Part shown: positions 1-64,000 of the stretch, piece by piece
Layout: the number at the start of each line of letters is the position of its first letter
How positions within the stretch are numbered: position 1 is the first letter of the stretch
From: a virus
Strand: one strand, 5' to 3'
IMG/VR virus record: IMGVR_UViG_3300035703_000036
Coordinates: 1-64,000 of that record
DNA: 64,000 nucleotides
Translations under genes and position numbers: made by a program
Notes under the pieces: generated by a model
The model's database searches: none
The model's input: the letters and a program-made list of their open reading frames with translations, nothing else
What the model was told of the DNA's origin: nothing

Positions 1-11
1 TCTCTAGTATT

Positions 12-218
12 ATGGAAAAGAATACGGTATCTCTTCAAGAACACATGAGAAGAACTGCCATACTAGAAGATATGTACATAGCCTCTGTTAAAAGAATAGA
101 TAGATTAGAAGAACCTTCAAAAATAAATGATTTATTAAAAAGCAAAGTTTTAGCTATAGCTAGTTTTATAACGGCTGTTGGCGGAGCGATTGCTGTTATT
201 ATTAAAATTTTAAAATAA
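12..218 (+). CDS. small membrane protein (coiled coil plus C-terminal TM; holin/XhlA-like); may begin upstream of the window
   Basis: C-terminal hydrophobic stretch VLAIASFITAVGGAIAVIIKIL preceded by an amphipathic helix. Confidence 0.45.
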   Translation: MEKNTVSLQEHMRRTAILEDMYIASVKRIDRLEEPSKINDLLKSKVLAIASFITAVGGAIAVIIKILK

Positions 219-428
219 TATTATGGGTAACTTAAAATGGTTTAATTAATAGATAAGTTCTAGCAAGTGTCGCTTTAAAGAATGTTTTAATTTTCTGACG
301 AGTTTGAAGGGTCAGACAAATCTTAAAGTTAAAAAAAATTCTAGGCATTGTTAAGAAAAACTGAATTACGGATAGGTTCCGTGATTTTTAATCTGATCGG
401 CAGGGGTCGATTAGTTATTGGTTTAGGT

Positions 429-1004
429 ATGGCTTTTGAAAGAAAATGGGAGCAAGTTCTTCCAGTTAATCTTATTTCTGACGGTGGTGAGAACGGTTTG
501 ATTACTGTTTCTTCTACAGATGGATTTAAAGTTAAGCAGATAGCCGTTCTAAAAGCTGATAACGTTCCCACGATCAATGTTCAAATTAAAAGAGTCATAT
601 CGCCTACCCAAATGTATGTCGGCCCATCTGGTTCTAACATAGAATCAAGATCCGATGTCAGTCAGTATACAGTTGCTTTAAATGCTTCAATCGAAGCGGC
701 AGAACAAGAAAGACCAAATATTCCTCAAGTAGAACATGAACGAGCTGTTTATGAAGAAGAGCCTGTACTTGCTAAAAGAGTTGTACTTGTAGATAAATTT
801 GGCGGAAGAATTGACGAGGAAAATCCAATTCCGAGTAGAGATCCCGATAAAGTTGATTGGGATGAATTTACGACAACTTTTCCATCGCCAATAACGGAGA
901 TTTATACATATAAGAAAAATTCTGTAACAGTTATGACTGTTTCAGTCACTTACGAAACAAATGCAAAGAAAACTATAATAGCTTTGCAAAAGACGAGGGT
1001 TTAA
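429..1004 (+). CDS. putative virion structural protein
   Basis: ATG at 429 preferred over the track TTG at 348; beta-rich sequence; stop/start overlap (TAATG) with the next gene. Confidence 0.6.
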   Translation: MAFERKWEQVLPVNLISDGGENGLITVSSTDGFKVKQIAVLKADNVPTINVQIKRVISPTQMYVGPSGSNIESRSDVSQYTVALNASIEAAEQERPNIPQVEHERAVYEEEPVLAKRVVLVDKFGGRIDEENPIPSRDPDKVDWDEFTTTFPSPITEIYTYKKNSVTVMTVSVTYETNAKKTIIALQKTRV

Positions 1005-1189
1005 TGGCTTGGCGATTTGATCCTGTCTTAGTAGATATAGTTTGGTCGGGTGAAGAAAAAAGCATGGCTGAAATCGCTATCATTGATTTTGGAAGTCAGG
1101 GAAGTGATTTAGATATAGACTTTGGAGAAAGAGAAAACGACGAATCAATCATAGACCAAGGTTATAGGGTGGCAGATGGCAATCTTTAA
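1004..1189 (+). CDS. acidic hypothetical protein
   Basis: Translationally coupled on both sides within the structural operon. Confidence 0.55.
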   Translation: MAWRFDPVLVDIVWSGEEKSMAEIAIIDFGSQGSDLDIDFGERENDESIIDQGYRVADGNL

Positions 1190-1553
1190 GGCGCCCAGAA
1201 TTACTACTTCTCAAAGAGAAAATATAACTTTGCAAGTTAGTGAAATAGTTTATGATTTAGATCAAGCAGCCTTTTATGGTGGAGATGGAATTAACCAAGG
1301 CGGTTTTTTAATCGGAGAAAATTCTGGATTCAATGTGGAAACTATAACATTGACAGAAGAACATATTAGAGAAAAAAGAATAATTTTAGAAAAAGCGCCG
1401 TTAGTGCCAGAATGTGTTACGCTCCTTCCCGAAGGAGGTATTGTTCAGGCTAACGGTGTTGACTTTCGCGTTGTCGGTAGAGTTTTGAGCTGGCAAGGCT
1501 TAGGTTTAGATAATTTTTTAGAAAAAGATGAAGTACTGATTATTCAGTACTAA
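1176..1553 (+). CDS. putative tail fibre-associated structural protein
   Basis: LQVSEIVYDLDQAAFYGGDG resembles phage fibre N-terminal motifs; C-terminal NGVDFRV...DEVLIIQY small beta domain. Confidence 0.55.
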   Translation: MAIFKAPRITTSQRENITLQVSEIVYDLDQAAFYGGDGINQGGFLIGENSGFNVETITLTEEHIREKRIILEKAPLVPECVTLLPEGGIVQANGVDFRVVGRVLSWQGLGLDNFLEKDEVLIIQY

Positions 1554-1604
1554 GTACCATGAATATCGAAATATCTCGATATTTAACACACAGGAGAGGA
1601 GTGT

Positions 1605-3908
1605 ATGGCACAACAAATTAAAAAGAAGTACCTTAAATCCGATTCAGTAGACGGTTCGAAAATTAAACTGTTGAAAGATCAGGCTTTAAGGGCTGAAGAC
1701 TCAAGTGGAGTCGAAGTAAAACTTTTAGAACTTGGTAGTTCTAATGAAGTTTTATCAAAAGGTCAAGAGATTGCCTTTAAATCTCAATTATTAGCTGAAG
1801 AAGCTGCTAGAATAGCTGGTGATGCTGCTGAAGCATCTGCTAGAGCTGCTGCTATTTCTGCTGAAGAAGCTGCTAGAATTGCAGGCGACGCTGCTGAAGC
1901 ATCTGCTAGAGCTGCTGCTGATTCTGCTATTCAATCTTCATTGAATTCAGAAATTTCTAGAGCGCAAGCTGCTGAAGGTGTTTTAACTACTAACTTAGCT
2001 GCTGAAGTAACTAGAGCTACTGCTGCTGAAGCTGCTCTTCAAGTTTCAATTGATGATGTTGACGGTTATGCTCAAGATATCCGTAACGATTTAGATCAAG
2101 AGATTTTGGATAGAGCTGCTGGTGATGCTGCTGAAGCATCTGCTAGAGCTGCTGCTATTTCTGCTGAAGCATCTGCTAGAGCTGCTGCTATTTCTGCTGA
2201 AGAAGCTGCTAGAATTGCAGGCGACGCTGCTGAAGCATCTGCTAGAGCTGCTGCTATTTCTGCTGAAGAAGCTGCTAGAATTGCAGGTGATCAAAATTTA
2301 CAAGCTCAAATCAATAATGTTATTTCTAATGTTGATCCTGCTGCTTTAGATTCTCTAACAGAAATCGTAGCTGCTTTTGAAGCTGCCGATCAAAATCTTA
2401 ACAACACTATCATCGCATTAGGAACTGCTTCTCAATCAGCTTTAGCTGCTGAAATTGCAAGAGCTACTGCTGCTGAAGAAGCTTTGGCTTCTGATTTAGC
2501 TGCTGAAATTGCAAGAGCAGAAAGCGCTGAGGAAGCATTGGCTTCTGATTTAGCTGCTGAAATTGCGAGAGCTACTGCTGCTGAAGGTGTTTTAACTGCT
2601 GATTTAGCTGCTGAAGTAACTAGAGCAGAAAGTGCTGAGGAAGCATTAGCTTCTGATTTAGCTGCTGAAGTAACTAGAGCTACTGCTGCTGAAGGTGTTT
2701 TAACTGCTGATTTAGCTGCTGAAGTAGCTAGAGCAGAAAGTGCTGAGGAAGCATTAGCTTCTGATTTACAATCTGAAGTTGAAAGAGCTATGGCTGCTGA
2801 GGGTGTTTTAACTGCTGATTTACAATCTGAAGTTGAAAGAGCTACGGCTGCTGAAGAGCTTTTAACTGATTCTAAAGTTGCTAAAGCTGGCGATACGATG
2901 ACTGGTGCATTGACTATCGATCCAGTTGGTGATGGAATGAATTACACAATGATAGATTCTAGTTATGTTGAAGTTTATTCTTCTCTACCAGATGGTTCAT
3001 ATACAGATGTAATCGTTCAAACTGACGGTTTTTCTCTTTCTAGTGATGATGGAAGTGGAAACGGAGTATTAATGCTTCTTTCTAGCCAAAATGGCGGAAC
3101 TTTCAATATCATGAAAAATGGCGAAGCTTTTATGGCTTCGGGCGAAAGTGATATTGCTACAAAAAAATATGTTGATCAACAAGATCAAGCTATTTTGGCT
3201 CAAGCTATCGTTTATGACGATGCTGTTAGAAGCTATGTTGACGCTGTTACAGGATTTATGGATGGTAGACTTGAAGGTTTGATTAATACTGAAGAGTCTG
3301 AAAGAATTGCAGCAGATGAAAATTTACAAGCTCAAATTAACAATATCGTTTCCAACGTTGATCCTGCTGCTTTAGATTCTCTAACAGAAATCGTAGCCGC
3401 ATTTCAAGCTGCTGATGAAAATTTAAATAACGCTATTTCTGCTCTTGGAACTGGATCTTCTTCTGGTTTAGCTGCTGAAATTGCAAGAGCTACTGCTGCT
3501 GAAGCTGCTATAGCTGCTGATTTAGCTGCTGAAGTAGCTAGAGCGCAAGCTGCTGAAGGTGTTTTAACTTCTGATTTAGCTGCTGAAGTAGCTAGAGCTA
3601 CTGCTGCTGAAGAAGCTTTAAGCTCAAGAGTTTCCGCTCTTGAAGCTTTAAATGACGGCCCAGAATTCCACAAGAAAAAAGTTGTGGTTGGTGCTGAATT
3701 ATCTTTTGTTGAATTAGACCATGAAGCTATTGAAAATTCAATTATGGTTTCAGTAGGAAGAATGGCTGTTCATAAAGATGAAGATTATACTGTATCTGTT
3801 GTTGGTGGTAAAACACGTTTAAGCTGGATTGGTGACTTCGCCGTTGGTGGCTTAGAAGCTATTGAAGCTGGTGATTGTGTATTTATTACTTACGCTATCA
3901 GTATCTAA
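1605..3908 (+). CDS. alanine-rich coiled-coil fibre protein
   Basis: RBS aggagaggag; 11- and 18-aa repeats; two DPAALDSLTEIVAAF motifs and KVAKAGDTMTG, typical of phage fibres. Confidence 0.8.
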   Translation: MAQQIKKKYLKSDSVDGSKIKLLKDQALRAEDSSGVEVKLLELGSSNEVLSKGQEIAFKSQLLAEEAARIAGDAAEASARAAAISAEEAARIAGDAAEASARAAADSAIQSSLNSEISRAQAAEGVLTTNLAAEVTRATAAEAALQVSIDDVDGYAQDIRNDLDQEILDRAAGDAAEASARAAAISAEASARAAAISAEEAARIAGDAAEASARAAAISAEEAARIAGDQNLQAQINNVISNVDPAALDSLTEIVAAFEAADQNLNNTIIALGTASQSALAAEIARATAAEEALASDLAAEIARAESAEEALASDLAAEIARATAAEGVLTADLAAEVTRAESAEEALASDLAAEVTRATAAEGVLTADLAAEVARAESAEEALASDLQSEVERAMAAEGVLTADLQSEVERATAAEELLTDSKVAKAGDTMTGALTIDPVGDGMNYTMIDSSYVEVYSSLPDGSYTDVIVQTDGFSLSSDDGSGNGVLMLLSSQNGGTFNIMKNGEAFMASGESDIATKKYVDQQDQAILAQAIVYDDAVRSYVDAVTGFMDGRLEGLINTEESERIAADENLQAQINNIVSNVDPAALDSLTEIVAAFQAADENLNNAISALGTGSSSGLAAEIARATAAEAAIAADLAAEVARAQAAEGVLTSDLAAEVARATAAEEALSSRVSALEALNDGPEFHKKKVVVGAELSFVELDHEAIENSIMVSVGRMAVHKDEDYTVSVVGGKTRLSWIGDFAVGGLEAIEAGDCVFITYAISI
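1790..3620 (+). repeat. intragenic tandem repeats (33-nt and 54-nt units)
   Basis: Near-identical units such as gctgaagcatctgctagagctgctgctatttct and gatttagctgctgaagtaactagagc recur; the gttgatcctgctgctttagattctctaacagaaatcgtagc block occurs twice (~2331 and ~3357). Confidence 0.9.
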
Positions 3909-3919
3909 TAATTAAAAAT

Positions 3920-3950
3920 GGGGGGAAGAATAATTCTTCCTCCTTTATTT
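3920..3950 (+). terminator. rho-independent terminator
   Basis: Hairpin GGGGGAAGAA-taa-TTCTTCCTCC followed by TTTATTT. Confidence 0.65.
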
Positions 3951-3960
3951 AGGAGACTTT

Positions 3961-6630
3961 ATGTCTATTTTTTACGTGAGGAAAAACGGGTCGGGCACTC
4001 ACACGACCATTCAAAGTGCATTTATTCAAGCTGTAAACGGAGATACTATCGATGTTGAAGCTGGTTTATTTGAAGAAAATGTTGATTTTTATAAATCAGG
4101 AATTACATTAAAAGGTGCAGGTAAAAACTTAACAGAAATAAGAGGAATTCAAGAATCTAACGTAACAAAAACTTGTACTTTTAATTCTGGCTCAACAACT
4201 CTAAACATACCTGCTGGAACTTCTGGTTGGTTAGTTGGACGTTATATTCAAGGGACAGGACTAGCTGCTGGAACTAGAATTGTATCTGTTTCTGCAACTT
4301 CTGTTACGGTTTCTATAGCTACAACTGCAGCTAAAACTAACCAAAGTGTTATCATGGTAGCAGTACCCGCTACTATAGTTGTCAGAGGGGCAAGCCATAC
4401 AATTAAAGATCTAAAAATTACAGCAGTTCAAGCTTTAGAGTCTAGATGTTTAGCTGATAATGCCGCTATTTTTTTCAGAACAAGTGGAAACGGGGAATTG
4501 CCAGCTACAAACTACATTCTTGAAGATTGTATTGTTGAAGCTAGAGGAGAAAGTGCAATTATGACAGATGCTTCTGCGTCTATCGGAAACGGTATTATTC
4601 GCAGAAACACTATTCAAGGTAAAACTTTTGTCGGATCATCAGCAGCACAAGTTCCAGCATTTGGAACAATGACTAAAACTGGTACTGTTTTATCTAACAG
4701 AACAATTCAGTTTAGTGATCTAAGCGGTATTACAGCTCCGCATGCTGGAAACTCTCAAGGAAGTGAAATAAATCCAGGCCTAAGAGTTGTTTCAATCAGT
4801 GGAAATGTCGTAACTGTTTCAGCAAATATTACAGATGCTGTTGGAACAAATAGATCTTTTTCTTTTGCTAACGTACAATTTAATTATCCTAACGTAGCCA
4901 GACAACTTGTTGTTGTTCAAGGTGTAAACACAGCAACTCAGTTTTTAAACAATACTGTTAATGGTGTAACTGGTAGTGGTATTTCTTACAATACTGCAGT
5001 AACTGTTGATACAGCTAATGCGGTTATTACAGGAAATACTCTTAATGGTGAATTCAAATATGGATACGCTTTAAGAGCAAGAGGTGCTGGATCTACGGTT
5101 AGCAATAACATGAACTACTCACTTCCTAGCAATCCAAATCAAGGATTTTTAATTGGGCCTACAGGTTCTCAAGTTTCTGGAATGAGTATAGGGTCGAACA
5201 CATCTATTTTAGCTAGTCTTATTGAATCTTCTCAAACTGCAGGAAATTCTTCGGTTTCTTTCCAAATGAGCAAAGATCAAATTAAAACTATTTCTAAGGT
5301 TTCATCTGATGCTTTTTATTCAAATGAAGCAAATTGGCACATGGTGTCTTTTGTTTATAAGAATACCAGCAACAACAAGAGACTTACTCCTTCTTTTAAA
5401 AATTTTTCAGCAAATAAAGTTTCTAAACTTCGCTACGGAATGATGAGTGGTGATGTTATGCAACTTCATAAAATCATTATTTCTAAGTCAAATAGACAAC
5501 ACTTAGTAATTAAAAGAAGCGAAATTGATGGAGCAAGTGCATTTGATTTTAGTTTAACTAACAACTCAACTGCAGCAGCTTGGAGTGGAAACTCAGGCTC
5601 AGGCGGTTCTGGTTCAGGCGGCTCAGGCTCTGGAATAACAGCTTATCAGTATTATAAGTTTGCAGTAAAATCTACATGGATAGGAAGTGGTAATGGCAAC
5701 ATGTTTAGAGCAGGGCCAGTAGGGTTATCAGATATTGCTTTTAAAGATGCAAGCGGAAATATTATCTCTATGTCAGGAGCTTCTGTTAACAATATTTATC
5801 CGTCAACAAATTATGGATTAGCTAATTTAATAAACGGATCTGTCGAACAGAATAATATAGATGATTTAGTAGTTTATAATTTAGCTGACGGCTCGATCTA
5901 TAATGATTTGTTTACAATCACTATGGCCTCGGCCGTAAGTGTTAGTAAATTGTTAATTGGCGCTCAAGGTGGAACTTCCGCTATGTATAACATGCCAAGA
6001 GAATTCAAACTTCTCGGATCTAACGATAACGTAAATTTTACTGAAATTTATGTATCAACTCCAGAAGCGACTACAGATACTTGGTTTAATTACAAAGGCA
6101 CATATAGAGAGTTTTCAATTAGCGGATCTGGTTCAGGCGGCTCAGGCTCTGGATTAACTTCATATCGTTATGTTAAATTTGCAGGAAAACAAGCATGGAG
6201 TGATAATATTGGAAATTCAATTTCTGATTATTTCGGCATGGCTGATTTTGGTTTAAAATGGGGCGGCACAAATCAAAATTTATCAAGTTATACTATAACT
6301 AATCTTTACGAATTAGCACAAAATCCTCAAGGTTTTGGTGCTTTAACTGATGGTACAGTTAGCAGCGGTTCGAACTATGTTAGTTGGCAACCAAACAATA
6401 CAATGAGAGATTTGTTTGTCGTTGACTTGAATAGTCCTCAGCAAATAACTGACGTATTAATTGCTCCTGTTTATGCAGGAGGAAATTACGGCAATCACAT
6501 TCCAAAAGAATTCAAAGTTTACGGTTCTTTGGATGGAGTTAATTATACGGAAATACTATCTGTAAATCAAACTGATTCTTCTTCATGGATAGGTAAAGGC
6601 GGCACTTATGCGTCTTTTCCTGTAAACTAA
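3961..6630 (+). CDS. tailspike/fibre: right-handed beta-helix (pectin-lyase-like) plus two discoidin (F5/8 type C)-like domains
   Basis: N-terminus YVRKNGSGTHTTIQSAF..A..GDTIDVEAG is a beta-helix cap; GSGGSG linkers; two PREFKLLGSNDNVNFTEI / PKEFKVYGSLDGVNYTEI motifs. Confidence 0.75.
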   Translation: MSIFYVRKNGSGTHTTIQSAFIQAVNGDTIDVEAGLFEENVDFYKSGITLKGAGKNLTEIRGIQESNVTKTCTFNSGSTTLNIPAGTSGWLVGRYIQGTGLAAGTRIVSVSATSVTVSIATTAAKTNQSVIMVAVPATIVVRGASHTIKDLKITAVQALESRCLADNAAIFFRTSGNGELPATNYILEDCIVEARGESAIMTDASASIGNGIIRRNTIQGKTFVGSSAAQVPAFGTMTKTGTVLSNRTIQFSDLSGITAPHAGNSQGSEINPGLRVVSISGNVVTVSANITDAVGTNRSFSFANVQFNYPNVARQLVVVQGVNTATQFLNNTVNGVTGSGISYNTAVTVDTANAVITGNTLNGEFKYGYALRARGAGSTVSNNMNYSLPSNPNQGFLIGPTGSQVSGMSIGSNTSILASLIESSQTAGNSSVSFQMSKDQIKTISKVSSDAFYSNEANWHMVSFVYKNTSNNKRLTPSFKNFSANKVSKLRYGMMSGDVMQLHKIIISKSNRQHLVIKRSEIDGASAFDFSLTNNSTAAAWSGNSGSGGSGSGGSGSGITAYQYYKFAVKSTWIGSGNGNMFRAGPVGLSDIAFKDASGNIISMSGASVNNIYPSTNYGLANLINGSVEQNNIDDLVVYNLADGSIYNDLFTITMASAVSVSKLLIGAQGGTSAMYNMPREFKLLGSNDNVNFTEIYVSTPEATTDTWFNYKGTYREFSISGSGSGGSGSGLTSYRYVKFAGKQAWSDNIGNSISDYFGMADFGLKWGGTNQNLSSYTITNLYELAQNPQGFGALTDGTVSSGSNYVSWQPNNTMRDLFVVDLNSPQQITDVLIAPVYAGGNYGNHIPKEFKVYGSLDGVNYTEILSVNQTDSSSWIGKGGTYASFPVN

Positions 6631-6647
6631 AGATAAATCAACTATTC

Positions 6648-6674
6648 GGCAGGGTTAATAGCCCTGCTTTTTTT
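6648..6674 (+). terminator. rho-independent terminator
   Basis: Hairpin GGCAGGG-ttaatag-CCCTGCT followed by a T run. Confidence 0.85.
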
Positions 6675-6677
6675 CTT

Positions 6678-6705
6678 AAAAAATACCCGTCGAATGGCGG
6701 GTATT
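6678..6705 (-). terminator. terminator for the convergent minus-strand operon
   Basis: Hairpin AATACCCG-tcgaatgg-CGGGTATT with an A run on the left (T tract on the minus strand). Confidence 0.7.
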
Positions 6706-6913
6706 ATTTTTTCTGCTTCTTTATTCTTTTATTTTTCTTAGAAGTTTGTAAAGACGCTTCAAAACTGAAGCCTACCTGAGTATAAGTATGGATCAGCTTC
6801 ATAGCTGTTTGAGTTTCTTCTTTTTCTTTTTCATTTAAGTTCAATTCGCCTAACCTTTTTTCAACAATCGCAAAACTTAAATTTAATAAATTCATTTTTT
6901 GTTCTAAAGTCAT
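6704..6913 (-). CDS. hypothetical protein
   Basis: Last gene of a tightly packed minus-strand operon. Confidence 0.6.
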   Translation of the reverse strand: MTLEQKMNLLNLSFAIVEKRLGELNLNEKEKEETQTAMKLIHTYTQVGFSFEASLQTSKKNKRIKKQKK

Positions 6914-6914
6914 A

Positions 6915-7283
6915 TTACCTCGCTACTTGCCCTAGAGCCCATCCAGTTAAAATAACTGTAGCAACTCCAGCTCCAAAATAAAACATGTCATTGTATTTAG
7001 AATATGTGCTTTGTTTTTGAATTCTTTCTTCTAGTTTATAAGTTGTATCTTTCCAAAGCTCTGCTCTTTGATCCGCTTTATCTAAAGCTAAATCTTTAAG
7101 ACTAATCTTCTCATTTAATTTTTCAACTTCTTGATCTCTTAATTTATCTTTATTATAAAGCTTGCCTACTTCGATGTGACATTCTTTACTGTAAAGATAT
7201 TTATCTCCTTGCTTTTCGATTGTTCCAAAATCACAATCAGCAAAAGCATTAAAGCTGATAATTAGAATTAATAAAAATTTCAT
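6915..7283 (-). CDS. exported coiled-coil protein with C-terminal TM (possible spanin-like component)
   Basis: ATG at 7283; signal peptide MKFLLILIISFNAFA; C-terminal FYFGAGVATVILTGWAL. Confidence 0.65.
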   Translation of the reverse strand: MKFLLILIISFNAFADCDFGTIEKQGDKYLYSKECHIEVGKLYNKDKLRDQEVEKLNEKISLKDLALDKADQRAELWKDTTYKLEERIQKQSTYSKYNDMFYFGAGVATVILTGWALGQVAR

Positions 7284-7284
7284 T

Positions 7285-7569
7285 TTAAACCTTCTTATGC
7301 CAATCGGCATCGTCCGTAGACTCTATCTTTTCTATTTTATTCTCTATCTGATCTATTTCTTTTGTAAGTTGATTTGCTGCGCCTTCAGCTCTGTCCTGCT
7401 CTTCCTTGAGCTTCTCATCCTTTAGATCGGCTTTTTTAACGTCTTTTTTGGCGCCTGAAACATTTATTTTTGAAAGCAAAATAAAAATAAAAAAAATCGC
7501 TAACACGGGCAGCAATATATAAAACAGCCAAGGTTTAGTATTTTTTAAAGACAACATTTTATCAATCAT
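7285..7569 (-). CDS. N-terminal TM plus coiled-coil protein (i-spanin-like)
   Basis: TM segment WLFYILLPVLAIFFIFILLS followed by a charged heptad helix. Confidence 0.65.
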   Translation of the reverse strand: MIDKMLSLKNTKPWLFYILLPVLAIFFIFILLSKINVSGAKKDVKKADLKDEKLKEEQDRAEGAANQLTKEIDQIENKIEKIESTDDADWHKKV

Positions 7570-7575
7570 GATTCC

Positions 7576-7914
7576 TCACTTGCAGTAAACTTTCCTATTT
7601 ATCATATAGACAAGATCGCTGTTTTTAATAGGTTTTTTGTTTTCAATTTCTACAAAACTATCGTGTTTGTATGGGTTATAAGTAACTTCTTTTAAATTTT
7701 TTGAATGTATTAATTCTTGAATCATGTCGCCTTCAACAAATGCGTGAACATTTTTTCTTTGTTCACGGAGAACTTTTTGCCTGCCGCCTTCTCGAACGAT
7801 AAATTTGCAGTTTTCTAAAACTACAGAGTCCGTATGCAAAATTACTCTGCCTGTGGATTTATCCTTGACGCTCCAACAGTGTTTATGCAGATTGTAATAA
7901 ACCTGAACTCTCAT
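7576..7914 (-). CDS. conserved phage hypothetical protein
   Basis: VYYNLHK..WSV / F.V...GRQKVLRE.RKNVHAFV / VTYNPYK pattern that I recognise from many phage hypotheticals. Confidence 0.75.
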   Translation of the reverse strand: MRVQVYYNLHKHCWSVKDKSTGRVILHTDSVVLENCKFIVREGGRQKVLREQRKNVHAFVEGDMIQELIHSKNLKEVTYNPYKHDSFVEIENKKPIKNSDLVYMINRKVYCK

Positions 7915-8081
7915 TATGCTGCCTTTGGCTGAAGCACATAAACATTGTTAGTATTCAATCTTTTAGCCATTTTCAAACATTCTTTTGCCTGAGCAAGATA
8001 GTGTTGTTGACGAGTAACTCTTGCCATCATGGCATAAGTTCTAGCTAAGCTCATTAAAAATTTAATATTATCATTCATCAT
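7914..8081 (-). CDS. hypothetical protein
   Basis: GGAGG RBS before the ATG at 8081. Confidence 0.55.
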   Translation of the reverse strand: MMNDNIKFLMSLARTYAMMARVTRQQHYLAQAKECLKMAKRLNTNNVYVLQPKAA

Positions 8082-8113
8082 ACGTACCTCCGTTATAGTA
8101 TAATTATACATCT

Positions 8114-8620
8114 TTACGGATTTTTTGTCAATTCATTTCTTAAATACTCTGGCCAATTCGTAAGTGGTTGAAATAACACTTCTTTTTGAAACTTCATATT
8201 TAACGGACTACCTTCAGTAGCAGCTTCTCTTATTAGATCGGTGTTTTCAATTTCAGGAAATTCATTTTTTACCCATAAAGTAATGATGGGCCAATTGTCG
8301 ATATTCAGAACCAAAGGCCTTTGCCCTTGATAGGCTACGGTTATAGCTTTGTCATAGTCTACCGTTACGTTGTCAGCCCATCCGGCATACTTGCCAGAAT
8401 TCTTTTTGCCTTCTCTTGTTACAAGGAAATCGATAACGTGTCTTTTGAATGTCAAAGCCGTTTCTTGATCAACTCCAGACTCAAAAAAGATCAAGGCCAA
8501 GTCTTCTACGATCTCATCTCTGTCATCCGAAGTGAATCTAGCCGTTCCATATCTCTCATTAACATCAGACTTCCAAGTATTAAATAATGCTTTTACTCTA
8601 TCTAAACTCATACCGCTCAT
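8114..8620 (-). CDS. hypothetical protein
   Basis: RBS AGGAG; 168-aa ORF. Confidence 0.7.
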   Translation of the reverse strand: MSGMSLDRVKALFNTWKSDVNERYGTARFTSDDRDEIVEDLALIFFESGVDQETALTFKRHVIDFLVTREGKKNSGKYAGWADNVTVDYDKAITVAYQGQRPLVLNIDNWPIITLWVKNEFPEIENTDLIREAATEGSPLNMKFQKEVLFQPLTNWPEYLRNELTKNP

Positions 8621-8628
8621 ATATTCTC

Positions 8629-9195
8629 CTAAAAATCCTTATTATCAAATCTTTCGTCTACCTGCTTTCTAATCTTTGCTCGATTGACCGCTCTTTCTTC
8701 TGAGGAAAGCTTTTTGGTTTTTATTACATCTTTACGATTTTCCATTAAATCATGTAACTCTTGTCTTTGTATTTCCGTATCTACAACTATTCTGTTCAAA
8801 ACAGCTTCTTTTACTACTTGAAAGCCGTATACTTTTCCTTCTTTATTTAGTAAAGCCCTAACTAATCCGCTGTCAATCATAGATTTGATAATCTGAGGAT
8901 AGTTTTCATTTCTGAAGCTTGCTATTTTATTCAAGGCCTGTATGTTTTTATCGTTTTTGATTAAGTTTCTTAGTCCATCTCTGGTCATGTTAAAGCAAAC
9001 TCTACGCTGATAAATAACGCTATTCATTATCGAGCAGATTATTAGAGTTAGGTCTATGTTGGCTTTCTGATAGTTTCTATAAAGACTCTCCCATTCAGGA
9101 AGCCTGAGATCTTCTTCTGTTATAGTTTTAGTATATGCAAGGTAGGCTCTGCCTCTAGCATTTTCTTCAATATCTTCTACCTTAAACAAATCCAT
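8629..9195 (-). CDS. hypothetical protein, possibly winged-helix DNA-binding
   Basis: RBS AAGGAG; YPQIIKSMIDSGLVRA...KVYGFQV resembles a wHTH recognition helix plus wing (inference). Confidence 0.65.
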   Translation of the reverse strand: MDLFKVEDIEENARGRAYLAYTKTITEEDLRLPEWESLYRNYQKANIDLTLIICSIMNSVIYQRRVCFNMTRDGLRNLIKNDKNIQALNKIASFRNENYPQIIKSMIDSGLVRALLNKEGKVYGFQVVKEAVLNRIVVDTEIQRQELHDLMENRKDVIKTKKLSSEERAVNRAKIRKQVDERFDNKDF

Positions 9196-9210
9196 AATAT
9201 CTCCTTAATA

Positions 9211-9353
9211 AATTATACCACAGTTTTTGGAGCTTTAAAAAAAAGAAGAGACCCTCTTTCTCTTTCCTTTTTACTCTTTACTATTTACTACGTCCCAACC
9301 TACGAGTCCCAAATCCAGTCCCCGTTTCGTCCCCATAAAAATGTGGTATAATT
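9211..9353. promoter_or_regulatory. divergent extended -10 promoters forming a 12-bp inverted repeat
   Basis: AATTATACCACA (9211-9222) is the reverse complement of TGTGGTATAATT (9342-9353); each precedes an RBS and ATG. Confidence 0.75.
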
Positions 9354-9368
9354 ATGTAGGAGAAAATT

Positions 9369-9821
9369 ATGAGTATGGAAGAATCTTTAGTAACATTTTC
9401 AATAAACTCAGTAGGAGAAAAGACAGGTCAGTCCTACATTGGATCTTTTAAAGTCCAGTGCATTATGTCCCCTATGGATATAATTGAAGCAGATAGGCTT
9501 TACAGGCAACTCCTAGGCGAGAACATAGCTTGGGCAAGCCAACAGGCTCAGAACTTCGCCTTGGCCCTAACGCAGCTCAAATATAGGATAGTTCAGGCTC
9601 CTGCATTCTGGGAGAATGACACAACCATTGGCGGATCTCACATTAAAGACTACAATGTCATTATCGAGATCTTCGACCAAGCTTTGCTTGCTGAAGAAAA
9701 CTACGTTAAAGAAAATGTCAAGAAAATGGAAATTCAAAAGAAAAAACTTGTAGACGCTATTAAATCTAAAAAGATAAAAAAGAAGGAATCACTTGAGGAA
9801 ACTGCGCTCGAAGAGGAATAA
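9369..9821 (+). CDS. putative tail assembly chaperone (G-like)
   Basis: Size and position two ORFs upstream of the tape measure; A.L...IVQAP.FW pattern. Confidence 0.6.
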   Translation: MSMEESLVTFSINSVGEKTGQSYIGSFKVQCIMSPMDIIEADRLYRQLLGENIAWASQQAQNFALALTQLKYRIVQAPAFWENDTTIGGSHIKDYNVIIEIFDQALLAEENYVKENVKKMEIQKKKLVDAIKSKKIKKKESLEETALEEE

Positions 9822-10275
9822 AATTCCTTATCATAATTTTTATGACCAGATACAGTTAGAATCAATAGCTTCCGTTTTAATGGAAGATGATCTATATTTT
9901 TATCGAAAGATTTGTCGATGGTATTCCAAAACTTTTCACACCCCTCTGTTACAAGTATATAAAGAGTCATGGGTTCACATTCTCAGATGCTATTACGAAG
10001 AAAAGTTTGAGTCAATACCTTATAATAATCTCTTAGACTTAGCTATGGAGTCCTACACCCCTGAGCTTAATCAATCAGAGGATGAAAAGCTGGATAGTCT
10101 TATCAAGGACTTAGAGAAAGAGCAAGAGCGTACTGTATTGAAAAAACAAGGCAAGCAGCAATCTTTTATTAATAAAACCCCTATTTCTAACTCAGATTCA
10201 AAACAATCTCAACAACAACCTCAAAAAGAACTTGCAGAGATTAATCAAAGTTTTGATGATGAAGAAATAGATTAG
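9793..10275 (+). CDS. putative tail assembly chaperone C-terminal part (T-like); start uncertain
   Basis: Overlaps the previous ORF in the +1 frame; TTG start; directly precedes the tape measure. Confidence 0.55.
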   Translation: MRKLRSKRNKIPYHNFYDQIQLESIASVLMEDDLYFYRKICRWYSKTFHTPLLQVYKESWVHILRCYYEEKFESIPYNNLLDLAMESYTPELNQSEDEKLDSLIKDLEKEQERTVLKKQGKQQSFINKTPISNSDSKQSQQQPQKELAEINQSFDDEEID

Positions 10276-10342
10276 AGTCATAAAGAACCCAAAAAGGTAT
10301 TGGCTAGGGAAAAAGAGCAAAGAGATTTAATTGTAGGAATCT

Positions 10343-12709
10343 ATGGACAATAAAGGCTTTACAATTGACGGTAGGGTTAAGCTATCGACGGAAGAATTTG
10401 ATCGTCAAGCATCCAAGTTAGAAAATCGTCTTAAAGAATTTCAAAAACTCACCAAATTTTCGGAAGAATGGTCTGGAGCTGGTCAAAGATCGGCTGGCGA
10501 CACAACTTCTCGATTTCTTGAAAGCAGTTTAAGTTCATCTAAAAGAGGACTTCTTTCTAAGCTAGAAGAGCTTAACAAGGCGTTCGAAAGCCATAAGATG
10601 AGAATGCTCAGAGCCGAAGAAGAAATTCGAGCCGCTCAATTAAAAAATAAAAAAGAAGAAATCAAAGATTTACAAGCAAAATACGAACGCAATAAATCTT
10701 TAGCACTTAAAGAACATGAAGAAATAAGAGAAGTCAAAAGACAGCTAGGTATTGGCGGCCCAGGCCAGCCCCCATCAGGCGATGGTGGCGGAATTGCTTC
10801 CGATCCCGCAAAAGAAGAAGCTTTTTTCAAAAAACATTTTAGAAATCTTGTAGCTTCCGGAGTTATTGCCGGAGTTTTAAATGCTGCTTCTCAAACTTTC
10901 AGACAAAATATAGTTTCAGAATCTCACGCAGCTCATCTTAAAGCTGAAGCCATGTCTCCGATTAATCGAGAGATGAGGCAAGCGATGCGGGGCGGCGGAA
11001 CAGAGCAGATGTTCTATCTTCAAGAAAGACAAACTGCCGCTCAAAGAGCAGCCTATGAACAAGGAATGGCTCCTTACGGAGATTTAGCAGGAATTGGAGC
11101 TAAAATTGGCGGAGCTGCTGCTGCTGGCGGTTTAATGGGAGGATTGCCAGGCGCCCTTTTGTTTTCCGGAGGAGCTTTAGCTCATACTTTAGCTGATGAA
11201 AGGCAAAGATCTTTGCTGTTCTCCCCATTCTCGGAAAGCTCAAGAAGAAAATATAAAATGATGACTGCTGCTGATGCGGCAAAATCTTATGAAGCAAATT
11301 TAGCCGCTGAAAAAGCCGCTAATCCATATAAAACTATCGCTATGGAAGACTATCAGGCCAATATTGAAAAATATGGTCAATTTCAAAGAGCTTTCGGCAT
11401 GTCAGATTACGAATTGTTTGGCGGTCGAGGCGCAGAAAGAACTAGTTTGCGCGGCGGCGCTATGCCGATAGAAACAGGCGCTTATGGTGAAGGCTGGCTT
11501 CAATCTCAAATGAAGGCCGGCGGAAGCATGAAGTTCACCCGTGAAGAAATTATGGGCGCTGCTCAAAGCTTAATTCAAGCTGGAGCTGGAACTCAGCAAG
11601 CTCTAGGTATGGCCGCTGACGTAACAGGATTTGGGCGCGATTTATATCAAACAAACGCAGCTTCAGTTTTAGGGCGCATGTCAGCTTCAGGAATGGGCGG
11701 AAGTCAAACTGAAGCTTATAAAAGAATGATGGCCGAAGCCGTCAGAATGGGTGTGGATACATCCAAGATGCCGCAAGAATTAATGCGTTTCACAGAAATG
11801 ACTTCTGCTATTGCAACACAAGGTGGAGGGTATTCTGAACGCGCAGCAATGTTAGCCGGTCAAGGGCTCGTAGGTTTTTCGCAAAGCCAAATCGCTGCCG
11901 CTGGAACTGCAGCCGAACAATATGAAAGCAGAGCAAAAGGCGCGGGGGGAATGGAAGGTCAAATGGGCCTAGGCTTCCTCATGTCTGAGAAAGGTAAAAG
12001 CTTATTCGGAACAATGGGCGCTCAGGCTTCTAATTTATTAAATCAAATATCGGCTTCAGATCTTCAAAAAGATCCGGCTCTTTTAGCAGGATTAGCAGGA
12101 AGATTAAATATTTCTGAAGAGGAAGTGATTAGAAGAGTTTCTGAAAAAGATGTTTTTAAGCAAACAAGAACAAAAGAGCAAGAAGAAATATTTAAAAGTA
12201 TTGGCGAAAAAACTAAAGGAATGTCTGCTGATCAAAGAATGGAGTTTTTAAAATCTGAAGAAGGATCAAAGCTTTATCTAAGAGCCACAGAAATAACCGG
12301 AGCAAGTGAAGGAGGTTTTCTTCAAAGAGGAGCAAGCGAAAGAATGGCTGATATCGCTCTTCGATCTGCCGTTGCTGGCGGTGAGGGCGGGACAGGAATC
12401 AAAGAAGCTCAAGCTAAATTAGAATATGAAAAGCAAAGATCAAAAGAAACCGCATCTAACTTGGAAAAAGCAGCGCAAGCTACCGGAGAGTTGGAGGGGC
12501 TAAAAAATTTATCAAATTATTTAGACGATATCAAAACCAGTTCAAAATCTTTTACTGGTGAAATGGCTATTCAAATGGTAACTCAAAAAAACTATAGAGA
12601 AGCCATTCAAAAAGGCGCCGATAGCATGGCAGCACTAAACACACAATTAGAGCAAGCAGTCAACAGAATGACGCAAATGGGTTTTGTTCCGGCAGCTAAA
12701 CCAAAGTAG
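10343..12709 (+). CDS. tail tape measure protein
   Basis: Long helical A/G/M-rich ORF with hydrophobic GGLMGGLPGALL segments, between the chaperones and the hub. Confidence 0.7.
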   Translation: MDNKGFTIDGRVKLSTEEFDRQASKLENRLKEFQKLTKFSEEWSGAGQRSAGDTTSRFLESSLSSSKRGLLSKLEELNKAFESHKMRMLRAEEEIRAAQLKNKKEEIKDLQAKYERNKSLALKEHEEIREVKRQLGIGGPGQPPSGDGGGIASDPAKEEAFFKKHFRNLVASGVIAGVLNAASQTFRQNIVSESHAAHLKAEAMSPINREMRQAMRGGGTEQMFYLQERQTAAQRAAYEQGMAPYGDLAGIGAKIGGAAAAGGLMGGLPGALLFSGGALAHTLADERQRSLLFSPFSESSRRKYKMMTAADAAKSYEANLAAEKAANPYKTIAMEDYQANIEKYGQFQRAFGMSDYELFGGRGAERTSLRGGAMPIETGAYGEGWLQSQMKAGGSMKFTREEIMGAAQSLIQAGAGTQQALGMAADVTGFGRDLYQTNAASVLGRMSASGMGGSQTEAYKRMMAEAVRMGVDTSKMPQELMRFTEMTSAIATQGGGYSERAAMLAGQGLVGFSQSQIAAAGTAAEQYESRAKGAGGMEGQMGLGFLMSEKGKSLFGTMGAQASNLLNQISASDLQKDPALLAGLAGRLNISEEEVIRRVSEKDVFKQTRTKEQEEIFKSIGEKTKGMSADQRMEFLKSEEGSKLYLRATEITGASEGGFLQRGASERMADIALRSAVAGGEGGTGIKEAQAKLEYEKQRSKETASNLEKAAQATGELEGLKNLSNYLDDIKTSSKSFTGEMAIQMVTQKNYREAIQKGADSMAALNTQLEQAVNRMTQMGFVPAAKPK

Positions 12710-12712
12710 TTT

Positions 12713-14545
12713 ATGGCTTACATAAAAGAAATAAAACCAAATTCATCAGATTCACATCAAACTTCACCCGGTTATGTTTTAACCTTTATTCCATTTGTAG
12801 CTAGAGAGACAAAGCCTAATAATACAGTAGATGAAGTTCAGCTTTCTACAAGAAAGCCTTTTTGCGTAATTAATGACGCAATAAACGTATCGGTCAACTA
12901 CAACAAATCAAGCTATCAACATACAATGTCAGCTATTTTACTGGCGGGCGATATTAACTATCCGACAGCAATCTGCCCCGGCGATTTTGTAGTTGTAAAT
13001 ATGCTTAATTGGCAAACAGATGTTAAAAGAGTTTATGATCAGGCGTTAGGATTTAGTAAAGTTAAAAATATAAATAACTACGATGATGGATTCAAAGGCA
13101 TATTCAAAGTTCAATCTGTTAGAAGAAATTTAAGGGCAGATCCTGAAACAGGTATTAAAAGTTTTGCTTTCACGGTTTCAGCGGCAGCCTTTACAGAATT
13201 TAATAACATATTCAATTTCAATCCAGCAATTCAATCGGCCTTCACAGAAAAAGGTACGGAGCTATATTCCAGTATAATTGGCGACTATTATGCAAATAAT
13301 TTAAAATCAGACGCATCGGTTCAAACAATCGTAGCTGATTTATTTGATATCGTTATTGGTAAAAGTCAAAAAAATTCTAATTTAAAAGTACAAAATTATG
13401 GAAACACTCACTTTATCATGCCATATAGCGTTGGCGTTTTATTAGGTCGTCAAGTTAAAGTTGCAGCGGATCTATACAACTATATCATAGGAATTTGGGG
13501 GTCTGGAAAGACCACAGGAACTATCGGCGCTGGATTTAACCTTGATTTTATTCCGGATACTTCTAAAGGTGTTAATTTTTACAAAACCGGTCAAGGTTTG
13601 CAGGGAAATAAAATTGTTAATGTAGAAAATTGGAATAACGCTACTGCATGGTCTATTGTCAGATCTAATACAAACGAACTTTTAAATGAAATGTACTCAT
13701 GCAATCGAATTGCTCCAGATGGCAAGATATATCCTACTGTAGTGGTTAGACAAAAACCTTTTACCTCAGAATCTTTTCAGGGTAAACTTGCCACAAAATT
13801 TCTATCTCTACCAAGATGGAAAATATCTCCAGATTTACTATATTCAGCCTCTCTGGGAAGAGAAGAAGCCGCAAGATTTAACTTTATTCAAGTTTTTACT
13901 AGAGCTACGGCGGATACTGAAGCTATGGATATGACCAATCAAATTGGTTTAGGTAATTTCTTATACGACAATGCAGATATTCAAAAACATGGCTTAAAAC
14001 CTTATATCGTTACATCAAATTTTGATTTCCCTACTTCGGGGCCAAACAAAGCAGAGTCTAAACAATTAAGAGCTAGAGAATGGACAGAACTTATGGCTGA
14101 TATGGTCATGGGCGGGCATTTAAAAGAGGCTGGAAGTTTAGAATTTGTAGGAATTCAAGATCCAATATGTATTGGAGATAATCTTGAGCTTGATGGAATT
14201 GTATATCACATAGAGTCAATTTCTCACACTATGTCAATAGCTCCATCTGGTCATAAAACTTTTAGGACAAATATTCAAGTATCTCATGGCGTGGATTTAG
14301 CTTCTGAAACAATGAAGAAAACAATCTACCCTGAAATGCAACACACAGACTCGGCCGCTAGACGTAAAGAAGATTGGAAAGAAAATAAGATTCTGCCAGG
14401 TTTTTCTGATACGCAAGATATACCGGGCAGATCTGAAGGTGAAGAGATAACGGACAAAGTGGATCTTCCAGCTCTTGCTCAACAAATATTTAGCAAAACA
14501 AAAAGCGCTAAGAAAACTCTTGGCAATTTAAAAGGTAAGAAGTAA
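12713..14545 (+). CDS. baseplate hub protein (T4 gp27-like)
   Basis: Follows the tape measure; C-terminal GSLEFVG...ICIGDNLE...YHIESISH...FRT.I hub barrel pattern. Confidence 0.7.
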   Translation: MAYIKEIKPNSSDSHQTSPGYVLTFIPFVARETKPNNTVDEVQLSTRKPFCVINDAINVSVNYNKSSYQHTMSAILLAGDINYPTAICPGDFVVVNMLNWQTDVKRVYDQALGFSKVKNINNYDDGFKGIFKVQSVRRNLRADPETGIKSFAFTVSAAAFTEFNNIFNFNPAIQSAFTEKGTELYSSIIGDYYANNLKSDASVQTIVADLFDIVIGKSQKNSNLKVQNYGNTHFIMPYSVGVLLGRQVKVAADLYNYIIGIWGSGKTTGTIGAGFNLDFIPDTSKGVNFYKTGQGLQGNKIVNVENWNNATAWSIVRSNTNELLNEMYSCNRIAPDGKIYPTVVVRQKPFTSESFQGKLATKFLSLPRWKISPDLLYSASLGREEAARFNFIQVFTRATADTEAMDMTNQIGLGNFLYDNADIQKHGLKPYIVTSNFDFPTSGPNKAESKQLRAREWTELMADMVMGGHLKEAGSLEFVGIQDPICIGDNLELDGIVYHIESISHTMSIAPSGHKTFRTNIQVSHGVDLASETMKKTIYPEMQHTDSAARRKEDWKENKILPGFSDTQDIPGRSEGEEITDKVDLPALAQQIFSKTKSAKKTLGNLKGKK

Positions 14546-15657
14546 TGATATCCGACCCATTTCTTAATTCATCATTATTTACTGTCAGATCTGAAAATGA
14601 TCCAGAAAATCAGTTTTCAAGTAAAATATTTGGCAACAATACGCTGAAAGTTGGAGCTGTAATAGAAGTTTATGAGCCTGAAGATAAGAACAACGTTTCC
14701 AAAGCTTCAGCAGAATATGATGTAATGGTCATTGAACAGGACAAGTCTAATGGAATTAATTATTCCATTTATCGCAATTGTCTTGCTCTTGATTCATTTG
14801 GCTCAGTAGCAGACTATTTTCAAGTTAAATATAGAAAACCTAAAGATTCAAAAAAAGTTAGAAGCAACACAAAACTAAAAGATCAGCAAGGCTCAATAGT
14901 CCTTATTTTGTGCCTTGACGGTAACGCTGAAAAAGCTGTTATTGTTGGCGCACTAGCTCACCCTAATCGCAAGAAAACTTTAAACAAGGATTCTGGACAT
15001 GCGCTTGAGGGAGAGTTTAACGGGATTAAATATACGATTGATAAGAGCGGCGGCCTTACCATTACTTTCAAAGGCGCAACCGATGGAGATGGAAAGCCAA
15101 TCTCAGCAAAAGAAGGCGGATCTCAGATCAAGATAGAAAAAGACGGATCGGTAGAATTAAATGATGCCCCACTATCCGAATATGATAAAGCGGGAAATCT
15201 TAAAACAAACAAAGCAAGCTCAGCGGTCTCAGGCGAATACGAAAAAGTTAGAATAGATAAGACGGCACAATCTATATCCCAATCAGCTAGAAAGGACATT
15301 TCAGCTACGTCAGGAGCCAATGTCAATATCAGCGCAAAAGCTGATGTAAACATGAAGATGAATAATCTCATAGCTCAGGCAGAAGGCTCTGTCAAATACA
15401 AGTCAGCCGGAGAGTTTGGCGTATCTACGGATTCAGCCTTTAATCTAAAGGCGGCAAGCGGTCAGGTCACTCTAGATGATTCACTAATGATCAAATCAAA
15501 CAATGTCAACATAAACGCTCAAACTGTATCCCTAGGAGCTGGCGCAAGTCCGGCAGTCACAATGAATACGATATTTCAAGGAGTTGGATTTGCTGGCGTT
15601 CCTGTCTTTTCCCATTCAATAGGGCCTTATTCATCCGTTGTGATGATAGCTCCTTAA
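14545..15657 (+). CDS. baseplate central spike (gp5/gpV-like)
   Basis: N-terminal OB-like region (G.V.EVY...GSIVLILCLDG...AVIVGAL) followed by a repetitive beta-strand region. Confidence 0.7.
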   Translation: MISDPFLNSSLFTVRSENDPENQFSSKIFGNNTLKVGAVIEVYEPEDKNNVSKASAEYDVMVIEQDKSNGINYSIYRNCLALDSFGSVADYFQVKYRKPKDSKKVRSNTKLKDQQGSIVLILCLDGNAEKAVIVGALAHPNRKKTLNKDSGHALEGEFNGIKYTIDKSGGLTITFKGATDGDGKPISAKEGGSQIKIEKDGSVELNDAPLSEYDKAGNLKTNKASSAVSGEYEKVRIDKTAQSISQSARKDISATSGANVNISAKADVNMKMNNLIAQAEGSVKYKSAGEFGVSTDSAFNLKAASGQVTLDDSLMIKSNNVNINAQTVSLGAGASPAVTMNTIFQGVGFAGVPVFSHSIGPYSSVVMIAP

Positions 15658-15665
15658 TCAATAAC

Positions 15666-15673
15666 AATCTTTA
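15666..15673 (+). promoter_or_regulatory. AATCTTTA motif, candidate late promoter element
   Basis: The same octamer is intergenic before structural genes at 36909, 40806, 52971, 56893, 56919 and 61837. Confidence 0.45.
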
Positions 15674-15707
15674 ACACATAAGAATTAATAAGCTTTAGGA
15701 GGGAACT

Positions 15708-16139
15708 ATGCTTAGTGAAGATACAAAATTTCGTTTAAAACATGCGGTAGCTAATAAGGCAATTGCCGAGGAAATCGAAGCTCGTTTGATCAGCTCGACG
15801 CCAGCAAACGCTTTAGCGGCTCAAATTTTACTAAAAACTCTAAATACAACTCAAGATATGGCTCTTCAAGTTGAAAGACATCTTTTTCAAGGCTTGGCAG
15901 GAGACGCTAACGGCGCTGCTGGTATGGAATTAGCTAAGAAAATCAATGGGATGATCGCTGTTGTAAACGCAAAAGCAACAGGCGTAAGCCCGTCCTCTTT
16001 TAAAGCGGCTATGGGTAGTGAACCTATGAGCGATGAAGCTTTTAAATGTTTAAGACACGCAATGGCTAATGAAGCCGCTGCTGCTGAATTTAAAGCAGCT
16101 TATAACGCAATGGTCGCAGCAGTTCAAGCAATTGTTTAA
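15708..16139 (+). CDS. alanine-rich structural protein with an internal repeat
   Basis: RBS aggaggg; LSEDTKFRLKHAVAN and MSDEAFKCLRHAMAN repeat. Confidence 0.7.
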   Translation: MLSEDTKFRLKHAVANKAIAEEIEARLISSTPANALAAQILLKTLNTTQDMALQVERHLFQGLAGDANGAAGMELAKKINGMIAVVNAKATGVSPSSFKAAMGSEPMSDEAFKCLRHAMANEAAAAEFKAAYNAMVAAVQAIV

Positions 16140-16148
16140 GGAGTAATT

Positions 16149-19100
16149 ATGTCTTATTTATCGCCAGATACCAAAGATAGGATTATCATATCTCTTGCCA
16201 GATTAGAGGCGGGAGTAGAAGTTATCGCAGCATTGGAAGCAAGTGGTGGCGGAATCACTGAAGAACAAGTTCAATTGATGATCAACACAGCTATTACAGC
16301 TTTAATAGACGGCGCCCCAGGCGCTTTAGATACTTTAAATGAATTAGCCGCAGCATTAGCAGATGATGAAAACTTTGCTGCGACAATTGCGACGGCTTTA
16401 GGCAATAAAGAAGATAAAATCACAGCAGGAACTATTTTACAATATTGGCGCGGTGATAAAACTTGGCAAACGTTAGATAAAAACGCTATCGGTCTTGATC
16501 AAGTAGACAATACCTCAGATGCTGACAAGCCTATCAGCGATGCTACTCAGTTAGCGTTAGATAATTTACAATTAGATGTAGATAACAAGGTCGCAAAAGA
16601 CGGCGATACAATGTCTGGATCATTAACAATTGATCTAAGCATTCCAAGCAGTATTCAAACTACTGATCTTGATGGCGCTAATATGTACATTCATTTTACA
16701 GATGATGCAACAAATTTAGATGTCAACACTTCACTAGAGCCAGGCGGAATTGGCTATCATTATCAAGATAACACGGTCAATAATTATATGGCAATGAATG
16801 GGCCAGATGGACAATTGAGTTTATACAATATTCAATCCTCTGTACTATACCCAACATTACCCACAAGCGATGAACACGTAACAACTAAAGCTTACGTTGA
16901 TTCAAAAGTAGAAGACTCCATAACAGACGGCGTAACAACTAAGGCTCCATCTCAAAATGCAGTATTTGACGCGTTGGCAGGAAAGTTTGATGCTATAGAT
17001 TTCAAAAATTTTAACTACGATCAAACTATGTATGTGGCAAAAAATGGCAATGACTCTACAGGAACTGGAGGTCAGCATAGTCCATTCTTAACTATTACTG
17101 CCGCTATGAACGCAATTTCTGATGCCAGCCCAACTAAAAGATACTGTATTAAAGTTGCTGCAGGTAATTATACTGAAGCTTCTTTGGCTTTGAAAGCAAA
17201 TGTATTTATCGTAGGTGAAGGTCAAAAGGACTCAGTCAGAATTACCGGAGCTGTTTCGATGGGGCCAAGTTTTATGGCCAATTCTTCTTTTGATAACCGC
17301 TCAGGTTTTTCAATGGTATCACTTCTTTCGGTTTGTGATTTCAATTGGAATACCGTTCAGTCCGCTGCAGGAAAATTATATTTTAATGAAGTAACATTTG
17401 CCTCTACTGTAAGTCTATACGGATATAATAATGCAATAGCTCAAGCTCAATTTGATAGTTGTGTTATTTTTGGGGCAATGACCATTTCCGGAATTAACGT
17501 TGGTGTTTATACTAATAACGTAAATTATGCTAACATTACCTTAAATCAACATCCAAACGGCGGAATGGCCACTATTTTAAGTACCGCTGGAGGATATTGC
17601 GCTGGAACTGTTTCTCTTGTTACTTCAGTAACCGACTTTAATCGTAGATGTTCTCTTTTTGCTCGTTCATTTTGGATGAACGCTCTAACTGTAAACGGCG
17701 CTTCATCTTATGCTGACGTAACTTATTCAAGTTTACCTTCTGCGGGGCCAACAATACTCAATGGCGGTAATGTAGTTTATATTAATCCAAGTTCAACCGG
17801 AGCAAATACTCAACTTTCTAATCTTGCTTTTCCTACAGCGGTAAATAATCCAATTATGCCTGCCGTTACAAGCAATACTAATTTAGGTGATTGGGGAAAA
17901 CAGTGGAATTGGACTTTTTCATACGTACACGGCTCTTCAGGTTCAGACTGCTATGTAATTAGCTATCCAAGCTCTTACGCGCCTGATAGTTCAGGTAGAG
18001 AAGTTGGTATTTATGCGGACGGTGCAGGTCTTCAAACAAACGTTAACGGCGGAAATATTACGTTAGGAACTTCCGCAGTATCGGGAACAGGGATCAGAGG
18101 AAAGGTTCAAGTTGACGCTAGAGAGCTTGACATGACTTCTTCCAAAATTACTAATTTAGCCGACGGAACAGCTTCTTCAGATGCGGTTAACAAAGGTCAG
18201 CTCGATGGAAAATTTAATAATCCAACAGGAACTGTTGCTGATTATATAGCGGGAGACGGATCTATTCAGCCATTCCCAACCATAGCAACTGCTTCAAATT
18301 TAACTACAGAAGTTTATAACAAAAGCGGATCTCAGATCAATAAATTTCAAGTGGTCTATATTAATGGTGGACAAGGAAATTTACCAGCTATTACATTAGC
18401 TCAAGGTAATTCTGAAGCAACTTCAAGTAAAACTTATGGAGTTGCTCAAGCAGACATTTCAAACATGAGCAATGGATATGTTTTAGCTCAAGGTAGAATT
18501 GAAAATATTGATACGGCAGTTTATGGCGGAACCGAAGGAACTTCATTGTGGTTGAGTCCGACCGTTGCTGGCGGAGTAACCATTACAAAACCATCAGCCC
18601 CTGATCACATGGTATTTGTCGGGACTATTGTTAGATCTCACCCAACACAAGGTGTTGTTGAAGTAAAAATTCAAAATGGTTTTGAGCTTCAAGAATTGCA
18701 CAATGTTGCAATTAATGGATCTCTTGCTAACAACGATACTCTTCTATATGATTCTGCAACGCAGCTTTGGAAAAACTCTTCAGCAGGGTCTGTTGTTAAT
18801 AAATTAACAAAGGGTACAAAAACTATTTTCTGTATCGACAATGGAGATTTTGCAACAGGACAAGCAGCAATCGATGCCGCCTCTCCAAATGATATTATTA
18901 TATTCGGTACTAAAGCTGGTGGATGGGGAGATCTAGTTATTCCTGCCGGAAAAACTCTTTCATTAAAAGGTTTACAGGCTGGAAGAAGTCCAAATATGGT
19001 TCAGGTTGGATCTATTACATTTAGCCCGACAACAGGTGCGAACATACTTCAGAACGAACTTTATATCGATAGCTTATACATTTATAGTACAACAGCGGAT

Positions 19101-19676
19101 TGCATTACTCACGGCGGAACTGCTCCGTCTCGTATAAGAATTAGTAATTGCTACATTAATTGCGCTGGAGCAGCTACTAGGGCTGTGGTATTTTCAAATA
19201 CTCACGCTACTTCATCGTCTTATTTGTATGACAATATAATTGGATCTTCTGCTGCGGCTACCGTAATTCAATCAAGCATAGCTTATGCTAGAGCATACAG
19301 AAATAGCGTAGACGGATCTAACGTAGGGATTACTTTGACAGCCGGAACTTTTGAAAATAATCTAACAAATTATTCAATCAATTTTGCAGGAAATGTTGCA
19401 AATATTACCGGCGGAACTTTTTTATGTGGATATTCGCTTATTTCAAATACGGGCGCAAATAGCTCTGGAGTTGCGGTTTCAACCGGAGCGGTTTTTGCAA
19501 GTTCTTACAACTCATTTTCAATTCCAACAGGAACTGGATATTGCGTAAGAGGAACTGGCGTTCATGTGTACGGATCTATGACTTTTGCAAACTCAGTACT
19601 CGCTGCTTATAACGTAAAAGTACAAAATACATTAACAAACGTAGCATATACTACGGCATTTACATTAACACCATAA
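16149..19676 (+). CDS. tail fibre/tailspike with two beta-helix regions
   Basis: APGALDTLNELAAAL, VDNTSDADKPIS, YVAKNGNDSTG..G..PFLTITAA and KITNLADGTASSDAVNK motifs. Confidence 0.8.
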   Translation: MSYLSPDTKDRIIISLARLEAGVEVIAALEASGGGITEEQVQLMINTAITALIDGAPGALDTLNELAAALADDENFAATIATALGNKEDKITAGTILQYWRGDKTWQTLDKNAIGLDQVDNTSDADKPISDATQLALDNLQLDVDNKVAKDGDTMSGSLTIDLSIPSSIQTTDLDGANMYIHFTDDATNLDVNTSLEPGGIGYHYQDNTVNNYMAMNGPDGQLSLYNIQSSVLYPTLPTSDEHVTTKAYVDSKVEDSITDGVTTKAPSQNAVFDALAGKFDAIDFKNFNYDQTMYVAKNGNDSTGTGGQHSPFLTITAAMNAISDASPTKRYCIKVAAGNYTEASLALKANVFIVGEGQKDSVRITGAVSMGPSFMANSSFDNRSGFSMVSLLSVCDFNWNTVQSAAGKLYFNEVTFASTVSLYGYNNAIAQAQFDSCVIFGAMTISGINVGVYTNNVNYANITLNQHPNGGMATILSTAGGYCAGTVSLVTSVTDFNRRCSLFARSFWMNALTVNGASSYADVTYSSLPSAGPTILNGGNVVYINPSSTGANTQLSNLAFPTAVNNPIMPAVTSNTNLGDWGKQWNWTFSYVHGSSGSDCYVISYPSSYAPDSSGREVGIYADGAGLQTNVNGGNITLGTSAVSGTGIRGKVQVDARELDMTSSKITNLADGTASSDAVNKGQLDGKFNNPTGTVADYIAGDGSIQPFPTIATASNLTTEVYNKSGSQINKFQVVYINGGQGNLPAITLAQGNSEATSSKTYGVAQADISNMSNGYVLAQGRIENIDTAVYGGTEGTSLWLSPTVAGGVTITKPSAPDHMVFVGTIVRSHPTQGVVEVKIQNGFELQELHNVAINGSLANNDTLLYDSATQLWKNSSAGSVVNKLTKGTKTIFCIDNGDFATGQAAIDAASPNDIIIFGTKAGGWGDLVIPAGKTLSLKGLQAGRSPNMVQVGSITFSPTTGANILQNELYIDSLYIYSTTADCITHGGTAPSRIRISNCYINCAGAATRAVVFSNTHATSSSYLYDNIIGSSAAATVIQSSIAYARAYRNSVDGSNVGITLTAGTFENNLTNYSINFAGNVANITGGTFLCGYSLISNTGANSSGVAVSTGAVFASSYNSFSIPTGTGYCVRGTGVHVYGSMTFANSVLAAYNVKVQNTLTNVAYTTAFTLTP

Positions 19677-19731
19677 TTAAATTGCACTTCCGGATACTTT
19701 GAAGGTGTATACCTGAGAACTTGATGGGGTC

Positions 19732-19762
19732 ACAGAGGGGCTTAAAACGCCCCTTTGTTTTT
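19732..19762 (+). terminator. rho-independent terminator
   Basis: Hairpin ACAGAGGGGC-ttaaaac-GCCCCTTTGT followed by a T run. Confidence 0.8.
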
Positions 19763-19802
19763 ATTATTAGTTTTTAGTACAATTTTATGTTAATATATTT
19801 GT

Positions 19803-20351
19803 ATGAATAAAGAAATAATAGAAACAATCCAATTAACTCTAAGTTCACTTAAACGCGATCCCATCGTATGTGCCAGAATTTTTTCCATAATATTTCTGTT
19901 TTATAAATTTCTCAAGAAAGACAGGATGTTCAGAGTAGATTTTCAAGCCATTATAAATTTTACAGTGTTCATGATTATGGTTACGCTTGTAAGGCTGATA
20001 GTTTTGGTTAATTTTCCAATCACAGTTCCAGCAGGATTAGAACAAGTCTCAAACATAGGAATTCTATTTGTCTTCTGGGAAGATTTGTTTTTTGCTTATC
20101 CGATCATTATAGTAGAAAACTATATCAACAACAAATACCTGAGAAATCTCCTAATTTTTGCCATTTCTTTTATGTTTATGATGGGCCATACTTATCAAGG
20201 TTTAAGAGGTCTAATCACTATTGTCATACCTTATTTTGTAATGGCTAAGGTCGGAAAGAAATACGGCTTAGGAACTTCAATGGTTGGTCACGTTATGTAT
20301 GATTTATTCACAGTGTTGACCGTTATTTTTGCATTAGCTTTATTGCCTTAG
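19803..20351 (+). CDS. CPBP (CAAX/Abi) family intramembrane protease
   Basis: Multi-TM protein; WEDLFF, FMMGHTYQG and GHVMYD match the ExxxR-like, FxxxH and HxxxD/N motifs. Confidence 0.75.
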   Translation: MNKEIIETIQLTLSSLKRDPIVCARIFSIIFLFYKFLKKDRMFRVDFQAIINFTVFMIMVTLVRLIVLVNFPITVPAGLEQVSNIGILFVFWEDLFFAYPIIIVENYINNKYLRNLLIFAISFMFMMGHTYQGLRGLITIVIPYFVMAKVGKKYGLGTSMVGHVMYDLFTVLTVIFALALLP

Positions 20352-20352
20352 T

Positions 20353-21129
20353 ATGGAAAAACCAAAGTACAACGATGAATTAAGCGAAAAGATAGGCGAG
20401 GCCTATCAATATAAAATTCGCTTAAAAAAAGCGGAAGAAGAAAAGTCCAATCCCTATTGGCAAAATGCCGACCTAGATCTTTCCAAAGCTATTGTCAAGC
20501 CAATCGATAGAACACTTGCTAAAAAAATAATTGAAGAATACGAATGGCTCGGATGTATGCCGGCGATCAGCAAGTACTATTTTGGTATATTTTTCGGAGA
20601 TGTTTGCGGCGGAGTTGTAGTTTTTAGTACTGAATATTCAGAAAATCTTGGATGCTGGAAAAAGTATGGATATGAAGGCAAGATGATATTGTTAAGCAGA
20701 GGCGTCTGCTTACATTGGACGCCAAAGAATACGGGAAGCAAGCTCATAACAAGAGCTATCAAAATGCTGCCGAAAGAATATGAAGTGATTACCGCTACAA
20801 CAGATCATTTAGCTGGAGAAGTTGGAACGATTTATCAGGCTTGCAACTTTTATTATATTGGCTCTATGCGAGATTCTAATCCAAAAGTTAATTCAAGAAA
20901 AGGCGATAGATTTGGTGTTGTGATCAATGGAAAACTATATTCAGCTAGAGCTTGCAGGGCCAAGTTTGGATCTCAAAAGAAAGCCGACATATTAAAACAT
21001 CATCCGGACGCTCAATTCGTAAAGCAAAGATCAAAGCATAGATATTTTCTGTTTAGAGGAAGTAAAGAAACTGTAGAAAAACACAAGCAAGCAATAAGTC
21101 ATTTGATTAAAGAGTTTCCTAAGAGATAA
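20353..21129 (+). CDS. mom: Mom-family (GNAT-fold) DNA adenine modification enzyme
   Basis: V.PI....AKKII..Y.W.G..P....YFGIF, GVVVF, LLSR....P.NTGSKLI.RAIK and TD...GEVGTIYQACNFYYIG motif series of Mom-like proteins. Confidence 0.75.
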   Translation: MEKPKYNDELSEKIGEAYQYKIRLKKAEEEKSNPYWQNADLDLSKAIVKPIDRTLAKKIIEEYEWLGCMPAISKYYFGIFFGDVCGGVVVFSTEYSENLGCWKKYGYEGKMILLSRGVCLHWTPKNTGSKLITRAIKMLPKEYEVITATTDHLAGEVGTIYQACNFYYIGSMRDSNPKVNSRKGDRFGVVINGKLYSARACRAKFGSQKKADILKHHPDAQFVKQRSKHRYFLFRGSKETVEKHKQAISHLIKEFPKR

Positions 21130-21143
21130 TGTTAATATTATAT

Positions 21144-21217
21144 GCGGGTGTAGTTTAGCTAAAACGCCGGCAATTCCATGCCGGAGATGGCGGTGAAAAT
21201 CCGACCTGCCCGCTCCA
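21144..21217 (+). tRNA. atypical tRNA-Gly-like RNA (TCC within an 8-nt loop, encoded CCA)
   Basis: Acceptor GCGGGTG/TGCCCGC plus T73 and CCA; D stem GTTT/AAAC; anticodon stem CCGGC/GCCGG with loop AATTCCAT; T stem GGCGG/CCG(A)CC with loop TGAAAAT. Confidence 0.85.
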
Positions 21218-21233
21218 AAAAAAAAGGAGTTTT

Positions 21234-21431
21234 ATGGATCGTAAAGATGATATGCTTTTTGCATATTGGTGGTCAAAAGTTCAATCTGAATTTCCTAGAA
21301 TCAACAAAAACGATGCCAAAGAAATCTTTTTATCGGCTTGCAACATTAAAAATAAACAAATTGAAGAATTAGAAACAAAAACCAAGCAATCGTCCAGTCA
21401 AGATAAAAGTCAAAAGCTCAGCGAATTATAA
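21234..21431 (+). CDS. hypothetical protein (paralogue family with 22329 and 26966)
   Basis: RBS aaggag; MD.KD...F..W...AC..KNKQ pattern. Confidence 0.6.
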   Translation: MDRKDDMLFAYWWSKVQSEFPRINKNDAKEIFLSACNIKNKQIEELETKTKQSSSQDKSQKLSEL

Positions 21432-21432
21432 T

Positions 21433-21461
21433 TTGCAAATTTACTAAAAGTGTGGTAATAT
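21433..21461 (+). promoter_or_regulatory. sigma70-like promoter
   Basis: TTGCAA-17 nt-TAATAT with extended TG. Confidence 0.6.
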
Positions 21462-21477
21462 AGGTCAAGAGGTAAAA

Positions 21478-21645
21478 ATGAAACCAATTGACCTTATCAT
21501 CATTGTATTAGGATTAGTCTTAACACTAACTATCACCAATCATTTGTCTGACAGGAATAAGTGTGAAAATGTTAATGGGATAATGGTTAGAAGCACGTTC
21601 AAAAATATCTGCGTAGACAAAAGTGTAGTGAGGGAGTTGGAATGA
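21478..21645 (+). CDS. small membrane protein (not in the ORF track)
   Basis: RBS gaggt; MKPIDLIIIVLGLVLTLTI..; ATGA overlap with the next gene. Confidence 0.5.
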   Translation: MKPIDLIIIVLGLVLTLTITNHLSDRNKCENVNGIMVRSTFKNICVDKSVVRELE

Positions 21646-21887
21646 AATATTTATTATTATTTCTAATATCTTTTAATTGTTTTGCCATTACAGAAAAAGA
21701 ATCTGAATTAAACCTAAAAGAATGCGGATATGAGGATAGCCGAGAATTTATTCTTGATAAAAATATCGCTTGTGTCGATGTTAATGCTTGGGATTATTGC
21801 CCAGAAACAGGCGTTAGGCATTTTAATGGAATGTGTGACACAATGTCACAGGATGATTTCTTAGACAAGCATGAGGAAGTAGATTGA
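21642..21887 (+). CDS. small exported Cys-rich protein
   Basis: Signal peptide MKYLLLFLISFNCFA. Confidence 0.6.
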   Translation: MKYLLLFLISFNCFAITEKESELNLKECGYEDSREFILDKNIACVDVNAWDYCPETGVRHFNGMCDTMSQDDFLDKHEEVD

Positions 21888-22300
21888 TTACAATAATGTA
21901 CGGTGGGATTACTCACCATTATGTCGGATCTAAATTACCATACTGCAATACAATTAATAATTATGGAACTATTCACAACGAATACGTGGCAGTATTGGTA
22001 GGAAATGAAAAGTACAGAGCGGGTATTTTAAGAGGAAAAGACTCTGCATGCGGTAACATATATGGCGGAATAGGCGCGACAAGTGTATCTAAAAATGTAG
22101 ATTTTGTTTTGGGCGGATACAACACTAATTTTGAAGAGTTTCATAAGCGTAACATTGAGCCGCCATCATACAAAGGAATAACGCCAGTAGCTGGTTTTGA
22201 CTTTAAAATTCCTATCTATTCTAATAAACAATATTCTATTAAAATTGACAACCTAATATCTGTCGGAATCATAACTCATTCTCTGAGCATTGATTTCTAG
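21884..22300 (+). CDS. hypothetical beta-rich protein
   Basis: TTG start overlapping the previous stop; alternating beta strands; C-terminal Phe. Confidence 0.6.
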   Translation: MITIMYGGITHHYVGSKLPYCNTINNYGTIHNEYVAVLVGNEKYRAGILRGKDSACGNIYGGIGATSVSKNVDFVLGGYNTNFEEFHKRNIEPPSYKGITPVAGFDFKIPIYSNKQYSIKIDNLISVGIITHSLSIDF

Positions 22301-22328
22301 AGGTAAAAACTAAAAACAGGAGTAAAAA

Positions 22329-22808
22329 ATGAACGAAAAAGACTTAGAAGCATTTAGAGATTTAATTGATTCCATTCACCCATCTTATAAAAGCTATAGC
22401 GTTTCTTATTTGAAAGAAATTTTCCCGCAAGAGTTTCAGGCGTTCGAAGCAGGATGCTCACACTCAAAGAAAGAAGGTCAAGCCCCTAATAAAGAGTTAG
22501 AAGAATTAAAAAGCCTTCTTGCGACTAGCGAAGAACTATCTGATTCAAAGGATGAAGATCTAAAAAATTTAAAAAGTTCGTACAATACTGCTCTGAAAAC
22601 TATTGAAGGACAAACGGCTTTGCTAAAAGAAATGACGACAAAGCTTGAATCGACAAAAAAGCTGACGGAAGAGTTACGACAAGAATTAAATCTTTTAAAA
22701 TCTAAAAACGCAGAAATGAATGCAAGATTAGAAAAACAACAAGTTAAACGTAAGATGGAGTTATCGCAAGCTACGCCAGAAGAATTAGAAGGACTGCCTA
22801 AAGAATAA
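22329..22808 (+). CDS. coiled-coil hypothetical protein
   Basis: RBS aggag; long heptad region. Confidence 0.7.
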   Translation: MNEKDLEAFRDLIDSIHPSYKSYSVSYLKEIFPQEFQAFEAGCSHSKKEGQAPNKELEELKSLLATSEELSDSKDEDLKNLKSSYNTALKTIEGQTALLKEMTTKLESTKKLTEELRQELNLLKSKNAEMNARLEKQQVKRKMELSQATPEELEGLPKE

Positions 22809-22829
22809 ACACAAGACTAAGGCTATAAA

Positions 22830-23114
22830 ATGAAATTAAATGTAGATGATTATAGAAAAAATAAACCATTTGTGGTTAGGATTGCCATAGAAAATGGGCT
22901 TCATACAGTTTCATTTGTAGCGGCAAATACAGGCATTCCTGTATTGGCCATTCTTCATTTTATAGCCGAAGACATTGGGTATACTAAAGAAATTTTACTT
23001 CACATTAAAAAAGTGATGCACTTTTATAAATACACCCACATTTCAGGAACGGCAGATATTGATATTGAGGCCGAATTGGCTAAGCTAGAACAGGAAGAAT
23101 TTGACAATAATTAA
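22830..23114 (+). CDS. hypothetical protein
   Basis: ORF within a tightly packed operon. Confidence 0.6.
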   Translation: MKLNVDDYRKNKPFVVRIAIENGLHTVSFVAANTGIPVLAILHFIAEDIGYTKEILLHIKKVMHFYKYTHISGTADIDIEAELAKLEQEEFDNN

Positions 23115-23129
23115 TAAATAGTGTACAAT
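23101..23129 (+). promoter_or_regulatory. sigma70-like promoter
   Basis: TTGACA-17 nt-TACAAT. Confidence 0.7.
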
Positions 23130-23343
23130 AAGGAAATAATTATGGTTTATATTTTATTTGCAGCGGTATTTTATAGTTCTACAGCTACTAACTTTAAACA
23201 TGAGTTTAAAAAACAAGTAGATTGCGAAACCGCTCTTCATAATTTTAAGCTAAATTTTACCAAAGTTGAAGGTTTTTGCCAACAAGCCAGTAAGTGAACT
23301 GTTTGGTAACATACTGTTCAATATAATTACAAGGAGCTATGAT

Positions 23344-23811
23344 ATGAACATATTTGCAACGTCAGAATGCCCAATTCAATCGGCTAAATTTCTGGATAAT
23401 AAACGCTGTATCAAAATGTGTCTTGAATCTGCACAGTTATTATCCACAGCCTTGCGCGTACATGGCTACAAGGGGTCTGACATTTATAGAATAGCTCACC
23501 TCAATCATCCAAGTAATGTTTGGGCGCGAACTACGCGCGGTAATTATCGGTGGCTTTTGGCTCATTTTAAAGCGTTATGCGAAGAATACACAAGGCGCAC
23601 AGGCAAGACTCATGCAAGCTCTAAACTATTATCAATATTTGAAGTTAATGCACATTTAATACCAGAAGGTAAACGCATGCCTTTTTCAAATAACGCTCGC
23701 AACCTTACTAAGGGAGTGGATTTTACGCATGTTGAAGATGTAACCGTAGCGTACCAGCTTTATCTATCATCACGCTGGGAGGCCGATAAACGTGAGCCGG
23801 TGTGGAGTTAA
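23344..23811 (+). CDS. pyrimidine-dimer DNA glycosylase / endonuclease V-like protein
   Basis: ATG at 23344 after aggag; MNIF....P..SA..L.NKR..KM.LESAQLLSTA, H.NHPS..W.R...NY.WL and LCEEY..R.GK.H motifs. Confidence 0.75.
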   Translation: MNIFATSECPIQSAKFLDNKRCIKMCLESAQLLSTALRVHGYKGSDIYRIAHLNHPSNVWARTTRGNYRWLLAHFKALCEEYTRRTGKTHASSKLLSIFEVNAHLIPEGKRMPFSNNARNLTKGVDFTHVEDVTVAYQLYLSSRWEADKREPVWS

Positions 23812-23812
23812 T

Positions 23813-23974
23813 ATGGAAGAAAAAATAACTTGCTTAAAACAACAAATAAAAGCCTTGGTAGCCTATATGCGTATTAAAATTGATCAAGCCGATTGGCATG
23901 CAGTTGCAGATGCTGCAATGGATATACGAGAACTAGAGGCAAAAATAAAAGTGTACGAAGAATATAAAGATTAA
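23813..23974 (+). CDS. hypothetical protein
   Basis: DWHAVADAAMDIRELEA motif; ATG directly after the previous stop. Confidence 0.55.
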   Translation: MEEKITCLKQQIKALVAYMRIKIDQADWHAVADAAMDIRELEAKIKVYEEYKD

Positions 23975-24518
23975 ATCGGAGATTGTATGTTAATTGAACT
24001 AAAAACTTCATCTATTATAACTAGAAGTGAAAGCGCTAATTTATTTGAACTTCCTAAAGAGTTAGATAAGACCATTATTAATTAATCTTATGTAAAGTTA
24101 TCTTTTTGGAATAAACTAGGTTAAACTAATTATATATGCCCCATTGGCATTTTTACCTATTTTATCAAAAATGATAATATGGGTAAAACATAGTATCAAC
24201 TTCAATGTGAAAACAATACGTTACAAAACGGTATAAATTTAATTAGAGGTAGCAATGGAAATTACTAAAATGATCTCACAATTTTTAGCAGAACATCCTA
24301 TAAAAAGTTTTATGTTTATTCTGGCGTTTAGATTAGTTAGTGTAAGTAGGTATGGTTGTAAATGAATAAAATAGATATAGCATTATTACTAATATGCTTA
24401 TACGATTCTTACGCTTTACACAAGAAAAGAAAGAGAATAGCTGAGTTAGAAAACGAGCTTATTGATCTTAAGATGAAAGCGATGTTTGGTAACATAGAAG
24501 ATAGATTGGAGCCAGAAT

Positions 24519-24740
24519 ATGAAGAGAAGTGAAGCATTAAAAATTATAGACGATGCGTACGGTGAGTTTTGTGCTGATTGGTTGAGAGCTGACTTAAACG
24601 ACCTAGAAGGGTTTGTAGCTTTGAATGAACGGATCTTGTCTGCGTTGGAGAAAGCTGGAATGATGCCTCCTGAATATATTGTAGATTACTGTCCCTTAAT
24701 GACAACCTATGCTTGGGAAAAAGAAAATGAAAAGAAGTGA
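24519..24740 (+). CDS. hypothetical protein, paralogue of 24727
   Basis: MKRSE...LEKAGMMPP.Y. Confidence 0.65.
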   Translation: MKRSEALKIIDDAYGEFCADWLRADLNDLEGFVALNERILSALEKAGMMPPEYIVDYCPLMTTYAWEKENEKK

Positions 24741-24966
24741 AATGGTAAAGCTAATTGTAGATTCAATAGAATTTCACAATGGCAATGATCCTAGCTGGTT
24801 AGAACAACCGAGTATGCGAAGACAAAAAGAACAGGCTTACGATGTCGCCTCTAAACTTCTATCCGATATAGAAAAAGCCGGCATGCTTCCTCCCAAATAT
24901 TCCAAAGAAATTAAGCACAAAAATGAAAAACAATTACAAATAGAGTTTATCCAAGACTGGGAATAA
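24727..24966 (+). CDS. hypothetical protein, paralogue of 24519
   Basis: MKRSE...IEKAGMLPP.Y. Confidence 0.65.
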   Translation: MKRSEMVKLIVDSIEFHNGNDPSWLEQPSMRRQKEQAYDVASKLLSDIEKAGMLPPKYSKEIKHKNEKQLQIEFIQDWE

Positions 24967-25220
24967 TGAACTTAAGTATAATTTTACTAAATTTTACAAT
25001 AAATTGCTTGGAAATATCAAGTTTACACCCTGTAAAAGAAGGGTGTATGATTATGGATGAGGATAGAAAACACAAAATAGCTAATATTTCATGTCATAAA
25101 ATCTCTACTTCCTGTAATGAATTATTCATAAAAAAGTTTCAAATAATGTGTTCTGGTAAAGATTGTAAGGGTAAAACACCCCAAAAAAGCCCTTTCTCTT
25201 CAAAAAAGACCAAAAAATAG
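24966..25220 (+). CDS. Cys-rich hypothetical protein
   Basis: TAATG coupling with the previous gene. Confidence 0.5.
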   Translation: MNLSIILLNFTINCLEISSLHPVKEGCMIMDEDRKHKIANISCHKISTSCNELFIKKFQIMCSGKDCKGKTPQKSPFSSKKTKK

Positions 25221-25221
25221 C

Positions 25222-25250
25222 GTGACATAATTCTATTTTCATGTTAATAT
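25222..25250 (+). promoter_or_regulatory. sigma70-like promoter
   Basis: GTGACA-17 nt-TAATAT with extended TG. Confidence 0.6.
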
Positions 25251-25269
25251 AAGTGAAAAGGGAGTTTGT

Positions 25270-25455
25270 ATGAAAGTTACAACAGACGCAAGCGAGAACA
25301 TTGTAATTACTCAACTTGAGCTTGGTAAGATGTACAACAACATCAGCAACATCTACTACTCTTTGTTTGACAAGCTTGAAACTCAGGACAAATTAAAGTT
25401 AGAAGCGGCACTAGATAATATTAGAGCAATTAGAAATAAGAATTTTGACGATTAG
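25270..25455 (+). CDS. hypothetical protein
   Basis: RBS ggag; follows a promoter. Confidence 0.6.
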   Translation: MKVTTDASENIVITQLELGKMYNNISNIYYSLFDKLETQDKLKLEAALDNIRAIRNKNFDD

Positions 25456-25551
25456 AGAAGCTAAGGTCGCACCTTAGATGAACTGGAAGATACGGGGTAG
25501 TCCTGAGAGATAAGCCGACAAAGCAAGAAGCCCGACCATAGGAGCCAAAAG

Positions 25552-25770
25552 ATGAATGATTTAGCAAATCTCATGGTATTTTTATCGTCAACAGATACCG
25601 TTTACTCTACGTTCACAGAGCCTAAATTTATTGACGATGAAGCTATTAAGTTAGGTACTGTGTTATGTATCTCAGTAAGAGATAGTGTTAATTTTAATTT
25701 TGACAGAGATGGTAAACTGATAGGAACAAGTACAGACTCTATTAAGAGTTTTATAAAAGCGAGAAAATAA
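25552..25770 (+). CDS. hypothetical protein
   Basis: RBS aggag. Confidence 0.6.
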   Translation: MNDLANLMVFLSSTDTVYSTFTEPKFIDDEAIKLGTVLCISVRDSVNFNFDRDGKLIGTSTDSIKSFIKARK

Positions 25771-25772
25771 AA

Positions 25773-25830
25773 TATACCCGATAAGGTATAAATAAATAGA
25801 AACTTGTAATATTATACCCGATAGGGTGTA
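25773..25830. repeat. two 18-bp imperfect palindromes 40 bp apart
   Basis: TATACCCGATAAGGTATA (25773-25790) and TATACCCGATAGGGTGTA (25813-25830). Confidence 0.85.
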
Positions 25831-25843
25831 GATTGGAATTAAC

Positions 25844-26071
25844 ATGATAACTAAAGGAACGCTTTCATTTAACCTTGACGAACACGAAGGGCGTGAAAGT
25901 ATGGAGAACGCTTTAAAAGCGAACCTATTCAAAATGAAAATAGACACGCTTTACAACGAAGTGTTCCGTGAGATAATGCGAAATAAAGTTGACAAATACA
26001 CGGAAGCTGAGGTAGAATTTACTGAGAAGCTTTGGCAGCGAGTAAGTTGTCATTTTGAAATGGGAGAATAG
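25844..26071 (+). CDS. hypothetical protein
   Basis: ORF in a small-gene array. Confidence 0.6.
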   Translation: MITKGTLSFNLDEHEGRESMENALKANLFKMKIDTLYNEVFREIMRNKVDKYTEAEVEFTEKLWQRVSCHFEMGE

Positions 26072-26072
26072 T

Positions 26073-26249
26073 ATGAGTAATAAATTTTTAGGTTTACTTT
26101 TATTGAGTTTACCTTTCGCATTAATATTAGCTGTATGTATTGGGTGTTTAGGCTTAGTTGATGGTGTATTAGCATTTCTCTTGGCTATGCTAGCAACAGC
26201 AATCATCACTTTATGTGTAGCTAAGGGCATTGATCTTTTAGGAGAATAA
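26073..26249 (+). CDS. small two-TM membrane protein
   Basis: Almost entirely hydrophobic; ggag RBS. Confidence 0.55.
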   Translation: MSNKFLGLLLLSLPFALILAVCIGCLGLVDGVLAFLLAMLATAIITLCVAKGIDLLGE

Positions 26250-26250
26250 T

Positions 26251-26484
26251 ATGACCACTATAAGAAATCTAATTAAATACTTAGAGCAATGGGACGGAAG
26301 TCTTCCTCTTAATGACGGAGAATTTCAACTTGCTATGTTAGAAGAAATGGATTTTATTTTAATTAAAAGTAGAACATATAAAACGCTTCAAGAAGAGTCT
26401 CAATTCTTAGCAGCATTAGAAGAGTGTGGTGTTGATAATTGGAATGGGTACAGTGATGCTTGTGCCTTATGTAAGGAGGAGTAG
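26251..26484 (+). CDS. conserved phage hypothetical protein
   Basis: C-terminal FL.ALE..GVDNW.GY..A motif, common in small phage proteins. Confidence 0.65.
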   Translation: MTTIRNLIKYLEQWDGSLPLNDGEFQLAMLEEMDFILIKSRTYKTLQEESQFLAALEECGVDNWNGYSDACALCKEE

Positions 26485-26486
26485 TC

Positions 26487-26675
26487 GTGAGCGAACAAGA
26501 TAAAATGCAAAAGTGCATAGAGTTATTGCAAAATAAAAGTAACTATACTACAAGAATTATAGCGGAGTTATTGGAGTTAGATTTAATACACAACAACGGA
26601 GATATTGTATCTGGACTAGAGCATGATCTGTGGTGCTTGAATCTGATTCAAGTAAAGGCGGAAGAAAATGATTGA
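26487..26675 (+). CDS. hypothetical protein, paralogue of 27644
   Basis: GTG start after aggagg; HNNGDI.SGLEHDLWCLN. Confidence 0.7.
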   Translation: MSEQDKMQKCIELLQNKSNYTTRIIAELLELDLIHNNGDIVSGLEHDLWCLNLIQVKAEEND

Positions 26676-26931
26676 TGGTATACTAGATGAACTAAAACAA
26701 GAATACGAACGTGCTGTGTATAATGCTTATGCTGACGGTAGAAAAGAAGTGATAGAGAATGAGCTAAAGGAAGCATTAGAAGTCATTAGGTTCTATGCCA
26801 ACTCGATTAATTATTCTGCCAAAGTTGATTATAAGGGTTTACACTATATTTCTATAATCGGAGAAAAGCACGAACTTGGAGAGGATAATGGGAAAAAGGC
26901 TAGAGAGTTTTTGAAAAAATTGGAAGAATAA
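26668..26931 (+). CDS. hypothetical protein
   Basis: FYA...AREFLKKLE motif shared with 26966. Confidence 0.6.
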   Translation: MIDGILDELKQEYERAVYNAYADGRKEVIENELKEALEVIRFYANSINYSAKVDYKGLHYISIIGEKHELGEDNGKKAREFLKKLEE

Positions 26932-26965
26932 GTTTACAATTAAACTGCAAAGAGGTTTACATAAG

Positions 26966-27277
26966 ATGGACAAAAAAGACAAAGAAGCGTTTCTAAATTG
27001 GTGTTATTCAGACGCAGGGGATACGATGCTATCGACTGGTGAGCCTGAGTGGGTTTGGTATGCTGCTTGTGAGTATAAGAATAAACAATACTCCGACATA
27101 TGCGATGTTAGGATGCAGACGAGTCTGAATAATGTTAAACTTCAAGCTGAAAATGCAAAGTTGAGAAAGTGTGTTGAGTTTTACGCTGACTTAGACGACG
27201 AAGCTATATGGTATGATATTAGAGGTGTAACTTATGCTAGACAAGTGTTAAAAGAATTGGAGGGTGAGAATGAATAA
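26966..27277 (+). CDS. hypothetical protein
   Basis: MDKKDKEAF..W...AAC.YKNKQ...FYA...ARQVLKELE. Confidence 0.65.
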   Translation: MDKKDKEAFLNWCYSDAGDTMLSTGEPEWVWYAACEYKNKQYSDICDVRMQTSLNNVKLQAENAKLRKCVEFYADLDDEAIWYDIRGVTYARQVLKELEGENE

Positions 27278-27452
27278 GCTACTAACATGCTTTGTGTTCT
27301 TCCATAAATGGAAGTGCATTTTTGACAGCGAAACTCAAAAGCATAAAATGCGGGAGAAGGGTATCCCTTTGCGAGCATCTATGGCAGGGTACAGTCGCCA
27401 TCAGTGTGTGAAATGTAATAGTGAAAAGATTGAGCGTTGGAGAGCGTTTTAG
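27270..27452 (+). CDS. small Zn-binding hypothetical protein
   Basis: C....HKW...CVKC pattern. Confidence 0.55.
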   Translation: MNKLLTCFVFFHKWKCIFDSETQKHKMREKGIPLRASMAGYSRHQCVKCNSEKIERWRAF

Positions 27453-27453
27453 T

Positions 27454-27651
27454 ATGAAGCCATTTTTAGAACTACAACTACTCGTTTTACAAAATCCAGA
27501 ACTTGCTGCGCTGCAACATAAAATTGATAACGAAACTAAAGGTATGTCGTCGTATGTAAAGTGTCTATATTTAGAGCAACTTATGTTGGATAACGTAACC
27601 ACTATGACAACTCTCCTACAGGAGTTGCGGGAGAAGACAAAAAATGAGTAA
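27454..27651 (+). CDS. hypothetical protein
   Basis: ATG directly after the previous stop. Confidence 0.55.
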   Translation: MKPFLELQLLVLQNPELAALQHKIDNETKGMSSYVKCLYLEQLMLDNVTTMTTLLQELREKTKNE

Positions 27652-27832
27652 GGAAGATAAGCTTAACAAATGTATAAAACTACTACAAAGCAATAGCGAG
27701 TACAGTACAAAAATAATAACTGAATTACTAGATCTAGACATGAAGCACAATAATGGCGATATTTTATCTGGACTAGAACATGATCTATGGTGCTTGAACA
27801 ATATGATCTTAGAGGGTGAGAATGAAGAATAG
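27644..27832 (+). CDS. hypothetical protein, paralogue of 26487
   Basis: HNNGDILSGLEHDLWCLN; DNA-level similarity to 26487. Confidence 0.7.
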   Translation: MSKEDKLNKCIKLLQSNSEYSTKIITELLDLDMKHNNGDILSGLEHDLWCLNNMILEGENEE

Positions 27833-27889
27833 GCAGAAACAGTCGAAAAACGACGATTTTTACGTAAATTATTTAAATGAGATAAAATA

Positions 27890-28291
27890 ATGAGTCAGGA
27901 CGATTTAAAATTAAAAGATTTAGAATACGCCGAATATGTTGATTTTCCCATAGTTACAGAGAAGAATACGCTAATATATAAATTACCTTTTCCATGCTTG
28001 GTAATGAGTATGAGATATTACAATCTCACCCTTATAGATAAAAGCCAGTCAGATAATTTAAATTGGGATTATGAATTGCTTAATGATAAAATAATTTTTA
28101 GTGCAGATTTCATAGATATGATAGATGAAGGCGATATGGTTTGGGTGTATGCTATCAAAAAAAGCCCTATAAACTCAAGCCAAAAATCCGGATGTCAACA
28201 TCTTAGAAAATATGTCAATAAAGCAGGATCTAAAAGCTTCTGGGTATGCCCAGATTGTAAAAAAGATTTGGGTGATTGTGAAAATATATAA
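27890..28291 (+). CDS. hypothetical protein with a C-terminal CxH...CxxC motif
   Basis: CQHLRK...WVCPDCKK. Confidence 0.6.
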   Translation: MSQDDLKLKDLEYAEYVDFPIVTEKNTLIYKLPFPCLVMSMRYYNLTLIDKSQSDNLNWDYELLNDKIIFSADFIDMIDEGDMVWVYAIKKSPINSSQKSGCQHLRKYVNKAGSKSFWVCPDCKKDLGDCENI

Positions 28292-28560
28292 ATACTTAGC
28301 CGATTTACGTAAAACTGATGGCTATAGCACTTTATTTACCTACCATATATCTAAATACTATACAGAATTTCGATGGAAAAACTGGGTTTTATCCTTTATT
28401 AGAATAAGGAATTGATTATGAGAATAGGAACAGTCATATATAAAGAATCAAATAAAGAAGTCAGCGTTTTACCTATGTCCAGTACTTTTACCATTAAAAG
28501 ATCTCAAATTCCAAAACTTGTGTTATTCTTTATAAAGACATATATAAAGGGATTTTTTAA

Positions 28561-29835
28561 ATGACGTACCAAGAAGCCAGAGATTCCGGAAAACCTTTTA
28601 ATAGACAAAAATATAAAGACGGATGGTACGTAGTCGATTCTAGAGGGTTTGATTGCCATTCTAAGGATTCGACTCAAAGATTTTGGTCTGATATGGATTA
28701 CAAAGCTAATGACTGGAGAGTTCAGGAGCATGAGCTTGATGATAATTACATAGATTGGGAAGACTACGCTAGATGGGTTCAAGCCCTTGACGTTACTACT
28801 TTATCCAAAATAGAAGCAAAGCCAGAAGATCAATTTCCAAGCTTATATAAAATGGTCAACCAAGAAGGATGGGAAGATAAAGTGGAAGAAAAGAAAGAGC
28901 AAGAAGTAATTAAAAGCCCAGAGCAAATTAAGAAAAGACTTGATGAATATGTAATTGGACATGAAAAAACAAAAAAAGCATTGTCCGTAGCTGCCTACAA
29001 CCACTTAAAAAGAATGAGAGGAAGCAACATTAAAAAGACTAATGTTCTTTTGATAGGCCCAACAGGATGTGGAAAAACTTATATCGTATCAATTTTAGCT
29101 CAAATCCTCAATGTAGGCTTTCTTACTAGTGACGCGACTCAATTTACCTCTTCCGGATATCAAGGAAGAAGCGTAGAAGATCTTATTACTGATCTAATAT
29201 CAATTTGCGAAAATGACGAACATAGAGCTTCCAAGTCTATTGTGTATATCGATGAAATTGACAAGATAAAAAAGAAATCTACCGGAGATGGAACGGCAGA
29301 CGTTGGAGGTTTGGGCGTTCAACAGGCCTTGCTAAAGCTTCTAGAAGGTTCAGATGTAGCTTATTCATCAAAACACGCCTATAACGGTGAGTATGATAAA
29401 AAAATGAACACAAAAAACATAATGTTCATCTGTTCCGGAGCTTTTGTTGGCCTACCGAGTTCAAATATTCAGGAGCTAACTAAATTTGGAATGATTCCAG
29501 AATTTTTGGGTAGATTTTCAGTAATAACTCAGCTTTCTGAGCTTAAGATGGATGATTATAAAAAGATATTGACCGATTCTAAGGGATCTATTCTAAATTC
29601 ATTCAGAGAATGGTTCACAAGTGAGGGAATTGAGCTTGTCGTAGAAGATACGGCCATAACTATTATAGCTCAAAAGGCTATCGCTAAAGGGTTAGGAGCA
29701 AGAGGTCTTCAAAGTATCTTAGAAGAAGCCTTACTTAACGCTCAATTTGAAGCTCCAAGCATGGAAAATAAGCCTAAAACTTTTGTTTTAGATGGATCAG
29801 TAGTATTAACAGGTAAACCTAAATGGAATTTTTAA
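28561..29835 (+). CDS. clpX: ClpX-like AAA+ ATPase with an atypical N-terminus
   Basis: LDEYVIG...KKALSVA.YNHLKR; Walker A GPTGCGKT; DAT.FT..GY.G; Walker B YIDEIDK; GVQQALLKLLEG; FGMIPEFLGR; GARGL. Confidence 0.9.
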   Translation: MTYQEARDSGKPFNRQKYKDGWYVVDSRGFDCHSKDSTQRFWSDMDYKANDWRVQEHELDDNYIDWEDYARWVQALDVTTLSKIEAKPEDQFPSLYKMVNQEGWEDKVEEKKEQEVIKSPEQIKKRLDEYVIGHEKTKKALSVAAYNHLKRMRGSNIKKTNVLLIGPTGCGKTYIVSILAQILNVGFLTSDATQFTSSGYQGRSVEDLITDLISICENDEHRASKSIVYIDEIDKIKKKSTGDGTADVGGLGVQQALLKLLEGSDVAYSSKHAYNGEYDKKMNTKNIMFICSGAFVGLPSSNIQELTKFGMIPEFLGRFSVITQLSELKMDDYKKILTDSKGSILNSFREWFTSEGIELVVEDTAITIIAQKAIAKGLGARGLQSILEEALLNAQFEAPSMENKPKTFVLDGSVVLTGKPKWNF

Positions 29836-29843
29836 TAAAAATA

Positions 29844-29872
29844 TTGACCACTGTATTTTTTTATGATAAAAT
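29844..29872 (+). promoter_or_regulatory. sigma70-like promoter
   Basis: TTGACC-17 nt-TAAAAT with extended TG. Confidence 0.7.
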
Positions 29873-29892
29873 TTGCTCTAACAGGAGATTTT

Positions 29893-30090
29893 ATGGAAAA
29901 AATAAATGAAGAAGAAAAACAACAAGATCTTAAAAGAATCAGAGAAAGAGTTTATGAAATTCATCAAATAATTGCGGAAGATATTAAGAAAAAAGATGAA
30001 TTTTTAAAATTACACGAAGAACGCAAGGCCCAATTAGACAACGTTGTTTTTGAATTAGAAAAAATATACAAAAAATTTGAGGTTTTATAA
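29893..30090 (+). CDS. coiled-coil hypothetical protein
   Basis: ATG at 29893 after aggag, downstream of a promoter. Confidence 0.6.
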   Translation: MEKINEEEKQQDLKRIRERVYEIHQIIAEDIKKKDEFLKLHEERKAQLDNVVFELEKIYKKFEVL

Positions 30091-30314
30091 TGGAAAATTC
30101 AGTTAAATGGGAAAAAGCAATCAGATGGAATGGAAACATTGGGGTGTTTGGAAGATTTACAATATATTCCGAAGAAGGAAAAAATTTTGTAATTATTAAC
30201 AATGATGCCGGATCAAAAACCGTGAGCCTAAAAAGCTTAAAAGAAGTTGCTGATATTATCGATAATTTCTATGCCTTACGAGGTATTCTTACCAAAGTAA
30301 AGAGGAAAGGATGA
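30090..30314 (+). CDS. hypothetical protein
   Basis: Translationally coupled ORF. Confidence 0.55.
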   Translation: MENSVKWEKAIRWNGNIGVFGRFTIYSEEGKNFVIINNDAGSKTVSLKSLKEVADIIDNFYALRGILTKVKRKG

Positions 30315-30535
30315 TCTACCTAGATATTGATCCGATTCAGTTTGGAATTAAGCATGGAATTAAGATAAAAACTGAAAAATGTCATTTATGCGGAAGTTTG
30401 GTGACGGTAGATCGGCCTGTAATATCTAAAGATTATGTTGGTTTTGAATCAGAGCCCCATTATTCTTGTGAGGCAATTATTAAATATGTTAAACCATTAA
30501 ATAAACATTTTCTGGATAAAGTTAAAGAGGATTGA
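30311..30535 (+). CDS. Zn-ribbon hypothetical protein
   Basis: CHLC...H.SC. Confidence 0.55.
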   Translation: MIYLDIDPIQFGIKHGIKIKTEKCHLCGSLVTVDRPVISKDYVGFESEPHYSCEAIIKYVKPLNKHFLDKVKED

Positions 30536-30545
30536 AGGAGTTCTG

Positions 30546-30740
30546 ATGACGATACTTTTTAGATTAATTTTTGCCATTTTATTACCCATAGCCGCCGTTG
30601 TAAATTTAATTGGATACGTTGTTACTAAACAGAACTACTATTTAATTTTCTTTATTTTAAACGCAGTTTGTGCTGCTCATAATTTTATTTACTTTAATCA
30701 ACATGACGATAAGGATGGATCAGATGACGACGCAAAATAA
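30546..30740 (+). CDS. small membrane protein
   Basis: Two hydrophobic segments; RBS aaggag. Confidence 0.55.
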   Translation: MTILFRLIFAILLPIAAVVNLIGYVVTKQNYYLIFFILNAVCAAHNFIYFNQHDDKDGSDDDAK

Positions 30741-30912
30741 AAAAAGCCTAGAAGAAATTTTTCATGAAATAAATCAAAAGAACTCTTCAAATGAAGAAAA
30801 ATTTAATAAATGTTTTCATAAAAACTTTAAGCCTAAAAAGCTGGTATTGGTAGAGTGCCCATTTACTGGAACTTTAGAAGAAATGGAGGTGGATGATGAT
30901 TCTGGAGAATGA
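30670..30912 (+). CDS. hypothetical protein (true start probably near 30724)
   Basis: Tiles between its neighbours. Confidence 0.45.
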   Translation: MLLIILFTLINMTIRMDQMTTQNKKSLEEIFHEINQKNSSNEEKFNKCFHKNFKPKKLVLVECPFTGTLEEMEVDDDSGE

Positions 30913-31099
30913 TTTTTATATTGTTGAGCTATTGTCTGAAACACTAGAATGCTATTTGACAGATTCGGGGTTACAAAGTTTAGACGGATCTGGAAGAGTT
31001 TTTGAGGTTGAAAAATGCCTAAGTATCAAAAAAATGGATATTAATAACACTGATAACAGCCAATTAAATGATACAAAACAGGCATTTTGTATCAAATAA
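30893..31099 (+). CDS. hypothetical protein
   Basis: RBS ggaggt. Confidence 0.5.
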   Translation: MMILENDFYIVELLSETLECYLTDSGLQSLDGSGRVFEVEKCLSIKKMDINNTDNSQLNDTKQAFCIK

Positions 31100-31108
31100 A
31101 GGTAAATT

Positions 31109-31672
31109 ATGAAACTACTGTCGCTTGATTTAGAAATGAATCAGCCCTCAGATAAAATAATTCAAATGGGTTATGTTATATTTGATGTTAAAAGAAAAAA
31201 AATAATCAAAAGCGTATCTATTTTTGTGAACCCTGAAGAGCTGTTGGCCGAAGAAATCGTTCAGCTAACCGGAATTACTCAAGATCAAGTAGATTCTGGC
31301 GTCTCATTGCCAGAGGCGTATAATAATTTAAAAAGTGATATTGAGCAATATCAAGTAACGAGGCACTGTTTAGAGTGGGGGCCTGACGATAGATTTCTAA
31401 GAGATCAATTAAGCATTAATCAAAAAGATTTTATTTTTAGATCTCGTTCTTACGACGTTAAAAGTTTTTATCAAATGTATCAGGCGGCTAAATCTAATGG
31501 CAAAGTTCATTCTGGGTTAAAAAGCAGTATGGAAACCCTAGGGCTTAGTTGGAATGAAGAATTTGGCCAGCCTCATAATGCTTTGGCCGATGCTTACAAT
31601 ACAGTCCTAATATATCTATTTTTAGTTGATAAAATGGTTAGATATGACAAGTTAGCAGAGATATTAAAATGA
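31109..31672 (+). CDS. DEDDh 3'-5' exonuclease (DnaQ/ERI-1-like)
   Basis: ExoI SLDLEM; LTGITQ..VD.G; ExoII WG.DD; ExoIII HNALADAYNT. Confidence 0.85.
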   Translation: MKLLSLDLEMNQPSDKIIQMGYVIFDVKRKKIIKSVSIFVNPEELLAEEIVQLTGITQDQVDSGVSLPEAYNNLKSDIEQYQVTRHCLEWGPDDRFLRDQLSINQKDFIFRSRSYDVKSFYQMYQAAKSNGKVHSGLKSSMETLGLSWNEEFGQPHNALADAYNTVLIYLFLVDKMVRYDKLAEILK

Positions 31673-31869
31673 ACAATTTTATTTTAAAATGCCCCTTTTG
31701 CGGTAATTCAGTGGAAGTAAACTCAGAGCATCTAATGAAGAACGAAAAACTTTGCTGTATGAATTGCAATAAAGCTTTCAAAGTAGAGGTTTCGCATCAA
31801 AAGAAAGCTGAGCCAGAAGATGATTTTGGATTTTATGACAACAAAATCGATGAGGGCTATTGGGATTAA
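31669..31869 (+). CDS. Zn-ribbon protein
   Basis: CPFC...CMNC. Confidence 0.6.
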   Translation: MNNFILKCPFCGNSVEVNSEHLMKNEKLCCMNCNKAFKVEVSHQKKAEPEDDFGFYDNKIDEGYWD

Positions 31870-31877
31870 ATATTTTA

Positions 31878-31906
31878 TTGACTTTATTTTTTTTACATGT
31901 TAAAAT
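31878..31906 (+). promoter_or_regulatory. sigma70-like promoter
   Basis: TTGACT-17 nt-TAAAAT with extended TG. Confidence 0.7.
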
Positions 31907-31926
31907 CTAATAAAAAGGAGAAAAAC

Positions 31927-32136
31927 ATGACTAGAGCTAAAACTTACTGTTCTTGCGAAAAAGGTTCAACTAAATACCACGAAAAAGTAACCTTGAGACA
32001 GGTTGAATATGTAGTTATGGATGGATTAGACCTATGCTCTGAGTGTTTCTATTCAGTCGTGTGGCTAACAGATAAAGAGGCCATGTTACAGACAAGCAAA
32101 AGAAACGGAATGATTAGAAGTGATAAGGAACAATGA
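31927..32136 (+). CDS. Cys-containing hypothetical protein
   Basis: ATG at 31927 after aaggag; CSC...CSEC. Confidence 0.55.
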   Translation: MTRAKTYCSCEKGSTKYHEKVTLRQVEYVVMDGLDLCSECFYSVVWLTDKEAMLQTSKRNGMIRSDKEQ

Positions 32137-32282
32137 TAAAAATAATTAATACAGCTCTTTGTTTTATTTTGGGCCATAAAGATAGGGTGATTATACGTAC
32201 TATAATGCCTCTTTTTAAAGGTGAAAAGATAAGATACAGGCACTGTTTATTCTGTGAAAGATGCGAAAGGCTAGAGGATTAA

Positions 32283-32519
32283 ATGGCAAAATTATTGTTA
32301 ACTCAAAACAACCTAGATCAATTAGAAAAAATCATGCTAATTCAAGCAGAGGTTGCGGAAAAAGCTCAAAAGGTTTTAGACTCTCCAGTTCCAATTGTTC
32401 ACAGTTCAGCTAGTGATTTAAGAGAATCTTTACTCAAACTTGGCGCTGCTTTGGAAAAAGTTTCTCTAGATAAAAAAGAAGAAACTTCAGAATTACAGAC
32501 GATGGGAGACTATAAGTAA
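32283..32519 (+). CDS. hypothetical protein
   Basis: RBS gagga. Confidence 0.6.
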   Translation: MAKLLLTQNNLDQLEKIMLIQAEVAEKAQKVLDSPVPIVHSSASDLRESLLKLGAALEKVSLDKKEETSELQTMGDYK

Positions 32520-32521
32520 TT

Positions 32522-32863
32522 ATGCCTAAGTTCAAATTTGGAGATAGAGTTATAGTCAATGGAAATAAAGGCCAAGTAGTCTCAGTTTATAAGGATTTTA
32601 ACGGAGATTATACTTGTCGCGTTAGATTTGATGACCGCAACTTATTACCGCCAGAAATGGATTATCCAGAAAACCACGTAAAACCTGATCCGGACGATTA
32701 TGATTATTTCTTTGGCGGATATTACAAAAAAGCTCCTGCCTATGTAGATACCAATAAATATTGCCCAGTATGTAAAACTGCTTGGGCTGAAACTAAATTT
32801 AATAATAAAATTTGGTATGATTGCAATAAATGTAAAAAGAAAAAAGAGGAATTGGTAAAGTGA
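32522..32863 (+). CDS. SH3/KOW-like plus Zn-ribbon hypothetical protein
   Basis: KFKFGDRV...G.V; CPVC...CNKC. Confidence 0.6.
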   Translation: MPKFKFGDRVIVNGNKGQVVSVYKDFNGDYTCRVRFDDRNLLPPEMDYPENHVKPDPDDYDYFFGGYYKKAPAYVDTNKYCPVCKTAWAETKFNNKIWYDCNKCKKKKEELVK

Positions 32864-33207
32864 ATAATGAAGATATATTAAAATATCAGACCTCTTGGGA
32901 AGAGTTTAGAAAAGCCTGCGAAATAAAGGCTAAAAATAGATGCCATCTAAATACTTCAGCTTGGAAAAGACTCAAGGAATTTCATATTGAGCAATATTTG
33001 CGCGACATGGAAAATCCTTTTGGTTTTCTTTTTGTTCTGAAATTTTATCATAATAGCTTTTTTAGATCTATCCCTAAATCGGCCTGTCTATATTCTTTTT
33101 ATTTAAAGAAAAGACAAGAGGATTATGGTATTATAGTAGATAAAAGCGGTATGTTTTCTAATTATAAGGATAGTTTATATGGTAGAAAAGATTCTAGTGA
33201 TAATTAG
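32860..33207 (+). CDS. hypothetical protein
   Basis: GTGA overlap with the previous gene. Confidence 0.5.
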   Translation: MNNEDILKYQTSWEEFRKACEIKAKNRCHLNTSAWKRLKEFHIEQYLRDMENPFGFLFVLKFYHNSFFRSIPKSACLYSFYLKKRQEDYGIIVDKSGMFSNYKDSLYGRKDSSDN

Positions 33208-33397
33208 CACTATTTTAGGTATAATAACAGTCGGAATGGTCAGTTTAGCCGCTTTCTTGACTGCGATAAACTTTATAAATGGAGAGAGCATGACACCTTC
33301 AGACAAATTGGGTCTTTTTATTATTTTTAGTTTCTTAATACTTCCCTTGATGATTATGGGGGTTATGGAAATTAAAATCAGGAGAGATCGTGATTAA
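33179..33397 (+). CDS. two-TM membrane protein
   Basis: Two hydrophobic helices. Confidence 0.55.
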   Translation: MVEKILVIISTILGIITVGMVSLAAFLTAINFINGESMTPSDKLGLFIIFSFLILPLMIMGVMEIKIRRDRD

Positions 33398-33800
33398 ATA
33401 CAAGCGACAGCATGACAACTATTCATGTGGCGCTGTGGCTATAGAGAATTATTATCGCTATTTAGGTAAAAAATCGCCCAAGAATATCAAGAAAAAAATT
33501 AAGTGCAAGCCTAGATTGGGCAGTTATAGCGATGATATTGCCAAATTCTTTAAAAAAAGAGCTAAATATTTATCTAAATTTAGTGAAGTAACTTTTTTTA
33601 TTGATAAAGGCCCCTGCATAATAGCTTATGGAGGGCATTTTGTATTTTGTCCGTATTCAACTAAAAAATACTTTTATGCAGCAAACGACTGGAATGAAAG
33701 ACTTGGAACTTATGTGTGTTTCAAAAAAAATCCAAAATATATACTCAAAAAATTCCTAAAAGAAGAAGATATAGAGATTATTTGCTTAAATAAAAAATAA
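33390..33800 (+). CDS. peptidase C39-like cysteine protease
   Basis: Q.DNYSCGAVA (catalytic Cys), GHFV (His) and ND. Confidence 0.6.
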   Translation: MIKYKRQHDNYSCGAVAIENYYRYLGKKSPKNIKKKIKCKPRLGSYSDDIAKFFKKRAKYLSKFSEVTFFIDKGPCIIAYGGHFVFCPYSTKKYFYAANDWNERLGTYVCFKKNPKYILKKFLKEEDIEIICLNKK

Positions 33801-33944
33801 AGGGGTAAAAATGTTAAACATGTTAATATTAATCGGAATCGCCACATTAGGACTTTTAGTTAGTTTGACTGGCGTTATCTATATGGCTAATCAGCAAAAG
33901 CAAGGTTCTATTATGGTGTCTATTGGGATAGTTATAATGCTAAC

Positions 33945-34172
33945 ATGCGTTTTTTTAAAAAGGATTTTGCTGTGAATTACAAAGAATATAGAGAAAAGAA
34001 TCCTATGTATTCTTATCCATTATCAGAAAAAGATGGTCAAGATATCTGGAAAGCGGCAAAAAAAGATCTTGTAGATAGAATACAGCACTTAACCGCCCTT
34101 GGGGTTTCTTGCTCTTCGGATATGTTAGAGATGATTGTAGAGGAAATGAATGAAAATTTGGAAAAAAATTAA
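33945..34172 (+). CDS. hypothetical protein (start uncertain)
   Basis: ORF within an operon. Confidence 0.45.
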   Translation: MRFFKKDFAVNYKEYREKNPMYSYPLSEKDGQDIWKAAKKDLVDRIQHLTALGVSCSSDMLEMIVEEMNENLEKN

Positions 34173-34656
34173 CGATCCAAAATTTACATGCGGACTATTG
34201 GTAGGATCTGTTTTGGTTTTATTTATACTTAGTGCTATAATTGAAAAAAAGATGATACCTAAAGGATACTTAAAAAAGAAAAGTTTCTTAATGGATGGAA
34301 AGTACTATGAGGCTATAGAAATCGGAGAATGTCAAGGTAGAATCAAAGAGGCAATTAAACAGGAGGAAGAAATGTTTGTTAGAAAAAGCACTTACGAAGA
34401 TTCGCAGAGAGAAGTAAGAAGATTGCAGGAAGAAAATGATTGGCTGAAAAACCATGTAGAAAGATTAATCGAGGAAAAAGAAGGCCTTGAAAAAAGTTTA
34501 AATGAAGTAAGAGAATTAGACATGGATTTTCTAGATGCTATTACAAGAACTAAAGAAGGCAGAGCTGTCTTAAGAAAAAAATTAATAGAAAGAGGAATTA
34601 TTAAAAAGGCCGGAAAAAGTGCCTCTAGCAAAAAATTAAAGAAGAAGGCGTCATAA
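34150..34656 (+). CDS. N-terminal TM plus coiled-coil protein
   Basis: TM segment GLLVGSVLVLFILSAII; an internal AGGAGG RBS before MFVRKS suggests a second start. Confidence 0.55.
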   Translation: MKIWKKINDPKFTCGLLVGSVLVLFILSAIIEKKMIPKGYLKKKSFLMDGKYYEAIEIGECQGRIKEAIKQEEEMFVRKSTYEDSQREVRRLQEENDWLKNHVERLIEEKEGLEKSLNEVRELDMDFLDAITRTKEGRAVLRKKLIERGIIKKAGKSASSKKLKKKAS

Positions 34657-34870
34657 TATCTATGAGCATGTCAAAAACTTATATAAGACTTAGGTTATAT
34701 GGAATGGCTTTTTTATTTACTATAGGTCTTTCAATGTGTTTTTTGGGTTTTGTTTCGTTACTTGTCTTAGTTTTGGTAAAGCTAGAAAGGTTAATTGAAA
34801 AGTTACTTATGATGTGCGCTGGAGCGAAAGATAGATAATTGTGTTATTATATAATAAAGGAGTTTTATTT

Positions 34871-35173
34871 ATGAGACTTTTAATTGTTGCCATTTTAACA
34901 ATTGCTGTATGCGAAGCTAAAACTGTTGTAGTAAAAGCTAGTAAAATGAAATTTAATCCTTCCGTTGTAAAGATTAGTCAAGGTGATACGGTTGAATTTG
35001 TAAATGAAGATAATATGATCCACAATGTCGTCGGATCTAAAAAAGAATTTAGAAGCCCTTTTTTAAAGAAAGGGGATAAATTTTCTCATAAATTTGAAAG
35101 TAAAGGCGTAGTGGAATACCACTGTGAGCCCCACAAGGCTATGGGAATGAAAGGAAAGGTTGAAATAGAATAA
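34871..35173 (+). CDS. exported type-1 blue copper protein (cupredoxin, amicyanin/plastocyanin-like)
   Basis: Signal peptide; F.P..V.I..GDTVEF.N.D...HNVV; YHCEPHKAMGMKG supplies the Cys-His-Met ligands. Confidence 0.9.
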   Translation: MRLLIVAILTIAVCEAKTVVVKASKMKFNPSVVKISQGDTVEFVNEDNMIHNVVGSKKEFRSPFLKKGDKFSHKFESKGVVEYHCEPHKAMGMKGKVEIE

Positions 35174-35583
35174 TGAATAAAATGCCCGCAGGCCCTTCAG
35201 CTTATTGCGACATAGACGACACTCTAGTGTCTTGGCAGAAGCCTTCTAAGGCTACCGAGAAAGATTCGGTAATTGTCAGATGTCGAGGTTTTGAAGAAAA
35301 AGTTTATATCAATAAACATAATTTAAACTTTATCAAAAAACTAGCAAATAGAGGTCATTGCGTGGTACTCTGGTCGGCAGGTGGGGTCTGCTGGGCTGAA
35401 GCTGTTGCAAAAGCTTTAAAAATAGAAAAATACGTATGGGCAGTAATGTCTAAGCCGACTTATTATGTTGATGACGCTCCGGATTCAAAAAATTGGATCG
35501 GAAAGCACAGATTTATTGATTTTGACGGAAATATGTGCTATGATCATGGGGGAATGGTAAGTTACAACAAAACGGAGGAATAA
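35173..35583 (+). CDS. HAD-superfamily phosphatase
   Basis: Motif I DIDDTL; motif II WSAGG; motif III KP; motif IV YVDD. Confidence 0.8.
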   Translation: MNKMPAGPSAYCDIDDTLVSWQKPSKATEKDSVIVRCRGFEEKVYINKHNLNFIKKLANRGHCVVLWSAGGVCWAEAVAKALKIEKYVWAVMSKPTYYVDDAPDSKNWIGKHRFIDFDGNMCYDHGGMVSYNKTEE

Positions 35584-36257
35584 TGAAAAAAATTGTAATT
35601 GGAATTACAGGAGTTAAAACATCTGGCAAATCAACTGTAGCCAATATTTTAAAAAGAACATTGTCAGGAGCAAAAGAATCTGCTTTGGCTGATAAACTAA
35701 AAGACGTAAGTTCTAGAGTTTTTCTTGTTCCTCGTAATTATTTTGATGATCAAGAACTAAAAGAATCAAAACTAGAAGAGCCAAGAATTTTAACAATGAC
35801 AGATATTGAACAAATCATAGATTCTTTCAATAGCCTGAATAAAGTTACGCCAGAAATCAGAGAAAAGTTACATGAAATTTGCGGCATGGAATTGGATACG
35901 CCTAGAAAAATAGCTCAAATTGTAGGAACTGAAGTCCTTAGACTATTAGGAGAAGATATTCACTGTCGTAACGTTGAACTTCACGAAGGTATCACGATTG
36001 TCAGCGACATTAGATTTCCAAATGAGTTTAATTTTTTTAGAAATAATGAAGATCTAGAATTTATCCCTCTTTACATCTCAAGAAAAGAAGCAGAAAGCAA
36101 AGTTAGCTCTGGCTCACACTCTTCGGAAACTTCTGTATTCCTGTTTAAAGATGAGTGCAATAAGATTGACAATGACGGAAGCTTAACTAACACACAAGCT
36201 CAAGTTTTATCGTTGTTAACTAATGAATTAACAAAATTAAACAAAGTAATTTTTTAG
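35583..36257 (+). CDS. deoxynucleoside monophosphate kinase (T4 gp1-like)
   Basis: P-loop GITGVKTSGKST; ADKLK; TPR...Q.VGTE..R; SDIRFPNE; H.SE. Confidence 0.85.
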   Translation: MKKIVIGITGVKTSGKSTVANILKRTLSGAKESALADKLKDVSSRVFLVPRNYFDDQELKESKLEEPRILTMTDIEQIIDSFNSLNKVTPEIREKLHEICGMELDTPRKIAQIVGTEVLRLLGEDIHCRNVELHEGITIVSDIRFPNEFNFFRNNEDLEFIPLYISRKEAESKVSSGSHSSETSVFLFKDECNKIDNDGSLTNTQAQVLSLLTNELTKLNKVIF

Positions 36258-36269
36258 GAGAGTGAAAAA

Positions 36270-36656
36270 ATGGATAATAAAGAATATCTAGAAAAGTCAG
36301 CTCGTACTGTTAGTGATAATTACAGTGAAATTTCAACCAGAATGGTATCAGAAAATAAAGTCATAGATTTACAGCATGCCGCTATGGGAATGATAACTGA
36401 ATCCGCTGAATTTATGGACGCCCTTAAAAAGAGCATATTTTATGGTAAGAAGTTAGATACAGTAAATCTTAAAGAAGAAGTAGGAGATTTGTTGTGGTAT
36501 GCCGCTTTAGCTTTAAGAGCTTTGGATGTTGATTTTGATTCTGTTATGGATAGGAATATTGAAAAACTAAAGGCCAGATATCCTCAAAAATTTACAGAAG
36601 AAAAAGCAATTGTTAGGGATTTAGAAGTTGAAAGAAAAATTTTGGAGAAAGAATAA
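36270..36656 (+). CDS. MazG-like nucleotide pyrophosphohydrolase
   Basis: HAAMG...ES.E..D..KK; EEVGDLLWY; NIEKLKARYP. Confidence 0.85.
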   Translation: MDNKEYLEKSARTVSDNYSEISTRMVSENKVIDLQHAAMGMITESAEFMDALKKSIFYGKKLDTVNLKEEVGDLLWYAALALRALDVDFDSVMDRNIEKLKARYPQKFTEEKAIVRDLEVERKILEKE

Positions 36657-36904
36657 TGACTATAGTGTTATTTCAAAAATGTTTTGATGGGCTTTTCGAT
36701 TATCTAGAAATTGGACTGACATTACCTTCAATTAAACTCGGAGCTTTAGAGCGCAATGATGTAGGAGTCATTTCTGAGAAAAAATTTGGAATTATTGCGC
36801 CCACTAATATTTATGTTTTAAAAGATTCTGATTGCGATATTTTACTGATGGAATTAAGACTCTTAGGTCTTGGCCTTTATTATAAAAGACAAAAAGGTTA
36901 TTAA
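36656..36904 (+). CDS. hypothetical protein
   Basis: TAATG coupling with the previous gene. Confidence 0.5.
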   Translation: MTIVLFQKCFDGLFDYLEIGLTLPSIKLGALERNDVGVISEKKFGIIAPTNIYVLKDSDCDILLMELRLLGLGLYYKRQKGY

Positions 36905-36936
36905 TAGCAATCTTTAAGGTAACTAATTGGAATTAT

Positions 36937-38316
36937 ATGGCTTTAACTCAAGACGAAAGAATCGCTTTATCTAAAAAAATTATCGACATTCCTAGGGAAA
37001 ATGCTCAGGCCGATTTGATTAAAGATCAAATTAACGAAGGACTGATTAAAGCCCAGAATCAAGATAGTGCTAATAAATCGTTGCAAGACGATAAGACTTC
37101 CCTTATTAATGGATATCAATTAGAAATTACTAGGTATGATGGAAATACTAGAACAACAGTTCTTGAGCAAGATATCATTGACTCGGCAAATAAAATTAAA
37201 CAAAACGCTTTTTTCCCTAATGATTTATCCATTCCTTTGCCATCCGTAGCTGATGGGGTTTGGAAAAATTTCATTCCTTTTAGTAGAGGTAAGGCAATAG
37301 GTAAAAATTATTTAGAAGTCTATCCTTCAGTGATTCAGAAAGAGCAAGATCTTATTAATATTATAAATGGCTACATTTCTACTATGGAAACCTATTCTGG
37401 AATCGGAAGAAGTACAGGGCAAAAATGCACCACAACTAGCGGCTCCTGCTCCTTGCCGATTTACACTACTCAGCCTACTTGTGTTGCTGGCGGAGGGATT
37501 TGGACAGCGGGTTCAGACGTTATTGCTGCCGATCCATTAATTCAAGCTACGGCTACTTCTTTGGTTACAGCTATAAATGACTGGAAAACTTTTATTCAAG
37601 CAACCGACGCCGTTATTATCACGACAGATCCTAATTCTACAAGGCAAAATCAAAACAATATTTCAAAAAACAATATTTCAAGTACGGTTGTAGTTATTAA
37701 TAATTGGTCAGCTTTGCCTAATTTTGATACTTCTCATGGACAGACAACTTGTGTTGGATTTAACTCCTATGACCCAAATTTATTGGCAGCTACAAAATTC
37801 AGATCTGCCGAATTGCAACTAATCAAAAATCAGATAACAAATAGAGCGAATTTTATTGTCACAAGAATTTCGGAAATAAATGTTAATTTAGGATCAATTA
37901 ATCAAGATATGTCTAATGGGTCATTAATATCTGCTTCTGGATTGTACGGAGATAGGCTAAGAATAATTGATTTAAGACTTAATTTAATGTCCGGATCTTT
38001 AAATAAAGTCTATGCGATACAAAGAGGTCAAGGCGCTCAAGATGAGTTAAAATCTTCAAATGCAAATGCTCTTCTTGTATATTCTTCTGTAATGGTGGCT
38101 TCTGCTTTTAAAGCCCCATCAATAGGATCTGATAAAATTCATCTTGAAAGTATTACAGGACTTAACGTAGGAGATTCGGTCTATGTAGTTGCTGAAGATC
38201 AGCAGGAAATTTCCGCTGATATTTTGGCTATTTCTGGACTAATGGTAACTCTAAATAAGGTTATACCTCAAAAATACACCAGATCAAATAGATCCAGACT
38301 ATACAAAATAGTCTAA
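36937..38316 (+). CDS. putative virion structural protein
   Basis: 459-aa ORF preceded by the AATCTTTA motif; helical body with a CSLP.YTTQ.TC...GG.W insert. Confidence 0.65.
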   Translation: MALTQDERIALSKKIIDIPRENAQADLIKDQINEGLIKAQNQDSANKSLQDDKTSLINGYQLEITRYDGNTRTTVLEQDIIDSANKIKQNAFFPNDLSIPLPSVADGVWKNFIPFSRGKAIGKNYLEVYPSVIQKEQDLINIINGYISTMETYSGIGRSTGQKCTTTSGSCSLPIYTTQPTCVAGGGIWTAGSDVIAADPLIQATATSLVTAINDWKTFIQATDAVIITTDPNSTRQNQNNISKNNISSTVVVINNWSALPNFDTSHGQTTCVGFNSYDPNLLAATKFRSAELQLIKNQITNRANFIVTRISEINVNLGSINQDMSNGSLISASGLYGDRLRIIDLRLNLMSGSLNKVYAIQRGQGAQDELKSSNANALLVYSSVMVASAFKAPSIGSDKIHLESITGLNVGDSVYVVAEDQQEISADILAISGLMVTLNKVIPQKYTRSNRSRLYKIV

Positions 38317-38621
38317 TCCTGATTTAAATCTTCGCCCATGTACTTTAAATTTTCGTATTTTTGATAAACTTTATTTTTTATTTTTGCGTATTCTTTTTCA
38401 TAATAATACTGATCTATTTTTCCGCCACTTTTTAGCTCAGCATCTAGTTTCAAATACAGAAAAGCGCACTCTTTTTCATAAACATCTTTTAAATAATTTT
38501 CTACAACTAAAAGAAGTTTATCTTCGGATAGCTCACTATATCCGTTGTGCTTTTTAAATCTTTCGTAAAATAAATCTACGTAAAGTTTAAAGTCAATTGG
38601 ACGGAAATCGTTTTTCGACAT
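38313..38621 (-). CDS. hypothetical protein
   Basis: Overlaps the upstream minus-strand gene. Confidence 0.55.
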   Translation of the reverse strand: MSKNDFRPIDFKLYVDLFYERFKKHNGYSELSEDKLLLVVENYLKDVYEKECAFLYLKLDAELKSGGKIDQYYYEKEYAKIKNKVYQKYENLKYMGEDLNQD

Positions 38622-39171
38622 AATTTTTCTCTAAAGCAGCATCAAAAAGTTCATCCAGATAATACTGGTAATGTTCATTTAAACAGTAATCACTAATTTG
38701 AATCGGGTGCATTAAAGAAGAAGGGCAGTAATCCGGTAACATTCCTCTAACTTTAATTAAGCCTAGTTTCATTAAAAAAGCCTCAATTTCTCCCCATAAA
38801 TCACCTCTTTGTTCGGCGGTATGAGGTCTATTTAAGATACAATGACCAAGCTCATGAAACATCAAAGATACTCTTTGTTCGCTAGATTGATTTTTTTCCC
38901 ACCAATCTTTATTGATATGAATTTCCTTGATCCAAGGGTAGCATGTTCCTATTACATTTTGTTCGTCATTAAAAGATCTAAAACCAATTGTTAAATTTTT
39001 TAGATGAGCCGGCTTAATCCTACCTCTTGACACAAAAACAAATTCTTTTACATAGCTAGAAGCTTCTTCGTCGATTTTGTCATATCTTTTTTTAAATACA
39101 ATTTTATTTGAACAAGAAGTGCTAAATAACATCAATATCATGAAAATAATAATTTTAATTCTATTTACCAC
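38593..39171 (-). CDS. lipoprotein zinc metalloprotease (metzincin-like)
   Basis: Lipobox-like FSTSC; HELGHCILNRPH; Met-turn SSLMHP. Confidence 0.75.
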   Translation of the reverse strand: MVNRIKIIIFMILMLFSTSCSNKIVFKKRYDKIDEEASSYVKEFVFVSRGRIKPAHLKNLTIGFRSFNDEQNVIGTCYPWIKEIHINKDWWEKNQSSEQRVSLMFHELGHCILNRPHTAEQRGDLWGEIEAFLMKLGLIKVRGMLPDYCPSSLMHPIQISDYCLNEHYQYYLDELFDAALEKNYVEKRFPSN

Positions 39172-39312
39172 ATCTTTTCCTTACTTTTCTGCAATTTTGA
39201 CAAGTGTTAGATCTACTTCCGTGTTTGTTATACCAAGTATGTCCAAAAAGATGACACTGACTCTTTTTAAGAGCCACAAAACATATTATTAAACCTAATA
39301 TTTTTGTTAATG

Positions 39313-40503
39313 TCATAAAATCTTTGTTGCAATATCAGCCAATTCTGATCGCTCCCCTTTTGTCAAAGTAATGTGAGCCGCTATTTTTTGATCTTTAAAT
39401 TTCTCAATCACGTAACTTAAGCCATTATTTGTAGCGTCCAATCTAGGATTGTCAATCTGATCAGGATCTCCAGTTAAAATTATTTTCGTTCCTTCACCAA
39501 CTCTTGATATAATTGTCTTAACTTCGTGTTTTGTTAAATTTTGAGCTTCATCTATGATTATATATTGTTGAGGAATACTTCTTCCTCTGATATAAGTCAA
39601 AGCTTCAATCTTCATTAGTCCATCATTTTCTAGATCTTTGTAAGCATCGGCTGTGCTAACTTTTTTATCGGTGTCAAACAAAAGTTCAAGATTATCAAAG
39701 ATAGGCTGCATCCAAGGGCCCATTTTTTCATTTATATCGCCAGGCAAATATCCAATATCATTTCCCATTGGAACCACAGGTCTAGATACTAAAAGTTTTC
39801 TATACTTATTTTCCGATATAGTTTTTTCAAGACCTGCCGCTATTGCTAGTAAAGTTTTCCCAGTTCCTGCTTTTCCGCTAAGGGTAACAAGCTTAATATT
39901 ATCATCCATTAAGGCATCGATAGCACATCTTTGCTCTAAATTTTTATGCTTTATTCCCCATATTGATCTGTCTTTGCCTAGAGATTTATAAATCTCTCCA
40001 GTCCATCTTTCGAGTTTTCCACCACTTACAATGTATTGGTTAGGAAATTCAGCATTTAGTGTTGCTGCGGTTTCTAAATCAAAAAACTCCGGTTCTTTTA
40101 CAATTCCCGTATATTGCTCTTGCTCTTTGGCCAAGAATATATCGTTATGAGTTTCTGTTACAACTTCCATACAAGTAGCCATAATTTGCATAAGAATATC
40201 GTTGGTTAATAATGTAACCTCTTGAGATCCCGATATTTCTTGGGCTAAATTAATAATTTTTTGATCATTATTTTCGCCTTCTCTAGGCTTACCAAGTGAA
40301 ATTTTTCCTGTTTTTTCTTTTATTTTGCAATCTAATTGTCTTACAAATTCTCTAACATTTCTAGCTTTTTCGTCCGTGCCTACTTTAAATTTATCCAATT
40401 CCATTAAAACTTCGTAAGGTATAACGATCTCATCTCCAATTTTATTTAAAACATAAGGATCTGAAATTATTACATTTGTATCAAGCACATAAGCTTTTTT
40501 CAA
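39313..40503 (-). CDS. phoH: PhoH-family ATPase with an N-terminal PIN domain
   Basis: YVLDTNV, ELDKFK and LLTND (PIN); GKAGTGKT, IGYLPG, RGRSI, IIDEAQN and GDPDQID (PhoH). Confidence 0.92.
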   Translation of the reverse strand: MKKAYVLDTNVIISDPYVLNKIGDEIVIPYEVLMELDKFKVGTDEKARNVREFVRQLDCKIKEKTGKISLGKPREGENNDQKIINLAQEISGSQEVTLLTNDILMQIMATCMEVVTETHNDIFLAKEQEQYTGIVKEPEFFDLETAATLNAEFPNQYIVSGGKLERWTGEIYKSLGKDRSIWGIKHKNLEQRCAIDALMDDNIKLVTLSGKAGTGKTLLAIAAGLEKTISENKYRKLLVSRPVVPMGNDIGYLPGDINEKMGPWMQPIFDNLELLFDTDKKVSTADAYKDLENDGLMKIEALTYIRGRSIPQQYIIIDEAQNLTKHEVKTIISRVGEGTKIILTGDPDQIDNPRLDATNNGLSYVIEKFKDQKIAAHITLTKGERSELADIATKIL

Positions 40504-40866
40504 TTTTTTTCCCCTTTTAAGAGTTTTAGTTTAGGTCTAGGACGGTACAAGATTAATGATTTAGTAATAGAAAATAAGATTAAATTAAGGGCAAAAATGT
40601 TTGGTAAAATAATTAAAATTACAATAAAATCAATCATTTAGATCCTTAACGAGTTCCTTTTTTAATTTTTTTCTGTCGTATTCTTTATCTGATTTTATTG
40701 TTTTATTAGGAGGCATCTTAACGCCTCTCGTCTTTATTTTAGGTAATTTAATTTTTATGCTCTTAAATTTTCCCATATACTCCTAAAATAAAGATTGCGA
40801 GTCACAATCTTTACATTGATATCAATATATTACCACTCTTATCACTTAAATCAATCGGAAATTTTA

Positions 40867-43515
40867 ATGGCAAAGGGATTATTTCCAAATCTTAATAATA
40901 GTATAAATAAAGCCTTGGGTATTCAAGGGTCTACTAATATTGGAACTAATAAAAAAGCGCCTTGGGAAAATTGGAACGGCTCTAATACTGATGGCGATAT
41001 TTTTTTTAGTCCTTGGGTTATTAAACCTGAAAGATGGAATAAAACTTTTCCATATAGGTTATTAGTTTATGACGTAAGTAAAGGCGCAATAGTTGCCGGA
41101 TCTAGTGGATCTGGAAATGTTACTAATGAATACTCATACTTAGAAGGTAATGGATTTATTCTTTCTCAAGAGGCTGCTGATCCAAATTGGATTTATAATT
41201 TTCAATTAACTCCTCAGCAATTCACTGTCGCCGATCAATATTCAATAAATACTACATCAACTATGAGAGGGATTGTAGAAGAACATAATGGTGTAAAATT
41301 TAAAAATGTAACTATAGCCGGTACTACGGGTGTGTGGCCTAAAAAGCCTACAATTGCTGGAACCCCAAAAGCTCCCTCGTTTTTAGGTAGCGCTTTAGGC
41401 GGAACTTTAGAAGCTACAAAAAAACTTAATGAATCTTTGTCAAGAATTGCAAATGCCGCTACCGGAAAACATCCAAGCGGTTCTACAAATTGGGATAAAC
41501 CTGAAGATTTAGGACAAATACAGTCTACTGGATATTACCAAGCTTTATTGTTAAGTCAATTTTTAGAAAGATATGCTCAAGCAAAGAAGAATCCAGAAAA
41601 TAAATCTTGGAGATTAGTTTTAGATAATCCAAAAGAAAATCAATCTTTTGTTGTTACGCCTATAAATTTTTCTTTACAAAAAAACCAACAACATCCTCAC
41701 ATGTATAATTACAGTCTTCAATTGAAGGCTTGGAAAAGAATCAATTTAAGCATACAACCGATTGATCCTCCTACTTTTCAAGGAATTGATGCTAATTTCT
41801 TGCAAAGAATGAACTCTACAATCAGAGAAACCAGAAGAGCCTTATCTAATTCTATTAATCTTATAAAAGCAGTCAGAGGTGATTTTCAAGGGCCTTTAAA
41901 TACTTTAAGACAAACAGCTTTGGCCGTAAAAGATCTTGGCGGATTAGCGTTCACAGCCGCAGATTTGCCTCGACAAATTCAAAATGATTACAAAAGCTCT
42001 CTAAAAGACGCTTTATACATAACTAGAAATTCCTTCAAAAGAGATTCTACACAAAGAGCTAATCAAGGTACAGGCGGCGCAAGCTCATCTTCTTTAAAGA
42101 ATTCCAGCTCTACTGTTAGAGCGGCAGCGGCAGTTAGCGCGATCACTTCGGATAAACTGACTCATGAAGGAGTTTCAGATTCTTTCGTTGCTTCAGGCGC
42201 GTTGGGAGTGGGAGCTTCTCAGTTAAATCAAGTAGATCCTTTAAATAACATATTTCAAAATCCTGAAGAAAATTTTGAGTTATTTGATTCGGTTAATCTA
42301 GACTCCTTAACTTTAACCCCAGAACAGACTCAAAGAATTGAAGATGAAATAGAAAATATTAGACTTATAAATATCGATGATCTAAGAAATTTCAGAAATA
42401 CAATAGAATCTCTTGCGTATGATATTGCAAATAATTTTGGAGCCGGAGATAGTACTTACGCGTATGTCTACGGTAAGCCTACGCCTAAAACAAGAATTTT
42501 TGAAATGACTACAGAAGAAAACGAGCTTTTAACTTATTTATATGAAACTATACAATGTTACGATGTATTGACAGCAACATTATCTTGGGATGATATTAAA
42601 ATTGAATCTCCTCTAGGATATGTTGGCGGAATAGCTAAAGATGCAGGTTTAACTTTTAATGATTCTTCATCAAAATTCCTAGTTCCTGTGCCATTTGGAC
42701 TAACTATTGAGGCAATTGCAGCCAGATATCTTGCAAATCCTGACAGGTGGATAGAAATAGCTACTTTAAATAATTTAAGATCTCCATATATTGATGAAAC
42801 CGGCTTTACTTATAGCTTCTTATCTAATGGAGATGGAAGACAGTTTAATGTTGACGACAGTTCGCAGAAGCTTTATATAGGTCAAAGAATAGTCCTTCAA
42901 AGCGATACCGTTCCTCAATTTATCAGAAATGTGGTATCAGTAGAAAAAATTAGCGATACTAATTATCTCATTACAGTGGATGGGTTGGCAAATTTAGATT
43001 CCCTAACTACAATTGGAAATGCCAGAATGAGGGGTTATTTGCCGGGCACTGTTAATAGTCAAAATCAAATATACATACCTTCTGATGCGCCTTCTGATCC
43101 TGACGATAGAGTTAAAAAAATAGATGCTTTTTCTGAAGATAAATTAGTTAAAATATCCAAAGTTGATTTTTTGATCACTGATGACGGAGATCTAGCTCTA
43201 AACTCTTTAGGAGAATTTAGACTTGCGGCCGGATTAAACAATCTAATTCAGGCTTTAAAAATAAAGGTAAAAACTAAAAAAAATACTTTATTAAATCATC
43301 TAGATTTTGGCCTAGGATTAACTCAAGGAATATCTGTGGCCGATATTGAGGCTGGAGAATTAATAAATGAATTCAATAGAATAATAAAACAAGATCCCAG
43401 ATATTCTAGAGTTTCTAGGATACAAATTAAAGTTCAGCCCCCACAAATAACTATCGATATGGCGGTAGAAGTGGCGAATGGCAACGGGGTAATTCCTATA
43501 AGTTTTACTGTTTAG
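40867..43515 (+). CDS. multidomain baseplate protein (tube-initiator-like N-terminus, LysM, C-terminal gp25-like)
   Basis: ATG at 40867; LTIEAIAARYLANPDRWIEIATLNNL (LysM/gpX-like); GLNNLIQALKIKVKT.K.TL..H.DFG...QDPR (gp25-like). Confidence 0.7.
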   Translation: MAKGLFPNLNNSINKALGIQGSTNIGTNKKAPWENWNGSNTDGDIFFSPWVIKPERWNKTFPYRLLVYDVSKGAIVAGSSGSGNVTNEYSYLEGNGFILSQEAADPNWIYNFQLTPQQFTVADQYSINTTSTMRGIVEEHNGVKFKNVTIAGTTGVWPKKPTIAGTPKAPSFLGSALGGTLEATKKLNESLSRIANAATGKHPSGSTNWDKPEDLGQIQSTGYYQALLLSQFLERYAQAKKNPENKSWRLVLDNPKENQSFVVTPINFSLQKNQQHPHMYNYSLQLKAWKRINLSIQPIDPPTFQGIDANFLQRMNSTIRETRRALSNSINLIKAVRGDFQGPLNTLRQTALAVKDLGGLAFTAADLPRQIQNDYKSSLKDALYITRNSFKRDSTQRANQGTGGASSSSLKNSSSTVRAAAAVSAITSDKLTHEGVSDSFVASGALGVGASQLNQVDPLNNIFQNPEENFELFDSVNLDSLTLTPEQTQRIEDEIENIRLINIDDLRNFRNTIESLAYDIANNFGAGDSTYAYVYGKPTPKTRIFEMTTEENELLTYLYETIQCYDVLTATLSWDDIKIESPLGYVGGIAKDAGLTFNDSSSKFLVPVPFGLTIEAIAARYLANPDRWIEIATLNNLRSPYIDETGFTYSFLSNGDGRQFNVDDSSQKLYIGQRIVLQSDTVPQFIRNVVSVEKISDTNYLITVDGLANLDSLTTIGNARMRGYLPGTVNSQNQIYIPSDAPSDPDDRVKKIDAFSEDKLVKISKVDFLITDDGDLALNSLGEFRLAAGLNNLIQALKIKVKTKKNTLLNHLDFGLGLTQGISVADIEAGELINEFNRIIKQDPRYSRVSRIQIKVQPPQITIDMAVEVANGNGVIPISFTV

Positions 43516-43544
43516 TGTTAATATTATGTAAATGAGGTTTATAT

Positions 43545-46500
43545 ATGGCTGATCAACCAAAAGTTAAAAGTAGAGAGCAAATTTTAGGAGAAATGTTAGC
43601 TACATTTTTGTCTAAAACAGGTATTAACGATCTTAACGTAGGGTCTGTTAACACTTCATTTTTTGAAACAATGGCTCAGGCTATTTATAGAGCTTCTGGA
43701 GATACCTTATCTATATTAAGAGATTTTTCAGTAGATAGAGCTACGGGCGAGGCTTTAAAAAGAATTGCTACAGAAGAAAGAATTTATCCAAAATCAGCAA
43801 GAGTGGCTACTGGAAAGGTTACTATTATTGATACTTCTTTTGAAAAAATTTCAACAAAAATTTATGCAGGAGCCAACTCTCCAAACGTAGGATCTTCAAT
43901 GATTCTAGTTTCTGACGCTTCTCTTTTTACTCCTGCTGGAGCTATCTATATTGGTAGAGGAACTCCAAATGTAGAAGGGCCTATTTCGTATTCATCAATA
44001 ACGCCAGTTGGAGGATATTATCAAATTAATTTATCTACTCCAACAACTAAATTTCATAATATATCTGAATCGGTAGTACTTTCTCAAGGTGGGCTTAGAA
44101 ATATTTCAGTAGGAACCTCAGTAAGAGCGCCGGCTACAGGCGATACTGATGATATCGTTTTTTCTGTAACATCTGCTGCTGTTATTTTGGACGGAGAAAA
44201 TCAAATTTCAAATGTTCCAGTCGCTGCTCAACAGCCTGGCACTGAAGGAAACGTTCCGAGAGGTGCTATTAGAGAGTTTGTGTCTCCTCCTTTTACTGGA
44301 GCTTCCGTTATCAATGAATCTCCTTTTTCTACTGGTAGAAATGAAGAAACCGATGAAGAATTAAGAGATAGAATTAAGAGATCTCGCATATCAAAAGGGC
44401 TAGGTACTTCTATTGCAATTAAAAATGCGGTACTAGGCGCTCAAGCTACAGATGAAAGCGCAGTAGTTTCATCAGACGAAATATTTTCTTTTGGATCAGA
44501 CAACACAGTTCTTTATGTAGACGATGGAACTGGATATGAAGAAAAATCTTCTGGAGTAGGATTAGAATTTATAATAGATTCAGCTCTTGGTGGAGAACAG
44601 TATTTTCAATTAGCTACTGGTGGTAGACAGACCTCTATTTCTAAAGCCACTTTAGAGTCTATTCAGGATGGGCCTTTTGATATTATTCCTACAGATAGAT
44701 TAGCTATTTTGGTCGGCGGAGTTTTAAGCGAACATATATTTAATTCAGGAGATTTTAGAAGTGAAGGTTTTGCTACGGCTTATGAAGTCGCAGCAAGTAT
44801 CAATTCAAATTCTTCTTTAACTTTTTCGGCTTCAACTTCTTCAAATGGAAAAAGAGTAACTATTCAGGCTAAAACCGAATCTAATGAAGAGCTTTTAATT
44901 ACATCTCCCACAACTGGAAGAAATGCCGGAATTGCTTTATATTTTCCTTCAAACGAAATTCAAACTTTAAGACTTTATAAAAATAATAAACCTCTAAGCA
45001 AAAACGGTCAATCTGCTATTATTGAAAGTAGAAATCAAAGCGATTGGTCTAGCACTATTGGATCAGGAGATACATTAATAATTTCTGTAGATAATACAGC
45101 TTCAATTACATATTCATTTACGGATGCTGATTTCCTAGCTGAAGGAAACTATATATCAGTAAATAAAAACAATTCCCTTCAATCTTGGATTAATGTTATT
45201 AATAAAAAAGTTACCGGAGTAACCGCTTCTATAGATGGAAATAAAATAAAAATAATATCCAATAAAGGCGCAAATTCTACGGCTGCTTTATCGATCGATG
45301 TATTATCAACTCTAGTAAGTAAAGGGATGTTTAGCGTATCTACAGGCCTAGTTTCTTCAGGAAAAGCTGCGGATTTTATCGTATCTAGAAATACAGCCCA
45401 AATCAAACTGACCAGCCCTTTAGAAGCTGGAGATAGCTTGGCGGCAGGTTCTGAATTTACAAAAGGATATATTTACAGTTCGCCTATTTTAGGCGGAAAT
45501 TTGACTTTAACATCTGATGCTTATTTGTGGCTACTAATAGATAATGCGGACGCTGAAATTATTAGTACTGGAGTAGTTGGAGATACATTAGTAGATGTTT
45601 CTAAACCTTTTGCCAATATAGTTAGATATACATCCAACTCACCTTCAGCATTTGCAAATGTGCAAGTTGGGGATACGGTTATTGTATGGTCTAATGAATT
45701 GAGCTTAGGAAATAGGCTTGAAGCTAAAGTTTACGCTAAAACTAATACTACTCTAGATATTAAGGTAACTTCAGCAGAATACGCTGCCGCTGTAGTGGAA
45801 TCTGCAATTGTTTTTAAAGAAGGTTTTGTAGTTATTAGAACAGACAAGGCTGTACAAAAAATAAAAATTGCTTCTGGGGCTTATAACATCAATACTATAG
45901 TTTCAATTATTAATTTACAATTAATAGGGGCTACATCTTCCGTAATTGGAGATGAGATTATTAATATTACGACTGATAGCGAAGATATCTATGGTTGTGT
46001 TTTATTGGTAGCTCAAAATGATGCTGGTAAAGGTCTTAATTTTACTTTAGCATCTTTTGCTAAAACTGAATTTTCTCAATTTGCTTTTTATGAAGCTAAA
46101 AATGCAGATAGCTATTTTCCGGCTTTTGTTCATTCTAAAATAACCGATGATAATTTTGCTGACGTACCAAATTCTTTTATCACAAGTTTTAATTCTGCCG
46201 TAGTATTAGCTTCTGAAAATATTGATCCTAATTTTATGGTCTGTCCAGTAAACCCTTTTAGCCCTGTTGCTGATAATATATCGGACAATGAATGTGTTCA
46301 AATTAAAAATTTAAGCTCTAATACTGTAAACATCAATCAGAGTCCTTTAATTAGAAGATTAAGAATAGACGATAGATTTTATGCCGCTCTTCCTTTTGAT
46401 TTTGGATATAATGATTCTGTTGTGGTAATTCTTGATGCTGACGCTACTAATAAAACTTTTCCTATACCGCTATATAGAAAAGCAATAGTGAATAATACTA

Positions 46501-49500
46501 TGCCTGTAAGCGCAAATAATTTCAGAGCCTATGATTCTGATTCTGGGCCTACTACTCAATTTTCTCAATTTTTTGGATCTTCTTATAGTTTTGATAACTA
46601 TAAAGTTCTAATGCAAGCTAAAAATGCTATCAATCCTGCTTCAAATACTATCAACGAAGACTCTATACTATTTAGAAGTGCTAGATGGGGAAAAGATGGA
46701 GAAAGAATTAATGTAGGATATTCTTATCCAACATCTTCTAATCTAGGTATTTCTCATACAATCATAGTTGATTCTATGATTAATATAAAAATATCTTTAA
46801 AATCAAACGGAATAATTCCAAATACTATTGATGGCACTACAGAATGGGATGTGACTGTAACGCCAAATACCCCTGTAGCAGGAGTTGATTCAGTTACCTA
46901 TTCTTGGAATAGTATAGGAACAGATCCTGCAATGACAACTCTAAGTCCTGATCACTACGTTACAATAAACTCTTTAGGAGATTTTAGTCCGGAAAATATC
47001 GGAACTTTTAGAGTAGACTCTGCCACTTCAACATCTTTTACAGTTTTAAGGCCTAATGGCGTAGCTGTAAATGAGTCTGCAATTGCAACTTTAACTACTA
47101 ACACCATTTCCTTATATCAGAATAATAGTACGACTGCTCAGGAAATTGTAAGTTATGTAAACTCAAATCTTTCTGATTATATCTCAGCGTCTATTCTTGA
47201 TGATAATGGAGTTTCTGGGGCTGGTATAATTAATAAAAGTACTTATGAAGATACCAATTTTGCTAATGAAGGCGTAGATTTATTTGATGGAATTAATTGG
47301 ATTCTTTCGACTAATCTGTCTGCTCTTTCTCCTAGTCAACAATTTTCTTTTAAAAAATCTTTAACCATACCTAGCATCAATACCGCTACATCGGGGGCTT
47401 ATAATTTTACGGACGGAGAAGAATTAAGACTTATTCCTACGACATCAAAACAAATTAGTGAATTAATATCTACTTTAGCCGTTTCAGGTTTTACAACTTT
47501 AGGATCTGTATCAAGTTCAAATAGAGAGAGTCAATTACAAATATCTAGTCAAATATTAGGATCTAACGGAGCCGTTCAGGTAACAGGAGGAACGGCTAAT
47601 TCTGTTTCTGCTCAAGTTATAGGGCAATCAAGCAAAGTTTCTGGAACTGACTATATTAACGTCTCAGTTTTAAGATCTCAAGCGTCAGGCTTGCATGTAG
47701 ATCAAATGGTTAAATTGAGCGCGTTCTATTCTCAGAAAAAAGAAACTGGAATTAGTGAGACAACAGGTGTTACAATATTAAATAATCAGCCGACATTAGG
47801 TCAGGCTATTGTTGAATTATCGAATAGAGAAGCTCAAGATAATTATTTTGGAATTCCAAAAAATTGTTTTAGAGATAGATCTAGAGCTTTTCATGTGGAA
47901 AAACAAGGGGCGTTAGTTTGCGTATCTTGGGATGAATCTACTGGAGGAAACCCGATTTTTAATAAATTAGTTGAAATAAATGACGGCGGCGGTGGATCTT
48001 TATCGGTAGATTTTGACGCTAATTTAGGCGTGACATATTACACTGTAGCTTCAGGGAATATTAGATTTTTTGAAGTAAATAAGGGTGACAAACTAACTAT
48101 ATCAGTACTAGCTGACGCTCAAAATAATGGAACTTTTAATATTTTAGGAGTTTCTGAAGACGGCCTAACGATCGCTACCGATAATACTTCAGGATTAGAT
48201 GCCTTACCTTCAGCAATAGCCCCAAATGATATCGCAATAAATACCGAAGTTCAAGAGGGTGATACAGTTTCTATTTCTTCTCCTTTTTCTATATTAAATC
48301 AAGGAAATTTTAGAGTTATTAGAAAATATCAAAATAGTTTTTATATTGATAACCCATCTGCTGTAGAAGAAAGAGTGATTATTTCTGATAATTTGCAATC
48401 GTTAAATTTCGATGCTACAACTCAGTTTGATGTTTCAATATCTGACGGATCAATGAAAATTTCTTGGAATGGAGTTGGAACTGAGCCTAGTTTAAACAAT
48501 GCTAAATTAGGAAATATTTTAAGAGTAGGATCTGCTTTTACGGCCAATAATCAAGGCGATTTCATGGTTGTTAGATCAGAAGGAAATCAGTATCAAAAAT
48601 TTGAAATAAATTGTTCTGATGCCGTTTCAATTACAAGCGGACAATATTTTACATTAGATCTTCCAAACGGCGGAACTTCTTATTACGCTTGGTTTAATAA
48701 AGACGGATCAGGCGGAAATCCTTTTCCAATTGGCAAAACAGATATATCTGGAGGATCTGGAATTGTAATTTCCACAGGCGATTCTTCTAGTATAGTAGCA
48801 AATGCAGTTCAGGCTGTTATTGATGCGGTTGTTGGTTTTACATCAACTGTTTCCGGAAATATTGTCACAACAATCTGTGACAATGCAGGGCCTACAATCA
48901 ATGCTGCAAATGTAGACGTTGGCGGAAGCTTCTCTATTGTAATTAAAAAACAAGGCGATTATCAGTTTATTGAATGTGCTAACGCAAAAGCTTTTGCTCA
49001 GTCCGGCATAATGGTATCGGGAGTAGGTCTAGATGTTTTAGAAAGTCATATTCCTTCTCTTATTTTTAGAGAATATGAAGCAGCTATAGCCGGAGATAAA
49101 TTTGTAGTATCAGGAAGCGTATTAGGCTCAAACAATATTTCAGACTATACAATTTATGAAGTTTTAAGTAAAAATAAGATAGTAGTAAGTTCGAATATGG
49201 ACGAAGTAGAAAGTCTAGTTTTAAATTCTGACTATATTCAAGTTTATGTAGAGGAACAAAATCCTTACATTGGTTATAAAAAAATATATTCCATGCTAGT
49301 AGATCCTAGCAATTCAAATAGAATGAATTTAATTTTTGATACAAACAATCAAAGATTAAAAATTAATGACGTAGGAGAAGTTACAATATCTGCAATTGGC
49401 AAGCTATCTTTTTCTGAAGTCGTTAAAAAAGGTCTAGATTCATACCGTTATAATACAGGATTAATTGCCGAAGCAAATAGAATTGTGTACGGAGATCCTA

Positions 49501-49859
49501 GAGATAACGTAACCTACTCAGGTGTAGCGGCTGCGGGCGCTGAAATTTTCATAAAGCCGCCTTTGCCTAGACGTATTACAGTATCTATTAGCGTAAGAGT
49601 TAATACTGGCGTTCCTTTTAATAAAATTTCGGAACAAGTTAGAAGTAATATTGCATCGCTAGTCAATTCTAGCCCTATAGGTCAGTCGATAGCTATCAGT
49701 GATATTGTCGCTACTGTTAATTCCATACCAGGTGTTTTTGCTGTAGCAATCAGCTCGCCTACTTATGATGTATTAAATGATGTTATTGTAGTTAATCCTG
49801 CAGAAAAACCAATTATTATTGATATTGTCAATGATATTACAGTATCAAAGGTCGGATAA
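43545..49859 (+). CDS. giant baseplate J / gp6-like wedge protein
   Basis: N-terminal DRATGEALKRIA, V.A..PG.EGNV and GRNEETDEELRDRI motifs; C-terminal IGQSIAISDIV..VNSIPGV. Confidence 0.85.
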   Translation: MADQPKVKSREQILGEMLATFLSKTGINDLNVGSVNTSFFETMAQAIYRASGDTLSILRDFSVDRATGEALKRIATEERIYPKSARVATGKVTIIDTSFEKISTKIYAGANSPNVGSSMILVSDASLFTPAGAIYIGRGTPNVEGPISYSSITPVGGYYQINLSTPTTKFHNISESVVLSQGGLRNISVGTSVRAPATGDTDDIVFSVTSAAVILDGENQISNVPVAAQQPGTEGNVPRGAIREFVSPPFTGASVINESPFSTGRNEETDEELRDRIKRSRISKGLGTSIAIKNAVLGAQATDESAVVSSDEIFSFGSDNTVLYVDDGTGYEEKSSGVGLEFIIDSALGGEQYFQLATGGRQTSISKATLESIQDGPFDIIPTDRLAILVGGVLSEHIFNSGDFRSEGFATAYEVAASINSNSSLTFSASTSSNGKRVTIQAKTESNEELLITSPTTGRNAGIALYFPSNEIQTLRLYKNNKPLSKNGQSAIIESRNQSDWSSTIGSGDTLIISVDNTASITYSFTDADFLAEGNYISVNKNNSLQSWINVINKKVTGVTASIDGNKIKIISNKGANSTAALSIDVLSTLVSKGMFSVSTGLVSSGKAADFIVSRNTAQIKLTSPLEAGDSLAAGSEFTKGYIYSSPILGGNLTLTSDAYLWLLIDNADAEIISTGVVGDTLVDVSKPFANIVRYTSNSPSAFANVQVGDTVIVWSNELSLGNRLEAKVYAKTNTTLDIKVTSAEYAAAVVESAIVFKEGFVVIRTDKAVQKIKIASGAYNINTIVSIINLQLIGATSSVIGDEIINITTDSEDIYGCVLLVAQNDAGKGLNFTLASFAKTEFSQFAFYEAKNADSYFPAFVHSKITDDNFADVPNSFITSFNSAVVLASENIDPNFMVCPVNPFSPVADNISDNECVQIKNLSSNTVNINQSPLIRRLRIDDRFYAALPFDFGYNDSVVVILDADATNKTFPIPLYRKAIVNNTMPVSANNFRAYDSDSGPTTQFSQFFGSSYSFDNYKVLMQAKNAINPASNTINEDSILFRSARWGKDGERINVGYSYPTSSNLGISHTIIVDSMINIKISLKSNGIIPNTIDGTTEWDVTVTPNTPVAGVDSVTYSWNSIGTDPAMTTLSPDHYVTINSLGDFSPENIGTFRVDSATSTSFTVLRPNGVAVNESAIATLTTNTISLYQNNSTTAQEIVSYVNSNLSDYISASILDDNGVSGAGIINKSTYEDTNFANEGVDLFDGINWILSTNLSALSPSQQFSFKKSLTIPSINTATSGAYNFTDGEELRLIPTTSKQISELISTLAVSGFTTLGSVSSSNRESQLQISSQILGSNGAVQVTGGTANSVSAQVIGQSSKVSGTDYINVSVLRSQASGLHVDQMVKLSAFYSQKKETGISETTGVTILNNQPTLGQAIVELSNREAQDNYFGIPKNCFRDRSRAFHVEKQGALVCVSWDESTGGNPIFNKLVEINDGGGGSLSVDFDANLGVTYYTVASGNIRFFEVNKGDKLTISVLADAQNNGTFNILGVSEDGLTIATDNTSGLDALPSAIAPNDIAINTEVQEGDTVSISSPFSILNQGNFRVIRKYQNSFYIDNPSAVEERVIISDNLQSLNFDATTQFDVSISDGSMKISWNGVGTEPSLNNAKLGNILRVGSAFTANNQGDFMVVRSEGNQYQKFEINCSDAVSITSGQYFTLDLPNGGTSYYAWFNKDGSGGNPFPIGKTDISGGSGIVISTGDSSSIVANAVQAVIDAVVGFTSTVSGNIVTTICDNAGPTINAANVDVGGSFSIVIKKQGDYQFIECANAKAFAQSGIMVSGVGLDVLESHIPSLIFREYEAAIAGDKFVVSGSVLGSNNISDYTIYEVLSKNKIVVSSNMDEVESLVLNSDYIQVYVEEQNPYIGYKKIYSMLVDPSNSNRMNLIFDTNNQRLKINDVGEVTISAIGKLSFSEVVKKGLDSYRYNTGLIAEANRIVYGDPRDNVTYSGVAAAGAEIFIKPPLPRRITVSISVRVNTGVPFNKISEQVRSNIASLVNSSPIGQSIAISDIVATVNSIPGVFAVAISSPTYDVLNDVIVVNPAEKPIIIDIVNDITVSKVG

Positions 49860-49860
49860 T

Positions 49861-51459
49861 ATGGCAACAATTGAAGATGAAAAAAAGAGGTTAAGACAAT
49901 ATCTAAATCCTACTATCAAAGGGCCAAATGTAGATTCTGTTTTGGAATCTTTGGCTACTGGTACTTCTCATTTAATAAACAATGTTGAAGCCGTAAATGA
50001 TTCGCTATATATCGTCACAGCTCAAGGAAAATATCTTGATGCTAGATTAGCAGATAAAAATTTAACTAGACCAGAAAATGTAGGACTTTCAGACGAAGTT
50101 TTTAGACAAATAGGTATAGAAGTTTCCGCTAGAAAACAAGTAAGAGATTTAATTTTGTCTATTCTAGGTATCGTTTACGGAGAAGAGTTTACAAAAGCCA
50201 CAATGAATTCTACTGAATTTGAGCCTTATCAGCTTGAAAATGGTGACTCTTTAATGATTCAGTTTGATGATGAAGAAAAAGTAGAAGTATTCTTTGATTC
50301 ATCTCAGTTTGCTAGTATAAATGCCGCTACAGCGCAGGAAGTTGCGGATACAATTACAAAAGAAATTAGAAGACTAGGAAGAAGAGGATCTGCAGTTGCT
50401 AAAAATGATGGTGTAGGCGGATATGTAATGCTAATGTCTGAAACTTTAGGCCCCTCTTCAACCGTTAAGGTGGTTGGTGGCAAGGCTCAAAATAAATTAA
50501 AATTCCCAAGCATTAGACCTACTTCAGGACTTGCTTCAACTCAATGGAAACTGGAGCTAGTAGCGGGCGGACTTGTAAGAGCTACTTGGATTGGAGGAGC
50601 AGATCCTTCGGTTGGTAAAGTTAAAAAAAATGATTATGTAAATATATACGGATCTTCTTTTGATTCTTATAATAGAGGGACTTTTACCGTAGTAAATGTC
50701 AATGGTGGACTTGCAGGTGAAGCTTATTTTGAATTTATAAACCCAAGCGGAGTTCCAGAGACAAAAGCTCAAGGAATATCTGAAGGTGTTTTATTTTTTA
50801 ATCCAATTAGAAATACTATAAATTCTAAAACAACTTTTGCTACATTGTATCAAACAGAATCTAGATTGCTGGAAGTTTTTATGCCAGCCACTACAAAAGT
50901 AGTGAGAAGAGAAAGGATAGGATCTGCCCATTTACATGAATCTGGAGCTTCTGCATCAGACGAGCTTGGGCCTTATATTTTTGATGTAACTAAACCCTAT
51001 GTCATAGGCCAAGAAGAATGTAATACAACCACTCAAGTTGATTCTGGAACAGGAATTATTGTGAATGTGGATAATTCTGCCAATATACCAGATCAATCAG
51101 GATTTTTAGTGTTTGGCTTTGGAACTTCTTTAGAAGAAGGGCCCGTACCTTATATTGCCAGACCGTCATCAAATAGTATTATGATCAATCCTTCTTATAA
51201 ATTTAAAAATGTTCATGCTTCTGGAACTAATATATCGCTAGTTGCTCAAAATTACGCTTACGATGTAGCCAGAGATGGTTCTGATTACGCTTTCTATATT
51301 ACGGACGTAGTGGCCGGTAGAGTTTATGCGGAAGATTTAATTAAATTAGTTTATGCTACAGGTATTAAATTAGTGATTACAATCTTGTATCCTAATGATA
51401 TCGGTCTTGGAAAATACGGAACAGAAAATTCAGAGAAAGTTGTTATTTGGGGAGAATAA
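49861..51459 (+). CDS. baseplate wedge protein (gpI/gp7-like)
   Basis: ATG at 49861; TAQGKYLD...LTRP..GLSDEVFR motif; follows baseplate J. Confidence 0.7.
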   Translation: MATIEDEKKRLRQYLNPTIKGPNVDSVLESLATGTSHLINNVEAVNDSLYIVTAQGKYLDARLADKNLTRPENVGLSDEVFRQIGIEVSARKQVRDLILSILGIVYGEEFTKATMNSTEFEPYQLENGDSLMIQFDDEEKVEVFFDSSQFASINAATAQEVADTITKEIRRLGRRGSAVAKNDGVGGYVMLMSETLGPSSTVKVVGGKAQNKLKFPSIRPTSGLASTQWKLELVAGGLVRATWIGGADPSVGKVKKNDYVNIYGSSFDSYNRGTFTVVNVNGGLAGEAYFEFINPSGVPETKAQGISEGVLFFNPIRNTINSKTTFATLYQTESRLLEVFMPATTKVVRRERIGSAHLHESGASASDELGPYIFDVTKPYVIGQEECNTTTQVDSGTGIIVNVDNSANIPDQSGFLVFGFGTSLEEGPVPYIARPSSNSIMINPSYKFKNVHASGTNISLVAQNYAYDVARDGSDYAFYITDVVAGRVYAEDLIKLVYATGIKLVITILYPNDIGLGKYGTENSEKVVIWGE

Positions 51460-51460
51460 T

Positions 51461-51889
51461 ATGGCACAGTCAGTAGTACTTAGAGGCGCTGATGTTAAAT
51501 TGTATTTAGGTGGAAAATTGTATAATGAAGTGCAGAATGTTTCCTATACAATTGATTACGGCGAGGTTGAAATTTTTGGAATTGACTGTGAATTTGCCCA
51601 AGAAATCGCGCCCACAAAAGTTGTAGTTTCTGGAAGTGTATCCGGAGTAAGAGTAAAATATTCGGGCGGATTACAAGGTCATGATGCTAGATCTAAAATA
51701 AATCAAATTCTATATGCTCCATATATATCTTTTAGATTAAAAGATAGAGATAGCGATGTAGATATATTAATGATTTCTGAAATAAAAATAACATCTGAAA
51801 CAATGAACATACCATCAAAAGGCGTTGCAGTATTATCTTTTGCTTTTAAAGGAATTATTCCTCTAAACGAAGTGGATATTTTTGGCTAA
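51461..51889 (+). CDS. tail tube-like protein
   Basis: GA.VKLY.GG....VQNVSY.IDYG...I.GID....EI.P....VSGS tube-fold pattern; ~140 aa. Confidence 0.6.
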   Translation: MAQSVVLRGADVKLYLGGKLYNEVQNVSYTIDYGEVEIFGIDCEFAQEIAPTKVVVSGSVSGVRVKYSGGLQGHDARSKINQILYAPYISFRLKDRDSDVDILMISEIKITSETMNIPSKGVAVLSFAFKGIIPLNEVDIFG

Positions 51890-51982
51890 AATCTTCAAAA
51901 ACTTTACTTGAAATTCTATCTCCAAGCGTAATAAAATACCCAAAAAATCCAACATATAAAAACATCATAAAAATAACAAACA

Positions 51983-52219
51983 TTATAATTCTGCCTTATT
52001 GTCAGTCTGACCGTTTACCATGATTGGCAATTCTCTTTTTTCATGAATATCTTTACAAATACTGTAGGCTATTTCTTCTCTAATATCTTCTCTGACCATT
52101 TTAACTACACAATCTTCAGTAGCAGTTTTTCTTTTATTTTTTCCAGTTACAGGCCCTAAAGAACAACCGGTCAAATTGATCAATAATAAAAACGACATAC
52201 ATTTTAAAATTTTAGACAT
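51983..52219 (-). CDS. small lipoprotein
   Basis: Start at MSKILK (52219); lipobox LTGC. Confidence 0.55.
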   Translation of the reverse strand: MSKILKCMSFLLLINLTGCSLGPVTGKNKRKTATEDCVVKMVREDIREEIAYSICKDIHEKRELPIMVNGQTDNKAEL

Positions 52220-52472
52220 CTTCTTCTCCGCAATCTTTGCATTTATAATAAAAGGAATTAAATAAAGGTTTCTTTTCTTTGTTTTCATGTTTACATAATT
52301 CTTTAGGTATAGGCGGCGGTTCATCTGGATATTCAAGATCCTCATCTTTAGGATAGCTATGAATAATACCATAACCGCCATCGTCTTCAAATTCGAAGTC
52401 AAAATCATCCATAGAATCTAGCATTTCTTCAAATGCTTTTAATAAATCTTCATCTATCTTTTTATTCGACAT
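52212..52472 (-). CDS. acidic protein with a C-terminal CxH...CxxC motif
   Basis: CKHENK..LF.SFY.KCKDCGEE. Confidence 0.6.
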   Translation of the reverse strand: MSNKKIDEDLLKAFEEMLDSMDDFDFEFEDDGGYGIIHSYPKDEDLEYPDEPPPIPKELCKHENKEKKPLFNSFYYKCKDCGEEDV

Positions 52473-52686
52473 AAATTACAAGAGACGTTTTGCAGCCTTC
52501 TGTTTCCTTGCACGGTCTACGTGCTGATTTTAGTTTTTTAGGGTGAACATTTTTTTTCTGTACAGATACGACCCGATTAACAGACCCATCCCAATCTCCC
52601 ATATAAACAACATCGGGTTTATCAATATAAATTTCTGTATCTTCACTAAATTTATCTAACATCATTTTTAATTCTTTGACCGTCAT
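52462..52686 (-). CDS. hypothetical protein
   Basis: MTVKELK..L..F..D.E motif; start placed at MTVK. Confidence 0.55.
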   Translation of the reverse strand: MTVKELKMMLDKFSEDTEIYIDKPDVVYMGDWDGSVNRVVSVQKKNVHPKKLKSARRPCKETEGCKTSLVIYVE

Positions 52687-52913
52687 AGCTCCTCCCCACA
52701 ATCTATACACGTATGATACGTACTTGTAAATAGGAATTTTTTCATTTTGTTAATATGCTGACATTTTTTACTTTGTTCGTATTGTTGAACAACAGGACAA
52801 GAAAGGTATGTATTTTCAGATAAACTATTAAGAGTTTCCCCTTTGGCGGAATAAGATTTGTGCATCTGAGCTAACCTATTGAATTTATTGCCTTTATACT
52901 TATCTTGAAACAT
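52683..52913 (-). CDS. hypothetical protein with a C-terminal CxH...CxxC motif
   Basis: ATG at 52913 after AAGGAG; CQHINK..LFTS.Y.TCIDCGEE. Confidence 0.6.
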   Translation of the reverse strand: MFQDKYKGNKFNRLAQMHKSYSAKGETLNSLSENTYLSCPVVQQYEQSKKCQHINKMKKFLFTSTYHTCIDCGEEL

Positions 52914-52933
52914 ATTCCAATCTCCTTTTTTCA

Positions 52934-52961
52934 ATTATACCATAAGTATGATTAAAGTCAA
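52934..52961 (-). promoter_or_regulatory. sigma70-like promoter
   Basis: Minus strand TTGACT-16 nt-TATAAT with extended TG. Confidence 0.7.
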
Positions 52962-53044
52962 AGGAATAATAATCTTTAATGTGATATCAATATCATGTCT
53001 TAAAAATCCCAACATTTATGGTAATATTCTATTAGGGTGTAAGT

Positions 53045-56000
53045 ATGTCAGTAAGAAGAAGACAATCGTTTATTTCACAATTAAGAGTTGACGTTCCTCA
53101 TTTGCGTTCAATTGAATCGGCAACCTCGAATGATTTTGATGAATTATTAAGTGCGTTAGTCACTGGAATAAGCAAAAGCTACGTAGTTAGAGGGTTAGAA
53201 ATCTCTATGAGCGGCGCGATAGGATCTTCCGCCAATGGGTTACAGCTTATAGTGGCTAACTCTGCGATTTTACACGGAACATCAAATGTTTCCGGTACTT
53301 TTTATTCAATAAATAATTCCGCTCCAAATCAAACTCTTAGCTCAATTACAAACACAAGAGTTAGTGGATCTTTTACTCCGAGCGCTTTAAACTATATTGG
53401 GATAGAGCTTACTAGATCGGTAGACAATACTACGGCAAGCCAAGTATACCTTTGGAACCCTACATCTAAAAATGAAATCACAAAAACCCTTCCCTTGGCA
53501 GAGGTTTTGGATTATAAAATAGTAATTACATCCTCAGTGTTTGCTTCAAATGTTTTGCCTATAGCAATTATTGAAACGGATTCTGCAAATAACGTTCTTT
53601 CAGTTGAAGATAGAAGACCTCTTTTGTTTAGATTAGGAACGGCCGGATATACTACTCCAGATCCTTTTTATGTTTATCCTTGGACAAATCATTCTGAAGG
53701 TAGAACAGAGAATTTTTATAAATCAAGCTCATCCGCAGTATCTCCTTTTCGTGGCGGAGATAAGCAAATTTCAAACTTAAAAGAAATGTTAGACGCAATT
53801 ACTTCTAGTCTTAAAGAAGTAAAAGGTACGACATACTGGTACTCTTTAAATAAGGGCGGATCAATCTTTAAATTAAGAACTGATCTTGCGAATTTAGTCG
53901 TAACAGGTAGAGCGGCTTTAACTCATAGTGCAACAACTGCCGGTCGATTAAATTGGAATAAGGACATTTTTTTAAATTTAGTAGGAAGTCGTTTAAAGTA
54001 TAAAATATCAGCTAACCCTAGTTCTTCTTATGTAGTTTTAGCAGACGATCAAGTAGCTTATATAAAATTAATTAGAGGAGTAGATATTACTCCTAACTTA
54101 ATTTTTACAAACGGTTCCGCTACAGTTAGTTCTGTAGGATCTGTCGCTTGGACGGCAAATGTACTCGCTGGAGATTTCATCAAAAAAGCTGCTGAAGATG
54201 ACGGCAAATATTATAAAATATTATCTGTAAACTCAGCTTCTCAAGTTACTTTAACTGAAAATTTCGCTGAAACTTCTACAGGTTTAGCTGGAGCTGATGC
54301 TCAATATGCTTGGGGAACTTATAGCGCAGTAGCTGCGCCTTCTACTGATAGACATATCAAAGTTGTCAATCGTAAAGATATGGCAATTGAAGAAGATGTT
54401 TTTTGGTTATTTGCAAGAGATGATAACGGAACGGTGGGCCAAGAAGTTTCTCAAGTTGTGACTTTAGCGGATACGGCAAATAGTCTAGATGGAACTTATT
54501 TTTTATTAAATGCCAACGATGATATTAGAAAATTTTATGTTTGGTACGATACTGGATCAAATACTGATCCGGCTATTTCAGGTAGAACAGGAATAAAAGT
54601 ATCAATTTCTACAAACGATTCTGCGAATACGGTAGCCGCTAAAACTCAAGCGGTTATCAATACTCAGCCTGATTTTTCGGCTTCTGTGATTGGAAATACC
54701 GTAAGCATTACTAATGTTTTTGATGGAGATTCTTCTGATATTTCTGATGGAGATACAGGCTTCAGTTTTTTAACTACAACTCAAGGCGGAAAGCCGAAAG
54801 TTTACGTTAGATTCGTAGGATCAGAAGTTGAACAAGGTGAAACTCGACAAACTTCTGACAATACTAATTATGAAATAATGCTGTACACAGGAATGAAATC
54901 CGAAGCAGATTCAGCTCCTGATTATACTAACGCTATAGATAATTTAACTCCTGAAGTTACAACTATAACTCTACCTCCCGCAGCATCAATTACGAGCGGG
55001 CAATATTTTACAATAAATTCAGCGGGAGATGTATCTCGATATTATGTCTGGTTTAATAAAGATGGAGCCGGCGGAGATCCTCTTCCGGTTGGTAAAATAG
55101 GAATTCAAGTAGCAATTTCTACAGGAAATTCTAATTTAGTAGTAGCTGCGGCTACTGCTTCGGCAATTCTTTCCGTATTAGATTTTAGTGTATTAGATAA
55201 TTTAAATGGAACTATTACTGTTTCCAATAATACGGCCGGATATTGCACTAATGCTGCAAACGTGAATGTAGGCGGAAGCTTCTCTATTGTGACCGATATT
55301 GAAGGCGCAGGACATCCTAATTATTTTCTAGTAGATGGAGAAGATTTAACTAAATCTAATAAAAGATTAGATCAAGCAATTAATACTGCACTATCTGGAT
55401 TTGATCATGAAGCGTACGATGAACTTCTAACAATAGTTTCCGGATCTCCAGCAAATGATAATGAAGTAATGGGGCCAATTTCAGCTTCAACTATATTAAC
55501 AATACCTCTTGATTCTAGATCTGGAAATATAGTAAAAGGATATATTGTAGGTCAGGCTGAATTAGAAGTTTATTTAAACGGACAATATTTAGCTGTAAAT
55601 AATTCTTGGGCTGAAGTCGGAGCATCTGGATCTGAGTCTGTTCAAATACAAATTTTAATTGATTTAGTAGTAGATGACGTTCTAACTTTCCGTATTGATA
55701 ATGGTACATTAGGTAATTTTGCTACAGCTACAGGTGAAGTTAATACGGGATCTAATGTAGGAACTGGCGCTGGAGTTTTTAAAACCAAAGCCGGAGTCGA
55801 TCTTCAATTTAGAACTTTAAAACAAGGATCAAATGTAACTATTGTTCAGACTGCTGATGAATTAACAATTTCTTCTTCCGCCGGTACTGGCGTAAATAAT
55901 ATTCAATCTGTTGTGGGCACTGATTTTACAATTTTAGCTTCCCATGATTTTATTAAAGTTACCAATAGCGGTGTAAATGTTACTCTAACTCTTCCTGATG

Positions 56001-56185
56001 CTTCTTTAGTTACCGGTAAAGAATATAAAATTAAAAAAATTGATTCAGGAAATATTCTGTATATTGAATCTGTTTCAAATCAAACTTTGGATGGAGTAGA
56101 TATTACGGCTTCTCCACACGCTATTACTATTCAATATGAAAGTTTAATTATTGTATCTGACGGCAGTTCTTGGTGGGTTTTATAG
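53045..56185 (+). CDS. large multidomain virion (baseplate/fibre-attachment) protein
   Basis: 1046 aa, beta-rich; two copies of a domain also present in baseplate J; GEVNTGSNVG..G.F; C-terminal TLTLP...YKIKK.D...DGSSW fibre module. Confidence 0.75.
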   Translation: MSVRRRQSFISQLRVDVPHLRSIESATSNDFDELLSALVTGISKSYVVRGLEISMSGAIGSSANGLQLIVANSAILHGTSNVSGTFYSINNSAPNQTLSSITNTRVSGSFTPSALNYIGIELTRSVDNTTASQVYLWNPTSKNEITKTLPLAEVLDYKIVITSSVFASNVLPIAIIETDSANNVLSVEDRRPLLFRLGTAGYTTPDPFYVYPWTNHSEGRTENFYKSSSSAVSPFRGGDKQISNLKEMLDAITSSLKEVKGTTYWYSLNKGGSIFKLRTDLANLVVTGRAALTHSATTAGRLNWNKDIFLNLVGSRLKYKISANPSSSYVVLADDQVAYIKLIRGVDITPNLIFTNGSATVSSVGSVAWTANVLAGDFIKKAAEDDGKYYKILSVNSASQVTLTENFAETSTGLAGADAQYAWGTYSAVAAPSTDRHIKVVNRKDMAIEEDVFWLFARDDNGTVGQEVSQVVTLADTANSLDGTYFLLNANDDIRKFYVWYDTGSNTDPAISGRTGIKVSISTNDSANTVAAKTQAVINTQPDFSASVIGNTVSITNVFDGDSSDISDGDTGFSFLTTTQGGKPKVYVRFVGSEVEQGETRQTSDNTNYEIMLYTGMKSEADSAPDYTNAIDNLTPEVTTITLPPAASITSGQYFTINSAGDVSRYYVWFNKDGAGGDPLPVGKIGIQVAISTGNSNLVVAAATASAILSVLDFSVLDNLNGTITVSNNTAGYCTNAANVNVGGSFSIVTDIEGAGHPNYFLVDGEDLTKSNKRLDQAINTALSGFDHEAYDELLTIVSGSPANDNEVMGPISASTILTIPLDSRSGNIVKGYIVGQAELEVYLNGQYLAVNNSWAEVGASGSESVQIQILIDLVVDDVLTFRIDNGTLGNFATATGEVNTGSNVGTGAGVFKTKAGVDLQFRTLKQGSNVTIVQTADELTISSSAGTGVNNIQSVVGTDFTILASHDFIKVTNSGVNVTLTLPDASLVTGKEYKIKKIDSGNILYIESVSNQTLDGVDITASPHAITIQYESLIIVSDGSSWWVL

Positions 56186-56192
56186 GGGTAAT

Positions 56193-56642
56193 ATGTCATA
56201 CAGACCTTACGAAGCAATTATAGCGGCAGCGGCGGGGCAAGTTTCTACGTTGCGTATTTATTTGACTAATAATACGGGCATGACTATTGTTGATTTGTCG
56301 CCAGTAAGAGCTAACCTAAACGGTGAGATGGATACGGTAGATGTTTCCATAGAATCACAAGTCATGTCCGCTGTCGGAATCCTAGAAGCAGCCACATTAG
56401 ACGGCTCGGATGGAAATGTTGTTGTAAGCGGGAAAATATCCAATATTTCAACCTCTTTTTCCCTTGGTGACTATGTTTACGTTTCTAAAATAGGCGGACT
56501 AACCAATATTCTTCCTTCGGAGGGTATTGATGGTTTTGAAGCCGGAGATTTCATAATTAGAGCTGGCGTAATAGCTAAAAATCCTATTAATCCTTTACAA
56601 AAAGATTTATTAGTAAATTTTGGTATAGTGGGGCAATTATAA
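56193..56642 (+). CDS. small structural/decoration protein
   Basis: G.V.VSG...F.LGD.VYVS..GGLT...P motif shared with the 56962 C-terminus and 16149. Confidence 0.65.
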   Translation: MSYRPYEAIIAAAAGQVSTLRIYLTNNTGMTIVDLSPVRANLNGEMDTVDVSIESQVMSAVGILEAATLDGSDGNVVVSGKISNISTSFSLGDYVYVSKIGGLTNILPSEGIDGFEAGDFIIRAGVIAKNPINPLQKDLLVNFGIVGQL

Positions 56643-56881
56643 TGGAAAATAGAATTAGAAAAGTGGACGTTGAAAAACTTAACGAAGAGCAAATTGCTAG
56701 AGTTGAGAAAAAAATTTCTGAGGAAGTAAGCTCTATTATTAATAGAGCAGATAGTGAAATCAATAACTTACTGAATATTTACGGAATGGAAGCTGTGCTT
56801 TCTATCCAGTTTGGACTACAAGGGATTAAGGAAAAAGCCAAGAAAATAAAAGCTAAGAAAAGCCCTAAAACCTCCAAATAA
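56642..56881 (+). CDS. hypothetical protein
   Basis: TAATG coupling with the previous gene. Confidence 0.55.
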   Translation: MENRIRKVDVEKLNEEQIARVEKKISEEVSSIINRADSEINNLLNIYGMEAVLSIQFGLQGIKEKAKKIKAKKSPKTSK

Positions 56882-56961
56882 AGTTTAATAGTAATCTTTA
56901 AATTAATCGTTCGATCGCAATCTTTATATAAAAATACCAACAATATTAGGGAGATATATTT

Positions 56962-58656
56962 ATGGCAGACATTTCAGTTTTATCGCGTTTAGTAAATGCG
57001 GTTCCACGAAATGTGGATTTATCAACAAACGCTTTAGTAGTTGATAATATCAAAATTAAGTTGGGCGGATCTTTTTACGCTACTTTTTCTGGCTCTTTGA
57101 CTGGCGCTAGAACTATTACAATGCCTGATGCTAATGTGAATTTAGGTCATATAGCAAATCTAAATACTCTTTCTGGTGTTTCTGCTGGAGATGTTGATCT
57201 GGGAACTTTCACAGGCTCAACTATTTCAGATAGTACTACAATTAAAAATGCTTTACAAGAACTAGAAACAGCAATTGAGTCTGCCGCTAGCACTACAGAA
57301 TTTCTAGATAGTGCTTTTAGAATTAAAGATCAATCTGACTCTACTAAAAAAATCGCTTTTGAAGCTTCTTCAATATCTGGCTTTGCTACCAGAACCATTA
57401 CAATGCCTGATGCTGACGTAGATTTAGGGCAAGTAAATACCGCTATCTTACAAGACGGCACAAGATCAATGGCTGCCGCTCTAAATATGGGTACTTTCAG
57501 AATTACAAATCTAGGAAGTCCTACCTCAGGCTCAGATGCAGTTACTAAAAGCTGGGTTGAATCTTACACTACAGGTCAGTTTAATTTCTTAGAAGATGTA
57601 GATGCAACAGTCGCTGACGCTACAACAACAGCGCCAGACGACGGATTACCGTCCGCGGTGGCTGGTCAAAGATATATTTTAGAAACAAACACTTCTTCTC
57701 TTCACGCTAATTGGGGAACCATTACGGGCGTTGGTGATGGTGATATTGTTCAATATGATGGAACGGCATGGCTTGTTGCTATGGATGCTTCTTCTGCTTC
57801 AGCTGAAGGAAATCTTGCTTGGGATAAAAATTTAAATGTATTCAAAAGATATCTTTCTACTTGGTCTGAATTTGGAGGTCTTTCTGGAATTACAACGGGC
57901 GCAGGTTTAGACAAATTAGGGAATACAGTTTTTGTAGATTTAGCTACCGATCCAGCTCTAGAATTTGACGCTTTAGGTGACGCCGGAAAATTAAGAGTAA
58001 AGGCTGATGAATCTACAATTGAAAGACATTCGGGCGGATTAAGAATTAAAGCTGGCGGTGTTAGTTCAAATGAACTAGGACTGGCTTCAGTTTTATTTTC
58101 AAAACTATCAGCTGACGTTATCACTGGAGCTACAGAAGAAACAGGCGCTGACGATGCTGACTCAATTTTAATTTACGACAATTCGACTTCTTTATTGAAA
58201 AAAATGACAAGAGCAAATTTCTTGTCAGGATATGAAATTGACGGATTAGTAAAACCGTTTGTTGCAGGAGAGTCTTTTGCAGCTGATACAACTTTCCTAG
58301 TAAGAGTAGCTATAAATGGCGAAACTTTAGGTAGAGTTTATAAAGCAGATAAAGCCGCAGGAGCTGAAGGTTCAGAAAATCATAAGTATTACGTAATGGG
58401 CGTTATGATGTCTACATCGTTAGTTTCTGCCGGAGATCCAATCCTAGTTAGAATGATTGGCGAACATACTTTAGGATCTTCTGACGCTAGCTTTTTGGCG
58501 GCGGATATTGGTAAGCCGGTATTTTTAACAGCTTCAGGAGCTTTCTCTTTAACTGCTCCTTCATCAACTAATGAAGCGGTTGTTAGAGTCGGTCAAGTTG
58601 TAGCTACGAATAAAATTTTAATTCACTCTATTCAATTAGTAGGAATTCAAGCTTAA
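56962..58656 (+). CDS. fibre-like structural protein
   Basis: Two RTITMPDA motifs; ITNLG.PT..SDAVTK; DIGKPVFL...G.F...AP. Confidence 0.75.
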   Translation: MADISVLSRLVNAVPRNVDLSTNALVVDNIKIKLGGSFYATFSGSLTGARTITMPDANVNLGHIANLNTLSGVSAGDVDLGTFTGSTISDSTTIKNALQELETAIESAASTTEFLDSAFRIKDQSDSTKKIAFEASSISGFATRTITMPDADVDLGQVNTAILQDGTRSMAAALNMGTFRITNLGSPTSGSDAVTKSWVESYTTGQFNFLEDVDATVADATTTAPDDGLPSAVAGQRYILETNTSSLHANWGTITGVGDGDIVQYDGTAWLVAMDASSASAEGNLAWDKNLNVFKRYLSTWSEFGGLSGITTGAGLDKLGNTVFVDLATDPALEFDALGDAGKLRVKADESTIERHSGGLRIKAGGVSSNELGLASVLFSKLSADVITGATEETGADDADSILIYDNSTSLLKKMTRANFLSGYEIDGLVKPFVAGESFAADTTFLVRVAINGETLGRVYKADKAAGAEGSENHKYYVMGVMMSTSLVSAGDPILVRMIGEHTLGSSDASFLAADIGKPVFLTASGAFSLTAPSSTNEAVVRVGQVVATNKILIHSIQLVGIQA

Positions 58657-58690
58657 TGATATGGTAATATATTATTAGGAGAAAATATAG

Positions 58691-59011
58691 ATGGCTAATT
58701 TTCTAAAAATCTCAAATGGCGTACCAAGATCGGCTGCTGAAACAGCTAATATGCCAATTTATGATGAGACTTTAGAGTTAGTATCCTCATCGCCAATTTC
58801 AGGTCAAATTTTAGGGCCAATTTTGACCGGAGCTGCAGTTACTCTTCCTAACAGTGGTTTTTATACGGGCGACGAATTGGAAGTTTACCTTAATGGTAAA
58901 AGACTTTACGACGTTTACGATTACAATTATTATAGTTCTACTCAAACATCTTTTACCTTCGATTTAATAGTCGGAGATGTAATTAGATTTAGAAAAGATA
59001 GGCCAGCTTAG
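58691..59011 (+). CDS. small structural protein
   Basis: YDE.L.LVS.SP...GPI...ELEVYLNG...DL.V.DV..FR paralogous to a domain of 53045. Confidence 0.65.
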   Translation: MANFLKISNGVPRSAAETANMPIYDETLELVSSSPISGQILGPILTGAAVTLPNSGFYTGDELEVYLNGKRLYDVYDYNYYSSTQTSFTFDLIVGDVIRFRKDRPA

Positions 59012-59020
59012 AGGTTAATT

Positions 59021-60367
59021 ATGTCAATACCCTTTGATACGCGACAGTCAGTACAAAGAAGTAACTTAAAAAATTTAGGTAAAACTTCTGGATCAAGACT
59101 AGACGGAATCGTTAGCAATATTAATACGGAACTTGATTCTCCGTTAAAAATGTACGCTACTTTTCCTGCTGCTGACGCTAAATTAAATTTTTCTGATGCT
59201 CAAGTCACATCTGCTGACGGTACTAAAAAAGTAGTATCTCCAATTTCTAATCAAGTTTTTAGCAGTCTATCATCTCTTTGGATTGATTTTCAAACACAGG
59301 CAGTTTCAAACGCTGCTAATTTTGATATTATTTGGCCAGTTGGCAGTACAGTAGGCAAGTTTAGATCGGCTGGAATTAGCTTAACAGATTCTGGAAAAAT
59401 AAATGTTCTGTTTTCTTCCGAAGAAACTTCAGAATCCGCCCTACCAGATGCCGGAACTTTAATGGCCTCAGGCGGACTTCCTTTAGGTTACATCATATTA
59501 GAATGTACTAATAGTTTAGGATATTTTAAAACAGCCGGAAGCTCTACTAGTATAATTGAAAATACAAAAATATATAGATTTGGAGCGGGTTCTGGCGGCG
59601 GCGGTGGCTCCGGTGCTAATAATAAAGTAATATTCTCTAGCCGTGTTCTTGCAGACGGTTCAAGCGCAGACAATTGTTCTCTAGCTGTCGTTTCAAATAA
59701 AACCGAAGTAACTCTTTCTTCAGCTTATATATACGATCAAAATTCAGGAAATACTCAGGGAGATATTTTTGTATATATTAACGGGCAAAAAATTGAAAGA
59801 AAAATTGCCGGTATCAACGATTATGTAGGTAACGTTATTTTTGAAGAAGACGTATCTGGTACAAAAATTTATATTTATCAAATTGTATCAGGCCCTGCTA
59901 CTCAAGAACTTTCTGGTTCTGTTTTAATAGAATGTTGCAAAGTTAATTATACAGTCGCATCGTTAGACTCTATATCTTCTGACCTCGTATCTACAATTAG
60001 TAATTATTTCAATATAGGAAATCTTGCTTTTTTTTGGAAAAGAGCTTATGTAGCTTCTTCTGTAACTAAAGATGTAGTTATTTCAGCATTAAATATCGAC
60101 TGGTCATTAAGTAACACTTTCACTAAATCAATTTCAGCTACATCTACTTTTACTTTTTCAAATTTGCCTAGTAGCGGAAATTCTCAGACAATTATCGTTA
60201 TCGTAACTAATACCTCTGGAACGGATCGAACAGTGAATTTTCCAGCCGGTATAAAGTGGCCTGGCTCTTTTCCGGTCACTACAGTCCTAGCTAATAAATC
60301 TGTTATATATACTTTTATATGTGTACAGTCAGTAGTTTATGCCGTATCGGCAGAAGGAATGGGCTAA
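59021..60367 (+). CDS. tail fibre-like protein
   Basis: Gly linker; C-terminal IDWS..N.F....TFTF.N.P...V.FP..IKWPG fibre module. Confidence 0.7.
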   Translation: MSIPFDTRQSVQRSNLKNLGKTSGSRLDGIVSNINTELDSPLKMYATFPAADAKLNFSDAQVTSADGTKKVVSPISNQVFSSLSSLWIDFQTQAVSNAANFDIIWPVGSTVGKFRSAGISLTDSGKINVLFSSEETSESALPDAGTLMASGGLPLGYIILECTNSLGYFKTAGSSTSIIENTKIYRFGAGSGGGGGSGANNKVIFSSRVLADGSSADNCSLAVVSNKTEVTLSSAYIYDQNSGNTQGDIFVYINGQKIERKIAGINDYVGNVIFEEDVSGTKIYIYQIVSGPATQELSGSVLIECCKVNYTVASLDSISSDLVSTISNYFNIGNLAFFWKRAYVASSVTKDVVISALNIDWSLSNTFTKSISATSTFTFSNLPSSGNSQTIIVIVTNTSGTDRTVNFPAGIKWPGSFPVTTVLANKSVIYTFICVQSVVYAVSAEGMG

Positions 60368-60369
60368 TT

Positions 60370-61389
60370 ATGTTACCTACACCAATGATTATTCAAGGTA
60401 ATTGGCCATTTGGCAAAGACGGCGATTTGATCATTACTTCTGGTAATGTAGTAACTATACAGGCAGGTTCTATCAAAGACTACCATTCAATTAGAATCGA
60501 TGCAGGATGTGCTTTAGTTATAGATGGAACAACTTCTACTTTACCAACAATAATTGGATGTAAAACAACCTGTGTTATCAACGGAGTTATCAGAAATAAT
60601 TCAGGATATATAGCAGGGACTTTTTCTAAAACAGATCCATTTGGACAAACTTTATCTTACACTACAGTACAAAAATTAGGTGGAGATGGAGGATTGCCAG
60701 CTTCCGGAGTGGGCGCTACTCCCAATTCAGGTCGAGGCGGTACGGACGGTTCCGGTGGTGGTGGACGCGGTGGAGATGGATCAGGATGGGCAGGTGCTGG
60801 TGGCGCCGGTGGTTACAATGGTAGCGGCGGTATATCAGGTATTTATAATTACTATCCTAGCGGTAGCAGTGGCGGTGTTTTAGTTGATAATGGAAATCTT
60901 ACTTTTGGAGACGGAGAAACAACGATATATGGAAATATAGCGGGATCTAAAGGTGGTGGTTCCGGCGGCGGTGGCGGTGGCGGAAACGGAAGAGGGTATT
61001 CAGAAGATCATAACGCCAATGGCGGTGGTGGCGGTGGATATCGAGGCGCTCACGGCGGATGTCTATATTTGCATTGTTTAAGCAGTATAACTGGCGCAGG
61101 CTTAATTGACTGTAGCGGTAAAGTCGGTTTTAAAGGCGGAACAGGAGGCTTTGATGGTGGACATGGTAACTACTTGTCTTATCAGGCTGGAAATAGTGGT
61201 GGCGGTGGCGCTGGAGGTTCTGGCGGTAAATTAAAAATTAGATGTAGAACTGCTTTTTCGGTATCTTATTCTGTTGCTGGAGCGGCAGGAGGCGTCGGAG
61301 GTTTGGCTAACTACGGAGATACAGTTACTTATCCAGGCCAACCGGGACAAACCGGAGATAATGGAACTGCAGATATTGTGTTAATATAA
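60370..61389 (+). CDS. glycine-rich fibre tip / receptor-binding protein
   Basis: ATG at 60370; repeated GGGGG / GG.GG tracts (polyglycine-sandwich-like). Confidence 0.7.
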   Translation: MLPTPMIIQGNWPFGKDGDLIITSGNVVTIQAGSIKDYHSIRIDAGCALVIDGTTSTLPTIIGCKTTCVINGVIRNNSGYIAGTFSKTDPFGQTLSYTTVQKLGGDGGLPASGVGATPNSGRGGTDGSGGGGRGGDGSGWAGAGGAGGYNGSGGISGIYNYYPSGSSGGVLVDNGNLTFGDGETTIYGNIAGSKGGGSGGGGGGGNGRGYSEDHNANGGGGGGYRGAHGGCLYLHCLSSITGAGLIDCSGKVGFKGGTGGFDGGHGNYLSYQAGNSGGGGAGGSGGKLKIRCRTAFSVSYSVAGAAGGVGGLANYGDTVTYPGQPGQTGDNGTADIVLI

Positions 61390-61403
61390 TTAAGGAATAA
61401 TAA

Positions 61404-61805
61404 ATGTATCATTTATTTAATAAGGAAGAATATTTGGGCCATTATGTTATACGTGTAGATTTACAAGTGTTTCTAGATACTTACGCTTTAAATCACTCTA
61501 TTGGTACAGAAAATCTCCATATATATGAAAGCGAATACTTTGATGCTGCAGGAAAAGTTGTTAAATATTCTACTAAAGAAATATTATTATGTAAAATTGT
61601 TGATGAAGATATTTTTATATTAAGAAATGTCTACGATGAACTTAGATCAGATATAACTGAAGAAGAAAAAAATAATATTTTGGAAAATAAAGCCTGTATT
61701 GAAAATGGATTAGATCCAATTCATCCATGGCCAAAAAAAGAATTCAGAGAAATAGGCGGTAAAGAAGTGGTTTTAGAGACCTATCCGCTAAAGCTTGTTC
61801 TGTAA
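61404..61805 (+). CDS. hypothetical protein (possible fibre chaperone)
   Basis: Follows the fibre genes; RBS aagga. Confidence 0.55.
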   Translation: MYHLFNKEEYLGHYVIRVDLQVFLDTYALNHSIGTENLHIYESEYFDAAGKVVKYSTKEILLCKIVDEDIFILRNVYDELRSDITEEEKNNILENKACIENGLDPIHPWPKKEFREIGGKEVVLETYPLKLVL

Positions 61806-61906
61806 TTGAGGCTAGTTATTAATCATATAAAGAAGCAATCTTTATAGTAACATAGCTCAAAATTTGTATGGATAATACTTATAAAAGCTATTTTTGGGAG
61901 CTTTAA

Positions 61907-64000
61907 ATGATAAAAATTTTAGGGGTAAGTCAAGTTATACCGGTCAATACTTTGACCGCTTCGAGTATTATTGATAACGGCAGCCTTATTCTCAAGTCTA
62001 CAACTGATTCGGTTACCACTGGAGCAAACGCTACTTTAAATAACATATCAACTCCTATTATACGAGTAACTAGCAGCTCATTAACAGGGCTAGACATGAT
62101 ACCTGCCGGCGTAGACGGTCAGGAAATAACTCTATCAAACGATACCGGATCTTCTTTAATTGTAAATAACGATTCAGGAAGTACTCCTGCTAATAGAATT
62201 TTTACTGGAGCTGGAACGAGTATTGTTCTTCTTAATAGATCATCTATTAAACTACAGTATAATTCAACATCTCAAAGATGGTATGTGATAGGCGGATCTG
62301 GAAGCGGGTCAGTCGGAGCAGGCAATCTAGATATTTTGCTTTCTCAACCTTTTGACGGTTCTTCTTTAGTAGATTTTGTTCAAACAGGATTAGAGCTACT
62401 AGACAATCCAAATATTCAAGGAACAAAAACCGCTAGATTAACTCATCAGCCTTCAACGATCCAGTCTTTTAAGCAAATTAAAAGCGTAGATAATAAATTT
62501 CGAGGAAAAAATGTTAATCTAGAATTAGAAGTTAGATCAACAGCTCAATCTGGAAATGTTACAATTCAATTTTATGATGAGTCAAATTCTCAAGATATCG
62601 GAACTGTTGAGACAGTAACTACAGGGTCAGAATTAATATCGGCTGATACTAACCTTAATAACGTATTAACGAACATATCTAGTCTAGATATTTTAAAAAT
62701 TAAAGTAGGACAGTCTATCACAGGATCTGGTATTCCTGCCGGAACTATTGTGTCAGATGTTGACACGATGTCTTTAACTGTTACTATCTCTAAAAATGCT
62801 ACATCATCTTCTTCTGAAATATTGAGCATCTCAGATATTTCAAGAAAACAAATTTTTTATTTTGATATTCCATTAAAATGTTCATCTCTTTCATATACTG
62901 TAAAAGCTTTAGCTGAAAGTGATTTTCCAGAAACTTATATAGACGATTTAGTTATCCAGCTTAGTCCGTCTTCTTCATCAGTTACTCCTCCAGTTATTAA
63001 TAGCGATTTAGGATACATTGATGAATTTGGCAACACTGTAATGCCTTTAAGCCCAATTCTAACTTCTATAGTAATTCAGGCTTCTGATTTACAAAACTGG
63101 GCTTTGACAGCTGACAATGATGGAAATATTCAGATTGAAACTACGACAAATACAGCAAGTAATATTCTTTTTGTTGCTGATAATAGTCAGACTGTGGAAA
63201 TTGATATTGAAAATGAATCTTTAGTGGTAAATACAGTTACAGGTACAGGAACTTTATATGACAACATATACCTGTCCGCTCCAAACGGAATGGTTTTTCG
63301 TTTAGCTATAGATTCTAGCTATCAAATAAGCTTAGAAGATTCTGGTACTAATTCATTAAAGATACAAGACAAATTAGGTGTAAACTTATTTAAGATACAG
63401 CAAACGGTCGATGGGGCTTTAGCATATTTAAAAGCATTTACAGGAAATTTACCAACTCCAGAAACTGTAACCGGATCTTTGCCGATAGCAATAGATGCTT
63501 CGGGATCTGGTAATCCTATTTTAAAACTTTGGAATTCTGTATCTAGTTCTTGGATGACTCTTATAACAAAAGAAACAAAAAGCGACGCTTATCCTGTCGG
63601 AACAATAATAACTAGTTTTTTAGATTTGCAAACTTTTAGAACAGAGATGAATGATACTGGTACTGTTAAAAAATGGAAAATGTTAGACGGATCAAGTGTT
63701 GCGACAGATGATCTTAAAACAGTATTAAACTGGAATATACTACCTGATGGTCGCGGTAAGTTTTTAAGGATGATGGATGACACCACGACTCCTGTAAGTG
63801 ATTCGGATGTAGAGTCAAGACTTAGACATCAGAGTCAGTACATGGGATCGTACCAAGATGATGCTATGCAGGGTCACAGACACTTTTTAGGATCTTCAGA
63901 CGGTGACAATACAACGTCAGGACAAAACGTAGCAACTGGTTGGACACTTACCGGAGCTGCTGCTACCGCTAAAAATGTCATAACAGCAAGTATTATTCTT
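61907..64000 (+). CDS. tail fibre with a tail-collar domain, truncated by the window end (not in the ORF track)
   Basis: ATG at 61907 after gggag; reads MIKILGVSQVIP... at the start and YPVGTIITSFL...LPDGRGKFLR...GSYQDDAMQGHRH near the end; the middle was not fully translated by hand. Confidence 0.75.
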   Translation, partial: MIKILGVSQVIPVNTLTASSIIDNGSLILKSTTDSVTTGANATLNNISTPIIRVTSSSLTGLDMIPAGVDGQEITLSNDTGSSLIVNNDSGSTPANRIFTGAGTSIVLLNRSSIKLQYNSTSQRWYVIGGSGSGSVGAGNLDILLSQPFDGSSLVDFVQTGLELLDNPNIQGTKTARLTHQPSTIQSFKQIKSVDNKFRGKNVNLELEVRSTAQSGNVTIQFYDESNSQDIGTVETVTTGSELISADTNLNNVLTNISSLDILKIKVGQSITGSGIPAGTIVSDVDTMSLTVTISKNATSSSSEILSISDISRKQIFYFDIPLKCSSLSYTVKALAESDFPETYIDDLVIQLSPSSSSVTPPVINSDLGYIDEFGNTVMPLSPILTSIVIQASDLQNWALTADNDGNIQIETTTNTASNILFVADNSQTVEIDIENESLVVNTVTGTGTLYDNIYLSAPNGMVFRLAIDSSYQISLEDSGTNSLKIQDKLGVNLFKIQQTVDGALAYLKAFTGNLPTPETVTGSLPIAIDASGSGNPILKLWNSVSSSWMTLITKETKSDAYPVGTIITSFLDLQTFRTEMNDTGTVKKWKMLDGSSVATDDLKTVLNWNILPDGRGKFLRMMDDTTTPVSDSDVESRLRHQSQYMGSYQDDAMQGHRHFLGSSDGDNTTSGQNVATGWTLTGAAATAKNVITASIIL

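Follow-up and report, generated by a model that had tools for sequence, protein, structure and literature searches.

A tRNA-Gly-like RNA linked to phage mom genes, probably a glycyl carrier reserved for DNA hypermodification

The Mom protein of phage Mu moves glycine from Gly-tRNAGly to adenine N6 (Silva et al., Nat Commun 2026, PMC13219725; preprint 2023), which bears out the donor, Gly-tRNA(Gly), that an earlier sequence-only reading of the DNA studied here had named. The Mu enzyme accepts all three E. coli tRNAGly isoacceptors and rejects Gly-tRNAAla, and deletion of its HTH-like insertion (residues about 175-209) abolishes activity (PMC13219725). This work on the donor (2026; preprint 2023) assumes that Mom scavenges host tRNA. 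In Staphylococcus, the supernumerary tRNAGly species NP1-NP3 are donors for FmhB, FemA and FemB, and their escape from EF-Tu and their supply of non-ribosomal transferases have been proposed or shown; these non-proteogenic tRNAs carry TGC or TGT in place of TTC in the T loop and bind poorly to EF-Tu, whose affinity is set by the T-stem pairs 49-65, 50-64 and 51-63 (PMC7826273). A third system is found in the ssrA islands of Dehalococcoides, where a 76-bp tRNA-Gly-like 'pseudo-tRNA' lies within the first 150 bp of a mom homologue (McMurdie et al. 2011, PMC3146451). It was described as a conserved locus and a primer site, with no function proposed (PMC3146451), so a tRNA-Gly-like locus inside mom has been known since 2011 without a function.

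In the window analysed here, a 64-kb stretch of a 104.7-kb viral record, a mom gene is followed on the same strand by a 74-nt RNA of this kind. Since relatives of this RNA sit against mom in more than 100 other viral contigs, we consider it probable that the RNA is Mom's own glycine carrier. The features of the pair are as follows.

20353-21129, + strand: mom, encoding a Mom-family GNAT of 258 aa, with a TAA stop at 21127-21129.
21144-21217, + strand: free-standing tRNA-Gly(UCC)-like RNA of non-canonical type, separated from the mom stop by 14 nt and from the next ORF by 16 nt.
21175-21177, + strand: UCC 'anticodon' of this RNA, from the Rfam alignment; its C35 and C36 are GlyRS determinants.
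21189-21206, + strand: T arm of this RNA, GGCGG / UGAAAAU / CCG-A-CC, with a bulged A at 21204.
21214-21217, + strand: discriminator U73 (21214) and genome-encoded CCA (21215-21217).

The 258-aa ORF, within which GEVGTIYQACNFYYIG is found, encodes a Mom-family GNAT, as the sequence-only reading had proposed. The Pfam Mom profile PF25680 matches residues 47-257 (E 4.6e-26, 92.2 bits against a cut-off of 27.1), and a genome-wide Pfam search gave the same result, with one Mom in the record. For the AlphaFold model (pLDDT 81, pTM 0.77), the top PDB match was Mu Mom itself, 8bv8_A (E 1.7e-11, TM 0.56/0.64), with generic GNATs following at E 3e-5 or worse, and a profile aligned with 8bv8 from end to end. 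R116 and S129 are invariant in 13 homologues and, in the profile alignment to 8bv8, occupy the positions of the Mu catalytic residues R111 and S124; because 8bv8_A is an S124A mutant chain, they align with its R102 and A115, both offset by 9 from Mu numbering, a value deduced from the mutant's title. The basic C-terminal stretch that had been singled out from the letters (about 185-235) aligns with the HTH-like insertion of 8bv8 and onward to a shared C-terminal PYPK/FPKR end, and helices are predicted within it at 198-205 and 210-216 in the AlphaFold model. Thus, the enzyme family, fold, catalytic Arg and Ser and HTH-like insertion are common to the window protein and Mu Mom, although the two share only about 21% identity and the window protein is extended by 46 residues at its N-terminus. 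Their donor chemistry is expected to be the same, and by analogy the window Mom should transfer glycine from Gly-tRNAGly to adenine N6 in dsDNA. The difference lies in the surroundings: Mu uses host tRNAGly and regulates mom through Com, C and Dam, whereas in the window phage a tRNA-Gly-like gene travels with mom.

This gene was correctly placed as a 74-nt cloverleaf 14 nt downstream of mom, and its description as the only tRNA in 64 kb holds even across the 104.7-kb record, where it is the sole tRNA-like gene. The acceptor stem (GCGGGUG/UGCCCGC) includes two G.U pairs. The D arm has a GUUU/AAAC stem and a 5-nt loop, AGCUA, with no GG, and the anticodon arm has a CCGGC/GCCGG stem and an 8-nt loop, AAUUCCAU, at 21172-21179. 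The canonical anticodon loop, of 7 nt with U33 and purine 37, is not found in this RNA. In the T loop, UGAAAAU, G55 replaces U55 and is followed by A56, and the elbow contacts of G18-G19 with U55-C56 are absent as well. In contrast to this loss of decoding features, the complete bacterial GlyRS identity set (G1-C72, C2-G71, G3-C70, U73, C35 and C36; PMC9976931, PMC7826273) is present. The anticodon arm can also be folded with a 6-bp stem and a 6-nt loop, a form that could hinder GlyRS contact with C35 and C36. Judged on its own, the RNA is borderline: ARAGORN called no tRNA in the window, the Rfam tRNA model (RF00005) gave 23 bits (E 0.026) against a cut-off of 29, and the folding z-score was -1.56. 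It forms a GC island, with 58% GC against 35.5% in the window, which places it in the top 0.3% of 74-nt windows.

The case for the RNA comes from its relatives. A first covariance model, for which the window sequence was the only input and the structure was written by hand, found 56 relatives at 31-68 bits. The family model scored the window RNA at 84.5 bits; it also gave canonical Chloroflexota tRNA-Gly(UCC) 55-60 bits, so the model score alone does not define the family, and our counts rest instead on non-canonical T-arm patterns together with mom adjacency, the mom neighbours being called with a core-domain Mom HMM. A loose cloverleaf script was too noisy until it was limited to G-rich acceptors and NCCA. 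A strict RNA pattern matched 55 IMG/VR contigs, with mom against the RNA in all 55, and a T-arm-only pattern added 66 further distinct RNAs. Co-occurrence with mom had been suggested as a check, and the linkage was strong: mom adjoins the RNA on the same strand in 119 of 123 instances on viral contigs, the remaining 4 lying at contig ends. A pattern scan of genome contigs gave 19 matches, about half of them chance hits without a cloverleaf.

Altogether the family comprises about 100 distinct RNAs, which also allowed the suggested covariation check. Across the family, 97.9% of the cells of the cloverleaf pairing are paired, 18 of the 21 pairs show compensatory double changes, and the covariation score is 0.543, compared with 0.06-0.12 for slid controls. 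Because the compensatory changes occur in all four helices, D and anticodon arms included, the whole fold is under selection; the most conserved part is the 3' half (T arm and acceptor). The relatives found by the model and the covarying cloverleaf together establish the window RNA as real, beyond chance. Standard gene finding largely misses the family, as ARAGORN calls only 4 of 98 members and, when run on 60 Mom loci, called nothing at the elements. The nucleotide at position -1 is a pyrimidine in 72 of 100 members, which we judged uninformative.

We then compared the positions used for charging with those used for decoding. Conservation of the acceptor end, U73 and CCA was taken from the sample (n=66) in which the search pattern did not impose them: the GCG/CGC acceptor end is kept in 64 of 66 and U73 in 63 of 66, the latter even where CCA is not encoded, and CCA itself is genome-encoded in 44 of 66. 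C35 and C36 are kept in all of them. These conserved positions coincide with the bacterial GlyRS determinants. On the decoding side, U33 is not conserved (position 33 varies over U, A, G and C), position 34 varies over U, A and C with A34 common, the anticodon loop ranges from 5 to 8 nt, and the D-loop GG is missing in 81 of 98 members. The T-loop UUC is not conserved either, the triplet being TGC, TGA or TGT across the family, although the search pattern imposed it in one of the two samples. The bulged A in the T stem was present in all 32 distinct sequences where the pattern did not impose it; it is absent from L027. The conservation seen in these sequences is what would be expected of an RNA under selection for glycylation but not for decoding.

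These observations are best accounted for if the 74-nt RNA is a phage-borne glycyl carrier for Mom that is kept out of translation, a reading that we hold to be probable from sequence comparison. Mom and the adjacent RNA would then form a two-part DNA-modification cassette in which the RNA is a private glycine carrier. The RNA would be co-transcribed with mom, released by RNase P and by 3' trimming to the encoded CCA, and charged by host GlyRS; it would be excluded from translation by an elbow, a T stem and an anticodon loop that no longer suit EF-Tu and the ribosome. Mom would glycinate adenine N6 in dsDNA, and the adduct would rearrange to N6-carbamoylmethyl-adenine, which would block restriction. 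In this way Mom could draw on a glycyl donor pool without competing with late protein synthesis. A private carrier is not a requirement of the chemistry, since Mu Mom works with host tRNAGly.

The closest functional parallel is the staphylococcal set. NP1-NP3 and the window RNA are all of the tRNA-Gly(UCC) type, keep the GlyRS determinants and G55, and have altered D and T regions; the T loop lacks Psi55 in both, with TGC/TGT in NP1-NP3 and TGA in the window RNA. However, the T stem of NP1-NP3 is weak (A49-U65, U50-A64, A51-U63), whereas the corresponding pairs of the window RNA are G-C, G-C and C-G, with the bulged A between pairs 50-64 and 51-63. Since this T stem is G-C rich, avoidance of EF-Tu would have to rest on the bulge and the elbow. 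The two also differ in setting: NP1-NP3 are chromosomal, unlinked to the transferase genes and directed at peptidoglycan, while the window RNA adjoins mom, whose target is DNA. Because NP1-NP3 are described as a lineage confined to staphylococci, the likeness is probably convergence. The Dehalococcoides element is likewise a tRNA-Gly-like cloverleaf associated with mom, but that copy lies inside the ORF, its T loop is the canonical TTCGA and GG is present in its D loop, unlike the free-standing window copy with its UGAAAAU T loop and 5-nt D loop. A Chloroflexota genome (L285) carries a mom-embedded copy with the same bulged A.

The main rival is a cis-acting tRNA mimic, because the mom reading frame runs through most family members; the window copy, which overlaps no ORF, is among the few that stand free. 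According to this alternative the cloverleaf is not a released carrier and regulates the mom transcript, throttling or timing Mom synthesis: it could bury the start region, RNase P could cut within it and sever the start codon from the ORF, or Mom or GlyRS could bind it for feedback. In Mu, Mom is toxic and kept under tight control, and Com opens a hairpin at the mom start. In our data, the element occupies the extreme 5' end of the mom frame in 56 of 123 instances, where an in-frame ATG or GTG and a Shine-Dalgarno sequence precede it by 0-7 codons; this start codon often overlaps the preceding gene as ATGA or GTGA, and at some loci no start codon separates the element from the Mom core. Elements of the 5' type are under frame constraint: a stop interrupts the mom frame in 1 of 33, whereas the other two frames have stops in 27 and 28, and the length is 1 mod 3 in 32 of 33. 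Another 47 of the 123 instances lie within the 3' end of the frame. Since excision of an RNA inside the mom frame would destroy the mom message, a cis role fits these copies at least as well as a carrier does, and the small zinc-ribbon ORFs that precede some elements (L089, L099) recall Mu Com.

Several observations speak against this alternative. The window RNA begins only after the mom stop codon, a position from which it cannot control initiation at mom. The RNA is 5' of, 3' of or inside mom depending on the clade, and its position flips even between sister Moms: the RNA lies on one side of mom in the window and on the other in its sister L001, whose Mom is 80% identical over the full match and 87% over the core. 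The conservation of C35, C36 and U73 is more readily expected of a substrate for GlyRS and the CCA-adding enzyme than of a simple operator, and the genes preceding the elements are heterogeneous, sharing no Com-like partner. We therefore regard a purely cis-acting mimic as unlikely, though it deserves more weight than the explanations below; the carrier role and a cis-acting role are not mutually exclusive.

Far less credible is a decoy or shield, in which the tRNA-Gly look-alike would soak up a host factor, such as a Gly-tRNAGly-acetylating GNAT toxin or a tRNA nuclease, and would not serve Mom. The TacT toxin recognises Gly-tRNAGly via U73 and G71 (PMC9976931), and both determinants are conserved in the family. 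However, a decoy leaves the near-exclusive linkage to mom unexplained, and the flanks of the window mom and RNA showed no toxin or nuclease partner.

An ordinary phage tRNA-Gly serving translation, for example by matching GGA-rich phage codon usage, is very improbable. The RNA does have a UCC anticodon, a cloverleaf and an encoded CCA, glycine is most often encoded by GGA in two sampled genes, and phages often carry tRNAs; in one contig of our set (L004) mom is adjoined by an 18-tRNA array. Like the Mom-linked family, phage translational tRNAs (T4-type clusters and the L004 array) are small cloverleaf RNAs, presumably co-transcribed with their neighbours and processed by host RNase P. But they pass tRNA finders, and the array tRNAs keep U33, 7-nt loops and the GG/TPsiC elbow, none of which holds for the Mom-linked family. 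The window RNA falls below the Rfam cut-off and is missed by ARAGORN, its anticodon loop has 8 nt, its D-loop GG is absent, its T loop has G55 and its T stem is bulged, while the variable position 33, common A34 and loops of 5-8 nt of the family, its strict tie to mom and the single copy in 104.7 kb all fit poorly with a decoding role.

Equally hard to credit is a recombination or mobility relic, that is, an att-site copy of host tRNA-Gly or a decaying pseudo-tRNA carried along with mom: conservation is highest in the 3' half, as it is in att sites borne by tRNA genes, annotation pipelines call the Dehalococcoides copy a 'pseudo-tRNA' (PMC3146451), and the 5' end of the RNA, GCGGGUGUAG, is that of canonical bacterial tRNA-Gly(UCC), but compensatory changes in all four helices, about 100 distinct versions with the same selective pattern across deep Mom clades, and the integration of the Dehalococcoides islands at ssrA instead of at the element all speak against it.

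Returning to the glycyl carrier, the scarcity of the RNA among Mom loci counts against it. When Mom loci were sampled by protein similarity, the RNA was present in only 4 of 81. It was absent from the whole records of five Mom relatives, two of them rated 100% complete. Whole-genome searches of five cultured Mom phages with the model were also negative, so no cultured phage host system was identified. A blastn search of two elements against 50,697 phage records gave no match. Look-alike RNAs are present in five bacterial MAGs in which no Mom was detected, and those in Bacillota MAGs are supernumerary.

On a wider scale, we consider it an evenly balanced proposition that in many phages and mobile elements Mom travels with an orthogonal glycyl-carrier RNA, a tRNA-Gly derivative loaded by host GlyRS and ignored by EF-Tu and the ribosome, and that for in-frame copies the transcript is either translated or excised, which would set the ratio of enzyme to donor; this would be the first virus-encoded non-translational aminoacyl-tRNA for DNA hypermodification. 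If so, an aminoacyl-tRNA pool can be set aside by viruses for their own nucleic-acid chemistry, and the principle of the staphylococcal non-proteogenic tRNAs would reach beyond cell walls to DNA modification and beyond cells to viruses. The tRNA-like locus unexplained since 2011 would gain an explanation, and a class of tRNA-like genes missed by standard finders would be flagged. The family would also provide natural tRNA scaffolds, apparently chargeable but non-decoding, for studies of EF-Tu and ribosome discrimination and for orthogonal systems. Because the window copy is free-standing and overlaps no ORF, it offers a clean construct for testing.

The surroundings of mom in the record add three further features.

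19732-19758, + strand: terminator-like hairpin with a T run, 3' of a tail-fibre gene, found by consensus scan only.
19803-20351, + strand: gene for a multi-pass membrane protein of 182 aa, with a weak Rce1/CPBP-like Pfam match (E 0.006, below the cut-off).
21103-21130, + strand: weak sigma-70-like promoter match, TTGATT-16-GATAAT, ending 13 nt 5' of the RNA.

The hairpin has a 10-bp stem with 6 G-C pairs and a TTTTATTATT tail, and it is likely, from its sequence, to mark the upstream boundary of the transcription unit that contains mom. The stop of the membrane protein gene lies one base before the mom ATG, which makes co-transcription and translational coupling of the two genes probable. A search of the record for further partners found neither a CCA-adding enzyme (PF01743) nor a class II synthetase core (PF00587). 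The promoter match is a possible candidate for the RNA's own promoter; it agrees at 9 of 12 positions, and the number of such matches equals the shuffle expectation and is not significant. In the nearest relative, L001, a TTGACA-17-TATTGT sequence lies just 5' of the element.

The mom region of the window contains the following features.

16149-19676: 1175-aa tail-fibre-like protein, upstream of mom
19732-19758: strong terminator-like hairpin, after the tail-fibre-like gene
19803-20351: multi-pass membrane protein of 182 aa, weakly Rce1/CPBP-like (E 0.006), whose stop codon is one base ahead of the mom ATG
20353-21129, + strand: mom ORF, 258 aa
21144-21217, + strand: tRNA-Gly-like cloverleaf, starting 14 nt past the mom stop codon

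The ORF had been assigned to the Mom family from its sequence, and this was confirmed: Pfam Mom (PF25680) matches residues 47-257 (E 4.6e-26; 92.2 bits, cut-off 27.1), and among PDB entries its AlphaFold model (pLDDT 81) best matches phage Mu Mom S124A, the single Mom structure solved (8bv8; E 1.7e-11), with generic GNATs ranking lower. A 13-homologue profile aligns end to end with 8bv8, to a C-terminal PYPK/FPKR motif common to both. In this alignment, R116 and S129, invariant across the 13 homologues, coincide with R102 and A115 in the 8bv8 chain, which we infer to be Mu R111 and S124, each shifted by 9, because the entry is the S124A mutant; R111 and S124 are essential in Mu Mom (Silva et al., PMC13219725). 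In the C-terminal region that was suggested earlier to bind DNA or the RNA, the basic stretch aligns by profile with the HTH-like insertion, deletion of which abolishes Mu Mom activity (PMC13219725). The donor named in the sequence-only reading is documented for Mu Mom: Gly-tRNAGly supplies the glycine that the enzyme attaches to N6-adenine in dsDNA, with rearrangement to N6-carbamoylmethyl-adenine (Silva et al., bioRxiv 2023; Nat Commun 2026, PMC13219725). The Mu enzyme accepts all three E. coli tRNAGly isoacceptors and rejects Gly-tRNAAla, and the text of Silva et al. makes no mention of linked tRNA genes (PMC13219725).

The window RNA has a 7-bp acceptor stem beginning G1-C72, C2-G71 and G3-C70, then U73 followed by an encoded CCA, an 8-nt anticodon loop containing UCC, a 5-nt D loop without GG, and a T arm with the loop UGAAAAU and a bulged A in the stem. 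ARAGORN detected no tRNA in the window, the Rfam tRNA score was 23 bits against a cut-off of 29, and the folding z-score was not significant by itself; the element forms a GC island (58% vs 35.5% across the window). The IMG/VR record containing the window (104.7 kb, ~66% complete) encodes one Mom, one element and no further tRNA, which extends to the whole record the sequence-only finding of a single tRNA in the window; a search of it found neither a CCA-adding enzyme nor a class II synthetase core.

Comparative data, namely mom-linked relatives and covariation, settle that the cloverleaf is a real RNA family. Among 80 viral loci collected by similarity to the window Mom, a related cloverleaf adjoins mom at three more: L001 (22 nt upstream; Mom 80% identical to the window's), L069 (upstream) and L027 (downstream). 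In the reverse test, viral contigs were scanned with a pattern describing the RNA alone; 55 matched, and mom touches the element in 55/55. A model from the window sequence alone retrieves these matches at 31-68 bits. Across 33 distinct sequences, pairing holds in 97.9% of cells, 18 of 21 pairs have compensatory double changes, and the covariation score is 0.543 vs 0.06-0.12 with slid partners, a margin that is large even though fitting the alignment to the model biases it toward structure. Both the co-occurrence and the covariation proposed as checks in the sequence-only reading were therefore found.

Since the first pattern had imposed GCGG, UUCC, a UG T loop and UCCA, a second scan used the T arm only, leaving the acceptor, anticodon and 3' end unbiased in its sample, and returned at least 66 additional distinct cloverleaves. 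Among the matches listed, G1-C2-G3 is kept in 64/66, U73 in 63/66, and C35 and C36 in every sequence, while CCA is encoded in 44/66, the remainder having U73 and then a U-rich stretch. In the same listed sample, position 34 is U, A or C, the anticodon loop spans 5-8 nt, and position 33, near-universally U in decoding tRNAs, is U, A, G or C. Among listed matches of both samples, the D loop lacks GG in 81 of 98 distinct sequences and ARAGORN recognises just 4 of 98; the bulged A of the T stem, which the first pattern did not impose, is present in 32/32 distinct sequences of that sample. The conserved positions are the bacterial GlyRS identity set (PMC9976931; PMC7826273), and the variable ones are those required by the ribosome and the tRNA elbow. 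A pattern of this kind would be expected for an RNA selected for glycylation, not decoding. Staphylococcal non-proteogenic tRNAGly species, preferred by FmhB, carry TGC or TGT where the T loop otherwise reads TTC, and their weak EF-Tu binding is determined by T-stem pairs 49-65, 50-64 and 51-63 (Rietmeyer et al., PMC7826273). The reading we favour, with some confidence, is that Mom is paired with a private carrier that GlyRS would charge and that would be excluded from translation; this proposal of the sequence-only reading is supported to the limit of sequence analysis.

Among the matches listed, 119/123 instances abut mom on the same strand, and the remaining four occur at the ends of contigs, where a neighbouring mom would be missing through truncation.

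Table. Arrangements of the element relative to mom (among the matches listed)
At the extreme 5' end of the mom frame: 56 instances
Within the 3' end of the mom frame: 47 instances
Containing the mom stop codon: 10 instances
Free-standing: a few, e.g. the window, L001 and L027

The Mom tree separates the 5' and 3' types into different clades. The RNA occurs sporadically in the clade of the window, whose element (3') lies on the opposite side of mom from that of its sister L001 (5'). Whole-record searches of five relatives, two of them rated complete, and searches of five cultured Mom phages found no element; the RNA is therefore an accessory, consistent with the use of host tRNAGly by Mu Mom. 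At L004:3753-6481, a Mom 63% identical to the window's is directly followed by 18 canonical tRNA genes, including tRNA-Gly(UCC), in place of the special RNA. Two loci (L185:335-472 and L166:4375-4519) have a tandem pair of elements downstream of a single mom.

The main rival, which we consider unlikely, is a cis-acting tRNA mimic, and the 5' type is its chief support. Here the mom frame passes through the element, interrupted by a stop in 1 of 33 distinct sequences, against stops in 27 and 28 for the remaining two frames. The element measures 76, 73 or 70 nt, equal to 1 mod 3 in 32/33, and one clade has lost 1 nt from the D loop and 2 nt from the anticodon loop. A start codon and Shine-Dalgarno sequence lie 0-7 codons upstream, the start often overlapping the preceding stop (ATGA or GTGA), and at certain loci the interval between element and Mom core has no start codon. 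In this type one sequence serves as protein code and RNA structure at once, and excision would destroy that mRNA, as suits cis regulation or a translation/excision switch. This argument does not apply to the window, whose RNA sits outside every convincing ORF. The private carrier and the cis-acting mimic may also coexist.

The 5'-type element is translated as approximately codons 3-28 of mom (L081-L135, L155-L226; e.g. L083:4509-4919, L084:1331-2083). At L089:2745-2969 and L099:3914-4093, immediately ahead of the element, a small zinc-ribbon-like ORF containing two CxxC pairs and recalling Mu Com stops at the start of mom or overlaps it; upstream genes at other loci are unrelated.

Against 185,579 species genomes, the RNA pattern gave 19 matches, about half of them chance. 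Genuine cloverleaves adjoin mom in an Aestuariivirga, a Chloroflexi and a Chloroflexota MAG (L154, G011; unpublished genome); no other result given here depends on this last genome. Four Bacillota MAGs (G007-G010) with complete canonical tRNA-Gly sets (UCC, GCC, CCC) each have 1-2 supernumerary copies in ordinary chromosomal context, with the family's bulged-A, UG-loop T arm. These look-alikes (L137, L147, L150, L153, L297; T loop UGCAAUG or UGCGAUG, bulged A, loop CUUCCCG), none called by ARAGORN, are candidates for cellular non-proteinogenic tRNA-Gly. The neighbours of L153 are BlaI/BlaR-like, creatininase and ECF transporter genes. A Deinococcales MAG look-alike (L136:1267-1340; UGCAAAU T loop, no GG) lies within a 24-tRNA array that includes canonical tRNA-Gly(UCC) and tRNA-Gly(GCC). 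Mom was not detected in these five assemblies, so an extra non-canonical tRNA-Gly also occurs without detected Mom, which fits a general non-translational glycyl carrier and weakens the exclusivity of the RNA to Mom. The family model also gives canonical Chloroflexota tRNA-Gly(UCC) 55-60 bits, so membership is not definable by model score alone.

A conserved 76-bp tRNA-Gly-like locus inside a mom homologue was described in ssrA islands of Dehalococcoides and in a marine fosmid, with no function given (McMurdie et al. 2011, PMC3146451), and our literature search found no published link between mom-embedded RNA and Mom donor chemistry. In a 1.5-Mb Chloroflexota genome, the mom-embedded tRNA-Gly-like element L285 (G021:C2:141955-142030) has a canonical TTCGA T loop and D-loop GG, yet also A33 and the family's bulged A; it is probably of this Dehalococcoides-island type.

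Follow-up and report, generated by a model that had tools for sequence, protein, structure and literature searches.

The Mom protein of phage Mu moves glycine from Gly-tRNAGly to the N6 of adenine in double-stranded DNA, which gives N6-carbamoylmethyl-adenine (Silva et al., Nat Commun 2026, PMC13219725; preprint 2023). All three E. coli tRNAGly isoacceptors are active as donors and Gly-tRNAAla is inactive, and the glycine source is described by the authors as a scavenged host resource (PMC13219725). Neither this paper nor the 2023 preprint mentions a phage-encoded or tRNA-like partner of Mom. Here a tRNA-Gly-like RNA is described that lies beside a mom gene in a viral stretch of 64,000 nucleotides (positions 1 to 64,000 of IMG/VR record IMGVR_UViG_3300035703_000036, hereafter the window). 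The enzyme encoded in the window is of the same family and fold as Mu Mom (8bv8), and the chemistry proposed for it is that shown for Mu. Mu has no tRNA of its own and uses the translational tRNAGly of its host, whereas the phage of the window carries its own, deformed RNA.

Non-proteogenic tRNAGly have been described in Staphylococcus, where NP1-3 serve as donors for FmhB, FemA and FemB (Rietmeyer et al., NAR 2020, PMC7826273). In S. aureus their binding to EF-Tu is poor, and the GNAT-fold FmhB prefers them on account of determinants in the D and T arms, and the identity set of the bacterial glycyl-tRNA synthetase (GlyRS) is given as G1-C72, C2-G71, G3-C70, U73, C35 and C36 (PMC7826273). The window RNA resembles them in the retention of GlyRS identity, in the altered D and T arms and in the association with a GNAT-fold transferase that is not part of translation. 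The staphylococcal RNAs are cellular, are confined to a single lineage, form a regular cloverleaf with a 7-nt loop and serve cell-wall synthesis, whereas the window RNA is encoded by a virus, combines a bulged T stem with an 8-nt loop and adjoins the gene of the enzyme, and its acceptor would be DNA. Poor EF-Tu binding was measured for the staphylococcal RNAs and we infer it for the window RNA. Because its acceptor stem and anticodon resemble those of an ordinary bacterial tRNA-Gly(UCC), the window RNA is taken as an analogue of the staphylococcal RNAs and not as a member of their group, and shared descent is not expected.

A conserved 76-bp tRNA-Gly-like 'pseudo-tRNA' was found in the first 150 bp of the mom homologue in the ssrA genomic islands of Dehalococcoides (McMurdie et al., BMC Genomics 2011, PMC3146451). 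It was reported as a conserved locus and primer target, was given no function and predates the knowledge of the Mom co-substrate (PMC3146451). Its layout, matched here by description only, is that of the relatives of the window RNA in which the RNA lies early in the Mom frame; the window RNA itself, separated from the mom stop codon by 14 nt, is not part of the gene. As a viral tRNA mimic that follows a coding region and has a CCA end, the window RNA also recalls the aminoacylatable tRNA-like structures of plant viruses (TYMV). The latter are found at the 3' ends of RNA genomes, have pseudoknotted acceptor arms and play roles in replication and translation.

Table 1. Features of the window RNA and of the neighbouring genes (window coordinates)
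Feature	Position	Strand	Description
tRNA-Gly-like RNA	21144..21217	+	74 nt, full cloverleaf, encoded CCA
Acceptor stem, 5' strand GCGGGUG	21144..21150	+	pairs with 21207-21213 (UGCCCGC)
D arm	21153..21165	+	4-bp stem GUUU/AAAC (21153-21156 with 21162-21165)
Anticodon arm	21167..21184	+	CCGGC/GCCGG (21167-21171 with 21180-21184), loop AAUUCCAU
T arm	21189..21206	+	GGCGG, loop UGAAAAU, CCG-A-CC
Bulged A, T stem 3' strand	21204	+	family hallmark
Discriminator U73 and CCA	21214..21217	+	U at 21214, CCA at 21215-21217
Mom-family GNAT gene, 258 aa	20353..21129	+	Pfam, PHROG, sequence, fold
182-aa ORF	19803..20351	+	ends 1 nt before mom
Terminator-like hairpin and T run	19732..19758	+	10-bp stem, 6 GC pairs, T-rich tail
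Next ORF, 65 aa, no family	21234..21431	+	ribosome-binding site AAGGAG

The window RNA forms a four-arm cloverleaf with a 7-bp acceptor stem, as judged by sequence, fold and covariation (Table 1). The acceptor pairs are G-C, C-G, G-C, G-C, G-C, U.G and G.U, followed by U8 and A9. The D loop (AGCUA) has 5 nt, 2 nt fewer than in relatives, and is without G18 and G19. The anticodon loop AAUUCCAU includes UUCC, and its terminal A and U are able to pair, giving a 6-bp stem with a 6-nt loop which is the minimum-energy fold; the variable region is AGAU. The original prediction held that this RNA keeps the glycine identity elements and breaks those specific to translation, and both parts could be read in the sequence. 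All the GlyRS identity nucleotides are present (G1-C72, C2-G71, G3-C70, U73 and, in the loop CC, C35 and C36), together with the CCA. The set of elbow and decoding features, namely D-loop G18 G19, T-loop U54 U55 C56 and a 7-nt anticodon loop with U33, is not kept: the D loop is cut down and lacks GG, the T loop is UGAAAAU, the T stem has the bulged A and the anticodon loop is of 8 nt. All four stems pair, and the GC content of the RNA is 0.58 in surroundings of about 0.35, again as predicted.

ARAGORN found no tRNA genes in the 64-kb window. The Rfam tRNA model RF00005 matched the window RNA over its full length with 23 bits (E 0.001 over the 104.6-kb viral contig; gathering score 29), and this was the sole tRNA-like match on that contig. 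The folding energy of the single sequence is unremarkable (z -1.56), and for this reason the case for the RNA rests on the compensatory changes seen in its relatives.

A search of the RNA with blastn-short against the first 80 Mom loci returned L070 as the sole match, a partial one of 33 nt just 5' of a 31%-identical Mom. With a covariance model of two sequences an RNA was found just 5' of the 80%-identical Mom of L002, and the remaining relatives were reached by covariance models and IUPAC patterns. Two DNA patterns made from the 3' half of the RNA identified 71 viral loci, 70 of which fit the covariance model (38 distinct sequences). A same-strand Mom ORF, recognized by a Mom profile built here, touches the RNA in 67 of these 70 loci; Pfam confirmation was obtained for 6 of the RNA-touching Mom ORFs. 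A looser pattern gave 65 matches in bacterial and archaeal genome bins, which is about the chance number for 17 fixed bases in 596 Gb. Nine of the 65 fit the model at the pattern site and Mom adjoins seven of these nine, against none of the other 56; leaving out L213, a genome flagged unpublished, the counts are eight real RNAs, six of them with Mom. The linkage was also approached from the side of the enzyme. Among 80 loci ascertained by a Mom protein motif alone, the RNA lies directly beside Mom in 50 and no match was obtained in 30. It is mostly 3' of Mom in these 50 loci, directly 5' in 6 and on the opposite strand in 7. The 3' position, the commonest type in this sample, is that of the window. 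ARAGORN detects only 8 of the 50 RNAs, 2 of them as tRNA-Gly, and misses 42.

The window RNA shows the features by which the Mom-linked family is recognized (cloverleaf, U73, first acceptor pairs, T-stem bulge and an abutting Mom). It is a typical member in its layout, but the D loop is unusually short and the T loop is of a rarer form.

The contact with Mom bears on the idea that the RNA is a decoy or a spare tRNAGly directed against host defences or toxins that act on tRNAGly, such as GNAT toxins and anticodon nucleases, and is unrelated to the chemistry of Mom. Phage tRNAs do offset tRNA-targeting defences, some GNAT toxins acetylate Gly-tRNAGly specifically, and the retained GlyRS identity elements would suit such a role. 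Toxins acting on Gly-tRNAGly are also alluded to in the Mu Mom paper (PMC13219725). We nevertheless hold a decoy to be improbable, since it leaves the contact with Mom in 67/70 and 50/80 loci unexplained, and a translational spare could not do without a functional anticodon loop, T loop and EF-Tu surface, precisely what the RNA has lost.

The RNA is an accessory of Mom and no requirement for it, as Mu and the loci L003-L027 are without one. In these 25 loci, whose Mom proteins are 54-65% identical to that of the window, no tRNA-like RNA was found within 3 kb. The RNA is 5' of mom in L002 and 3' of it in the window and in L028 (43%-identical Mom). It follows from these differences in layout and presence that the RNA is often gained, lost or moved. 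The locus L005 (63%-identical Mom) is without the deformed RNA and has an ordinary array of 18 tRNAs at 3753-6481, beginning 48 nt past mom, in which a tRNA-Gly(UCC) occupies 4633-4704. Megablast of the 3-kb region and blastn of the RNA of a relative gave no match among cultured phages. A related Mom (29% identity) occurs in one cultured phage only, Vibrio phage 501E54-1, in which no such RNA was found even with the model filters off.

The pairing of the RNA is maintained throughout the family. In an alignment of 8 sequences 98.2% of the pair cells hold standard pairs and 13 of the 21 pairs have changed on both sides; for 45 distinct Mom-ascertained sequences 97.5% are paired and 18 of 21 pairs have changed on both sides, these alignments having been fitted to the covariance model, which brings some bias towards its structure. 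Controls with slid partners were paired at 35-51%, and no shuffle reached the observed scores. The window RNA is 60% identical to its nearest relative, that of L002, from which it differs at 13 of the 21 pairs, and all 13 still pair. All five pairs of the anticodon stem covary in relatives, and pairs of the T and D stems do so too.

These data bear out the earlier argument for selection on structure. Stem-breaking substitutions in homologues, which had been named as the mark of pseudogene decay, were looked for and the homologues do not show them, the pair cells being kept at the level given above. A tRNA-Gly pseudogene in decay, left over from a vanished tRNA array or from an integration site, would agree with the rejection or sub-threshold scoring of the window RNA by standard finders, and a tRNA array with a tRNA-Gly(UCC) does lie just past mom in L005. 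Decay is however the least credible of the explanations considered here: the pairs that differ from those of L002 are all still paired, covariation extends over most pairs family-wide, and peculiarities like the bulged A are met again in phages of many environments and in bins of several phyla.

The pattern of retained identity and broken translation features, predicted for the window RNA, extends to the whole Mom-linked family (49 and 90 distinct RNAs). U73, G1-C72 and C2-G71 are invariant in 49 distinct Mom-linked RNAs and G3-C70 is present in 45 of them, while pairs 4-7 covary freely. The CCA is encoded in 34 of the 49 and absent in 15. In 47 of the 49 a purine (A in 46) bulges from the 3' strand of the T stem. 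Among 90 distinct RNAs, 86 have CC, for the most part within UCC, in the loop of the anticodon arm. In members parsed by hand the anticodon loop on the 5-bp stem has 6, 7 or 8 nt, and position 33 may be U, A, G or C. The GG of the D loop is usually missing in relatives, and the T loop is mostly UGCAAnU and not UUCGAnU; the UGAAAAU form is common to the window RNA and L002 only. What stays constant is thus the set of GlyRS identity elements. Those parts on which the ribosome and EF-Tu depend are free to vary, and such a pattern suits a substrate of GlyRS and not a decoder.

An unusual but working tRNAGly, reading GGA or a four-base codon, is accordingly a very improbable reading. In its favour, the loop contains UCC, and +1 frameshift suppressor tRNAs classically have an anticodon loop of 8 nt. 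The original prediction had mentioned such a quadruplet decoder as a weaker alternative; it finds no support here, because the loop length varies from 6 to 8 nt and U33 is often missing among relatives whose Mom proteins are 30-80% identical. Moreover the RNA has neither the GG of the D loop nor the UUC of the T loop, its T stem carries a bulge, and ARAGORN rejects 42 of 50 relatives. Genuine tRNA-Gly(UCC) recovered with the same model are by comparison fully canonical. A search with covariance model R2 of 151 genomes of the Chloroflexota, the phylum of L204, gave, at the threshold applied, 14 matches in 13 genomes, with the length and score of tRNA-Gly(UCC). The nine that were inspected (among L316-L325) are all canonical tRNA-Gly(UCC) with no Mom nearby, from which it follows that R2 alone is unspecific. 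It scores cellular tRNA-Gly(UCC) at 66-71 bits, equal to many family members, and a census therefore needs a filter for the T-stem bulge or for adjacency to Mom.

Several variants of the RNA were observed. In miniature members of 67-70 nt the D arm is a stub (L233:1830-1896, L244:1677-1743, L301:1880-1947, L100:1289-1356 (-) and L106:2365-2432, with L168:4293-4365 (-) in this group of variants). CC is missing from the anticodon-arm loop of three variants, which have UUC or AUU there; their half made up of acceptor and T arm is intact. Copies on the opposite strand just past mom are found in L296:1834-1906 (-), L298, L273:1888-1961 (-), L271, L297, L292 and L246. These seven are near-canonical tRNA-Gly(UCC): the D loop has GG, the T loop reads UUCGAnU, the anticodon loop is of 7 nt and no CCA is encoded. 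They nevertheless retain the 4-bp T stem with the bulged A. In L227, which holds the closest Mom relative of L118, the place occupied by the RNA in L118 is taken at 1130-1190 by a GC-rich nested hairpin (GGCGAT...ATCGCC) with no match to the model and no CCA; it may be a further reduced derivative of the RNA.

In the 5' layout the RNA lies inside the Mom reading frame, as in L083:1839-1914 (-), L094:1971-2046 (-), L082:2137-2212 (+) and L070:2861-2936 (+). Further loci of this type required an alignment as query, a single-protein search giving just 8. Of 27 distinct RNAs, 26 are traversed by the Mom frame without a stop codon, whereas the other two frames stay open in 8 and 4. In 24 of the 27 a start codon of the Mom frame stands 7-13 nt before G1, and the Pfam Mom domain starts directly past the CCA. 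The encoded peptide (CGDS...DGGAIPTSPLQ) varies along with the compensatory changes of the stems and thus looks like a by-product of the RNA. One transcript of this layout would give either the RNA or the protein.

The embedded RNAs lead to the main rival explanation, which is that the RNA is a cis-acting tRNA-like element of the mom transcript, either a signal that directs processing or punctuation by RNase P and 3' nucleases or a control of mom translation or mRNA stability, and has no carrier role. The RNA is nearly always on the mom strand and touches the gene, 5' inside the frame or 3', sometimes overlapping the stop codon, and in the window no terminator separates it from the flanking genes. 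On the downstream side this is seen from the AAGGAG of the 65-aa ORF, which follows the A run after the CCA. In Mu, mom is under elaborate post-transcriptional control. A purely cis-acting element is still considered unlikely. A processing signal needs the shape of the acceptor and T arms and neither an invariant U73, 1-72 and 2-71 nor a distal CC in 86/90, the RNA is on the opposite strand in 7 loci, and its occurrence 5' or 3' of mom alike is a poor fit to a translational operator. The two roles, in cis and as a carrier, do not exclude each other.

The identification of the enzyme is supported by several methods. The window Mom matches Pfam PF25680 with an E value of 4.6e-26 (92.2 bits, cut-off 27.1), falls in PHROG 1384 ('Mom-like DNA modification protein') and matches the Mu Mom crystal chain 8bv8 by phmmer. 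Its AF2 model (pLDDT 82) has 8bv8 as the top PDB fold match (Foldseek, E 7e-11), ahead of TmcA and of ordinary acetyltransferases. R111, S124, D149 and Y159 of Mu align with R116, S129, D151 and Y161 of the window Mom, the chain numbers being about 9 below the native ones because the crystal chain is without the first 10 residues, an offset that we deduced. R116 and Y161 do not vary among 24 diverse Mom proteins. By the same deduced numbering R151, which like R111, S124 and D149 is essential in Mu, corresponds to L153. There are no equivalents of Mu H58/Y59, and the window Mom has a 46-aa N-terminal extension unlike that of Mu.

The strong terminator-like hairpin upstream of the 182-aa ORF probably marks the start of a transcription unit with mom and the RNA. 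The 182-aa ORF has no confident family, a weak Rce1-like match being below the cut-off. Upstream of the hairpin, a 1175-aa ORF (16149-19676) that carries a YadA-stalk repeat, the coiled stalk of trimeric autotransporter adhesins, is probably a tail fibre. A promoter scan around the window RNA gave sites no more numerous than in shuffled sequence, and TTGATT-16-GATAAT, which ends at 21130, is only a possible promoter. In L002 the RNA and mom are preceded, at 2843-2902, by a promoter close to consensus (TTGACA, 18 nt, TATTGT), which suggests that the two form one transcription unit there. The contig, with an estimated completeness of 66%, was searched for a class II synthetase core and for a GlyRS alpha subunit, and neither was found.

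The structure of the RNA, its pattern of conservation and its tight linkage to Mom are shown by the comparisons above, and the window RNA is probably a glycyl carrier that is dedicated to the adjacent Mom and takes no part in translation. It would be transcribed with mom or just after it, from the same strand, and excised by the tRNA-processing enzymes of the host, with RNase P cutting at G21144 and trimming up to the encoded CCA. Host GlyRS would then charge it, as is proposed because the RNA keeps G1-C72, C2-G71, G3-C70, U73, C35 and C36, which are well-established determinants of the bacterial enzyme. EF-Tu and the ribosome would use the charged RNA poorly, owing to the bulge in the T stem, the 8-nt anticodon loop and the loss of the contacts made by the GG of the D loop and the UUC of the T loop; weak EF-Tu binding in particular is suggested by the position of the bulged A between the T-stem pairs that set the affinity, together with the altered loops. 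Mom would finally move the glycyl group from the 3' end of the RNA to the N6 of adenine in double-stranded phage DNA, where the glycyl-adenine adduct would rearrange to N6-carbamoylmethyl-adenine and block restriction enzymes. The window Mom may prefer or need this RNA. Some points speak against a carrier: Mu and the loci L003-L027 do without the RNA and 30/80 Mom-ascertained loci gave no match, the CCA is not encoded in 15/49 RNAs, three variants lack the loop CC, and the RNAs embedded 5' could mean a cis role.

It is conceivable, though doubtful, that Mom and the RNA form an orthogonal pair, in which the bulged T arm is both an anti-determinant for EF-Tu and a determinant for Mom, the glycine pool is private, and an RNA lying in frame acts as a switch for the ratio of enzyme to cofactor. 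Such a pair, if real, would place activated glycine beyond the reach of translation and would work in any host whose GlyRS charges the RNA.

The chemistry of Mom (2023 preprint, 2026 paper) and the non-proteogenic tRNAGly of staphylococci were already known. Our literature search found no paper that links tRNA-Gly-like RNAs of this kind to the use of Gly-tRNA by Mom. Since standard finders miss 42/50, phage annotation under-reports these RNAs. Mom homologues assayed heterologously without their own RNA could falsely score as inactive. The co-substrate of Mom was an open question for decades and has only lately been identified as host Gly-tRNAGly; if a glycyl carrier of the kind proposed here is at work in many phages, comparative genomics alone would independently support a tRNA-dependent mechanism. 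The RNAs would in that case be natural minimal substrates of GlyRS, of 67-77 nt and with reduced D and anticodon arms, that point to the parts which GlyRS and Mom need. They would be the first viral counterpart, as far as we have found, to the staphylococcal non-proteogenic tRNAGly, and would extend the use of dedicated non-translational tRNAs from cell-wall synthesis to DNA modification.
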